A stretch of 63,539 nt of DNA, filler included, from Reticulomyxa filosa (lineage: Eukaryota; Protista; Foraminifera): the NCBI GenBank assembly GCA_000512085.1. It is 14 parts of 14 records of this genome, joined end to end, with 100 filler letters (N's around TTAATTAATTAA, not from the genome) between each part and the next. Parts side by side here need not be neighbours in the genome. Positions count along the whole stretch, not along the records: positions 51,257 to 58,932 come from ASPP01003136.1; 13 more parts are not named here. One strand, 5' to 3'. The position numbers and the translations under genes were made by a program. Under the pieces are notes generated by a model. The model saw only the letters and a list, made by a program, of their open reading frames with translations. It was not told the origin of the DNA and did not search any database. Below are positions 1-63,539 of the stretch, piece after piece (positions within the stretch are counted from its first letter, which is position 1; each line of letters begins with the position of its first letter).

Positions 1-1098
1 ACAAAACACACAATATGTAACTATAATATCAAAAACTCTTCACCTAACAACAAAATAAAATAACCAGAAATAAGATTTGATGCGCACCCCAGCTTCTTGG
101 ATAAAAAAAAATTAATATCCCCTTCATTATCATTGGCTAACTAAAAAAGCCAACAGTGGCAAATGCCGAAGCGAAAGTTAGTGGCAAAAATGTCAAAATA
201 CATCCTTCAATCGCAGCTCGTCATCCCATTAACAAATGTTTTCGAGTGCTATAGTTTTGTTTAATTTTGTAAGTTGATAACTGATAATGTTGAATTTTTT
301 TCGAGTTTTGTCTTTGCAAGTCTTTCATCACGACGTTATTGTGACTAAAATCGTTGAAAATCTTTAAATGATAGTTTGTTATTTATTATTGATAAATTCC
401 TTTGCTTCCTGACCAACATTTCGTTGGAATTCTATAAATTTCACAATTTCATAACTAAAACTCAAAATTCAAATAATCCAATTTTTTCCAATATCAAAAA
501 AATTTTACAAACAAAAAAGGAATATACATTGAAATGTTAATTTCAATCGTGCTTTTGTGTGCTCAACTACTTATATAAATATTATTTTAAAATTTCAAAA
601 ATGTTGCTTTTTCATCAGCAAACTTGCAAATCTTTGTAGGATTGCTTTTATGTGATAGCTGCATATTTACATATTTATGCACATATAAGTGAACCAGACA
701 AAAATATTTTACGATTTGCTTCATGAAATAATTATCCTTGGAAAGCGTACCGTAGTATCGTGTACTCAAAAGATATTTCGATTATTTTAAGCTGTTCTTG
801 ATTGTACTATCAAAATTAGCAGATTTGTAGTATCTGATTTTTAGTAAATTAACAAGAAAATTTGTTTGTATTGGATTCATGAAAAGTACAAATTTGGAAT
901 TTTTTCAAAAAGGAGTTACAGTTTTTAGTCAGATGGCATTGCTTTCGTGCTGATGAAGTGATTTGTTGTTAGTTCAATCAATTACATTTCTTTTTTGAAG
1001 CCTTGTTTTTTTTCAGAGTGTTGACCCGAGAAAAATCAATGTCACAAGGTTACAAAAATAAACCAAAAAAAGGAAAGTTGACTCTCGAAGCAAAGATC

Positions 1099-2503
1099 CT
1101 AAAGCAACACAATACCCACGTCAGAGGGACGCATTTCAGCGACTTTCCAATTGTACAAATAGTACTGCAAATGGCCATCACCAATTCCAAATTTTAGAGT
1201 TTTAAGAAATTTCTCGTTTTCCATGACATCCAATGCATTGAACACGTCAAATCCTTGATTATAAGCAAGTACCAAGGCATCATTCATAAGCTGGATTAAA
1301 TCAGTCTTGGTAGCGACATTGTAATAACTGTAAGCAGCGAACAATTCCTTGTGTGTTGGATGGTTGATAACGAAAGAGGGTAAATGATAATAGCTGATAA
1401 AATCAGTGATTACACCTTTTTTGTTGGGATCTTCAACGACATAAGCGCTAACCACGCCCTTTTTTGGTAGCATCATGTGTTTGAATTCGTCCAAAGAAAA
1501 ATCAACAAATAACTGAAATTTACTAAGATACGTCATCAGCAATTTCCATGCTTGTTCGCAATCCTCTTCTTTCATTTCCCGTAGCCCCGGTGTGACTGTT
1601 GTTTCGTTTACTCGACACAATTTTTTCAAACGAGGCATTGTCATGCGTCGACGCAAGGCAGAAAATCGTACGTCAATGAGTTTCTCCGGATTCAAAGAGC
1701 GATGCCAATAGCGGTTTTGAGCGACTGGTTTGGGGATGACGACGCCGGCAGTATAAACAGCTTGCCATATGTCACGACAGTTGACGCGTCGTGTGATCTC
1801 TCGAATCAATACTGGTGCCAATCGTTTCTTGCGTAATTGCTTGTGAACGCATAAGAAGTTGATTTCGACCATTTTCACTTCCTTCTTTTTCACATTGACC
1901 AGTGCCGGAACGGCCGTAATGCAAGCGCACAGCTTTTGCGATTGTACCACTCTCACACCTAAATGCCATTCTTGTAGGTATCCTGGCACCAAAAGGGCCC
2001 ATTTTAAAAACTCACGAGAATAATTGAAGCGGAACATCGAATCGTCGTCTTCGACATAGTGGTCGGCCAAAAGTGAATACAGTTCGTTCAATTGTTTCAT
2101 CTCGTAAATCCATGTCGAACCACTCAAAATCCTTCGGTAACAGCAATGGCTTTTTTCGCACATCGTCCAATGTCTTCACTTCCACTGGGTCATTTACATC
2201 ATTTCCCACTTCTTGTTTCAGAGAAGGTACTGGCTCTTTGTCCCAAAATGCATGCGGTTCGTTTATGTCGACTTCCCATCGTCTCTTTCCTCGGATACCC
2301 CCTTGCTTCAATATTTCTTCCATGTTTGCTTGAGTCTTTTCCGTTTCTTCTGCATTAGATTGACTCTGATTCTGTTCGGCAGTTTGTGTTGCTTGCTTTT
2401 GTTCATTTACACTTTCTGGTTTGTCCTGCGCTGTATCACTCAAATCTTTCTTCAGTTTCTGGTCTTTTGCACCACCTTTCTTTTTGCCCTGTTTTCGTGA
2501 CAT
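1099..2503 (-). CDS. NMT1: Glycylpeptide N-tetradecanoyltransferase (N-myristoyltransferase), intronless, one frameshift at ~2095-2097
   Basis: ORF 2012-2503 gives the N-terminus ([10 protein letters not shown]...[11 protein letters not shown]). ORF 1099-2163 gives [42 protein letters not shown] and the C-terminal GIVLL. The frames join at GAT GAA A CAA TTG. Confidence 0.96.
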
Positions 2504-3169
2504 GGTCTCAATTGCACAAATGTCAAGAAAAAATATGCAAAAATATCAGAACAAAAGTATATTATGCCCTTAGAAAATGGTAATCTAGTAAAAAAAGAAA
2601 AGGAACTTTTTTTAGCCAACACTCAAGCACTTTGTCTAAAAGACATATCTGATATTAAAAGATTACAATTCTGAAAGTAAATTATTGCAAAAATGATGTA
2701 TCGTTTACAAACAAAACAACAAAGAAATTAAATTGGAGTTTAAAATAGGTATAGGACTTGATTTGACGAAATTATTGACTTTTTTTTGATGTGATAATAG
2801 GCAAACTGAATGTTTCTTCAATTTTTTTAAAAATAGCAGAAGAAGAGAATACGTTAACATCTGAAAAATGGCGGATTAAATTATGTTAATGTTCAACAGC
2901 ACAAGAAAAGAATTTGAATAGAATACTGACATTTCTATTCGATATTGAAAGAAGTTTAGATTGGCACGAGAGCAATGCACTAAAAATTGGAATTGTGGGA
3001 AAACGCTGCTTTTCCAACTCAAAAACCCGAACACAATCTCCAATTACATTGTTTAACCAACCAAAAAAAAAAAAAAATAAGCAAAGAAACAAACTTCAAC
3101 ATTTTGCAAAAAAACTCCATGTTTCGGTTTTACTTTTGTTCTCAAAAATTAGGCTTTAAAAAAAAAGAG

Positions 3170-5888
3170 TTAGCTCTTGTCTTTTGCTTCATCTTTGTTT
3201 GAAGACGCATTAATATCCAGCATATTGTTAGCATTGTCAGTGGTGGTAGCAGTTTCTAATTTGTGTGCAAGAGTTTCCAGTTGCTGATCTTTGTCAAACG
3301 CCTTCGGGAAATAACACAATAACAAGTCATTAGTTCCAAATCGGTGTTGTGCCAATTGCGAAGGATGTAGATTTTCTAAATTGCACGAAATGACATTGAG
3401 CCCACTTTGTGCGACTTGCGGAGTGGTGAGCAACGTGCGACCCAATAACTGCGGTGGAGGCGGAACCAAATCCAGATAATAAGCAGCCAACTCTCTCGAA
3501 AATTGTTTCAAACGCGTGGACTCGTTGGGAATGATGGGATGATTATCCTTGGCCCCAATGTTAGTTAAATACTTTTGCGCATCGTCATAGTTGCCAAAGA
3601 CGATCAACTTGTGTCCTGGTTCGATTACTTGTTGAGCGTGAGGAGGACTGTTGGTATCGTAGTCAATGCTTATTACATTCAATCCGTAATTTCTCAAATT
3701 GCTACCCGCCAATGTCATTCCAGCAAGAGACTCGGGAGCTGGGATCAAAAACAAATGACGCTCTACAAATTGTTGAATCTGTGTTTAGTTTGTTATTGTG
3801 AGTTGTCATTGCGCCAATTTCAAAGAGAAGAAAATTACAACAAAGTTATTCGTTAACTTTTTTGTGTTGATCTTCCGTTTCATTGTTCTCCTTGCAATAC
3901 TTATCCGAATTTTCGCTTTTTACCGCATTGCCATTTTCATCGCAGCCTTCTTTTGTGACTGTTCTGGGAGAGGAGTGATCAACAGGTTTGGAATTGATGA
4001 CGCCATTCTGGCCCACGTTACTCGCAGTCAAGACAGATTCGGATGGCATCTTCGTTGGATTGTCTTTCATCTCTTTGTTCGCGTTTAATGCCGTCTGTGT
4101 ATTTGTTTGTTTGTCCCTTTTTTATGATAGGAAGAGGATAAAGGAAAGTGCTTACACATTGCAATTGTTGTTTATTTAACGGCGGCTTCAGACAATCGCA
4201 TCCTTTTGGCAGAATGGCTTTCGGCGTCGACAAGGAAGCTCGTCGATCCTGGAAATTGGACTTGGGTCGAACCAAAGTCCTTCATTTCTGTTAAGTTGCG
4301 CTTGTGACAGTGTCCAACGTTGGATCTGTGGATCGCATCGTTGTTGGTCAACGAATAGCAAGAGCGGACATCATTCGAAGGATTGGAATTATGAATCGAC
4401 AGTTGATGCATATTCTCCAACACATTGGCCGCCATTTGCTCGCGCTCATTCAGAATACGATGACCACACATTTTGGAATTGTCGGTGCTGTTCGTCGTTC
4501 TCGAATTGCCATTTTGGAATACTCTGTCCGAGTCTCTTTGCGGGCTCATCAATGGAAAGAGTTGAGGGATCATCGAAGAGAGTAGCAAAGTGGGATCACC
4601 TTCATTGAATCTGGGAGGTTGCGACATTATACTGTTATTGTTGCTCTGCATTATGGAATCCAATTGAGTCAATTTGTTCGTTGCAGATAACTGAACATCT
4701 CCACAGCAAAAGGGTAGCTATTTTTTTTCACAGCCACACACATATTCATGTACAAACACATATGTTTTTTTTCACACACGTGTATACACGGGAGACAACA
4801 ACAATGAGTCATCCAAACTGTAGATTGTCACATATCATAAAAAGAAAAAAAGAGGGGGAAAAAAAGAAGGCGACAGTTAGTCCGACAAAGCAATGACTCT
4901 TTTTGTTTGTTTGTATGTTTTTTTTGACCTAACAATAGGCACAGTGGAGCCATTAGGAACAATCGTGGGGGCAACAAACGTCGGATACGACGATGTGTGT
5001 TGGGGCGTGGTAGCATTAAATTGAAAAGTCGAGAATTGTGCGGCATTGTTTACGGATGGCATAGTAAAGGAGTTGGGATGGATCCATTGCAACTGTGGAA
5101 ACCAATTGACATTGGTATTTGTGTTGGAAACAAACAACTGTGAGGAGTCCATATCTATATCCATGAGTTCTCTTTTGCATCCATTTGCAAACACGTCGCG
5201 GCCAACTGTCTCATTTGCATTCGCATTCGCATTCGCATTCGCGTGATGCTGCGTGTCATTCTCGTTGAATGTGGCGTTTTCGACATTGCGCTGTTGCACT
5301 TTTTGGACATTTACCTTTTTGTTTTTGCGCTCCATCTTGTTTCCCGTGTCTCGTTCTTTGTGATACTTTTGCTGACGATGCCGAGAACAATAACCTTCCG
5401 TATCTCTCACTACTATGTCGCTGCATCCATCCCACTGACATGTATGCATTGCAATGCCTAATCCCTAGTGTTATCCCCGATCATCACATAGCAAAACGAA
5501 CTTGCACCCACAGACACACAAAAATAAATATATATGCAAATGTATACATTGACGTACAATCCAAAAAAAAAAAACTAACGTGTTGAGCAACCGCATTGGA
5601 AAATAATTGCACAGCTTTACACAAATTCGATTTCGCACAATGAATTGCTTCGCTATCTTTCCTCACATGTGGGGTAATGAAGTTGATTATAATTGTTCCG
5701 TCCTTTGCGAGTTTTTTTTTGCGCGCACTGATGCGAACATCGGTCACTTGATTGCTTTTCAATAGTGTTCTCATCCACTCGTCTGTAAAGGCACTTTTTC
5801 GCAACTCTCCCCATTGTTTGAAACTGCACTTCAGCAAATAACGAGTTTTTATCTTTTTTTTGCACACCCCCCACCCCCTCTCTCTCAA
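3170..5888 (-). CDS. Multi-exon protein: CxxxxC...CxxH zinc-finger-like motif, low-complexity linker, NLS-like KRMRL, C-terminal tandem TrkA_C (RCK_C)-like domains
   Basis: Collinear ORFs 5484-5888, 4877-5449, 4172-4672, 3846-4070 and 3170-3754 are separated by GT-AG introns. The last exon has PESLAGMTLAGSNLRNYGLNVISI...IEPGHKLIVFG and a second copy PPQLLGRTL...SGLNVISC...FGTNDLLLCY. The 5' end and some intron phases are uncertain. Confidence 0.6.
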
Positions 5889-6843
5889 ATGTGTTTCTTA
5901 TTAAAAAAAAAAATAGTATACAAACGCATGCATATATTCAAATCGATCTTTTTTTTGTTACACGTGTTTATCTTAACTTCCAATTCTGTCTTTCCTTTGA
6001 TAAGAAAACTACATTGATATTTGTGATTCTATTTTCACATTGTCACATCAAAGCCTTGTTTTTTGTTTGTTTGCTTTTTTCCCTTTCTCAAATGTCTCGT
6101 AAGTTACAAAACTGGAAATATTTTTTTACATTTTTTGTCACCATGTGTACACACTCGTGAGTGCTGTCCAACTATCTTTTATCACAAAACCACTCATCCT
6201 TTGTCACACTCCCAAGTACTTTGCACACCACAAAAAAAAAAAAAAAGATTGAAAGAAATAGAAATGAGAAAAAAACAAGCATAACATTGTGCTTGAGTAC
6301 GAAACGTACGGCAACACCCAACACACTGAATCAGACAATTTTTGTGCTTTCTTGATTTTCACTGCTTTTTTGATTTTCGTTTGTCTTTGTATGACAAGTT
6401 TCAGACATCTTAATTGAGAAAACCACTGAGGATAATGATCAAACAAAAAAAATAGCGCTCGATTATTTTTGAAGCCTGAATACTTGGAAAGTTTGAATTA
6501 TTAGTACATAACAAGCAGTTTTCAACAAAAGGAGACGCCCAAGGGTGCCGTTTCAACACTTTTGATCTTTCATTTTTCATTGGGTTATGACTTTATTTTT
6601 CTGTTTATCAAAATACAGGTACTCTTATTTGTATGTACATATTCTCTGTACAATTGTTTAATTTTTTGCCACATCGGACGAATAACTATGCTGAATTGGG
6701 AAACTGACAAAAACAAAGATCAGTCACTTGTCCAATAAGAAAATATAAAAGTAATGTGAAGAGGTTGAGGAAGCTATTTTCAAAACGTTATCTTACATAT
6801 TAAAAACTTATGAACAAATGTACACAACAAAAAAAAAAAAATT

Positions 6844-7912
6844 TTACAATAGCACGCAGCAATTGCAACATCCACCACAACATCCAGTGTTATATTGCAG
6901 CACAACCTTTTCCTTATTGTTGGATTTTACAGCATCATAATTTTCAAGGATGCACACCCGCCATTTTGGAAACCACGAGTTTTTGTTTAAATACTTGATT
7001 GGCCCTGGGATGTTCGGCATCATGTATTTGTCAAGGTCTTCCACACCTGCCCATGAATGCATTGCATACAACATCAACGGCAAGCTCAAGGCATTCCCAC
7101 CTAAGCCTTGATCCCGAATGATTTGTTGAACAATTTGATCATGTTCTTGCAGAGTGAATTTTCCTTCTTCAAGCAGGCCTGGAGTCTATTTGAATTTTTA
7201 GTCAATGTATTTAAAAAAAATTATTGTTAAACCCAAGTGCAATTCACTTAACAAAGCGCTCTTCTTCACTCAAATGATCTTCCAAATCTCGCAAAAACTC
7301 GTCAAAGTTGCGCACAAGCTCGTCGATAAACGCCTGATTAGTGTCGATTGATTCCAATGCTCCCCAGTTGTTCACTCGCGCATACTTGTGCAAATTTTCG
7401 GTCATCTTGGTGCCCATTTCAATGATCTGCCTGTGGTCCTTTGTAAACCGCTCTGTGCAATTTCCATTTCAATGTATTCCTTTACTATTCAATCTCTTCC
7501 CCTTTTCCAACAAACATGCAAATGTACCTGGAAGCTTCTCTACCCTTTTTTTCAAGGCAGGGAAATAGATTTCCTCCTCGCTGTGGTGATGATGGTGCAA
7601 CACTGGCCAGTACCATTCGTCCCACATCTTGGCTAATACTACGAGTTTCCACGGGGTTTTTGACAAGTCATCGGCATGCAATATTTCTCTGAGTATTTGG
7701 TGCATCAAGCGTAATCCCTCATGCGGTATCAAAATGGCACTGTCTTTCCATTTGTTGAGCAAGTCACCTGGACTGTATGTAGTAATTATAGTGCTAGTTG
7801 GTCCTTGGTATTTTGGAAATCCTGTCAAGTTTATCTCAACAGTTTTTTGTGGTGTCTCTTTGTTTTCTTCCGCTTTTACTTCTACTTCTGCTCCTTTATT
7901 GTCGTCAGACAT
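6844..7912 (-). CDS. Hemerythrin-like (HHE) domain protein with C-terminal Cys cluster and CaaX box; 3 exons (7912-7528, 7452-7253, 7185-6844)
   Basis: The spliced translation is in frame and contains H...HHHSEEEIYFPAL...DHRQI...DHLSEEERF (H/HxxxE/H/HxxxE). It ends GCCGGCCNCCVLL*. Confidence 0.85.
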
Positions 7913-8168
7913 TCTCTTAAATCAAGTTTACTTAAAAAAGAAACGTGCAAGCTAGCTTTTTTTATTTTGCCAAGAGTAAGGAAAAAACAACAATGTGAAG
8001 GGATGCACGAAAATGTGGTTCTCGATTTCATCAGCAACATTGTTAATGAGAAAATTCAAAAATAAAAGTAATATATATTACTCGAAATTTTTGTGTTGCT
8101 CTTTCTTAAAAAATTTGTTTGGATTGTAATCTCAGTTTATATTTGTGGATTGCTTTAAACAAAAAGGC

Positions 8169-11100
8169 TTAGACCTCATCCTTTCCACTCACAGCACGAC
8201 TTCGATTTGAGGCTTTTGTCTTGAAACTGGGATTTGGACTCATCCAATTTGTTGATTTGTTTCCGATATGATTACGTGTGCAACAGTTGAACATGGCGGT
8301 AGTCCTTCTCCGAAGTGACGGAAACAACAACAAAACAAAGTACAGCGCAACAACGAACGAAAGCAGAGGCAAGAAAAAGAACCACTTTGGAATATCCAAC
8401 TCCCTTAAGTTGGAAGCATAAGGTGCCTGCGAAAGAGAAATCAATACAAAGAAATTGTCATGTAGAGCGAGCAATAGAGAGAGAGAGAGAGATAAGAAAA
8501 AAACAGAGAATGGAACTTGTGAATTTTAGCTTCAATTCCGATGACAGGTCGATCTTCATTTGAAAGTGTTTTGTCGTTGAGCGTATCAGCTACACGCAAT
8601 TGTTCAAATCTGGTGTAGCGTTTGATTGCAGGACATTTGGGCTGTTTCCCTTTTCCTCTGACTTTGGAAATTGCATTGAATTGCTCCTTGATTTTCGTCA
8701 GTCGCATGGGTTTGTGTATTTTGTGATTGTCTATTAAATTGAATGTCGAATTCTCGGTGACTACTGTCAATGCACGGTCAAGGTCTTCGTCAATTTTCCC
8801 AATTGTGGCATATCTTTTTTTTTTTTTAATTCATTCATTTATATTTATATTTATTTCTTCATTCCTTTACATTCATTCATAATGTCAGCTAAACAAAAAT
8901 AGAGAGGGATAAGTGAAACTGCAGCATTTGAAAGAAAATCCAAGTACAATCACTTTTTTTCAAATTGGAATCCAAACAAGTGGAATCTCCATACATTGCA
9001 ATACGACCACTGTTGTCACTGTGTTTAAAAAAAAAAAAAAAAAAGTGAGTCCGAATTAAATGTGCACAAAATCGAAAAGAGTACAAAGAGGACAAAAGAA
9101 CAACGAAACAATCAAACTTTTTAGTGATAAATTTGGTGTCATAAAATCCCAAAATAGGCACCATTCGAGTTTCGTGCTTTTGTTCTGCAGATTGTAAATT
9201 TACGTGCAACTGTTTGCATTTATTGTATTGATTTGCAAAGAGACATGCGCAAGTCTGTGTTGTGTGGACCCTCTTGCTCTCGCTTAACGAGTTTGCCGTT
9301 GGCAGGAAAAGTGCCAATGGCATTGCCAGACTGGAAAAAAATGGATGGTTGATCGGGATGGATTTGGTACTTCCCAAGACCAGCCCAGTTACTCCATTGA
9401 ATACGAAATGGCAGAAGCAAATCATTCAACGCTGGGACATTGGCTCCCCCAGTCAAAGCGTCCCACAAGGACCTGGTGTTGTCATCGAAAAAGCGGATCC
9501 TTTCCGCAATTTTCTCATTGTACCAATCTGCGACTATTACTAGCGATAGTCCGTGTTGTAGAATATCGTCTTCGAGTTTTTCAATTTCTTCTTCGAAGAA
9601 TTCCTTTTGTGACAATTTGATTTATTTAACAAACAAATAAATAAACAAATAAATACACACACACATAAAATCCAAATATTCTATACCTCTTCCGGATCGA
9701 CGATAATGAGAGCCGCATAATGAGTAGCATTGACGCAGGTGTAATCGGTCCCCAAAACCTCAACAAAATAGCCCTTGTCTTTCAAAGCGTCATACAAACC
9801 GTGGTAATTGGTGTGCAAATGGTCGCCTGTCCAATCCAACATATCTTTGTCTATATCCAAGTCGTCTCTCGGAATGTAGCCCAATGGATATTGCAAATTG
9901 CGAAATTGGTCCCACAGCATACGCTTGTTTCGAGGAGGGGTTGGGATTATACTCAATGTCACTGGGATGTGGACTTGATGTTTTACCCATTCATTGGTCT
10001 CTGTGTTGTCTTTAAAGTTGTATACATATACATTATGTGTATTTATTGTATTTATTATATTCATATGTGTATGTGTGTATGTGTCCATTATATACAAGAA
10101 AACGTATTACTGTTTGCGTATTGAATAACATAAACATCCATCGAAATGCGAATTGTCAGACGATCGACTCGTAATGTGTGTGCAGAAGACTTGGCAGTAA
10201 TGAAAAAAGCCATCCAACCACACCACGGCCACAAAACAGGCGAGTATTGGAATTTGCACATCCAACAAGTCTTGAGAAAGAGACGAGTTCTGATCGCTGT
10301 CGATAATGGCAAAGGTCGGCGGATATCGCATTTCCCCTTGGACACTGAATGGATTCAGCACTGTGAAATTGAAAATGTAAGGCTGTGACGTGTAATACAA
10401 TGGCTGTCTACAAAACGGCCAAAATTGGGGACATTGTGTCAAGTCCAATGCATCGGGAATGACGGATATGTGAGGTTGGTATTGTCGTATTTGGTCATAC
10501 GCACGAAGCAAGTTGATTTTCCCCGACCCTTGTTCGAATATTCGCAAGTGTGGAATACGATCACTTGATCCACAAGGATTTGTCTCAACGATGCAGGGTT
10601 TATTACTTTCCATCGTTTCTCTATTGGAACTACGGAGGACAATAGTGCTGCGACCCCTATTTTTTTTTTTTTTTTAAAAAAAAAGGGTTTTATTGCAAAT
10701 TTTCATATGTGTCGACTTTTCAATCGCAAAAGTTTGATTCGCAATTGCCGATGAAGTGACGTGTTTACCTCAGCTATTTTTCTTCACACCTGTGACCACT
10801 GGCGAAGCAACAGAGGTGCCGGACAACACACGACAGTCGCCGTTGATGGCGAGCCCATACAAATTGCGACCCACGGTGACGACATCGGGTTTGACACGGC
10901 CATATCCTGTCAATAAGGAAGACGAACACACGTGTAAGCACAATGTGACAACGAGACTCACAAAACAAAGGACATACCGTGAGGAAGTTCCCACGTGGTC
11001 ATTCCACGTGATTGAAAGCTCGCAATTTGGTCATCTCTGGTAATGCCCCCAACGCCAATCACTTCCATTTGATCCGCCGGATTGTTGATCGTTCCATACT

Positions 11101-12542
11101 TCCCGTCATTGCCGCACGCCGTCACCATTATCACCTGATTGGCTTGCATTTCGCGAACCTACCCTTTGTTCATTCAGTGGTATTTCATTTGTAATGTGTG
11201 CGTGTTATGTAATGTGTGCGTGTTATGTTATGTGTGTGTATGTTTTTTTTTTTTTCCCCCCCCATTCACACAATTGTTTGCTTTTGGATTGATCCTTTTT
11301 TTTTTTTTTTTCCAAAACAAACAAAGAAAAATAGACATAAAACCAAATACCTTATCGACAAAGGGGATCAAGCCAGTCCGGTCCTCCAATGCTCAAATTC
11401 AACAAATTCATTTTTCGGAAAATGGCATAATTAAATGCGTCCAAAAACCACGATGTGTATGACATCTATATTGCATTATGCACACTTTCATTTGCTCCTT
11501 TTTATGTTTGTATTGTAATTATGTTGTGTTTGCTCGTGTCCAAACTTGCTCATTAGTAAACACACGAAAGGTATGTATGATGGCGTCAGGTGCAAATCCC
11601 GGACATTTCTTTGACGTGGATGCAACAATGCCAGCTACAAAAGTCCCATGACCAAGTCCGTCATGCAATTGGTTTTCACTTGTCCAATTCGTACGCTCGT
11701 CAATGTTCTTGAAATGCTTATGGCTTTTGTCAATCCCTGTGTCAAATATCGCGACATGTACTTCTTGTCCACTGTATCCATCATTCCACAGCTTCTGTGC
11801 TTCCAAATGCTCCGGCATTACCGTTGCATCCACGCTATTCAAATGTCGCCGACTTGTTTGTCTTTCTGTGTCTACCTTTTCATTTTCTATTTCGTCTGAG
11901 AATTTTCCACGCAAACGGCCACCTTTTTTTTTTTTAACCATGTTTGCAATTGCCATTGGGTTGTACTTATCTCTTTCGCAAAAACGTGTCGACTTACGCG
12001 TTACATCAACAAAACATACAACTTTGTTTTACCTGTGTGCGAAATCGTATCTTCATGTTGCAATTTGCGCAATGAAAATTGTTTGTCTGGATAAATGTAT
12101 TTTATATCTTTCACGTTGTCACGCAAAGTTTGCTGCATTGTTTTTATTTCAAGTTCAAAAAAATTTAGCAAGTTTCTATTGGTTACTCTCTCTCTTCACT
12201 CACCAGAATTTTATCGGCTTCTGCGTTGTCGATAGACAGTACTACAAAGTCAGTGGGAAACTCAACCACGGACGGATTGTGCCGTGACAACATTGACCAC
12301 GGCCTTTTGTGAATATGTTTGCTAACACTTGTGTGGCCTGATAACAGTTCCCTGAGCTGTTGCTCGCGCTTATCAAGCATTTCATACGAATGAAAGGCAA
12401 CAATATAGCGCAAATCATACTCATCAAGTTCACATGAAGCTGCATCTTCCTCCACAAATGAATGACGATATATTTGTTTATCACGAATAAAATCGGTATC
12501 ATTCATTTTATTATTTTTTAAAAAATGGACACATTTTTCCAC
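8169..12542 (-). CDS. MBTPS1: Site-1 protease / SKI-1 (S8 subtilase), many introns, at least 3 apparent frameshifts
   Basis: Catalytic motifs [15 protein letters not shown] and [10 protein letters not shown]; [38 protein letters not shown]...[11 protein letters not shown] and [13 protein letters not shown]; RRHL processing-like site; C-terminal TM segment followed by RRR. The start codon is not resolved. Confidence 0.95.
11190..11238 (+). repeat. Intronic 18-bp tandem repeat (GTAATGTGTGCGTGTTAT, ~2.5 copies)
   Basis: Seen directly in a site-1 protease intron. Confidence 0.8.
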
Positions 12543-13346
12543 TTATCAAAAGAGTTACTGAAACACAGAAACAAAACGACCAGTCAAAAACATCGGTTTA
12601 CATGCAGAATATATGCGAAAATGCTAGAAGTTGGAAGATATAGAGTAGAGCGATGCTTAAATAATAAAAAGTAAATTGCAATCAAGAGGAAGGGGGAGTT
12701 TTGTTATGAAACCCTAGAGTCGATTATAACTCATATGGTGTGTTTACACTAGATATGTTGGTAGAATTACCGAGTAATGTAAATTGCGCAATATCAAACT
12801 ATCCATTTGAACCGATATTCCCAGACTCAAGAGAACACCGAATCAAGAAAATCGTTCAACATGTAGTGAAAAGGAAAAAAGGGGGAATGGGGAAAAAGAA
12901 AGAAAGTAAAGGAAAAGAAATAAGGGAGCGAAAACCAAATCAAAAAGAAACAGAAACAGAAAAAGTTGCAGTCGAACGTATTTATGTGGAAAATAAGTAT
13001 TACGATCCTAAACCGTGAAACGATTGAGCATTGCAAACACTTTTCAAGAATACCCAAGGGGACGCAAGACATAAAATCGGGGCATTTAATGAAACTTGGC
13101 AGATACAAAAACATAGCAATAAAGGGAACTAAAGAAATCCAAATGTGCGATGTAATATATGTGTGGATGTTTTATTGTGTAATAGCGGAAGATATTTTAT
13201 ATGTAGTGTCTAACCGTTTGTGTGCGTATTTGCGTGTATGTGTGATGTGTAAATTTTAAAACAAAGATGAAGAAAAAGAAAATTTTTTTTTTTTTTTTGT
13301 TGGAAAAAAAAAAAAACAAAACAAAGAAATTGCACATTTTTAATTA

Positions 13347-14138
13347 TTATTTGTCACTATCGACACTAGAAGCCCTCGAACGGCCACCACTTCCAATAAG
13401 AAGAAGTGGTTCTTGCTGTTGTGAGCGATTCAAGGCGTTTTCGACATGACCTGAGACGCTTTTGCGTACTCCTTTCAAATGATCTTCAATACGTTCACGC
13501 AACTGGCAATACACGCAATCGAAAAATCCACAATGATATAACTTGGGATCATGAGGAGGACGCACATACTTTTCATGTTCGGACAGAGCCTTTTCGATCG
13601 AGTCCATGAACTCGACATGTAAGTCCTCGACCATTTTGGTAAGTTCTTTGATGAACTCCTCGTGGTCAATCTGTCGTTGCGTCTCCTCAGGACGGACATG
13701 CGTGCGCAAGAGAAGCAAATTGGGACGCGATTGAGTGCGAAGCGCAAGCGTGAGTGGAGTGCTCACCAAATCCTGGCCACTCCGAGAGCGCGTCAGATTG
13801 GACATCTTGGATTCGCTGCTGCGTGCAGAAGCCAGTAAAGGCATGCGACTGCCCTTGGGCGTTTTTTTGGACTCCTTTCTGACATTGATCTCTTTGCGAG
13901 AAGTGCTGATGTTGTCATTGTCGCTGTCTGTGTTTATTTCGTCGCTGTCACTGTCATTGCTGACATATTGGTTGTAGCCATTGTCATTGCTGTTATGCGA
14001 TCTCCTTCTCTTTTTTTCTACTTTTTTTTGTTTGAGTGTTTTTGGATAATCGACTTTGGCCGAAGAAGACTGGACTTTTTGTGTCCCTTTTTTTTTTTCT
14101 TCTTCTTCATTATTGTTATTTTTTCCATTAGTACTCAA
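13347..14138 (-). CDS. Hypothetical protein, probably 5'-truncated at the contig end; charged low-complexity region and HCGFFDCVYC Cys/His motif
   Basis: 263-aa open frame with coding-like composition; the upstream (GAA)n run reaches the gap. No family recognised. Confidence 0.6.
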   Translation of the reverse strand: MSTNGKNNNNEEEEKKKGTQKVQSSSAKVDYPKTLKQKKVEKKRRRSHNSNDNGYNQYVSNDSDSDEINTDSDNDNISTSRKEINVRKESKKTPKGSRMPLLASARSSESKMSNLTRSRSGQDLVSTPLTLALRTQSRPNLLLLRTHVRPEETQRQIDHEEFIKELTKMVEDLHVEFMDSIEKALSEHEKYVRPPHDPKLYHCGFFDCVYCQLRERIEDHLKGVRKSVSGHVENALNRSQQQEPLLLIGSGGRSRASSVDSDK

Positions 14139-14222
14139 TTCATTTTTTTGTTCTTTGTGTTCTTGTTTTTGTTTTTGTTTTTGTCCTTGTTCTTCTTCTT
14201 CTTCTTCTTCTTCTTCTTCTTC

Positions 14223-14322
14223 NNNNNNNNNNNNNNNNNNNNNNNNNNNNNNNNNNNNNNNNNNNNTTAATTAATTAANNNNNNNNNNNNNNNNNNNNNN
14301 NNNNNNNNNNNNNNNNNNNNNN
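14223..14322. other. Artificial contig linker N44-TTAATTAATTAA-N44. Other copies: 15837-15936, 20897-20996, 23741-23840, 26037-26136, 29768-29867, 37406-37505, 38862-38961, 42934-43033, 47641-47740, 51157-51256, 58933-59032, 61798-61897
   Basis: Thirteen identical 100-nt blocks whose core has stops in all six frames. Confidence 0.99.
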
Positions 14323-14503
14323 TTTTTTTTTTTTAACATAAACACGTATTTATACATATATAAGTTAATAAACATATACATATATATGTATATAATAATG
14401 TGTGTATATAAGATGTATATACGTACATTCCATTTTTGATTGCGATAACATTCTCAAAAAAAAAAAAAAAAAGTAAATTTGTATGTATTTTCTCAAAATT
14501 GGA

Positions 14504-15810
14504 TCAGACAATATAAGAAAAAAAAAAAAAAAAAAAACTAACTTTGGCGAAAAGTGGTGTCAAGCCAAGGCATAATGGACTTAAAAATCTTGAGAGCATA
14601 GTACTTGATTTCGAGAGGGACGGAATCCCCAGTGTATTTCTTGACGTAATTTTGCGTTTTGAGAAGTGCCAAAAATCTGCATTGATCGTCGCCGTATTTG
14701 ATACACTTTTGTACAATTCGCAGCAGATTGCACACACACGTGTTCCTGCGAGTATCCGCCATGTCAAACTCTGCAAACGCAGACAAATACGTCAAATATT
14801 CACTGCGTGACACATTCGAATAGGTGGTCGGTCGTAAAATGCTTTTATATTTATTATTTATTATTAATTATTAATTCTTATTGATGTTATTTTTAACACA
14901 CAAAAAAAAAAACAAATACGAGTAGGATGGACACATTGCAGCTTGCCAAGGTTTACTGGCCAACTTCAAACAACACAATATTGCATTGTTATTTCGCAAC
15001 AAGCCGACTAAATATTTGTACTGCAACACATCTTATATATATGTATATATGTACATATATATATATTTTTTTTTGAAATATGTACACAATCAATTATTAA
15101 GTCTAAAAAAAAAAAAAAAAATGCAATTCACCATGTGTTCGAAACAGTTTGAGCAAAGAGATGACAATGCTGGAAATGAGTAAGGCCAGAATATCTTGGT
15201 GCCTTCGGACATCAGTGCCGGCCAAAAATGTTCTGTCCAATGGACGCATGAACGACCAGTTCCCATCGAATGTCAGGCAATCCCTGATCTTTGGGGTCCA
15301 TTTGGTCGCCGTAGACCCCACGTACACAGGCTAGCAGCAATTGCAACAACGATTCCACATACGACGGAAATGGGCTGTCGGCCTTGTCTTTTTGAGTTTT
15401 GGCCGCATCGTTCTTTGTTTGGTGTGACTCAGGTTTATGTAATCCTTTCGTACTTTTTACGGTCACATCAGCGCCTGTTCTCTCCATATGTATGTCCCCC
15501 CCCCCCAAGCCTTTTTTTTTTTTTAGTTCATATAGACATATATGTATATAATATATATGTATATATGCATGTATATGCATATATGTATTGTATAAATTAA
15601 AAACAACTACCGATAAGCCATAAATAGATGTGGAGAGCAGCAGGGTTGAACCGACTTCCGACCAAATGGAGATTGGTTTGCATGATGTCGACGGCTTGAA
15701 TGAGACTGGGCGGGATACCAGCGTTGAGGAACATGTGTATATTTGGTTTGGCTCGCTCCAAGCACAATTCTTCATTCAACCGCTGGAAGGTTGGAACCGA
15801 AAGGGTTTGA
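14504..15810 (-). CDS. STRIP1: STRIP1/Far11 (STRIPAK subunit) C-terminal region, partial, multi-exon; frameshift at ~15224-15228
   Basis: FPSYVESLLQLLLA, TDVRRHQDILALLISSIVISLLKLFRTH and RRNTCVCNLLRIVQKCIK...YYALKIFKSIMPWL parallel STRIP1 motifs LPQYMIALLKILLA, VDVNRHKE...LLKHFKLNH and WRNLFSCINLLRILNKLTK...YVLKLLK (recalled, not aligned by tool). Confidence 0.8.
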
Positions 15811-15976
15811 ATTCCGGGTTTTTAAAAACCCGGAATNNNNNNNNNNNNNNNNNNNNNNNNNNNNNNNNNNNNNNNNNNNNTTAATTAATTAANNNNNNNN
15901 NNNNNNNNNNNNNNNNNNNNNNNNNNNNNNNNNNNNGCATTCACACGTGTTGGTTTGGTATATGATACTATAAAAG

Positions 15977-17211
15977 TTGCTGTGTCCATTTGAAAGAATT
16001 CTTTGCATGGAACGGCCACCCGTGCTTTGTGTTCAAGTTGTATGGCCCTTCCATTTATGCGATCATGTCCAAAAATCGATATCGTCCATTTCCCGATAAC
16101 ATTGTTCGAGACTTGTCGGTTCAGATTTGTACCGCTGTTCAATGTTTCGCTTTTTTTTTTTTTTGTATGTGTTGATCGATCCATGAAACGACAATGTGCA
16201 TATTACACATAACACAGTCTTGCATTATATGGATATCATATTCACTGATTTGAAGCCGGAAAACATTGTCTTTGTAGACGGAGCCACCAAAGCGGTCACA
16301 ATGCCCGGAAACGTTTGGTTTTCATCATATGCGAAATGTGTACATTGCATTCTACATATGCGTACATGTGATGTATGTATGTTTGTGAATAGAAGACGTT
16401 ACATTGGCCGATAGACACGCGTATAAAAATAGTCGATTTTGGAAGTGCCGTCTATGAACCGAAATACGATCCAAACAATAGGGCGACATGGAAATTCCGA
16501 GAAGGCTACAACTATCTCATTCAAACTCGGCATTATCGTGCGCCGGAGGTGGTGTTGGAGATGCATTGGAAAAGGCCGGTGGACATTTGGTCGATTGGCT
16601 GTGTGATATTGGAGTTCTTACATGGTTCCATGGTCTTCAATACCCATTGTCCCATCGACCACTTGAACCAAATGCAAAATATGATCGGAGTTATCCCGGA
16701 AAAACTCATTCAATCTGCTTCTGATCGCAAATTTGAAGAACTGTTCCAGTCAAACGCTTTGGCATTGCGATTAGACGATGCCAAGAGAAGTCGTGTTCAG
16801 GCTCGAAGTCTGGAAGTTTTGTTATACAAACAAACACTCGAATTGTCCCAAATAATATCGTGATAATAATTTGTTGGATAGACTTACTTTGACTTTACAA
16901 AACCGGAGCATGTGGACTTGCATGATTTGGTAAAACGAATGCTTCGGTGGTTTGCATCGGATCGTATTACGGCCGAAGAAATGATGCGACATCGATATTG
17001 GATAACATCAGATCCGGCCACTAAACAAAGACAAGCAGTGCAACACGCACAAGCGCACTTACACTCGCATCATGGACAAACAGCTGTTATTGGATCTTTT
17101 GAACCGGAGAGGATTCAAACAACATTGAGAAATGCTCCCATTTCCTCACACTGGAGCAATCCGAATTTACATAACAGAACTGAATATACCGAATATAAGG
17201 CAGGATTTTGA
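15977..17211 (+). CDS. CLK/LAMMER-like CMGC protein kinase, 5'-truncated, 4 exons visible
   Basis: GHPCFVF, FTDLKPENI, IKIVDFGSA, IQTRHYRAPEVVL, DIWSIGC, and DHLNQMQNMIG at the EHLAMMERILG position. Confidence 0.9.
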
Positions 17212-17721
17212 GAATGACGGAGACAAAAGGGAGGAAACATTTAACACACCGATTTCTTTTGTCCCCTCTTTCCACTCCTCAAAAATTTGTGATATCTGTT
17301 TGACTCACCATTATAAACATGGAGCTTTGGTGATAAAAGAGACAAAATAAATCTTGCAAAGGGGTTTGCTTGAAACAATTGAAAAGGACTTGTTGTATTT
17401 GTCATAATTTTTTTTTACAAAATTGTTTGTTTACGTTCGTTTTTTCTTCAGTGTATTGTTCTCTCGAAGCGTTGTATTCTTTTTATGGATGCCAAAATCT
17501 TTGTTTTTATCTTCTTTAATTACCGGCCACACAAAATGTTTTTTACAACCGAATTTTTAAAAGGCAAATCGGACTTCTAAATTTAAACATATAACTTTTT
17601 GTAGATCGAATTTGAATTTTTTAACCAAGTTTTATGTGGGCACAACTTTTGGTTGGGTGGGCTGTTTGAACTTGAAAAGGGAATTAAATAAAAATTTTTA
17701 ATTTAAATAATAATTAAAGTA

Positions 17722-20061
17722 ATGTGTGTTGGTGATAATACTCGTTTGTTTGTCTCTGCTCTCCCTCCTGTGATTACTGAAGCAGAAGTAAAAGAACATT
17801 TTGAAGCGATTGGACCTGTTTCAGACGTATTTTTTCCTAAAAACAAGTTTAAGTGCTATTCTTGCATATTTTGTAAAATCAAATATGCAACATTTACAAA
17901 CATTGTGAATATAAAAAAAATAGAAAACGTTGCGCGTTTGTAGGCTATCACAACAATAGAGATGCAAAAATTGCTGCACAAAAATTGAATGGATCATATA
18001 TTGGTTCATATCGAATTTTTGTAAAATTTGCAAATGAGGTTATATATGTATATCTGTGTGTTACGTCTTTTCAAATTATTAAGCAATTGAACAATTAAAT
18101 AGAGAAAAAACACCAAAGAAAGCAAAGAAATAAAAGAGACAAAAAGAACAAAAGAAAGCAATGAAAATAAAAGTGAAATGAAAGACGACGAAACAAAAAA
18201 AAAAAAAAAGAACAACCGAAAATTTGAACAATTTATGACATTGGCTAAAGCATCTGTCAATCCAAATGTTTCCACTTTTTTGGTAATTTCTATTAAAAAA
18301 TAAATAAATAAACAATTTTAATAAATTTTTTTCCAAAAAAAATAGGAAGATTTATCAGATGATGGCGATGATGACAATGACAATGATAATGAAAAAAAAA
18401 AAGAGATGAAAAATGAAAATGAAGAAGAAATAAAAAAAAAAGAAGAAAAAACTACAAAAAAGGAAAACTTGTATAATCAAAACCAAATATTTATCCGAAA
18501 TTTACCATTCGTAATATCAGAAGAACAAATTTGGGAATTTTTTAATAAGTTTGGAGATATTTCTGAAATTATGTTACCAAAAGATCAATTTGCTAAAAAT
18601 AAGGGATTTGCAATTATCGAATTTACTTCTTCACAAAGCGTGGATAAAATATTTTCATCAATTAGTGGCGATGACAAACCAGACAAAATGATAGAAATGA
18701 CATTTCATGGTCGATTAATACAAATATTACCTTCCACAAAAAATAATTTCAATGAAATTGAAAAACAGCAATGGGAACAATGGAAATCTTTATGGTTAAA
18801 TAAAGAAAATGCAAACACAACAACATTTCCATCATCAACTTCTTCTAAATTACCACTTATTAATGTTGATGAATTAGATGATGAAACATTAAGTAAATTA
18901 CCTTACAAATTAATTCGTGATTTAAGAAAAAAATATAACAGTGTATATAATGATTTATCATGGAATAGTTTATTTATTCGTCCTGATAATGCTTATACAC
19001 ATACAGCCAAACAATTAAATATTCAAAAATCAGATTTATTTAATGATTCATTGTCATCATCATCTAAATCAAATAAAATGCATCCTGCTGTTATGGCTTC
19101 TCTTGCTGAAACAGCTATTATTCAACAAACCAAAGATTTTTTACAAGAACACGGTGTTTGTATTGATGCCTTTCAAGGAAATCGTAAAACTTGTTTGCGC
19201 AGTCGTAATGTTATTTTGGTAAAAAATATTCCATTTGATATTCAAGTTCAAGATTTGCAACAATTATTTAGTAAATATGGTCAATTAGGAAATGTTTTAT
19301 TACCTGAAACAAAAGCAATGGCTATTGTTCAATTCCTTGATCCCATTGATGCTAAAAAAGCTTTTCAGAATTTAGCTTTTTCTAAATTTAAAAAACTTCC
19401 TTTATTTTTGGAATGGGCACCTATTGATATTTTTGATTCTCCAAATACTTCTTCTTCTATTCAAAATTCAAATTCTAAGGATTCCAATTCCAAGGATTCC
19501 AATTCCAAAGATTCCAATTCCAATTCTAATAATTCTAATTCTAATTCTGAGTTCAAACAAGCTAAAAATCATTTATTGGTATGTTTTATTTTCCTTTTTT
19601 TTTGTAGTCACTTTTCATAATATTTTGTATATTTGTTGCAATAGTTGGATATGGAAGATGAACAACATTCCACTGATACTGAACAACAGCATATTCAAAA
19701 TAAAATTGAAAATCAAAAAATAAAAACAATTAAATCTGATACATCAAATAATCAATTAAATACTAGAAAACGTAAACATCCAAGTGGATCAACTAAACTC
19801 GTTGTTAAAAATATACCTTTTGAAGCGAATCGTAAAGAATTAAGACAATTATTTAGTGCTTATGCAAAAATGAAATCTTTACGATTACCACAAAAAGTTA
19901 CTGGAGGTCATAGAGGTTTTTGTTTTATTGAATTTGAAACTTCCAAAGAAGCAGAAAATGCTATGGATGCATTACGTTCTACTCATTTTTATGGAAGACA
20001 TTTAGTTATTGATTGGGCTAATGAAGATCCTCAAAATACAAAAAAACAACGTCTTGTTTGA
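17722..20061 (+). CDS. RBM19: Multiple-RRM ribosome biogenesis protein Mrd1/RBM19
   Basis: N-terminal RRM (RLFVSALP...AFVGY), SWNSLFI, AVMASLAETAIIQQTKDFLQEHGV, RSRNVILVKNIP...PLFLEWAP, and the last RRM TKLVVKNIPFEA...HRGFCFIEF...HFYGRHLVIDWA. Confidence 0.92.
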
Positions 20062-20996
20062 TTATGAAAAAAAATTTCAACACTCTTTGCAAAAAAACAA
20101 AAAACAAACAATTACAATAAGTTAAAAATCTTTGGGATGTTGATGAGACGATGCGATGATGATTGGGACTTATGTTGCCCTTTTTTTTTTCAAATAAGAT
20201 AAATCAAAAAATAAAACAATAAAACAGTTAGTGCAAATTGCACATTCCACACATTAAAAAAAACAAACCATTTGAGACAATAACACATTTTTGAACACGA
20301 CAACAATCTTTGACCTTTATCCATCGATACTAATACATTCACTTCAACTTTTACACTTGTCCGATGCGATTTTTTGAAGGTCTATCAAACAAAAACATCA
20401 ACTTGGGTTCAAAGTATTTTATAAAATATCATAAAAATGGAGACAATTATATAAAAAAAAATTACCTGATTGTCTTCGATTTTACGCATACCGATTCTCC
20501 ACTTGATACGCGCAATTCAATAATATTGATTTGATCATAATTGTACAAATCACACATATCTTTATGGAGAAAATGATAGGTGCATTTACTTGTGGTTGTG
20601 GCTTCATAAAATTTAATTTTGTTGAAAATTGCCACATCTTCCACGTTCTTGCACCATTATCACTGCTATTGCTGTCACTATTGCCGTTGCTGTTATCATT
20701 GTCGCTGGGAATTCACTGTAGCACCAATAACAACAGAAATAGCAATATCATGACCATTTGCTTCCAATTGCATCACAAACAGGCAAATATCAAATTGTGC
20801 AATTCAATAAAGAATCGCTTTCCATTCTAGTCTGTATACACTTTCAAATATCTATTCAAATATTTTAAGCAACACATACACATACAATATATTTATNNNN
20901 NNNNNNNNNNNNNNNNNNNNNNNNNNNNNNNNNNNNNNNNTTAATTAATTAANNNNNNNNNNNNNNNNNNNNNNNNNNNNNNNNNNNNNNNNNNNN

Positions 20997-21208
20997 AGCT
21001 TCAAAAAATTTTAAAAAATCATTTGAACGAATGATATTTTCCTCCAACCAAAAAAAAGTTATTCAAAAATCAATATCATATTTAAAACTACAAGATTTGT
21101 AGATATTTTTTTAAAAAATTAGCTTTAAATGTTTGTTTTTCATTAAGAAAATCTATCATCTTCATAAAGTGGCATTTTAGGGTTCAGTTTTTTTTGCAAC
21201 CTACTGTA
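20997..21208 (-). mobile_element. End of a Tc1/mariner-like DNA transposon or MITE (TA + CAGTAGGTTGCAAAAAAAACTGAACCC...), truncated by the gap
   Basis: The terminus is TA-CAGT on the minus strand. About 210 bp align by eye with 58722-58932, and the terminal ~27 bp match 23712-23740. Confidence 0.75.
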
Positions 21209-22202
21209 TATACTGATCTTCAAATAAATTTCAAAGCATCATAAAATCTACTTTCACTCCAGGTAAATAAATTTTATATTTTGCAGCAACAGTTAATAAC
21301 ACTGAGTGATTGATAATATTGTGATGTTCATCATTGTTTTTTCTTCTTGATATTTTCTGTCATCGTTGTTGTCTTTGTATCGACCAGTTGTTATTTTTAT
21401 GTTAGTTTTAAAATTAACAAGTAAATAATAACTGAACAGAAAATAGAAATAAAAAAAAAAATCTTTCGCTTTAAATGTAGTTTTTATCATTGGTAATTTC
21501 TTAACTATTATTGTCAACAATTTTAAAATGTAGTGTAAAATCAACTGTCTTATCATTGCCATTTTTAGTGTTGTTAATGATATCAGACACTTTTCTTCTG
21601 GTCTTTTTAATTTAAAAAGGAATTTAGTACTTCATGCATCTTTCATTCAAACAACCAAAAGCCTTATAAGACATTTTTTGTTTGTGTCTACTCCAATTAT
21701 CAACAAGATTTTTCTTTTTCTGGAGTAGAATTTTAGTGACCTTTTTTGGTTTTTGGAGGTGAGCATGTTTGCATTACTTTCTTGAAGATTTTGATTGCTT
21801 TATTTAAGCATATGATGCGAAATAAGAGTTCTTTCATGTAATTACAACTTTGGGATTGTCTTGAATTCATTTCAGTATATATTCTACCCAGAGTGTGTAT
21901 GCTATCGAATAGAAAATGAAGAGATTATAAAAGTGCGCTTGACTATCAACACCGAACAATAATGTTATTGAATATTAATGAATAAATAAAAAATCGCAAA
22001 CAGTAACACAATACTTTTATTTCAAGAATAAGTATTGGTTCAACTTTTTCTGTCCTTATTTATAAGAAATTTCACGTCGAGCCTTTGATAATGTCCTGTT
22101 GAAATTTTTTTTTACATCTTAGTTCGTATTTAGAATAAAGGGGGCAATGAACTTTTGTCCAAACGTTCAGATTAAACGGTTCATGCAAGCACCAGTGTAA
22201 AG

Positions 22203-23267
22203 ATGTATTTATGGTATCATAGTCGCGTAGAGATACATCAATTTACGGCAGAGGATTGGGGACTAATAAGAGAAGTAGAAAAAACAATCTTGCCTTTGGA
22301 CACTAATGAAGCAATTGAAAAATTATCATGCAACGACGATACGAAGGAGTTCTTAGTGCATAATTTTAAGGATGCTTTATATTTTACGGGTTCAAAAGTG
22401 ATGAATTTAGACTTGAAAGATATTTCAAATGACTGCGTTATGAATTGCATTATTCCATTTTTGAAACATGTTCCTAATATTTCCACATTAGATCTCGACT
22501 GTACAAGTATAGACGATTCAGCGTTAATAGCGATTTTAGAGCAAAAGCAAATAGATAGCTTATTTGTCTCTAACAATAATATCACGGACGTGGGATTAAG
22601 AGCGTTAACGAATAACAACATCATTAAAAGATTAGATATTTCTTATACCAACTTTTCTATTCAAGGATTAAATGGACTTAAACACAATGATTATTTAGAA
22701 GAATTATCTTGTGATCAATATTATTTCAAGGAAAAAAGTATAGACTTTGCAAATGACATGCAGAAATTTAGAAATGAAATGTATGCCAATCAAAAATTTT
22801 CTTTTTTAATGGGAACTCATGAACGAGTAGGCAGAAATTCACCTATCTTGCATTCGTTTTATCAAAGTAAGCTGTTCGATAGATATTTAGTGAAAGAAAT
22901 ATTTAGCTATGTAAAGCCCAAAGAGATAAAAGGATTCAAAAGTGCTTATCATTATAACCCCCTGAATCGAGAATATCGTGAAAAAAGAAGAAATGATCTA
23001 ATGAGAAATAATCAATTTGTTGATAATTCATCCTTAAACAATCCCAATGTGGATGCGATAGTGCAATTTCTGCAAGAGCAAAATCCTCAATTGGATATGC
23101 CTCTCGAAATAGGGAATGTAGTGTATGAAAGTAGGGGAAATCATGGGCTTGATACTTTAAATCGAGATGCGCAACTACACAGATCTGTTGATGAGACTTT
23201 AGCCGAAAGAGAGGGAAATCAAACCCAAAATCAAGCGCGGTCATCGACTTCGATGACTCTGCGCTGA
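22203..23267 (+). CDS. Intronless leucine-rich repeat protein, bacterial-effector-like
   Basis: 354-aa ORF with RI-like LRRs (ISTLDLDCTSIDDSAL, LFVSNNNITDVGL, IKRLDISYTNFS), then FLMGTHERVGRNSP...LFDRYLVKEIFSY and an S/T-rich tail. Confidence 0.85.
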   Translation: MYLWYHSRVEIHQFTAEDWGLIREVEKTILPLDTNEAIEKLSCNDDTKEFLVHNFKDALYFTGSKVMNLDLKDISNDCVMNCIIPFLKHVPNISTLDLDCTSIDDSALIAILEQKQIDSLFVSNNNITDVGLRALTNNNIIKRLDISYTNFSIQGLNGLKHNDYLEELSCDQYYFKEKSIDFANDMQKFRNEMYANQKFSFLMGTHERVGRNSPILHSFYQSKLFDRYLVKEIFSYVKPKEIKGFKSAYHYNPLNREYREKRRNDLMRNNQFVDNSSLNNPNVDAIVQFLQEQNPQLDMPLEIGNVVYESRGNHGLDTLNRDAQLHRSVDETLAEREGNQTQNQARSSTSMTLR

Positions 23268-23711
23268 TGAGCGAGAGTATTACACATTCAAAAGCATATT
23301 TAAAAATTAGAACTAACATTTTTTTAAATAATTTTTATGATTTGTCAATTTAAATATGCTGATAACAATGTTTGGAATTTTTGCATTGACTAATTTTTTT
23401 TGCTTTGTTTGTGCGCAAAGTGTAGATGTTGTGATTTCGTGTCATATTTGCAAGCATTACTTTTGCAAAGAACAGTATCTTTCTTTTTTTTAAAAAAAGA
23501 ATAGTATAACTGTATTAAATAGACAGGAAAAAGATAATAATTTTGGTATAAAAACAGCTAAACTATTGATAAAAAATAAATACTTTACATTAACATTGCC
23601 CGCACAAATATAAAAACAAACTTCAGAGAAAAAAAATCAGTCTTGATTATAGCAAGCAAAATAATTACTTAATTTCTATTTAAAACTTCTAAAATTCAAC
23701 ATACGTTATTT

Positions 23712-23740
23712 TACAGTAGGTTGCAAAGAAAACTGAACGC
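23712..23740 (+). mobile_element. Terminal inverted repeat of the same Tc1/mariner-like family (TA-CAGTAGGTTGCAAAGAAAACTGAACGC), running into the gap
   Basis: Near-identical to the terminus ending at 21208, in the opposite orientation. Confidence 0.75.
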
Positions 23741-26227
23741 NNNNNNNNNNNNNNNNNNNNNNNNNNNNNNNNNNNNNNNNNNNNTTAATTAATTAANNNN
23801 NNNNNNNNNNNNNNNNNNNNNNNNNNNNNNNNNNNNNNNNTGGTGTTGTTGCTTTTGTCACAAAGAAAGTTTTTTTACTAGTTGCATTCAATCCATCAAC
23901 GAATTGCCATTAAATGTACAGCCCAAGTTCTCATTAAATGATCAATCATTTGCAAATTACTTGAGATTTATTTGACATCTTTTTGGATTGGATTTTTGTC
24001 ACTAACAATCAAGAAAAAATACATTTGGTAGATTTTGAAAAAATGACAATAGTCCATCTTCAGTAGTCGCTTCAATGAAATGATGATACTGTATATTCAA
24101 AGATATATATTTACTCGCAGCACTCGAAACAAAAATACTGCTTCTGACAAGTTTCTTCATTCATTGCAAAACAAATAGAAAAACTTTGTATCTTTATCTG
24201 CTTTCAAAGTTGTGTATGATTTTTGATGGATTATAATAGGGCTGCATAAGTATGACTTTGCTTGCAGTTGCAAATTAAGTGAACACGCTATGAATATCAG
24301 ATTTTCGTGGCAAGCAAAAATATGCCTTTACTTTGGTCTCGTGTTATCCTTTTTTTTTGGAAATGCATTTACTATGAGAGAAAATATCATCATTGGAATC
24401 GATAACTCAATGATTTGTTTATGAAGTACAGCAGAACGATATAGGATAAGGGTGCTTAAAAGATAGAGGTTCTGTCGCAGTCAAAAGTAAAAAGTGTTTC
24501 TTTGTAACATCTTTTTGTTGTGTTGTTGTGTTTTCACAGAAAAATATGATGAATTTTGTGTCAGTTTTACACTTGTTTCAAAAACTTTTGTTTTTTCTCC
24601 ATCATTTCCCCATAACGCATCGCAGAGAAAGAAAACCTTCACACAGTTATTCATTTCTTTGCATTGACAAGGAAATCATTTCAATTATTCGCAAACAAAT
24701 ATTTACGAGACGCAACGTCTTTTTTGATGTGTTTGAATTGCCGTTGTTGCAAACGCAATTAACTAAACAAAAGTATTACACCCAGGCTGAAAGTAATGAT
24801 AGAACGGAAGATTTGCCTTCAAACAGCAGATATCATAATCAGGGAGGTAAGACGTTATTCTTAATCTACTTTTTGAGTTGTTTTTTGGAAACTTAATTTT
24901 CCTTTTTTTGTATTGGTGTTGAGAACAGTTTTTTTTAAAAGTTTAGGAAAAATATAGTTTTTGTTCACTTAGTCTTATAACGCTTTGAAGAACACAAGCC
25001 CTGGAGTGTTTATTAGATCAAAGCAAGACAGAAGATGATTGGAAATGAGATCTTTTTGTAACACGTTCTTTAAATTTTTTAATATAATTTCGATTTGATA
25101 AAATAAACAAAAAACGACCAAATATTATTTACAAGAAAAGTATTATTTTATTGATTTGAAAAAAACTGGGTCATTTTAAGAAAACGACCTACATTTAAAA
25201 AGTCAACTGAAAGCATAAAACGCAATGATATTTCATATACATTGATAATGTTTATTTTTCATTTTTATAAAAAAATTTGATTTGGACCATTTATTTCAAT
25301 TCAATAAAAAAAATTGTTTTTTGGTTCACGACGCACTTTTTAGAACAGTTATAAATCAAAAAGAAAAACAATGACAGTCGGCATTTACTCCGATTTAGAC
25401 AACATAAATTGTATCTTATTTCATGTTCCTTTACGTTTTTGACACATTTAAAAGAGCAGCTTTTTAGGAATGAAAATTTCTTTTGTCTTTTGCTTGATTG
25501 TAGTGAGCGGCTTGTGAAAACATCACAATAACTATGTGATTCAAGTATTTTGTTGCTTTTGGCCTTTTCGCTTGATTTTTTGCTTTTTTTCTCTGATGTT
25601 TCAGTCTATTCACTTCATATTCTCTTTTTTGTAGAACCAAAAATTGAGATATAAAAAACCCATGCATCATCTCTCTAGATCTTAAAAACTACTCAACTTC
25701 TCGAATTTTTAGCTAAGCGAAGATTCATCTCTTCGAATACAGAACAAAATTACAATATCTTGTACTTTTATGTTAACAAACTCTTGCGTTGTGACACTTG
25801 TTACTATGCTGTATAGAGCACAGGAAAACTATATATGTTCTCCGAGTTCATTCAAGTATGACAAAATTCGACTATAATTCAACAATGACAAATAGGAGAA
25901 ATCTTCATGACAATTCACAAGATATAATGTTTAATGTATATTTGAAATGCAACATATGAAATATTTTTAAAAAGAAACAGCAAAGCAATATGATCAATTA
26001 ATAACACTTATTATTATATTCAACTATATTGAAATTNNNNNNNNNNNNNNNNNNNNNNNNNNNNNNNNNNNNNNNNNNNNTTAATTAATTAANNNNNNNN
26101 NNNNNNNNNNNNNNNNNNNNNNNNNNNNNNNNNNNNATATTCTGTCTGTTTATGTATTTATGAGATTTAATCTAAAAAAATAAAACTTTTAACAAGATAA
26201 AACGAATCAACTGTAAATTATTTCCAG

Positions 26228-26531
26228 CTTTATCAACAACGACAACAACGTCTGATGGATTTATACAAGAAATTGCAAATCTTTGAAACTTTGTTACCGA
26301 TATCCATGGAATTAGAGCCAGTTCAGAAACTATTTGTTCATGATCAAGAGTTGAAAACGTAAGTCTTGGAAGAAGAAAAACTTGAATTGTGTTTCTAAAA
26401 ATTGATTGATGATATGAATGATTTTTTTTTTAAGTTCCACTTTTCATCTCAAGAAAGAAGTTGTTTTAACAATAATGAAGAATTGTCGCTTTTTGTCGTT
26501 TTGTACATTGCAATTTCACATTTTTCATTAG
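26228..26531 (+). CDS. Possible 3' exons of an unknown gene
   Basis: CAG|LYQQRQQRLMDLYKKLQIFETLL...QELKT|GTAAGT, then an in-phase short terminal exon. No family recognised. Confidence 0.35.
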
Positions 26532-27249
26532 TAAAAAGCATAATGCTGCAGAATTTTCCTCAAATAAATCTAAAGTATTTGCAAAAGCACTTGAGCAATA
26601 AAGACAATAACAAAAAAATCTTTACTACAACTGAACACAAAAAAGAATTGTAAAAAATCAATCATTCAAAAAATTATTTGTGATCAGCCACTATTGCGAA
26701 AATGGATAGAATGCATAAGTCAAGTGGACAAATTAGCGTTCCAGAAAATATTTGTCAAAAATTTAAACAAAGTTGAGTTGTCGTGCGTCAAAAGCATACT
26801 AAGCTTGTGAAACTTGGCTTTACATATTTTCTTTTATCACGGACCTATTGTTGACAAACAAGTTCGGATTTTTTGAAAGTCAAGATGTTTAGCATCAAAT
26901 GTTTTTGTACAATGTGGAACGGACTTCTTCTTAACAATCGCGTAATTTAAAAATTTTTGTACATAATTAATAAATCCTTCTGTAAAACACAATCTCAAAA
27001 CGTTTAGACTCCATCTTTTACATTTACATGTTTTTGTCTATAACAAAAAAATCATTATTTTTGTTTGGTTTTTTGGTATGACCACAAATCAAATTTTTAA
27101 TACAGTTCTTAACAATCAAAAAGCTGTTTAGTCGAATGGCTCACTTCGATTCCTTCTTTTTCTCTCCCCCCTGTTTTACAAGCCTTGAATCCAATCTAAC
27201 CGGTATAGAAATCCATAGTTCCATCGAACATTAGCAAAATATTGGAAAA

Positions 27250-28268
27250 ATGTCGGGTAATGATACGGATTCGGAGCTTATAGATACCTTGAAACAACTG
27301 CAGCGCGAAGTGAAAAAACTAGAACGAAGCGAAGCTTCGTTTGGACAAAGTTCCGATACAATAACATTTCGTCGACGCATTGAGAAAGAGCTGAGCGAGG
27401 CAGAAGAGACATATAAAAAATTGGAGAAGATGTTAGTGTTTCGAAGACAGTCATCGCTGGGAATAAGTAATAACAGTAATCAATTTGAGAAAATTATAAA
27501 GCAATACGACGCGGAAAAAAAGAGATATGAAGAAGTGACAAGTAGTGTCCGAACAAAAATGAAACAATTTACACCTATTGATGACGGATCCAATGGAAAA
27601 GATGAGAACTATGGCAGAGATAGTACCAAAAAGGTGATCAACTTTAACATGGAACCACAACAGCAAGTGCAACAAGCCAACAGTTTCGTTGCCATTGTTG
27701 ATCACCTGGCCGAACAAGAGCAACGTACACAAAAAATGGAAGAAATGGTACAAGGTTTGTCTTACATTCCTTGCATTTACAAAATTTAACGATGCAAAAA
27801 GGCTTATTTATTACATATATTCACTTAAATTTTTTTTTTTTTTTTGTAAAACTTCCCCGTTCAATCTTTTTTTTATTAAAAAAAAATGGCAAGTGGAACT
27901 TGGTCAGTTCGAAAAGGGGGCATTTTTTGTGTGTATGTTGAAAAATAGGGGGGGGGTGGTACAAACATAGACATCACACAAATTTGTTTGAATGAATCAC
28001 TGCAACAGGTGTTCAAGAATTACATGAAGCCGTCAAAGACTTGAACGAATTGGTGGTAGAACAACAAGAAGACTTGGATAAGATTGAAAAAAATACTGGC
28101 GATACACGCGACCAAGTTGTAGAGGCTAGAGAGCAGTTGACTGCTGCTGAAAAATATCAAAAATTGGCTCGTGAAAAGCAATGTTATATATTGATATGCT
28201 GCTTAGTCATCATTGCTATCATCATTCTGAGCTCTTGCTTGCCCAAAGGAGGATTTTGTAATGCCTGA
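27250..28268 (+). CDS. Qa-SNARE syntaxin (Stx7/12/Pep12-like), 2 exons
   Basis: Helical N-terminal domain; spliced SNARE motif GVQELHEAVKDLNELVVEQQEDLDKIE; C-terminal TM segment CYILICCLVIIAIIIL. Confidence 0.9.
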
Positions 28269-29061
28269 TTATCTTCATATCCTAAAAGCTTGTGTAAATT
28301 TCTTACTTTGTGAATCAGACTTTTGGAAAACAACAATTTAACATTTTTTGCAAACAAAAATCTGAAATAAAATATTAATTGGTGGTTTATAAAGCGAACT
28401 TTTAATCATCTTGTAATCACAGTACATTCTGTCCATAGCGCAACCGTACAACATTTAAAAATGTTCAGTTTTATTCCAAAGGGTCAAGAAATGTTTCAAC
28501 TCATTCTCTCAAATAAACTTTTTCCAATTATCCAAGAAATGTTCATTTTGATCATAAACAGACATTTATAAATCTTTAAATTTGTTTATAAACCAGAAAA
28601 ATCTTGCAATCTATTCTCAGTTAACTAACAACCCATGACCAGCATTTAGTTTTGTTTGAATCTGTGAACTTTTTCATTGATAAAATAATTTCACTTATTT
28701 GCCAAAAATAAAAAAAAGTATATCACAATCAGACTTTTGTCACTTAATAATTGAAATAATTTTAAATTAACAAAAGAAAAAGAAATTAATAAAATTATCT
28801 AAGATATTGTTTCATTCTACTAACAAAAAACACCCGAAATTTGTGATTTTGATTTAAAAGTATATATTGATTCAAGTACAAGTTTTATGATACTTAAATT
28901 TTATTTGCGGCCAACATATTATAAATTGTTATGATGTAATGAACGAAAATGACCTCATAAGTTTTTTTGTTTTTTTGTGTTTCGTTGTTGCCCGTTGAGA
29001 AAAGTAAAAAAGTCTTTGTCGTTTATCTTCAGCAAATAAAACGTGTTAAAAAATAGCAAAC

Positions 29062-29669
29062 ATGTCTTCTGATTTGCTTCAACAATTTTCGAAAATGTCT
29101 GTCCGTGAAGATGGAAAAATCAATCGTCATCACTTTCTTGTCTCAGGAAACAAGTTTGAAGTTGATACCCACTATGTGCCCCACAAAGCAGTAGGAAGTG
29201 GCGCATACGGAGTGGTTTGGTAAGTGAAAAACGTTGCCCAGATTTTGTTTTTATGTGGTTTTTTTTGTGAATTGAAACAAAATAAAAAAAAATGTGGATG
29301 ATTGATATAGCTCCGCCGTGGATACCAATACAAACCGCAAAGTAGCAATCAAAAAATGCACCAAAGCGTTTGAGGACGTAGTTGACGGAAAACGAATTTT
29401 GCGTGAAATTAAGTTGCTGCAGCTTTTCAACCATGAAAATGTAAATGAGAAAATATCTTATTTTGAACGTGTAAAATAAAAGATATTAAAATTGAAAACA
29501 AACAAATAAAAAAAAGATAATTGGGCTGGTGGACATGGTCCCACCCCGTTCGATAGACGATTTCGATGATGTATACATTGTACTGTCTTACATGGAATCT
29601 GACTTGCACAAAATCATTTATTCAAAGAATACATTGACCAATGAACACTATCAATATTTCATTTATCAG
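29062..29669 (+). CDS. Mitogen-activated protein kinase (ERK-like), first three exons, 3'-truncated
   Basis: VGSGAYGVVCSA, VAIKK, KRILREIKLL, DVYIVLSYMESDLHKII...HYQYFIYQ, joined by canonical GT-AG introns. Confidence 0.93.
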
Positions 29670-30002
29670 GTCTGTTATTTGAGAGGACGGAATGTTATAT
29701 GTGCACTATTTTGCTATCAATGATTTTCTTGTCTGTTGTAATTTCCAATGGGGTGGGGGGGGGGGGGNNNNNNNNNNNNNNNNNNNNNNNNNNNNNNNNN
29801 NNNNNNNNNNNTTAATTAATTAANNNNNNNNNNNNNNNNNNNNNNNNNNNNNNNNNNNNNNNNNNNNAAATTATGAAAAGTTTTTTTTTATAAATTTGAT
29901 TGTAAATTTTTACGTCAGTTCATTTTAAGGGATTTTTTTTTTGTATGTTAATAAAAGGTCATGTCAATTAATTACTTTTAAATTATTATATTCATTATGA
30001 TA

Positions 30003-30979
30003 TTAAAGAATTGTTACTGATAAACGAAAATTACGCCATGCGTCATCTTGATTTCCATTTTGTGCATTTTGTGCAGAAATGCTTGCAAAACTAGTTGCAT
30101 TCATCCTTTCACCACCCGGACTGAAAAAATTAGGGTCAATACAAAAACATTCGATAGTGAGTTCCTCAATCCTTTTGGGCGGTACTGTAAACTTTTGACC
30201 TTTGCAACGAAACGTTTGTGACTGTTTACCTGCAGTTAGAGCTTTTTGCAATTCTGAAGTTGGCTTTGGTGGCATGACGGCCAAGTTTTGAACACGAATA
30301 GCTGGCCATCAACCAGTGTAAATGATATTTCTTGGTCAGGCGTGTTTTCTACTTCCAGTTTCAAGTAATAACTACCTGTGTGTACTGTTACATTTTTAAT
30401 CACCAAGATGTCATCTCGGACGTAACGTACTAAATTAGTCGAATACTCCGGATCGTCCAATGATGTTGGTTGTATCACACGAAATCCTAATTCTTCTGGC
30501 GACGCCATTCGCTTGTTGCCATTGTTTTTCGCGTTTTTAATTGAGAGTAACCACCACCCCCATTAATCATACGCACACACTACTTCTTCAATTATACGTC
30601 ACTCTTTTTTTTTGTTTGTACGTACATAGTCTTGGTTTAAGGCTCAAGTGATCAAAAAAAAAATTTCTATACATTGCAGCCATTAATACGACATGATCTT
30701 TTTTCTTTTTTTGCGTTATCAATTCATCAATTTTTACTTGGCTGAAGTCTTTTGGCGGATAGCAATGTTTGATTACGTATTGCTTGATGTATTCCTTCAC
30801 TTTTGCTTGCTTTTTTTCTTCACTATGCTCTTCTTTTTTATTGTCACTTCTTTTAACACAAAACTACCAAAGATTCCGTTAAAATGTGAACGACGATACT
30901 GAAAATCACTTTTAGACGGAAAACTACCAAAGACTCCGTTAAAATGTGAAGGGCGATACTGAAAATCATCGTTAGACAT
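30003..30979 (-). CDS. Hypothetical protein with a duplicated 20-aa N-terminal motif; two apparent frameshifts
   Basis: ORFs 30797-30979, 30588-30800, 30236-30508 and 30003-30284 are collinear. Frames change at an A7 run (~30812) and near 30293 (GQLF..VQNLAV). Confidence 0.55.
30861..30977 (+). repeat. 60-bp tandem duplication
   Basis: AAACTACCAAAGA(T/C)TCCGTTAAAATGTGAA...CGATACTGAAAATCA occurs at 30861 and 30921. Confidence 0.9.
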
Positions 30980-31370
30980 TTTAGGAGATGATAGTTTATA
31001 CTGTTATTAAAAGAAAAAAAGTATAGAACACAGCGCAGAAAAAATTTACAACAAAAAAAGCTCCGGTTAAACTTCTTGACTGAGAAAAAGACCCTGAAGC
31101 ATTTAAAGTTTGAGAATAACGTTCGCTTTCAATGGTATTCATTACAAAACAGAGAAGAGATACATTTCAATAATACATCAGAAGTGTTTGTAGTCAAACA
31201 AAATCTTGGCCACAAGAGCTATTTTTTATAGCAAGAACAAGACAAAAATTGGTGTTTCGTTTAGCGTAGAAAAAAGGAAGGGTAAAAACCGAGATAAACA
31301 AAAACTTATCCTTTTTTTCTACATTAATAAATAATCAAACACTACATCAAATCTTTGAAATTCAATATAA

Positions 31371-33719
31371 ATGTCGTTCTTGGAAGCTTTTGTAGCGGTT
31401 GAGTCAAAGAAATATCGACTTGAGCTGGCTTCATCGAAAATTGAACATTTGAAACAGCAAATAATCGAAGTGAGTCAAAATGACCAAAAAGGGAACATTT
31501 TGACGAGAATTACTACGTGTGATGGTTATGCAATTGAAACAGACGAACATCTTCAAAAAGCGTTGGAATGGGGTCAAATTGGTTTCAGTGCTTATTTCGA
31601 GCCAAGTATATATACGTATAAATATAAACATATGTTTTGTGTGACATAATTTTTCAAAGAACAGCAAAAATATAAGACAATGAAATAAAAGCGCTCTCAG
31701 ACACGAAAGAAGACGAAGAAAAAAAAGCAAAGCAAAAAGAAATGGAGCCAGAAAACGAATTAAAAAATCCATTGGTGTTACTAACAGGGGCAATGCAATA
31801 CGAACAACAGCCATATTTGGGTGGTGTAAAACAAGACCTGCAATTGTTGCAGACTCTGTTTCAATCGAAATTTGGCTATCAAGTGTTCAGTACTTATGAC
31901 GCACAAAACCCGAGCACGGAGTCTCTCACGCTGAAAGAGCTGAACGACTTTGTACTCGGACACTGTGCAAAGTTGGCAGAGACTTGCAACAATATTGACA
32001 ACAAAGCAGCAGCGTATGACGGACTGATATTTGTGTGGTGTGGATATGGAAGCTTGAAAAAAGATGGAGCCACGTTGCTCACAAGCGATCATACGTACAA
32101 AAATTGCAAAGAATTGCAAGACGAAATTATCCACAAAACTGCAGAGTATTTTGTTATGAAGCCTAAGATATTTATAATAATTGGATGCACTGGACGAGAT
32201 ACATTCTCTCTGAGCAAGATCAAAGAGTCTTGTAATAATGCTGAGCAGACAGCATTGGTTTGTAATCAAGATGCAAATGTGTTGAATATTATTGTAAATG
32301 TGATACATGAGACAGGGGCGGATGATGTGGGAGATGAGTTGATCGGAGGGAAGACAGCCAGTTATTTTACCAAGGTCTTTTGTCGAATGTTACAAGCAGA
32401 TTGTAAGAATGGTATACGTGGTGTCATAGAACAAGTGATGGGGACTGTTCATGATCAACTCTTGAATGGCGAATTTGTGCAATCTGTGTCGACTTGCTTT
32501 TCGGATGTTCATCTGGTACCGAGATCAGTGGGTGATGAGATGAAAACTGAAGTGGCTCCATTGGAGAATCGGGCTCTGGGAATTTTTGGATTTTAAGAGA
32601 CATTGGACTCGACTTTGGAGGAAGGCAAATATGGAGGCAGCCACTATGGTTGAACAGATGATGAGCAAGGGCAAGCAAGGACTGGTGGTGATTTTGTATA
32701 AACCATATCGATTGAGACGCACAGACAATTCCAAGTGCTTGGACAATATACATAGCAAGGGTAGCTTTTGCCCATTCCAAACTTGGCTTGACAATTGCAA
32801 GATTGACAAAAAACAATTTGGGGAATATTGGGTGTATGAAATTGCCACAGATAAGGTGATGTTGGAAGATGTAAACATTGATGGAAATGTGTATGCTGTC
32901 GATTGTAAAATTCAATGCAAAGGCAGTGTCAACATTTCAACACAACTTTTTGTTACAAAAAATGCAACTGTTGATCCGCAATTGGGACGAGTGCTCTCAC
33001 CAATTGAGTGGAACACCAAAATACACTATGAGGTCCCATTGCAGCTGCAACAGTTTGAACACGAAAAAGAGATCACCTCAAAAAAACGCCTATTTTCGAA
33101 AAGTCTTGTCTTTTTGCAACATTATTTGCAGTTTGCTATTGAATTGTTTGGCCTGGATAATCCTTATGTTGCCATTGGCTATAATATGATTGGAAATATA
33201 TACTCGGACAAAGGGGACTATGATCGGGCTGTTGAATTCCATGAAAAAGCTTTGAAGGTAATGTTGGATATTTTTGGAGTCAATTATCCCATCGTCGCTC
33301 AGCTTTATCACAATTTAGCAAAGGCAAGCAAAAATAATGGACACAACGACAAATCGATTGCGTACTATGAAAAGTCATTGCAAATCAGATTGAGTATTTT
33401 TGGAGCCAGACATTCTGATGTGGCTCAATTGTACAACAATTTAGGGAATATCTATAAAAATAAAGGTGATGATTTTAAAGCTATCGAATATCATAAACTC
33501 GCTTTGAAGATTCGAACTGAGATATTTGGAAATGCAAATCAAGATACTGGAGATTCGTATTGGAATTTGGGATTAGTGTTTGAACAAAAACAAGAAATAA
33601 AAATATCACTGGAATATTACGAAGATGCATGGAAGGCGTACAGTACGCCTTTAGGAGAGTGGCATACAGAGACATTGCAAGCAAAAGAAAAAGTAAAACG
33701 ATTGAGCGGTATGCTTTGA
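31371..33719 (+). CDS. PB1/ubiquitin-like + caspase-like (peptidase C14 fold) + TPR-repeat protein; 1 intron, frameshift at ~32576-32590
   Basis: NPLVLLTGAMQY...DLQLLQTLF, YDGLIFVWCGYG and KPKIFIIIGCTG follow the caspase strand order. KLC-type TPRs follow (VAQLYNNLGNIYKNKGD...AIEYHKLALKIRTEIFG). Confidence 0.8.
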
Positions 33720-35559
33720 CGAAGCTTTTGTTTGATTGAAATTCTGGTGAGTCGAAGCATCCTATTTTTTGTCTTGTTTTTGTTTAAACTTTGTTAACGT
33801 TTTTTTTTATTTGTTTTTGCTGATATCGAATTTGTTCCATCACAAGCTGTTGATATTGTTGTGAAAAAAAAAACAAAATGCAAACGGAAGCTATTTGTAT
33901 TATTTAAATGTTTGAATATGCGTTTTCAATTTTGTTTTGTTCATTTTTTCATTAAAAACAAAGCGAATACAGTAAAATGCAAAAGAAAGTTGACACATAA
34001 AACTGCACATTATATAGATAACAGATTTTCTCAACGAAGAAACAATATTTAGACTTGATTTTTGAAATATATACGATTATGTAGTTTTAAAACGTATGTA
34101 ATCTTTTCGAATATGTTGATTTTGTTTTCATTGTTAATGGACTTCGTTTTTGGACAACTTCGTATGTATGGACAAATATTTGCTTTATTTACGATTAGTT
34201 TATATCATATTTATAACAGCACTTTTTCTACAACACTGAATGAATGTTGAAGTCTATTTTTGTTTTCAAAACTTATTGTTTTAAATCGTAAATTGATTGT
34301 TATCTTTGTGCTTATTATCATAATTATTTAATTGATTTTTCAAAATTTTTTAAAATTATATGCGTTTTTGTCTTTAATATTTGTTTTGTTCAGAATCTTA
34401 ATTTGATATTGGTCAGTAATAAAAATTTATTGATATATTAATTCATATTGACTTGTCATTGTAATCATGTTTGTAGTGATATTGTATAAAGAATAATTGT
34501 CAATATGAATTTTTGTGATTTCGTGTATTTTCTTAACATATTGTAGATAACAATACTAAAATGTTTACAATTAGCAAGGCTCTTGATACAGACAAGATGA
34601 CGCGATAATCAGTTTGTACTTGGTCGTAATAGAAGATGGATAATCAAATGTAAATACTAACACAAATTGTTTTTTTCAAGTTTCGTGAATTAGTAGCGAT
34701 TTAACAATAATACATTACTTACCAAAAATCGTGGTTCTAAAGCTTATTGTTCTCAAGCGAACAATGAACATAGTTACAATCACAAATTACAATTAATGAA
34801 TAATATTGTACCAGTATTGTTGATAAATGGCAGCCAGCAAGTTCAAAACAGAGTTCTATTTAAAACTGCAGTCGTTGATCGCGACATCAAGCAGTTATCG
34901 AACATATTTTCCAAGTGCAAGCAATATTTCAACTAAGATCAAGCAAGCGAAATATTGTTTATAGTCGTTTTGACATGATATTGATTAACAAAAATCTTTT
35001 AACATTTGAATGTGAAATAAATTGAAAATTATTAAGTTTTGCGAAATTACTTGTGTCGATTATCACATCTACAGATAACGTATTTTTGCATGATGTTGAT
35101 ACTGTATGATAAGTCAATATTATACAATATCAAATACTAAGTGAACGGTGGGACCACTCGTGGGTTAAAACAATATTCACAAACAACTCACTTTTGTGTT
35201 TTCCTTTATTGTGTTGAAATTATTTTTGTTAATTTAATTTCCTTTTACTGAAGTTGCTTTTTGAACTAAACTCCTTTCGTATTACACTTAGTCGTCTCAA
35301 TATTCATACAATAATGTCTTTCTAAAATCAAACATTTGCTTTGCAAGAAGTTGCATTTAGTGGATTTGAACTCGAATTGTCCTTTGTAATTGTTAATTAT
35401 ATCTTTCTGTGATCAAAGGTTAAACTCCAGAAAAGAAAATCATATTGGCGATTTCGGTCTAAGTGGTGCATTCATAGTATCGTCACACTTATGAAGACAA
35501 AGTTTAAATGATTAATTTATTGCAAGCTTGACTTGCTAAAATTGATCTGCACCAGCTGG

Positions 35560-36480
35560 TCATACATGTCATCATCTCAAACTAGCAATTCATTCGCAAA
35601 TATGTCAAAGTCATAACATAAAGTGACCTTCAAACGCTGTCACATAGTCAGTGTATGTGGAACAGCATAGTCAATATACGCACACATATTGCAAATTGTG
35701 CAAATATTTACCTCATGCATTTGCCAAAGATTACACAATTGTACACTTGCTTCTACGTACAATCAACAAATCCGACACTTTCAATGTCACGACTTTGCCG
35801 AACAACACATGTTCAAGCTTGACTGCTAATTCCACGCCGATCACTTTGGGTGCATTCACCTCATACAGCAGACACACCACTAAATCCAATGCATCATCTC
35901 CTCACACGCAAGCACTACACATTCACAATCCTCATACGTTGGGCATGTGCTATCTGTGACAATAATCAAACCTCCTGAAAATGTGTGGCTATCCAAATGA
36001 TGATTTTATGATCCCGCTTACTGACTTCCAGAAACACATATAGTATTTGCTCGCTGTCGCCAAATAGTGTGCACTTCTGCATTGTCTTTCCATTCTGCTT
36101 CTAGGTCCGCTTTCGCTCCTTTGTGCACTTGGATCAGGTGATCGCAGCAGATTGTCGTTGGCACTGCTGTTGTCGGCAGACCGCTTGAATAATGCCATTT
36201 GCGATGTTGCGTCTTGCATTGTCACTCTGTCTGGTCGCAACTTCAAACGACTCTTGCATCGCACTATGTCGCCAGCCACTGATGGATCGTCCAAATGAAT
36301 GTACAAAATTTTCTATGCCAATAGTAATGATCAGCGTAAAGCTTTCTTCACTACATGTAAATTTGACAACAATTTCACATACGGTATGTTGACTTATCGC
36401 GCTCCGCTTTCATGGCGAACATATCTTCGCTTCAGAAGATAAATTCGAAGCAATAGTCTTGACATGATTGGACCAAAACA
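35560..36480 (-). mobile_element. Possible decayed non-LTR retrotransposon C-terminal fragment
   Basis: GC-richer patch with interrupted frames; RCKSRLKL...HYLAT resembles a LINE C-terminal zinc-knuckle region. Weak. Confidence 0.25.
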
Positions 36481-36903
36481 GAACTAGTTTTTTTGCTTTT
36501 ACGACGCACTCGTAAACAGTGGGTGCCAAAAGTAGAAAGTAGTCCGCTGGGAAAATAAAGAATGTAATACAGAAAATAATTGTAATGTTGACAGAAAACG
36601 CGAATACAACTCCAGAGTCAACTAGGACTCTACTGATGGTTTATACTACACTATCTTAAAGAACATAAAAGATATCTTTAATTAAAGCGGCAAATAAAAA
36701 AAGAAAAGCAAATAAAATATAAAATGAAAGAAAGCAGTTTAAATATTCTTAAAAAATTAGGTTTAAATGTATTGATAAAATCAATAATCTCTAGATTTGC
36801 AACTTTCTTTTGTTCTACTGCACATTTCAAGCAAAGTTTTAAAGGAAAGGAAGCGGAGATTCAAGTTGAAAATTTTATTTAAGATATTGAACCAACATTT
36901 ATC

Positions 36904-37405
36904 ATGTCCGGAGGAGGTTCAGAAATATTTTCGTTTTATTTGTTTTTTCCCTTTTAATACTTGATGATTGGACTGTGTGAACTGAATAGAAGGGTATGAA
37001 GCGTTTGAAAAGCAATCAATATGTTTTTGTTACTTTTATTTTGGAAAAAAACGATTGTAAGAGGTGCGATAATGGTTGTGCAAAGTAAATCACATAACAA
37101 TAAACTTGTAGGTGGTCATTTGATTCGTCTGGGACTGGGGGTAAAAAAAAAAAAAAAAAAAAAAAGCAGAACAAAAATGAATAAGCAAAAGTGCAACAAA
37201 ACATAACACAAACATCACAGCGGTGGCGGTACTTGGGACTTTTCAGGAAGGTACAGTCTTATGTGTCAATGTACACCAATTTGTGAAGCACACACACACA
37301 TGTACATGTACATGTACATCATAATACGTATACGTATATCAGCAGTGGCAATAGCAGTAGCAGTGGCAGTGGCAGTGGTGGCGGCGGTGGCGGTTCTAGT
37401 AGCAA
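36904..37405 (+). CDS. Possible 5' micro-exons of a Gly/Ser-rich protein (WSFDSSGTG, GGGTWDFSG, SGNSSSGSGSGGGGGGSS), truncated
   Basis: GC-rich ~30-nt blocks flanked by AG/GT within AT-rich DNA. The phases do not reconcile perfectly. Confidence 0.4.
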
Positions 37406-37570
37406 NNNNNNNNNNNNNNNNNNNNNNNNNNNNNNNNNNNNNNNNNNNNTTAATTAATTAANNNNNNNNNNNNNNNNNNNNNNNNNNNNNNNNNNNNNNN
37501 NNNNNAAAAAAAAAAAAAAACATACCATTTACTTATACATTTGTGATATATGTCTTGCGGTTATTGTACA

Positions 37571-38758
37571 GGTGAATACGAGGGGGGTGAAAAGAGTATG
37601 CAAGAGCAACAGATATTGTCTCAGTCGAAAATATCGTCGAATCAAGGAACGTACCCTGGCCAAGGGCGAATGCGAGAGAATGTTAATTTGACGAGCAGTG
37701 GATATGGTGGTAATGGGCCGATTATGTCTCCTTCGCACATGTATGGAAAGCAGCCCTTGCAACAAATACCCACTCCGTTGCATCCACGCGCGACTATGCA
37801 ATCGCATTACAACAACCCCCAGCAGCAAATGATGAGGCCCCCTGGATATGAAAAAACCAAGCCTTATGAACCTTACAGGTATTTGCTTTTAACAAACAAA
37901 CAAACAAAAAACATATATCAATATATGCATATATATATATTGATATATGTTTTTTTTTTTTTTAAACTTATTTATTAAAAAAAAATTGAACAATCGCAAT
38001 ATATACTTATAAGTGTATATAAATATATATGTGGATATGTAAATGATGAAAAAAAAAAAAAAAGCGATGAAAGCCAAAATGCTTTCACAACACAAGCGCA
38101 AATGCAACAAGCGATGAAAGATAACATGGACATGCGACAGTATGAGTATTGGCGAGCTCAAAACCGTGGGAATGACACGCTTGTGGGAGTACCATCGCCC
38201 CCCAACACGAATAACGCGTATGTTGGTGGAGTGTCTCCGGATCCCTCCACGCTGCACATGAACCCGGGCACTTTGCATCACGGACTGAGTCCTTCGGCCG
38301 CCGACGGCTTGAGTGCAATGCCGCAGAGTGGACACAAATCAGTTGCGCGAAATTTCGGGGCGCCAAAGCCGGAAGATATCGATCCCGAGTTTACGAATTC
38401 GCCGGAATATGTCCGCTACCAACGCTGGGAGTTACTGGAATCCGCCAAACGATGGCTGCCCGGGGAAGGTACCATTATCACGTGGAAAGGCTTTTGTTAT
38501 GTCATCGGCGCGCCCATTCACATGGGTATGAATGGGCATATCCATCTCTGCTATCGTTACAAGTTGCCCGAACGTGAAAAAGTGTCGCTAGAAGGAGAAC
38601 CCAATGTTTCCACAGATGGTACCAATACGAATAGCGATAACAAGTCCAATCACCCCTTGAATAAATTCACAAAGAAAGATGTGGCAACTGTTGCCGCTAA
38701 AATTGTCCCTAACACTTCTGCCTTTGCTCGAGAAATTGTCATACTCAGAGATTTGCAA
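37571..38758 (+). CDS. Protein kinase fragment: Q/P-rich N-terminus plus subdomains I-III, truncated on both sides
   Basis: YVIGAPIHMGMNGHIHLC (Gly-loop position), VAAKIV (VAIK) and FAREIVIL (alphaC Glu). Confidence 0.7.
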
Positions 38759-38961
38759 GTTATTATTTTTTTCTTTTTGAAGTGGTTTTTATTCTATTAT
38801 TGTATAAATGTACGTACGTATGCAATTCATCTTTTTTTTTTTATTAAAAAAAAAAAAAAGGNNNNNNNNNNNNNNNNNNNNNNNNNNNNNNNNNNNNNNN
38901 NNNNNTTAATTAATTAANNNNNNNNNNNNNNNNNNNNNNNNNNNNNNNNNNNNNNNNNNNN

Positions 38962-41283
38962 TTATGCAATTTTAGATCGTGCATTTCTTGAAGGAACTAA
39001 TTTTACTAACGCAAATTTAGATCATGTACGTTTTTACCAAGCTTGCTTAAACAAAGTTAATTTCACAAATGCATCAATGGACGATATTTACTTTGGAGAA
39101 TATGCATATTTGGAAGGGCACTCAAAGAGAGTAGACGGAATTAAATTTTCACCAGATGGAGCGAAGATAGTATCTTATTCACGTGATCACACTATGCGGA
39201 TATGGGATGTATCATTACGAAAACAGCTCCAAGTATTGAAAGGACATTCAGATGGAATAGTAACATTGCAATTTACACATGATGGTTCTGAAATTGTATC
39301 ATGCTCATGGGATGAAACTATTCGCATATGGGATGTATTGTCAGGTCAGCAAATTAAACTATTAAAAGAAAATTTGTCAAATATTTCTTCAGCATTATTT
39401 TCACCAGACTGTTCTAAAATTGCGGTATGTTCAAATGAAGAAACTTTCCAAATATTGGATGCATCATCTGGAGAGCAATTGCAATTATTGGTAGGACATT
39501 CTGATACTGTTCTTCCAGTGCATTTTTCTCCAGATTCTTCCAAAATTGTATCAGGTGCAGCAGATAAAAGTATACGAATATGGGACGTGTTATCTGGAAA
39601 ACAGCTCCAATTATTAGAAGGACATTTAGATAAAATAACTGGAGTGCAATTTATATCCAATGGATCAAAGATTATATCACATTCAAAAGATAAAACTACC
39701 CGAATATGGGATGTATCATCAGGTCAACAAATTCAAATATTAGAAGGACATAAAGGTCAGGTATTTGGAATTGAATTATCACCAGATAATACAAAGATAT
39801 TATCATTTTCAACTGATTCTACTATTCGATTATGGGATCAATTCTCTGGAAAACAAATTCATGTATTAGAAGGACATTCACGTTGGGTAGAACAAGCAAA
39901 ATTTTCGACAGATGGCTCCAAAATTGTATCTAGTTCAACCGATAATACAATTCGAGTATGGGATGTTTCATCAGGAAAACAAATTCAAATATTAGAAGAA
40001 GAATCATATGGTGTAAGATTTTTTCCAAAAGAATCTAAAATTTTATCATTTTCACCAGATGGAACTATTCGAATATGGGATGTAGTTGTAGAAAGAAAAG
40101 TTCATTTAATAGAAGAATTTTTAGATATGATAACAGGAATACAATGTTCTCCTGATGGTTCTAAAATTATATCATGTTCAAAAGATAACAAAATTAAATT
40201 GTGGGATGTACAATCAAGAAAACAGATTCAAATATTTGAAGGTCATTTAAAACATATAAATGGAATACTGTTTTTTCCAGATGGCTCTAAAGTTATATCA
40301 TATTCAGATGATAATACAATTCGAATATGGGATGTGTTATCAGGAAAGCAACTCCAATTATTGGAAGGACATTCAAGACGAGTGATAAAAGTGCAATTTT
40401 CACCAGATGGTTCCAAGCTTGTATCGTGTTCGAATGACAAAACCATTCGAATATGGGACATGTTCTCAGGAAAACAAACCCAATTATTAATTGGACATAC
40501 AACAGATATAAATGAAATACAATTTTCACCAGATGAATCTAAAATTGTGTCTTGTTCTAATGATTATACAGTTCGATTGTGGGATGTGTTATCCGGAAAA
40601 CAGCTGCAAGTATTTGAAGGACACTCAGATAATGTAACAGGAGTGCAATTTTCATCAGACGGATCTAAAATTATATCATGCTCAAGTGATAAGACACTTC
40701 GAATATGGGATGTATTATCTGAGAATAAATTTGTATTATTTGAAAGACATAAAAATGATTTAAATAATGTACGATTTTCTCCAGATGGTACTAAAATTAT
40801 ATCATGTCCGGGTGATAAAACAATCCGGTTATGGAATGTATTGACTGAAAAGCAAGTGCATACATTTGAAGGACACGCCAATGAGGTGACAAGAGCACAA
40901 TTTTCATCAGATGGTTCTAAAATTATTTCATATTCAAAAGCAAAACTATTCGAATATGGGATGTATCCTCAGGAAAGCAAATTCAAGTATTAGAAGGACA
41001 TACTGGATTTATTGATGGTATTCACTTATCATCTGATGGTTCAAAACTAGTGTCATATTCACGAGATAAAACAATTCGATTGTGGGGCTGTGATAATTGT
41101 AAAATTATTGACGTAACTGAGACAAGTTTGGTGAAATGTATTTGGAGAGTAGGTATTCAAGGTGGTTTATTTTTGAAAGACAGTATTTGGAAGGATACAA
41201 AGGGCTTGAAAGATGAACAAAAATTACTTGTGAAACAACGTGGTGGAATATTTCGAACTTTTTTCAGTTTCTTGCGTGGATGA
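38962..41283 (+). CDS. Pentapeptide-repeat + ~15 WD40-repeat protein (C-terminal part, probably of a NACHT/STAND protein); frameshift at ~40940
   Basis: LDRAFLEGTNFTNANLDHVRFYQACLNKVNFTNASM precedes homogeneous repeats of GHxxxVxxVxFSPDGSKIVSCSxDKTIRIWD. The last repeat continues in a second frame to 41283. Confidence 0.92.
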
Positions 41284-41617
41284 ATAAAATTCATACAGAC
41301 ACATTTTTTTTAATTGGAAAATGTATACACATATGAAATTTTCATTTGTGAATGAGAGAATTTTAGAACAAAGGTCCCTTTATTTCATTTAAAAGAAATA
41401 CTATTTTGTGCAAACTCATGTTAAATCCGTTACTGCCATTTTAAGTGTAACAGTATATTTGCGTTACTGACACTAAACCACATACTCAAAAAAATAAATT
41501 AAAAAAACTTTCTTTTTTTGTACTCGAAAGAGCATTTTATGTGTGACGCGATTCCTTCGCTTGTTTGGGCCAAGTCGATTATTTTTTGGTCTTAGTTTGT
41601 TTATCAGTACTAGTTTA

Positions 41618-42872
41618 TCATCCCCAAATCTCAATTGAACCGCCCCAAACGGTTGCTGCAATTGTTTTGCCATCGGGTGAAACATCCACATTATTTGCAT
41701 CACATATTAACTTCAATTTTTTATTTCCTGAATTCACGTCCCACAGATATATTGTATCATCATCTGACCAAGATATTAATGTTTGACCATCTCGAAAATA
41801 GGTTAATCCTTTTACAGTCCCTGCATGTCCTTTCAATACTCTTATCTCTTTTTCTGACGCTACATCCCATATTCGAACTGTGTTATCATCATTCACAGAG
41901 AATGCAACAAATGTACCATCTGGAGAAAAAGTGTTACAACCTACATCATCAAAATGTACTTTAAATTCTTTCAATTTTTCTCCTGATGTTATATTCCATG
42001 TGTTAATTGTGTTATCATCAAATGTCGATACAATTATTTGATCATCAAGTAAATATGGCACGCTCAATACAACATTTGAATGACATACCAATTTTTGAAT
42101 TTCTTTTTTGTCATTTACATCCCACAGACGTAGTGTTCCATCAGCTGAAGATGATACAATATATTTACCATCTAGAGAAACGTTTATATCAAATACACTA
42201 TGTAAATGCCCTTTCAATGTCTTTATCCTTGTTCCTGAATTCACATCCCACAATTGAATTATCTTGTTGCTGGAACATGTCACAATTGTATTTCCATCTG
42301 GTAAAAATACTGCAGCATTGATCCGACTATAAGGTTCTGTGAGTTTATAAAGCTGTTTTTCGGTCTCAATATCCCATATTTGAATTATCTTGTCCCCTAC
42401 TGCGACAATCTTGCGGTTATCTCCTGAAAATTTTACACCGGTTATTATATGCTGACCTCCTCGTAAAACCTTCAATAATCGAAAAGGTTTGGCCTACATT
42501 AAAATACTGATAGTTGGACAGTTAGCAACAAAAAGTGTATGACAAAAAGACAAATTGCATACATATTTAATGATAATTTTGTAAAAATCGTCGATCCATC
42601 CAAATTGAATATTCATAATTCGAAGCCAATTCTGAATAATGGCTGTTACCTCTTTTGCGAACTAGTTTTTCACATATAATCAAATTCATTTGTATGTTGA
42701 AATACAAAAACAGACAAATTTCTGAAGTTTACTATCATCTCTTGTTGGTAATGGCAATATTTAGCCTCTTTTGATTTTTTACTGCTAATAATAAATCAAT
42801 CTCTGATAATATATAAAAAACTCTGAACTTGTGCGTTCCTTTTTTTTAATAAAAATTGTTAGAAATGGTCAT
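41618..42872 (-). CDS. WD40-repeat protein of a lineage-expanded family
   Basis: Upstream exon AIIQNWLRIMNIQFGWIDDFYKIIIKY, then 7 WD repeats ending IEIWG*. The 5' end is approximate. Confidence 0.9.
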
Positions 42873-43033
42873 CTGTATCATTTCCAATGATATAGATATT
42901 CATTGTTTCATTTCTTATGGAAGATTTTTTTTANNNNNNNNNNNNNNNNNNNNNNNNNNNNNNNNNNNNNNNNNNNNTTAATTAATTAANNNNNNNNNNN
43001 NNNNNNNNNNNNNNNNNNNNNNNNNNNNNNNNN

Positions 43034-46000
43034 AATGATTAACGACAAGGCCCACCAATGTCGATCGATCCCTCTCTCTCTCACCGCAAAACTGGACATA
43101 TTCCACCAATTGTTGACCCGAGCTGCTTCGGAAGGTGCTGTAGCGAGTATTTTTCAGTTGCGAAAACAATTGTCCAGTTGGATCATTTTTCGCTTCATGG
43201 GCCTTTGCAACTTTGATACGGTTGATGGTGATGCGAGGTTGGTTTTGTTGGTTGAACGAATACGAGCTTGCCAACAGCTGATTTTTTTGTGCTCATTCAA
43301 CGTATGGATTTGGGCAGATCAACGGACAATTATTTTGGATCTTTTTTGCTGTCGTCTCTAATCATTGGAATTGTTGCCGCGATTAGTCGGGGATGTTTGA
43401 TTACGTGTCAAGGCAGTTATAAAAAGGAAGCAGCAAACGACGCCAAAGAAGTGTTGCCTCTTGCATTTTCATCGTCATCGAAAAATAATGTCACAGCAAT
43501 GCTTTCGAAAACGAGTGCCAATGTCATGTCTCTTGTCTTGTTGTCTTCAAAGGTAGCATTGATTTGCAATGCATGTAGCAATACGAGCAATTGCTTGTGC
43601 TGCTTTACGGTCGCTGGATGTTCCAAGCTATGCAATAACTGGAGCAATACAATGTCCAAATTGGCGATGCAGCATTGACAAAGACCAATGAGCTGTAAAT
43701 TGAGCCTTTCAATACTTCCGATTCTACAATCTATAATTCGGAAATCGCTGCTCAAGTCCATGATAATGAAAACCACTTCCGAAGGTGGACATCCATTGTA
43801 CCAATTGACTCAATGACTTTGCATACACATTGAATTTGGCCATCAATTTCTTTTTGTTTGGATCTTGATAAATCGAGACAACTCTGAGATCCATATTGGT
43901 GAGAGATGAATCAGATCCAACCACGAGTTTCAACTTTTCTGTTCCAGGTCATTCAAAAGGCACCGCTTTGATTTGTGCTTCGTCGTCAATGTTACCACGT
44001 CCATAGTTGTAGTCATAGCCCACGCTAGTGCATTGTCCATGGACTGGCACAGGTACGCGTTTCAATGTCGAGCCATCTTCGTGGCCTCCGGTGTCGTCAT
44101 TGTGTTTGTTCAATGTTTTTCGGAACAATTGATTATTCAAACACAAATTTCTCAGAATCGACTGGGAACAACTCATCAACATGTGCAAATAAAACTTTTC
44201 TCGATCCGGTTTGGTTTGTTCATCTCGTAGACAACGCACCAATTGGCCCCTGTTATGTCTACTGTCTTCATTGATTTGACTGGGGTCCAGTTCGGTCGCA
44301 GTGTATGGACGTATAAGGATAAGCACATGGCAAGATTTTCAAATTCTTTGGGTGTGACAATAACGCACGACGCATGGCATGAACGCGAATGGCATATGTT
44401 CGGTGCCAACACGTGGAACAACAAGTCGTAGGTCGGTTGATAGGTCACGACATTGAACTATTCTTTCGTGGCTGCATTGGGCTCATTGTTGTTAAATTCT
44501 TTAACTTGGGTGAGAGGACAAAAACCGGCCAAGTTTGAGCCACACACCCAATATTCGCTAGTCGATGATCCTTGGCTTTGTGAATCGGTGGACAAAATTA
44601 CGTAATGTGTCATCTTGGAAATCTTTCCACTTTTTCTTCAAATTCCACTTGTTTGGAGATTGCACTTGATCACTTATCTTGGTCCAATTCTTCTAATGTT
44701 ACCATCTTCAATTGGTCAGCAGAAACTGTTTTAGATCGTTCTTGTTCTTTCAATTTGCGCTCTTTTTCTTTCTCTTCTTTCGATTCCATGGTTTGGACAA
44801 GCCATTCTTTGCTGGCTTTGATACATGCATTTGCCGCTTCCACCGTCATGTTTCATTCTTTTTTCAATGCTCGTTCAGCTAACGCTTTGGTATGGCCTTT
44901 GGTCGAAACTAACTCTTGAGTCATCATTTGATGATTCAAAATCTTTGGATGGTTGTTTTCTTTAACATCCAACACGAGACGCAGCGCTTCTCCGGCCATT
45001 TGAGGAAATTAAGTTTTTCACTGCTTCAATGTCATCCAACTCGCTCTTTTCCAACTTTTCTTTGTTCTACTTTAATTCCACGACTTCCAGCTGCTACCTA
45101 TATTATTTCAACAAAAAACAACTAATTATTTTTTTAATAACAAAATAAATTAAAACATTTAAAAAAAAATTTTTCAGTTTAGACAATCCTTTCATTTCCC
45201 ACTCACAGATAAAAAACAAACAAAGTTAGGATTAAAAAGGGGTTTGAGTAGATTTTCATCATAAAATATAAAAATAAAAAAACAGGATTCGTAACGCACT
45301 TGGCAATGGAATTTTTGAACGCCAAAATGTAAACACCTGCACATTTGCTTGCCAACAAAGTGCAACTCTTGGTCAAGTCCAAGATCCATGGCAGTTCATA
45401 GCGCACCTCTTCCGTGGTTGCTGATACGGTCACTTTGAATCCCCACGCATTGGATTGGTAGCCACTGTTGAATAAAATGCACACCGTGTATCCGCTGACA
45501 ATGGTTGGTCTCTGTTTGGCGTGGTAATAAAGTTGGCCCCTTCAATTGGCTCTTGTTGGTTCGGACGACGATACAACGTTAACGACACATCAGGGGTGCT
45601 GGAGTTAAATGTTTGTGGATCAATGATCAACTTCATGCTCTTTGCGCCAGTGACCGAGACGTCTTTTCTGTTTTGCTTCGTTGGACCGGGTGAGGACTTT
45701 CCGCAACGGTCGTGCGATCAATCATTATACGATCGTACTTGCCAAGGACAAAATCTCGTTCGGAAACTAAAATGCTAGGCAAATCACGCATTAGCGAGTT
45801 CAAGGTAATCAATAGACGATAAATGTGATTGATCTCGCTCGCCAGCCATTCTCCACATTACATTGATCAAAGGTGGCAGCAATTCACCGAACTCGTTCCT
45901 CAAATATCTTCAACAACACAGCTTGCACGTTTAACTCCAATTTGGCCTTTTTGCTGTTTACAAATTCCATCACTCTTTGTCTTCTTTTCACTCGACTTTT

Positions 46001-47410
46001 CGGGACGTTCCGCGTTGCCTGTCGAGTCCCACTCACTGGCCAATTGTTCTCGCATGTCTTGATGGAGTGAGTTCATGAGCGAGTCGTATTGATTCTCAAG
46101 CATTTCCAACTCCTCCTCAGCGCATTGTTTTCATCACTTTCAACGATTTGATCCATAACGGTCCTGGCCTGTGCCAAAGTGGCTTCAAGATCTGCACTGT
46201 CGTCCACCTCTTTCTTTTTCTTATCGTGTTCAGGTTTTTTTTCGTCGTTTGTCTTGCTCGTCGACGCTGCTGATGCATCACTATATCCTTCCATTTCGTT
46301 ATGGCCAAAGTACACATGATTATTATTCGCCGTGGTATACGTGCCTTCTCCATTTCGCAAGACTTGTCCAATTTCGAGCATTGCGCCCGCCAGTTTGATT
46401 GTTTTGTCCACGGAGACAATGTTGGTACTGCGATAAATTTTATCTCCAATCACGCAAATGCTCGATTTTTCGTTGCCTCGACACTCGCGCACTTGTCCTG
46501 CGACAAAGCCTGGATCCGTATGGTTCAATCCCGTGCCAATTTTCGTTATACCCTTTTCGCTGTGGAAATACAAAAAGCTTTCATCTGCTCCTATCGATAT
46601 GCGTCGAGGCTTGCCTACTGCGGGCGCTACACTGACGCGCAACGTTTGATTACGTTGCGAAGGCAAGTCCAAACGCACTTCATGACGCATTCGACGCAAG
46701 CGAACCAACGAAGGTCGAATGCTCAAGCTCTGATCCACCGCAAAGCGAAATAGCAGCATGTATAACACCGACAGCAGCGTGTTCAACATGCCTCTCGTCA
46801 CTGATAGCATCAACAGCAATTCCAACGCCATCGTTCGAACGCGCAAATAGATAGCACTGTCATTCGCTATCGTGCACAACGTGGAATGCACACTGTCAAA
46901 CGAGTTTTCCGTATGCTTGGAATCGGCTGCTTCGATGATGTCTCCAACTCGCAAGTGTTCACTTTTTGCAACTGCGCTTTCAAGTAGATCAGAATTTTCA
47001 ACGCCAATTTCCGGTTCGATCGAGAGTTTTCTTCTGACATCGATAACATCATGTACACTCACGTACCTACCGCCACCTTCAACAATGAACGCCAAATCTT
47101 TTCGAATTGACCAAGGCCATACTTTTTTTTTAAAATAAAAAAATTAGGTGTAATAAGATAAGATAAAAATCGAAATATACATTTAGGGTATCACAGGATA
47201 TACCAAATATTATATTATGCGCAACAAAAAAAAAAAAATTTACCTTTTGCTTTGTACTCCTTTTGATATTCGCGCAATTTTGCTTAGCACCACACTACGT
47301 TTGTTGGTGAATGCTAAAAAGGATGAGTCAGTTGACAGTCCTATTGTACTCAGCTCTCGCGACAACCTGGATAAAATCAACTGGAAGTGCGACACGTCGC
47401 CTATGCTCCT
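43034..47410 (-). pseudogene. Internal fragment of a giant HECTD4/MYCBP2/ZZEF1-like protein, densely frameshifted (pseudogene or low-quality consensus)
   Basis: ADESFLYFHSEKGITKIGTGLNHT..G; CUB-like ESPHP...VTGAKSMKLIIDPQ...FNSGYQSNAWGFKVTV; UBA-like GHTKALAERAL..VEAA. Frames switch repeatedly. Confidence 0.6.
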
Positions 47411-47740
47411 ATTTTAACAACATAAACAAATTTTTGCACAATGAAAAAAAAGAGCTAAATCACAAGTCAGACGAAGAAGGTTAAAAATTGAAGAATCGTC
47501 AAAAAGTATCCGTCAAAGATTTTCATCATTTAAAAAAGATTAGACATACAATAAAACATACCCGAAAACTATGAAAGTATAACGCGTTATCAAAAAGACG
47601 CTTTCACTTTGGGTGAAGTTTAAAAAAAACTAAAAAATTTNNNNNNNNNNNNNNNNNNNNNNNNNNNNNNNNNNNNNNNNNNNNTTAATTAATTAANNNN
47701 NNNNNNNNNNNNNNNNNNNNNNNNNNNNNNNNNNNNNNNN

Positions 47741-48010
47741 GTCTGCACCAAGTGGAGACACCACACCAAAACTGCAGGAGTGAGTCAATGTGTATTGTCT
47801 GCACCTGTGGAGACACCATAAAAAAAACTTGATAGACATTATATCATGATCTCTGGTCGGGGAGGTCATTAAACATGTCAACATTGGTCGGTAGTTGACT
47901 ATGTTTGTGAGATTAACCTTTGGTCGGAGGCTAATCTCGGTCGGGAGACTTGCATAATCCATTTACATTACATTTGATTTCACCAAGTCTTGGTATATTG
48001 AGGGGACAGA
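47741..48010 (-). mobile_element. Possible decayed non-LTR reverse-transcriptase fragment
   Basis: PKVNLTNIVNYRPMLTCL resembles the LINE RT motif K......NYRPI. Confidence 0.35.
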
Positions 48011-49549
48011 AAGAGCACTTCATTTGAATTCTATGTACATTCCTCCTCGTAAAAATAGCTCTTTCTGCGCCTTGCAAAGGAATCCCTCCACTCACTCCTT
48101 TCTATATTCTCTTCTATCTTCCTTCGTTTCTTTTTATCTTTTTTTTTATACTTTTATTTTCATTTTCATTATTTCCACTAACACAATACGTTTATCAATT
48201 CTGTCTACTGATTCTCCGTATATCGAGCGAGCACCTAGTTATTCGACTATTACTCTACGTTCACCTGCGTTGTCGACATACTTGCGCTATTTGACTTCAC
48301 ATTATCAATATTCAATATAAAAAGACTATTGCACAAGAAAAAGACATTTATGTTTACTTTCTTTTTGTTATATTTATTTTTTTATTGTTATTAAACATAC
48401 CATTGTGTTTAGGAGTTATTTGTTGAGCATGTAAGTTGTATTGTGTGTGGTAGTTTTTATATTTGATGCGACCATCCACATGCAATTCACAAAGTTTCTT
48501 TTGTTGTTATTGTTATTAGAATATTGAGTGTGCATATTGAAGTGTCAGTCTTAAATGTACTTACAACTCATTAGAGTCAATTATTTGTACATGTTTTTTA
48601 AAATACATGCACTGTATACTTTAAGATTGTGGCTTCTGTTAGTGGTTTGTGCAACTAATTTACAGTCGAAGTTGCCAAATTTTAAATAAAAATAAAATTT
48701 ATTCAATGTGCTTGCTACTTCATTGAATATAAATTGTTTTGATTCTTTTACTATCCGTAAAATCGAATGTTCATTAACAGCTTCGCATTGTTCGTTTTCT
48801 TCCAATAAAAAGGCGCAGAAACTATACATTGTTAAACAAACCAAAATAAAAAGCAAAACCAAGTTATGAAAATTTCTTTTTTTGAAACAGTAAATAGTAA
48901 CATTTTCATATGCACTTTTTTTTGTGTTTGCATAGTTATTCTACTACTGGCGCTAATTACAGCCCACAAACTTTTTTTAATTATGGTAATAACTGTTCAC
49001 AATTCCATATATTCAGCAATTGTAATGTAGTCTTCTTCAGTCTTATGTTTTTCTCTTTCTTTGCAGGACTAGCAATACCATGTTTCGGCCTTGATGAAAC
49101 TTGCTTATTGGGGCATATAAAATTTATAAACTTCAATATTGATAATACCTTGTGTATATAGTCAAATCAAAAATAAATGTTGTCATCCACACCAACATAT
49201 GTCAAATGAGAAAATAATATAGTCCATTTCAGTATAATCAAACATTAATAAATCTCATACAATTTATTTGCATATATAATTACTTTATTTATTACTTCGT
49301 AATCTGATCATCAATTTCAATATCTTAGTTTATTTTTAGCGCATAACATATATAACAATTATCACAACTTATATCCGGAGACTTTTTATGATTGTATGTA
49401 GTAGAAAGGACATCACATGAAAAAGACATATATCTTCAAGAAAAATCTGTAAATGATCTGGTCTTGGCTAATAGAAAATCTATTATGTAATGTATTTTTT
49501 TTATAGCAAAACTTGGCACACAACTAATTTTATTGTTTCTACATATTCG

Positions 49550-50138
49550 TCCATTCAAATGAGGTAATTCCACACATTTGCAAATTAGGCAAATCTATTC
49601 CAATTTAAACAGCAGATGCATTGTATATTTGTTAGAACTTACAATAAGTATACCTTTTATACCACAAGCGAACAAATATGTATATACATATGTGTACATA
49701 CATATATGTATATACATATATTAATCAACACCCAAATTTTTGGTTGCGCATGTGTGTTGTCAAGTGATAGAAACGCAACTGTTTTGGTGGCCAATGACAA
49801 ATGATAGACATATGAATCATTCAAGTGCTGATGTAAATCACTAGAATTTTCACATTTGACAGAACAGCTTTAAGTGCGATATAAACATTTGCAATAACGT
49901 GCAGAATTAGCATTTAAATGTTTCTCCAATTGCAAAAATGTGCCTTCCCATTCATATTTGCAGTCATTTTCTCTATATATTTATTTATTTATATACATAA
50001 GTCGTGTTTAAATGAATACTAGTATCGTTTGTATGATATATTTTCTTCAAACTGTAATGGCTTATTCAGAGGACACTCAATTGCTTGCTTTTCAATCTTT
50101 TTACGGGCTTGCTGAATCGCTGCATCATTTCGACTCAT
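49550..50138 (-). pseudogene. TRAF-type zinc-finger gene remnant with an in-frame stop
   Basis: Spliced translation IECPLN...CKYEWEGTFLQLEKHLN...CLYRT*SCSVKC...LHQHLNDSYVYHLSLA; TAA at 49870-49872. Confidence 0.6.
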
Positions 50139-51256
50139 AGACAATATTATTTTTCGTTTTTTATTAAAAAAAGCAGTTGATGTGCTTTTTGACATGTACA
50201 TGACTGAGCTAACGAAAGTTCCTTTTTTTTTACTTTTTTTTGTTTTGAAAACTATTTGCAGTACAAAAACAACAGTATCACATAGAACTCAACAGCAAAA
50301 ACTCAATAGCAGAAATGGACAAAAATTATTCCTTGAAAACAAGTTGTTATAGCAAGACATTCCTTTTTCCCTACGTTTATAAATGGAGTTCAATTAATTC
50401 TTCAAAAATCACTTTCAATATGCGCAAATGAAGCTTTGTCGTTAGCATGACAAGGCAAAGATTACACTAGAATGTTATTTCCTGATTATCTAAGAAGATC
50501 CTTCCAAAAATGATAAGCACTTCACAATCGTTATTTTAAAATAAGCAATTGCAACTCCTCACGAATTAGAATATTTTGCGCACATAAGATAATAATACAA
50601 GCCAGAATTGCATTTTCAAAAATTTATTTGAGATTAATTGCTTATTTGAATATAAATTTAAATAAAAAAATCAACATTAATATTATTCACTTAAATTAAT
50701 AATCAATTTATTTAATACAATTGTAATAAAAAAAACAAAAGAATGCCACGAATAACAAGATCAGGAATCTTGATAATCCATAAATACACGATCAATACTA
50801 TTCCAAGCAAATCAAAGTGTAAAACGTTTGCCGAAAGAAAAACAAAAATTATAGACAATAAAGATTATGATGAACCTGATAACTCGGATGATTATACTCA
50901 GACGGCCGTTATTTTAGTAGTTGTTGTCATCGAGGATTGTGCCACCACAGCTATAGAATCAATTGGTGTTTGCACATCCTCTATAAGAAAATAAAATAAG
51001 CGTAGACCTTGCCAAATGGGGATGTCAAAGCATCCCAGTGCGGATCCAATACCTATTGACACAAAGCCATATGGCTATGTCAACAGATAAGCCGCACAAA
51101 ACTGGAGTCGTCATGCTTTTGTCCACATCAGTGGACTCTTTTCACTTGCAGGATGGNNNNNNNNNNNNNNNNNNNNNNNNNNNNNNNNNNNNNNNNNNNN
51201 TTAATTAATTAANNNNNNNNNNNNNNNNNNNNNNNNNNNNNNNNNNNNNNNNNNNN

Positions 51257-52050
51257 TGGTTTCCATGATCGATCCCCAATAATGAATTGTTTCATTGGCA
51301 TTATTGCAATTTGCATTGGTGGAATATTTGTTATTTTAAGTGAATCTGGTTCAACTGCCGGCATTCCAGCATCAGCTCATTGATGCATCCACTGGATAAT
51401 GTCGATAATTTACCAATCCATGAGATATAATTTAAATTAGTCTTTGGTCTTGATTCATTCCAAATCTTGTATGCCAACACAATATTATGACCATTGAATC
51501 ATCTGATACATTTGTGATACAGCTTCACATCTTCGTTGTAATTCAAGGATGAAGTTGTGAAATAACATTGATTGTCATAAGCAGTCTGGTTCATTACACC
51601 AAGAATTCTACACTATCATATGCTGCAGATATATCCAATAACACTGCATAAATCACTGAATTGAATCGAATGACTTGTGGATCGTCTCGATCAATCTTAA
51701 TAACAACTCATCTGTGTTATGTCATGATTGGAATCCTGCTTGTGTTTGATGCAATAATTGTTTGTCATTCAACCACCACATTAATTTCCTTCAACACTTG
51801 ATAACAATCGGTCTACTGACTATGTCTCTGTCAGTCTTAGGAATATGCACAATATTTGCCTTTTTCCATACAATAGGCAAATCCCATTCGGAAATTCCAT
51901 CCAAATAGAAATACCAATGATTCAATCATTGCATTGCCACCATTTGATTGTGGATGTTATCAGGACCTTGAGCTTTGTATTTAAACATTAACCAATTGTT
52001 GTGAAATTAATTACTCTTCGATGTGGATAGTCATTGTTGATTACATTAGC
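51257..52050 (-). mobile_element. Decayed LINE reverse-transcriptase fragment
   Basis: KAQGPDNIHNQM and WKKANIVHIPKTDRD motifs, interrupted by stops and frameshifts. Confidence 0.8.
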
Positions 52051-52696
52051 AATGCCCAATTATATTTTAAATCGTTGTTTTCGGATTGTTGAAGTTTCAT
52101 AAAATATTGATACTCAATCCACTTCTTTCAACAAATCAAAAATAAAAAATAAATTTAAACATTTATCAAAAGTGTTTGAATGTTGAATTTTGATTTTTAC
52201 TTATTTTAGCAAAGTAATTTAATTTTGTTCGCCATTCTTGATTCTTTCTGGATGATGTTAAATTGAGTTTATATATTCATCTCAGTATTGGTTACATTGA
52301 TCAATAGCCATTTATTAAATACATTCTTTTCATGTCAATAAAATATTGTATATTTGACTGAAGTGATTTTATATCACATTATTGAATCATAATCATTTAG
52401 TAAACATATGTCATTCGTCTGTTAATAAATGTTAAAGTTAGGTTATATATACAATACTAAAGATCAGTTGATTAATATTTAATCAAGATATCAAAAGATT
52501 TTTCCAATAATATGTTGTGTAGAATCATATATCGAATGTAAAAGAAAAATATTGTAAATGATGTGGTAATTCTAACTGACAAGGAAAAGAGTTACAAGTA
52601 GCAAATAAAAAGGATGTATTGCTATATATTTAAAATACTGTGCTATAAAATTTTCTGTTCTTTGACTATGCACTCATTATTTGGCACTCATGAATC

Positions 52697-54307
52697 TTAA
52701 CGGTGAGGATCCCATACCCAAAAATTGGCTATTGCCATTCACAAAGACAAACAAAATGAAAGCATTTGCAACTCTTCCGAAAATAAGGAAAAGACATACC
52801 GATCCATTTTTCACCTTCCTTGACAGGTAAAGCAGCATGCAGACTAGAATCGTCGGCATTGCCATCTTCCAACATACTGTAAAACAGAACAGCATTTCCT
52901 TTGCCGGGATGTGCTTTCAAAGGGCCGTCTTTTGCCTTTTTTTATATTGATAACAATGATAACGTGATAACTTGTTTCATTTGCAAATAAAAAAATAAAC
53001 TTTTGGGAAGATTGTTTCTCCACCAGCATTGGGGGAGGCTTGGTTATTTAAATAAAACAATAATGTGATCATTCGTTGCTGTGGATTTCCATCCGCTCCA
53101 AAGTCATGGTGACTAGCAAACAATACACGTGATGACATGTTGAGCTTGTGTTGTTTTTGTTGGTGGAAAGGAAAAACAATAACCTGGTGTATTCTTGGCC
53201 GATCTGATAATTAACCACTTGTAACTGTTCGACATTTTTGGTGGGATACAAGATACTCTCAGAGACGTTCAAAATATCCGCCGCACGACGATACAGTGTT
53301 TCCATGACCGCATGTTCATTTCGATCAATCCAAGTATTTTTGGATGTGCGTGTGTTGCTTACCAAACCGCCATGAGTCCCTGCCAGAGATCGCTTGATCT
53401 TGGGTTTGGCCAAGCTGATGACCAAGTCTGCTTCGACCTCACTCAATACCTTTGTGTGATACACACACTCTCTTTAAACCTTGTCTTTGCAGTTGTAAAT
53501 ACATCCACTCACAAAACACAGAGCAAAGACGTTACATTGTCAATTTGAAAGACTTTGGGATCAGTGGATAGCACTTGCAGGGTTATGGAAAGTGGTTTGT
53601 TGTCACGACATTGTTGAACAGCATTCGCGTCAGTGATGTCGTCGGGGATGCACGTCCAATAATATTCATTCGATGTCACGTGATGAGTCTGACCAACGTG
53701 ATTGGCCGACCACATGTGCAGTATTGGGGGACTTCTTGGATAATGTGCTAACCACTTTTTAGGTTTGGATTTGTTCCCACCCCAAATGCATTGTATCTAA
53801 ACCTAAAAAAAAAAGTGAGGCAAATAAGGGATTAAAAACACAGAAAACTGGTTTCCCGGTTTTTTTCTTGTATTCCTCCACAAATATCTCTTCTTCTAAC
53901 AAGCTTTGGTAATATTTCAAGTCTTTTTCTTTTCGGTTCTTTTTGCCCAATGGAAGGATGTATAAATTTTTGTCTGCCTTAATTTCTATCCTCGCAAATG
54001 CCTTTTTTGTGCTTTTCTTCATTGGCGTAAACACAAACACATGTCCGACATACGAACTTGTTGCTGTTGTTCCTCGTGGATCTATCTTGCCTTGATACAC
54101 TAATTCCTTGGTTTCTGGATTCTCCCAGTAATAATCCACCCATGACGAGCGTCCGTTTTTTATTACTACCGCCACTGGAACTGGTGCAAAGGCGTCTTGT
54201 TGTTCTTCATACGTCTGCGTCTCTCCAGTTGCTGTTACTTCTACAAAATTGATTGACTCAATTCGGACAAACGACACGAACAAATACAACAAAAATAAAA
54301 CGGACAT
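52697..54307 (-). CDS. P4H: Secreted prolyl 4-hydroxylase (2OG-Fe(II) dioxygenase) with an N-terminal VHL-beta-like domain; 6 exons, intact
   Basis: Signal peptide MSVLFLLYLFVSFV; DPKVFQIDNVLS, RTSKNTW, EQLQVVNY, HHDF (HxD), TLLFYLN, GGETIFP, GNAVLFY, SLHAALPVKEGEKW, ANFWVWD. Confidence 0.93.
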
Positions 54308-54604
54308 TCTTTAGCTTTTATTTTATTCTTTTTGGCTTCCCCCTATTTTTGCGTTTTGTGCACACTTTTAACTGTTTTGCGTTTGAAATTTGTCCTCTGC
54401 TTGAATAATGTACTTTTATAATTTTTACATGAACAGGTAAGTCATAATACATTAATAAAAAAGTTAAGAGCAAGGTTGTTGGGGCGACAGAGACCGAAAA
54501 TTGAAACCTTTTTTGGACAAAATAAATCAAAAATCCTTCGAATAGAGTCTTACACGAAAAACAATTTGGAACATTGAAGGAAAAAGAGGTGATTCGGTAC
54601 AAGC

Positions 54605-55608
54605 TCATCGTTTTCTTTCTTTAATCCATTTGTAGTTTTTACGAACAACTTTTCCACTATTGACATCTCTTTTTTTATAAACTAAAAATTGTTCCTTTGG
54701 ATTTTGACGATATCGCTTCAGGTTTAAAGCGCGCAGGTTTTTTTTCAAAGTGTCCACTTTTTTGATTCTTAGTTGTGCCTTCCAATAATTTAGCATTGAT
54801 TGTTTTTTTAAATTTTTAATACTTTGCATATTGTTTTGTGTCAATCGATTCATTTCAGAAAGCTGTTTTAATGTTAATCGATTCGACGTATGATGGACAA
54901 GGTCTTTACTTGTGTTGAAATATTTTGCGGGATCAAAGTTACGTCTTTCTGCTTCTGTCGACACAAAGATTTTGTGACCGTTGCTTGCCTTTCCCCCCAA
55001 AAATATATCACACATGCAGTCATGGCACACGCAATATTGGATTGCCTCTCATCTCTTAGACTACAGTCCAAAAAATGAGCAAACAGATACGCGTGAGTTA
55101 TTTGTTATTATTTGGGGTTATTTCAAAACTTGTGAATTATTGGCTGTCGCATTGCTATGTGTACTATCTATGCAATGTAGCGTCTGCAATTGCTTTCGAA
55201 GCTTGGATTGTTGCATTTGTAATTTCATTGAGAGGAAGCGGCTGTTTGCATTGTCGATGGCAATATTTTTTTTTTTGGGAAGTTTGTCAAGTGGTTTGAT
55301 CGTTAATCGACCCTCTTTGGAATTGGTATGCACCATGTCCGAGTGAAATTCGTCTGGATTTTTCATTGATGCGATTAACCGCAAACGATCCAAACGCTCT
55401 TGTTTTTCATGATATTGCTTTGCTCGTTTTATGCTTTGTTTGTTTTATTTCTTTGTTTAATTAGTTTTCTTTTGTCTAGGACAGATACAATTTCTAACTA
55501 GTCTTTGTGGTGCTCCAAAAAACCCAAATGAGCACGAGTCTTTGGTTGGGCTCGCTCCCATCGATATCCTTTACGACCTAGTTTGTTCCAACTTTTACCA
55601 ATACTCAT
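54605..55608 (-). CDS. UTP11: U3 snoRNP / SSU processome protein Utp11; 3 exons
   Basis: ERAQPKTRAHLGFLEHHKDYIKRAKQYH...KNPDEF and C-terminal YKWIKERKR. Confidence 0.9.
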
Positions 55609-57299
55609 GTTAATATCAATTATAATCAAATATGCAATATTGAAAAGCCAACACAAGGGTCACTTTTTGACCAGTGGAAGGCAACTCAATTTTTTGTTAG
55701 CACAATAGAAAGATCAACATCATATTTGAAAATGTTTACGTATTTAATTTTGCGTTTTTTTTATCTATTATTGACAGACAAAGTTTTTTTTTTATTTATT
55801 TTTTATCGTTTTTCGCTTTGATATTTAATTGAATAATATTCAAAACGCAACAAAAATATTAAATTTTTTAGCCAAGGATTTTTTGAGTTTTTGTGCATCA
55901 TTCTACGCTAAAATGCAAAGCTTTAATAAATAAAACAATAATAAGATTGAACTTATGACCAAAAACCATAACAACAAAATTAAAAAAGTTAATTTTTTGA
56001 AGTTGATTTTTTGAAATAGCACATAAACTTTATATCACAAAGATCATAAATAAGTAAAAAGAAATACTCAAAACAGCACTAACACAAGGTTCAATTTTCA
56101 AAAACAATCGCTTTTTTAGAAATGATAGGACATCGCCCCAACGGGGCATAGCCCAACCATAAAAACGCAAAAATTATGAAAAAGTTGTCGTAACTAACAA
56201 AATGTTACACTAAATCCAACACTTTCCTTTCCTCTTTAAATTTAACAGAACTAATGCTTATAAAAAATTTTGCTAATTCTAAACTATGATTGCGACGGTG
56301 AATTTGTTCCAACCGATCACAATTATAGCTTGAGTGGCAGTCACGTGATATTTGTCTCAACGAGCGCTCTCGAAACTATTCAAAAAATTTAATAAATAAG
56401 AAAATTTCTTAATATCACTTGGTGAAACTATAGTCTTTGTTTATTTATGTTCTTTGTTCGGATCTGTGTTCCATTTGAATCTTTACTTTCTGACTTGTCA
56501 GCTGTTGGAAAGTCACTAGGAAAATTCACTAAAAAACCGAACGTTTTAATAATCTGGTACTTGTCAATATTCTGTTGTATTTCTCAAGCAACTAGCTTTT
56601 AAAGCTTTGCCTGAGAAAAGACATGAAAGTAATTTTTTTCAAAAACCGTCACAAGCCTAAATATAATAAAGTTATCTCGGTAAACTATTCCCAACAACGA
56701 ATAAACAAGACAAATTCCAAGAATAAAAGGACTACTAAAAATCCAAAAATAAAAAAATAAAAAACAAAAAAATTGCAAAAATTAATAAAGTAAAAAAAAA
56801 CTATCGATTTAACCATTGTGAAAATTGTGTGAATGAATATATTGTTCCAGCAAGATATATACGCGTTATATCTTGTTATAAAATTATTTTTACTGTTGAG
56901 TATCTGGATATATTCCTAAAGGAATAGCATCGACATTGGAACATAGTCAGAACAATAGTAGAATAGCGATGTATATATATTCTTGTAGAGTTTATGTAAC
57001 ATTATTGTTGTTGCCACATTACTGAAAAATATAATTTGTGAGACAACATACAATTTATGTTGTCAGTTTATGCAACAAAATTGATTAATAGAAAAAAAAA
57101 ATCACCAGAAAATGATAAGTATAGTCATCAATAATCAAACCACCAGCCAAGAAACAAACGACAAAAAATTGAAGTGAAAGTACATAATTGTAAAAATTCA
57201 TGAAAAAAAATTAATGAAGAAAATGAAATAAAAAATAAAACACAAGAACAAAAAAAGAATGAAGAAGTGAATGAAGAAAATGTTTGAAAAAATAGCAGA

Positions 57300-58690
57300 A
57301 AAATTATACTACAATTTTTCTGCAAAAATTTTCCAACATTAGTCATTAATCCTGTCAAATGACGAATGCTATTATCTGCATCGCCATTAATTTGATTTAT
57401 GGGACTTTATTCAAAATATATACGGCCAATGACCAAAGCTTATACATACTAGTCAAGTCGAAGAACACAAAGTATTCACATTCGGAGTTATAAAATATTG
57501 CAAAAAGATTTAATGATATTCACAACAAGCAATCAGATCAAAACAATGTCAAAGGCATAATAAAATACAATTTGTGATTCTAAAGTGCAGTATTTTTCAA
57601 AAATCGTATGCAAAAGATAATATATTAGAATAACTTAGTAGTCTATATTTGAATCGTTATGATTACTAAAAAATATCAATTTACGTGAATCAGAAAAAGA
57701 AACTCTGGACACACTTGCAGAATAAAATTGTAAAGATCAATAAATTTATCCATTCAAGGATTTACCAATTGTAATGATATTGATTTTATCAGCATAAGAT
57801 ATTAAGAGCATTTCAAATGACAATATCTTTATTGGTTATCAACAAATGAAGTGCGAGCTATTGATCAATATAGTCTTCTCACAATAAAGTCATTCAAACA
57901 ATGTCAGAAATACTATTATTTGAATCATATTGCAAATGAATGAAATAGAAAACAAGTCTGCAAGTATTGTGGCAGAATAAATCAAATCAACCAAGACATA
58001 AAGAAAATCCGCAGATATAATAATAATGACAAAACTAAAGAAACTGGGACATGTGCAAGATCGGGAAAAGCCATAATTGGACAAAAAATGATTTGGAAAG
58101 GATCATTTTATGACAAAATAAATGTTTTGTCAATTTTGATCATTAAACTCAAACAAAATCTCAATAATTCCATCTTTGTTGAACCCAGTAAAGATGGAAA
58201 TACATTCCATATTGCTGAAAATGATATTGACAAAGCAAATTTACTTGCAAATTGGTTTTCTCAACCACTACAGCATCCAAAACCATCAAATGAAGATGAA
58301 GGACATTATCAATATGTCAAAGATTGAATATGTTCAGCTGTGCATATCTCAAAAGAGTTTGAATTGTATGAACATCAATCACAATTTAAATATTATCAAT
58401 CAGAAATTACATAAGAATGAGTTATGGAAGCAATCAGACATGTATCTGCAATGTCCTGATAATATTCATAATTTAATGCTGAAAAATGTTGGACAAAGTT
58501 TGATTGATTCACTTATGATGCCTTTTGGATGGAGTTACAGAATCAGCTATTTTTCCAAAGCATGTAAAAGGCACATATTGTTTCGATTCCCAAATCATAT
58601 AGTGACCCAAGTATTTGTAAAAATTACAAGTCAATATTGCTGCTTTCATGTGTTGGGAATTGATAGAACGCATTGTGACAATGGTGTTAA
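57300..58690 (+). mobile_element. Decayed LINE ORF2 fragment, same family as 51257-52050
   Basis: KANLLANWFS, PDNIHNLMLKN and NYxxxxLLSCVG remnants with many stops. It is truncated next to the DNA-transposon end at 58722. The 5' boundary is approximate. Confidence 0.75.
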
Positions 58691-58721
58691 TAAAGTAAAA
58701 TGACAATATTATAGAAAATAA

Positions 58722-58932
58722 TACAGTAAATTGCAAAAAAAACTGACATACCTAAATGGCACTATATGAATAGAATCGATTTTCTCCATGAAAAATAAAG
58801 ATTTAAAACTAATTTTTTTAAAAAAAAATATCTACTAATCTTGTAGTTTTTAAATATGAAATTGGTTTTATGATAAGTTTTTTCTAGTTTGATCAAAAAT
58901 ATGATTTTTTCAAGTGATTTTTAAAAATTTCG
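58722..58932 (+). mobile_element. Third, more diverged copy of the Tc1/mariner-like terminus
   Basis: TA-CAGTAAATTGCAAAAAAAACTGAC...; its reverse complement aligns with 20997-21208 (e.g. AAAACTACAAGATT.GTAGATATTTTTT). Confidence 0.75.
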
Positions 58933-59032
58933 NNNNNNNNNNNNNNNNNNNNNNNNNNNNNNNNNNNNNNNNNNNNTTAATTAATTAANNNNNNNNNNNN
59001 NNNNNNNNNNNNNNNNNNNNNNNNNNNNNNNN

Positions 59033-60523
59033 GGACAAGTAGCGAACAAAGAATAAATATGTTGACAAGTGGGATCGGAAATGCTGGTGTGATCCAAACA
59101 TAAAGTCTTGAGAGAAGGCATTTTTTTAGCAATACAAAGAAAGAGGTCTTTTGCGATGTCGTCATTGAGTTTGGAATTGCCAGTGAAATTCAAAAGAGTG
59201 AGTGGACTGTACGCATTGCGTTTCAGCACAGCTTGTAACAAACCACGTAATTTGACATTGGTTAAATCACTATTGCTAAAGTCCAATTCGGTCAATGCGC
59301 AATATTCACTCACCAGCACTGACTCCAACCAACCTAATGGACTTTTTTTACTATACGTGAACCACGCTACTTCCAATCGCAACAGATTTATAAAGCAATC
59401 TTCAAACTCTTTTACCATTGTTTGTTCTTTCAAATTTAATTCTTTTTCTGTTATTTATTTTTTTTTTTTAGTGTTCAATGCATGTACAATAAAAAAAAAA
59501 TGTAAAGCGTTAGTATTTTTTGAACACAAAACAAAGCGTTAACTGAAATGACATTTTCTCATTTGAGTCTGAAAAATAAGGAATAAAACCAATCTCTTCT
59601 TATCGAGCATGCGTTTGAGTCTTTTTTTTGCATCAATGTCCAAGCTGTCGCACAGACTGAATTTGAAAGTTTTCATTCGTTTGTCATAAAAGCAACTGTA
59701 TTTGTCGTGATAGTATTCAATGGACTTCAAAGTCTTCAATCCGGGAATGAGCTTCTTATGATAAATGACGTATCTCAATTGCTTGCACACTTGACACAAG
59801 TATAGCTGATCCAAGGGTCGAGTGAACGACAACATGTGCAGCAACACATTGTCAGGCATTTTCAATTGTTCTGTGAACTCGTGAAAAGGCGGGTAATAAT
59901 AGGGATGGGCTTCTTCCGCCATTCCTCGGTAGTGATGGTGATGATGAGGGCGATGATGATGGGGAAGACGATGATTGTGATGATTAGTACTATCGATGGC
60001 CGTCGTTGTTGTTCTCGTTATCGCCGTTGGTGACGTCATTACTTTTTCATCTTCGCTCATGTTTCCACCGTCTCGCACCACGCCGTCGCTTACCGCACGA
60101 GATATTCCAATCCAACCCTCTGCTAAACTGGTCGAGGATGACGCGATGCTAGACGATTTCGTCATGTCGCTTGGTGATTGCAACGCCACCGTTGTCACTG
60201 CTGTCGTCGCTTCGCGTATCTCCAAGTCATCCGTTGCTACACAAATCCCATCAATCATTCCTTACTTTGCTTCAACATTCTCTAGCACAAATATATGTTT
60301 TTTTCAAAACTGAAAGATGGACTTCTATTGCCACGCGTTTGGGTCTTGGTCTTACCGCTTTGCTCAACCGGTTTTATCTGCGGCTTTTTTTTTCTTTAAA
60401 GGTATACAAGCTCCCGGTCCCGCTTCGAGAGGGTTTTTGTTTGCTACGAAAGCGACGCGATTTTTTAGTATCATCTCCCTTTGCTGCATGTTCACTGTCG
60501 GATTTTGAACCATTTACACCCAT
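59033..60523 (-). CDS. F-box + LRR protein with N-myristoylation motif and His-rich tract, 3'-truncated; frameshift in an A9 run at 60385-60393
   Basis: Start MGVNGSK; F-box LKMPDNVLLHMLSF...LCQVCKQLR; LRRs LTELDFSNSDL, LTLLNFTGN, LKTLCLDHTSI. Confidence 0.8.
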
Positions 60524-60861
60524 CTTTGTAATATTTTTTTTTTTAATCTAAATTATTCACCAAGGTTCGATACTTTTAGTTAAAAAACTCGACGGCAAAA
60601 CCATTGTATGTTTTGTCCTTTAAAAAAAACGAGATCACACCCATCTTTCTGTAAGTAAACAGAAAATGCAAAATTTCTCAAAACTTGGTTTCGCAGTTTT
60701 GTCTTCACATTTAAAATCGGAAAGTTCCATTTTTTTTTTTTATTGTAAATTGTTGCCGTTTTTTTTAGAAATGCTCCTTGTGAAGAAGAAAGATTAAAAA
60801 AACAAAAAATAAAGTGAGAAGGAACACAACAAACAATCAGTGATGAATTGTATTATTTTAT

Positions 60862-61797
60862 TTAAATTTCAAAATCTTTTTTTTCATATCTTTCCAAAGG
60901 AAAAAATGATGAAGAAACAATTCTGCCGTCAAAAGATCGACCGTGGAACACTTGCACCGCCTCAGACGCAGATTGAATATCACTGAACTTGACAAAAACA
61001 GAAACGGCTTGTTCTGATCGAATATCTTCTTTTTTTGACTCATACACGATACATTCTAACACTTGGCCAAATTTGCTACACTCAGCAAATGTTTCTAACC
61101 GCAAATTCGGGTCTACTTTGCCTTTGTCCGCCATATTCTATATTGAAGACAAGGCAAGCAAACAAATAAAAAAAGTGAAGAGAAAAAGAGCATTTTTTTT
61201 ATGTTAAAAAAAAAAATGACTTGTATTCTCAGCACTGGTGATGGATCTTGAACAGTGACCAAAGTATTGTAGGGCCCAACGCTGACCAAACAACCTTTCA
61301 AACCTTGCTTGCTTTTGCCTAATCCTTCGCCTTCTTTCCAACCTTGCTTTTTTAACATGCGCATTGCTTTTTCCAATCCCGTTTGATTTTTGGCTGCGTC
61401 TTCATCAACATCTCCCGTTTCTTCACTTCCTTTTTTTTTTTTTTAATATTATACATACATATCCAAATAAATAGATATATGCATGTATATGTGGTATGAT
61501 GTAAGCATATGTATAGTTTGATAATGATAGCAAAAAAAAAAAAAAACAAACGAAACGAAGAGCGGTTTCATCAATGTGCATAGCTTCCAATGGAGACATA
61601 GTAGGCCGACTGACCATTCCGAATCGTCTGGCATGATCCAAGTCCTCGTTTCTGGAATGACCCGACAGCAGCGAGGTGCTGAGTGTTCGATCATCTTTGG
61701 AGTGGTCTTTGTCTCTCCATCTCTCTTTGTCACGTTGTCGATCTCGACTTCGTTCTCGATCTCTGTCTTTGTCTTTATCTTTGTCTTTGTCTTTGTC
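60862..61797 (-). CDS. RBM17: Splicing factor 45 (G-patch + UHM), 5'-truncated
   Basis: G-patch AMRMLKKQGWKEGEGLGKSKQG; UHM domain ECSKFGQV...VFVKF...FHGRSFDGRIV. Confidence 0.88.
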
Positions 61798-61941
61798 NNN
61801 NNNNNNNNNNNNNNNNNNNNNNNNNNNNNNNNNNNNNNNNNTTAATTAATTAANNNNNNNNNNNNNNNNNNNNNNNNNNNNNNNNNNNNNNNNNNNNCAA
61901 ACAGAAATAAATTATATTACATAAACAATAAATAATTAACA

Positions 61942-62990
61942 GTCAACAAATGAAATGAAATTTATTATCCAATATTTGATTCGAGTTTTAAAGATAAAAT
62001 TTAGGATGGGATTGATGAATTTAATAAAATTGTTATTAACTATGTTAAGTAATATTTATGTTTTTGTATATAAATAATTATTATATAATTTGCATTTTCA
62101 AATAGGTAAAAGGTTATCAATTATTAATGGTTTTACAAGGACATGACAGTGCAGTGAGAGGTATAAGATTTTCTGCAGATGATCGCAAGATTGTTTCGGC
62201 ATCATATGATTGTACTGTCCGAATATGGGATGTTGCATCAGGAAAACAGCTTCAAATTTTCAGAGGACATACTAGTTCTGTCTTTAATGCGAGATTTTCA
62301 CCAGATGAGCATACTATTGTTTCATGTTCAGTTGATGGAACAATTCGATTCTGGGATGTTAATATAGGAACTGAGATAATGAAATTAGAACGAAATTTTG
62401 GTCAGATATGGGATGTAGACTTTTCTCCAGATGGAAAATATATTGTATCAGGTTTTAAAGATAAAACAATAAGATTATTGGATATACATTCCGGAATAGA
62501 AATGAATCAATTATTAGGACATTCAGAAGGTGTATTTAGTACACAATTTTCACCAGATGGTAAAATGATTGTATCATCAGGTGATAAAATAATTAATCAG
62601 TGGAACGTAGAATCCGGTGAAATATTGAGACGATTCAAAGGACATTCTGATGGTGTAACACGTGCAAAATTTTCTCCAGATAGCAAATTTATTGTATCCT
62701 GTTCATTTGATAATACAGTTCAAATATGGGATATTAAAACAGGAATAGAATTGAAAATATTTAAAGAACATACAGATTGTGTGGATGATATACAATATTT
62801 TCCAAATTGTCAAACGATTGTATCATGTTCAACAGACAGAACAATTCAATTTTGGAATGTAGAATCAGGGGAGAGAATACAAACGTTCAAAAAAAAATCT
62901 GATGTGAAATGTGTGGATGTTTCTAAAAATGGGAATAAAATTATATCAGGCTCTAATGATTGTAAAATCCAAATCTGGGGATTATTATAA
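61942..62990 (+). CDS. WD40-repeat protein, paralog of 41618-42872, 5'-truncated
   Basis: Upstream exon IIQYLIRVLKIK(L)GW(I)DEFNKIVINY with two extra bases, then 7 WD repeats ending IQIWGLL*. Confidence 0.92.
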
Positions 62991-63539
62991 TCATGAATGA
63001 CTTTGAAGTGATTTTTTTTATTGTGTTCCTTTTGAATATAATTTTCTGAAGTGTGACTTTTCATTACATTATATTAAACTTTGAAATATTTGGAAATTTT
63101 TTTTTTAAGTCTACTTTTTGTTGTTATAAGTACCTAAAGTAAGGAGAAAAAACAACTAGCAAAGAAACAATGAAAGCAAATTATGTGTTTTTTAGGCCTT
63201 GCATTTTTGTGAGACTACGAAAAATGTCTTTAGATAAAAAATTTTGATGATTTTTCTTTTTTCAATTAAACTTTAAATTGAATAATAAATGTCTTTAGAC
63301 TATTTTAAAACCTACAAATGAAATACAAAGTTTTTAAATTATGTATATTTAAGTATTTATCTCTTTTATCCAATAAATTATACAACAACCATCATATTAT
63401 ATGTTTACTTTTCAAAGCTAAGCAATAAAAACAATCATTAAATTTGCAAGATAAAATCAATGCACTGCCTTTTAAAACGTTGTGTACTGTCGCATTGCAA
63501 CTTTTTTTTCAATTGTGGAACGTAGGATCATGAAAAAAA

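Follow-up and report, generated by a model that had tools for sequence, protein, structure and literature searches.

The window analysed here is a stretch of 63,539 nucleotides from the foraminifer Reticulomyxa filosa, and the gene RFI_03313 lies on its minus strand (54307–52697). The gene consists of six exons separated by introns of 52–94 nt, all with GT..AG borders, and is publicly annotated as an Fe2OG dioxygenase only. The exon borders coincide with the limits of tblastn alignments of transcript-derived foraminiferal homologues (Table 1). Exons were searched singly, with the public model (P0001) and complete homologues standing in for the whole protein.

Table 1. Features of RFI_03313, in positions of the window
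Feature	Position	Strand	Basis
Start codon and hydrophobic N-terminus, aa 1–18	54254–54307	minus	Translation
Exon 1, 153 codons	53849–54307	minus	Translation; homologue tblastn alignments end at ...TGKP
VHL-β-like seven-stranded β sandwich, aa 41–122	53942–54187	minus	AF2 model, Foldseek, VIA, profile
Long α helix, aa 127–150, YYQSLLEEE...YKKKTG	53858–53929	minus	DSSP on model
Intron 1, 94 nt, GT..AG	53755–53848	minus	Homologues continuous across the join
Exon 2, 73 codons	53536–53754	minus	Translation, tblastn
Exon 3, N-terminal half of the P4H catalytic domain	53184–53449	minus	tblastn, PDB P4H alignments
Exon 4, HHDF (His-x-Asp iron ligands) and GGET motif	53001–53112	minus	PF13640 match, tblastn
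Exon 5, distal His (LHAALPV) and 2-oxoglutarate-binding Lys (GEKW)	52800–52935	minus	Pfam, tblastn, PDB alignments
Exon 6, (A)NFWVWDPHR, then TAA stop	52697–52728	minus	tblastn of P0010 and P0040 spans 52700–52732

Exon 1 encodes a probable signal peptide, a β sandwich of ~85 residues and a long helix. Its translation reproduced the N-terminal sequence quoted in the preliminary description, which reads ...PVAVVIKNGRSSWVDYYWENPETKELVYQGKIDPRGTTATSSYVGHVFVF... after the hydrophobic N-terminus. Mean Kyte-Doolittle hydropathy over residues 3–15 is 2.28, and hydrophobic leaders also open the homologues; residues 1–18 are probably a cleavable signal peptide, the cleavage site of which we infer. The helix found by DSSP at model residues 89–112 corresponds to the one listed in Table 1, and it is kept across the fusion family with the pattern Y..(L)..E..F...Y..RTG (alignment A2). 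Exon 2 carries a linker, WLAHYPRSPPILHMW...YWTC...C, followed by the start of the N-terminal strand of the prolyl 4-hydroxylase (P4H) domain (VLSTDPKVFQIDN). The linker region matched no family in a Pfam scan; its motif and Cys pair are conserved in P0003, P0009, P0010, P0014, P0015 and P0088.

The public model of RFI_03313 is visibly faulty. Its acceptor for intron 1 lies upstream (after 53797), so that the protein gains 14 residues that no homologue has, and exon 6 is left out; the structure in Table 1 is offered as a correction. Such faults would favour the view that exon 1 belongs to a small gene of its own, unconnected by splicing to the P4H exons. Against this, joining the sequences that flank intron 1 restores exactly the family motif RTGxP|WLAHYPR, which the homologues read over the exon 1/exon 2 join, with the tblastn alignments resuming exactly at 53754. 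The same contiguous architecture is also present in transcript-derived proteins of Bolivina, Nonionella, Pinguiococcus and MMETSP samples. The join is thus supported by homology to transcript-derived proteins, and the likelihood of an artefact of the gene model is negligible.

The catalytic domain encoded by exons 2–6 had been described as intact, and the motifs HHDF, LHAALPV and GEKWIANFW were indeed found downstream of the N-terminal domain. In the alignments, HHDF, LHAALPV and GEKW are matched by the corresponding motifs of 3ITQ and of the homologues. The only Pfam family matched by the public full-length model was PF13640 (43 bits, cut-off 27 bits); exons 4 and 5, scanned singly, scored 24.3 and 15.7 bits, respectively. 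Exon 3 showed 88% identity to a paralogue and 46–68% to foraminiferal homologues in tblastn. The matches of the catalytic domain in the PDB (3ITQ, 5HV0, 2JIG, 3GZE, 7ZSC, 5C5T and 6TP5) were all P4Hs, with E values of 7e-17 for 3ITQ, 1.4e-15 for 2JIG and 6e-12 for 7ZSC. As judged from its sequence, the catalytic core is intact and the enzyme is predicted to be active; the domain is of the collagen/algal type rather than of the EGLN/PHD type.

The relationship of the N-terminal domain to the β domain of the human von Hippel-Lindau tumour suppressor protein (pVHL), with which it shares 18% identity, came to light through its relatives. A direct Pfam scan of exon 1 returned no family at E ≤ 1, and so no match to the VHL family PF01847, and phmmer of exon 1 against the PDB gave no match. 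Exon 1 also drew a blank in a word-index protein search, the length range of which does not extend to the full-length relatives. A phmmer search of protein sequences yielded 36 relatives, seven of which match PF01847 at the residues aligned to the query; scores include 62.1 bits for P0030, 26.8 for P0020, 26.1 for P0090 and 24.1–24.4 for P0016 and P0088, the cut-off being 21 bits. The narrow family profile (A2) did not find pVHL in the PDB and gave only a chance match to an Sm protein (E 0.35). Once the Pfam-positive relatives had joined the profile (A3), and only then, pVHL was matched: the best 24 matches were all pVHL (E 0.0065–0.027), the next unrelated protein standing at 0.14. The protein-language-model neighbours of the domain were also clusters bearing PF01847. 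The comparison with the VHL family suggested in the preliminary description was therefore negative in the direct scan and positive by way of transitive relatives and the joint profile.

Structure prediction pointed to the same fold. The AlphaFold (AF2) model of the domain had a pLDDT of 93.6 and a pTM of 0.84, and the best 50 Foldseek matches were all pVHL (E ~1e-4). The seven-stranded sandwich superposes on that of pVHL, VIA placing model residues 3–84 on pVHL residues 68–155 (Z 10.8, rmsd 1.8 Å over 79 residues). In an exhaustive search of 48,161 representative chains, pVHL (Z 10.4) was the only fold with Z ≥ 8, the next fold reaching 7.9. The multiple sequence alignments behind this model and the model of P0092 discussed below included VHL-like relatives. 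The likeness to pVHL exceeds chance, given this search and the Pfam VHL matches among the relatives; fold, transitive sequence links and profile together support true homology to the VHL β domain. The fusion of such a homologue to an active-looking P4H, as first proposed for this locus, is almost certain.

In pVHL, the hydroxyproline pocket consists of W88, Y98, S111, H115 and W117. Hydroxyproline enters a gap in the hydrophobic core, and its 4-hydroxyl group is read by Ser111 and His115. The sandwich of RFI_03313 holds N51, W61, Y71/Q72, S85, Y86, H89 and F91, and the HMMER alignment paired N51 with N78, W61 with W88, S85 with S111, Y86 with Y112, H89 with H115 and F91 with W117. These six RFI_03313 residues occupy the most conserved columns of the domain family. 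Five pocket equivalences had been drawn by eye; those for W88, S111, H115 and W117 were recovered, including the replacement of W117 by Phe, and that of Y98 with Y71 was not, as HMMER places Q72 there. The Tyr98 equivalent could be Y71 or Q72, because a one-residue indel fits either neighbouring loop. Identity counts and strand periodicity give conflicting arguments, and the Q72 column is polar and variable across the family. Among 64 non-redundant domains, the position of H115 is His in 61, that of W117 aromatic in all 64, that of W88 Trp, Tyr or Phe in 63, and that of S111 Ser or Thr in 56 and Ala in five. By alignment, the Trp / Ser-Tyr / Gly-His / aromatic cluster of the pVHL pocket is retained in RFI_03313.

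The fusion recurs in several SAR lineages: the survey across lineages found it in foraminifera, diatoms and Pinguiococcus, transcript-derived proteins included. In Pinguiococcus, the single transcript-derived protein P0088 matches both PF01847 (24.1 bits, cut-off 21) and PF13640 (64.6 bits). The reverse order is seen in the eukaryotic P4H P0092, the C-terminal domain of which gave no phmmer match in the PDB and superposes on pVHL with a Z of 10.4 in an AF2 model built on an alignment consisting mostly of sequences of other VHL-like families. A word search for further proteins with this C-terminal architecture returned only the cluster of P0092 itself. Elsewhere the domain occurs in tandem arrays and in bacterial LRR and esterase fusions, and in bacteria PF01847 domains are joined to post-proline peptidases of the DPP-IV/S9 type. 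Literature searches on VHL–P4H fusions, VHL-like domains, PF01847 and Reticulomyxa with P4H turned up no account of the fusion.

The most probable role of the N-terminal domain is to bind (hydroxy)proline peptides and so to tether the enzyme to its substrates. RFI_03313 would be a prolyl 4-hydroxylase of the ER/Golgi-lumen type, and its VHL-β domain would bind proline-rich peptides, probably ones already 4-hydroxylated. The bound domain would keep the catalytic domain on repetitive proline-rich secretory substrates, such that neighbouring prolines could be hydroxylated. The pairing may give the processive hydroxylation or the product feedback put forward in the preliminary description. A secretory-pathway P4H of this kind, with a VHL-β domain for proline-rich and probably hydroxylated peptides, is proposed with moderate confidence. 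That the domain binds peptides containing proline or hydroxyproline is held to be about as probable; that it is a reader specific for hydroxyproline can be put forward only tentatively.

The domain might instead dock the unmodified, polyproline-II-like substrate rather than the product and have no preference for hydroxyproline. Collagen P4H employs a substrate-binding domain of this sort, and the DPP-IV/S9 peptidases to which VHL domains are joined in bacteria have ordinary X-Pro as their target. A counterpart of Tyr98 may be lacking, and Phe takes the place of W117. However, both hydroxyl-reading residues are kept, and their conservation across the 64 domains (His in 61, Ser/Thr in 56) makes docking of unmodified proline unlikely. 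A purely structural role in oligomerisation, folding, ER retention or packing against the catalytic domain, involving no external peptide, is more improbable still. Shared fold is no proof of shared function, and the helix behind the sandwich and the linker motif are co-conserved with the domain. Moreover, the pocket residues of pVHL are partly core residues, since hydroxyproline sits in a gap of the hydrophobic core, and the conserved residues could serve the stability of the fold instead of binding. Yet the same columns are kept in unrelated settings, namely tandem arrays, the C-terminal position and the bacterial peptidase, LRR and esterase fusions, so that an interface specific to P4H is an insufficient explanation.

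It is very improbable that the pocket acts as an intramolecular latch holding the protein's own proline-rich linker (PWLAHYPRxPPxxxMW, at the start of exon 2), which would then be autoinhibitory or self-hydroxylated. The linker motif has conserved prolines; all N-terminal fusions have it behind the domain, and members without P4H lack it. The idea is, however, purely sequence-derived; the first Pro has variable neighbours (LAHY, LSSF, LSYY, RHHY), and P0092 has no linker motif. A mimicry of the HIF motif 'LAPY' by 'LAHY' in the linker was rejected because those positions vary among the homologues.

The reading preferred here, that of a peptide-binding module in cis with the hydroxylase, can be set against the systems already known. 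The pVHL β domain (PF01847; 1VCB, 1LM8, 4AJY) and RFI_03313 have in common the signature N..W...SYxGHx(W/F)xF. The protist domain differs in falling below the Pfam threshold, in having Phe for W117 and in its ambiguous Tyr98 equivalent (Y71 or Q72); RFI_03313 also has a probable signal peptide, is predicted to be lumenal and carries its hydroxylase in cis rather than in trans. A single helix follows its sandwich, and the structural alignments end at pVHL residues 155–162. Neither an α domain nor a BC box, through which Elongin C is bound, was found in the AF2 model, the structural alignment or the Pfam scan; there is thus no Elongin C/Cul2 link, and together with the predicted lumenal location this suggests that RFI_03313 has no ubiquitin-ligase function. 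Binding of hydroxylated collagen IV by pVHL has been reported (Grosfeld 2007; Kurban 2008, both as cited in PMC3579754).

The collagen P4H α subunit resembles RFI_03313 in its layout, with a separate domain ahead of a catalytic domain of the secretory-pathway P4H kind (7ZSC, 6e-12). In collagen P4H the leading domain is the peptide-substrate-binding domain, which is all-helical and TPR-like, whereas in RFI_03313 it is a VHL-type β sandwich with one helix; the role of the latter may be analogous, and the likeness would be one of function only. RFI_03313 shows no sign of a PDI β subunit or of α2β2 assembly. The closest catalytic domains are those of monomeric P4Hs (E 7e-17 to 2e-10), namely Chlamydomonas Cr-P4H-1 (2JIG/3GZE) and the enzymes of Bacillus anthracis (3ITQ/5HV0) and PBCV-1 (5C5T). 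The monomeric algal, plant and bacterial enzymes resemble RFI_03313 in the His-x-Asp...His...Lys set and in having a secretory signal at the N-terminus. Some of them bear an appended accessory domain; none of those compared has a VHL-like one. In plant type 2 P4H, the accessory domain is a C-terminal Cys-rich ShK/Tox1 module with a reported role in Golgi localisation (PMC11275109). RFI_03313 may offer a mechanism for multi-site hydroxylation in organisms without a collagen-type substrate-binding domain, and its N-terminal domain is a candidate for a natural, small, secreted hydroxyproline-binding module.

VHL is usually linked to HIF and taken to be an innovation of animals. A protist homologue of its β domain, with the hydroxyl-reading Ser and His, fused to P4H in two domain orders and far outside animal oxygen sensing, allows a testable hypothesis on the ancestral function of the fold, that is, recognition of (hydroxy)proline peptides. 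According to PMC9618697, which cites Loenarz 2011, neither choanoflagellates nor other protists have been found to possess the HIF/PHD/VHL pathway. It is conceivable, if rather unlikely, that the VHL β domain was an ancient general reader of hydroxyproline peptides, fused at least twice (N- and C-terminally) to secretory P4Hs of foraminifera, diatoms and other stramenopiles, where it would spread hydroxylation processively along proline-rich wall or matrix proteins. If so, the animal partnership of PHD and VHL would have arisen late, when an older functional pairing was taken up again in the cytosol. The preliminary description had proposed for this locus a VHL/PHD-like pairing outside animal HIF signalling. 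As in the animal HIF-PHD-VHL module, a prolyl 4-hydroxylase is paired with a VHL-β-type domain, and to that extent the comparison holds; it does not extend to a VHL/PHD pair in the E3-ligase sense, owing to the lack of an α domain and BC box, the signal peptide and the collagen/algal type of the P4H. The animal module differs in having an EGLN/PHD catalytic domain, HIF, an E3 ligase and another compartment, whereas in RFI_03313 the writer and the putative reader are one polypeptide.

The gene encoding the protein lies on the minus strand in a contig of 7,676 bp from the foraminifer Reticulomyxa filosa, and the introns of the derived six-exon model are all of the GT..AG type, with lengths of 52-94 nt. 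Translation of exon 1 gave 153 aa starting with a hydrophobic leader (MSVLFLLYLFVSF...), in which the sequence quoted in the preliminary description was found. Exons were searched singly, with complete homologues and the public protein model RFI_03313 (P0001, 462 aa) as whole-protein stand-ins; the latter bears no other name than "hypothetical protein / Fe2OG dioxygenase domain-containing". The exon borders were recovered by tblastn of complete homologues against the piece; support for the splice joins comes from homologous proteins derived from transcripts (Bolivina argentea, Nonionella stella, Pinguiococcus pyrenoidosus, and MMETSP samples). At intron 1, the alignments end with ...TGKP (53849) and resume exactly at WLAHYPR (53754), a join that restores the homologue family motif RTGxP-WLAHYPR. 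The public model is faulty at window 53755-53848, 53450-53535, 53113-53183, and 52697-52799: an upstream acceptor in intron 1 adds 14 residues, portions of introns 2 and 3 are retained, and exon 6 (ANFWVWDPHR) is missing, the model running into intron 5 instead. The public model of the R. filosa paralogue RFI_15211 (P0044) lacks the WLAHYPR...GQ segment and reads RTGRP-THHV there, which is probably an annotation error and not a true deletion. The upstream neighbor (window 54605-55656) is a homologue of UTP11 (U3 snoRNP protein 11) with at least three exons. The flanks at window 51257-52600 and 55700-58932 are AT-rich, and the flank ORFs scanned, two within 58088-58703 (plus) and one at 51791-51925 (minus), matched no Pfam family.

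Window coordinates of the derived gene model and of the upstream UTP11 homologue
Feature	Position	Strand	Remark
e1	54307-53849	minus	derived gene model
e2	53754-53536	minus	derived gene model
e3	53449-53184	minus	derived gene model
e4	53112-53001	minus	derived gene model
e5	52935-52800	minus	derived gene model
e6	52728-52697	minus	derived gene model; TAA stop
UTP11 homologue ORF	55498-55656	minus	Pfam Utp11 positions 5-24
UTP11 homologue ORF	55118-55393	minus	Pfam Utp11 positions 40-123
UTP11 homologue ORF	54605-55030	minus	Pfam Utp11 positions 124-242

The catalytic part retains the motifs expected from the preliminary description, i.e., His-x-Asp (HHDF), the distal His (LHAALPV), and Lys (GEKW). 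Exons 4 and 5 each matched PF13640 alone in the Pfam scan, and P0001 scored 43 bits (cut-off 27 bits). The PDB sequence matches of the catalytic part were prolyl 4-hydroxylases (P4Hs) only, from Bacillus anthracis (3ITQ/5HV0, 7e-17), Chlamydomonas (2JIG/3GZE, 1.4e-15), and human (C-P4H alpha-2, 7ZSC, 6e-12), together with PBCV-1 (5C5T) and P4H-TM (6TP5); no EGLN/PHD-type protein was among them. The enzyme belongs to the collagen/algal-type P4Hs and not to EGLN/PHD. Exon 2 encodes a conserved stretch of ∼55 aa (PWLAHYPRxPPxxxMW...GQxHxxxS...YWxCxP...C) that connects the VHL-like domain with the P4H core and matches no Pfam family; its conserved Cys pair is consistent with a lumenal disulfide.

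Direct sequence tests of the N-domain (Pfam, phmmer against PDB, and a word-index protein search) were all empty. A protein-language-model search placed clusters bearing PF01847 (Pfam VHL) among its nearest neighbors, and exhaustive phmmer retrieved 36 relatives, seven of which carry Pfam VHL at the exact residues aligned to the query. Among these seven are P0030 (62 bits), which contains three VHL domains and a C-terminal Por_Secre_tail (type-IX-secretion) sorting domain, and the fusion-family member P0014, which falls slightly under the 21-bit cut-off (19.1 bits, E 1.3e-3). The AF2 model of aa 39-153, built from a 25-sequence family alignment, showed seven strands and one long helix (pLDDT 93.6, pTM 0.84). 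The top 50 Foldseek hits in PDB were all pVHL (E from 7e-5), and VIA-align superposed model residues 3-84 (aa 41-122) onto pVHL 68-155, the entire beta domain (Z 10.8; 79 residues at rmsd 1.8 Å). Among 48,161 representative chains compared exhaustively, only the two pVHL representatives reached Z≥8 (10.4 and 10.2), the next fold showing Z 7.9 with worse rmsd and identity. In PDB, pVHL was missed by the narrower family profile; with the joint profile, which combines the fusion family and the Pfam-positive relatives, it formed the top 24 sequences (E 0.0065-0.027; first unrelated protein 0.14). The VHL-beta match noticed earlier by eye was borne out by structure comparison, joint profile, and Pfam-positive relatives. 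The N-domain is a member of the VHL-beta superfamily by homology, the window protein itself being under the Pfam threshold. Lacking the alpha domain/BC box and carrying a signal peptide, it is no orthologue of pVHL.

Residue equivalences were obtained from the HMMER alignment to pVHL, given here in its established numbering, which fits the residue spacing of the printed chain. Four of the five pocket equivalences proposed earlier were reproduced. The fifth, Y71 with Y98, was not: HMMER places a one-residue indel in the loop after Trp and therefore sets Q72 opposite Y98, while pairing Y71 with Y98 requires the indel in the next turn. Over 64 non-redundant domain instances, the Y71 column is Tyr/Phe in 44 and the Q72 column mainly polar. 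By the residue counts in these domains, the columns matching the hydroxyproline (Hyp) pocket of pVHL are the most conserved of the set. In pVHL, a Ser and a His bond the 4-hydroxyl of Hyp, and the equivalents of both are retained (S85 and H89).

N-domain residues, HMMER equivalents in pVHL, and column conservation in 64 domains
Residue	pVHL	Column
N51	N78	
W61	W88	aromatic 63/64 (W 56, Y 6, F 1)
P77	P103	
S85	S111	Ser 33, Thr 23 (Ala 5)
Y86	Y112	Tyr/Phe 58/64
G88	G114	Gly 53/64
H89	H115	His 61/64
F91	W117	aromatic 64/64 (F 58, W 4, Y 2)
F93	F119	

The fusion recurs beyond R. filosa, its taxonomic range being drawn from few named sequences. The N-terminal layout (signal, one or two VHL-like domains, helix, conserved Cys-pair linker, and P4H) was found in the foraminifera R. 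filosa (two paralogues), B. argentea (several), and N. stella, in the diatoms Cyclotella atomus and Cylindrotheca closterium, in P. pyrenoidosus, and in many metagenomic/transcriptomic proteins. An ESM Atlas shape search added a diatom cluster of 81 members, labelled "procollagen-proline dioxygenase", that shares this N-domain and helix (TM 0.78). The reverse order occurs in the eukaryotic P4H P0092/P0064 (locus L001:812-2368; neighbor genes G-alpha, Arf, and metallophosphatase), where a VHL-beta-like domain follows a Pro-rich PMPPPP linker at the C-terminus; its model, from an MSA of mainly other VHL-like sequences, matched pVHL 68-155 with Z 10.4 and rmsd 2.3 Å. P4H and VHL-beta hence co-occur in two arrangements. 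A word search for the P0092-type architecture returned only its own cluster; P0092 also has a ∼140-aa N-terminal domain. Bacterial partners of the fold or PF01847 in ESM Atlas clusters include DPP-IV/S9 post-proline (prolyl-oligopeptidase) peptidases (Planctomycetota and Verrucomicrobiota), LRR proteins, and SASA 9-O-acetylesterase; eukaryotic partners include PUB (diatoms) and ShK (haptophytes). Tandem VHL-like domains, two or three per protein, occur without a P4H domain in several eukaryotic proteins (P0019, P0020/P0090, P0013, P0027, P0033, and P0036), some of them derived from transcripts; in P0019, His is replaced by N or D in later copies.

Full-text literature searches yielded no description of a VHL-P4H fusion, and according to reviews (PMC9618697) the HIF/PHD/VHL pathway has not been found in choanoflagellates or other protists. 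Hence, the domain architecture and the context for the VHL fold can be regarded as new, the kinds of component being already known. The co-occurrence is implicit in databases, as Pinguiococcus P0088 passes the Pfam cut-offs of PF01847 and PF13640 alike, yet it has apparently gone unremarked.

A secretory-type P4H thus carries in cis a VHL-beta homologue with a strongly conserved pocket signature, and it is very unlikely that the fusion is a gene-model artefact. The N-domain probably binds a Pro-rich peptide, plausibly the hydroxylated product. By analogy, such a role is supported by the bacterial fusions of VHL with proline-specific peptidases and by pVHL binding to hydroxylated collagen IV, besides HIF, as reported in references cited in PMC3579754. 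Phe at W117 and a possibly absent Tyr98 equivalent speak against a strict Hyp "reader"; the evidence would fit Hyp and Pro binding alike. Alternatively, the N-domain might dock substrate and not product, its pocket might latch intramolecularly onto the conserved YPRxPP linker, or its role might be purely structural or that of an interface. If the N-domain does bind Pro-rich peptides, it could keep the enzyme attached to repetitive substrates and so favor hydroxylation of neighboring prolines, a role for which the helical substrate-binding domain of collagen P4H would be the functional analogue.
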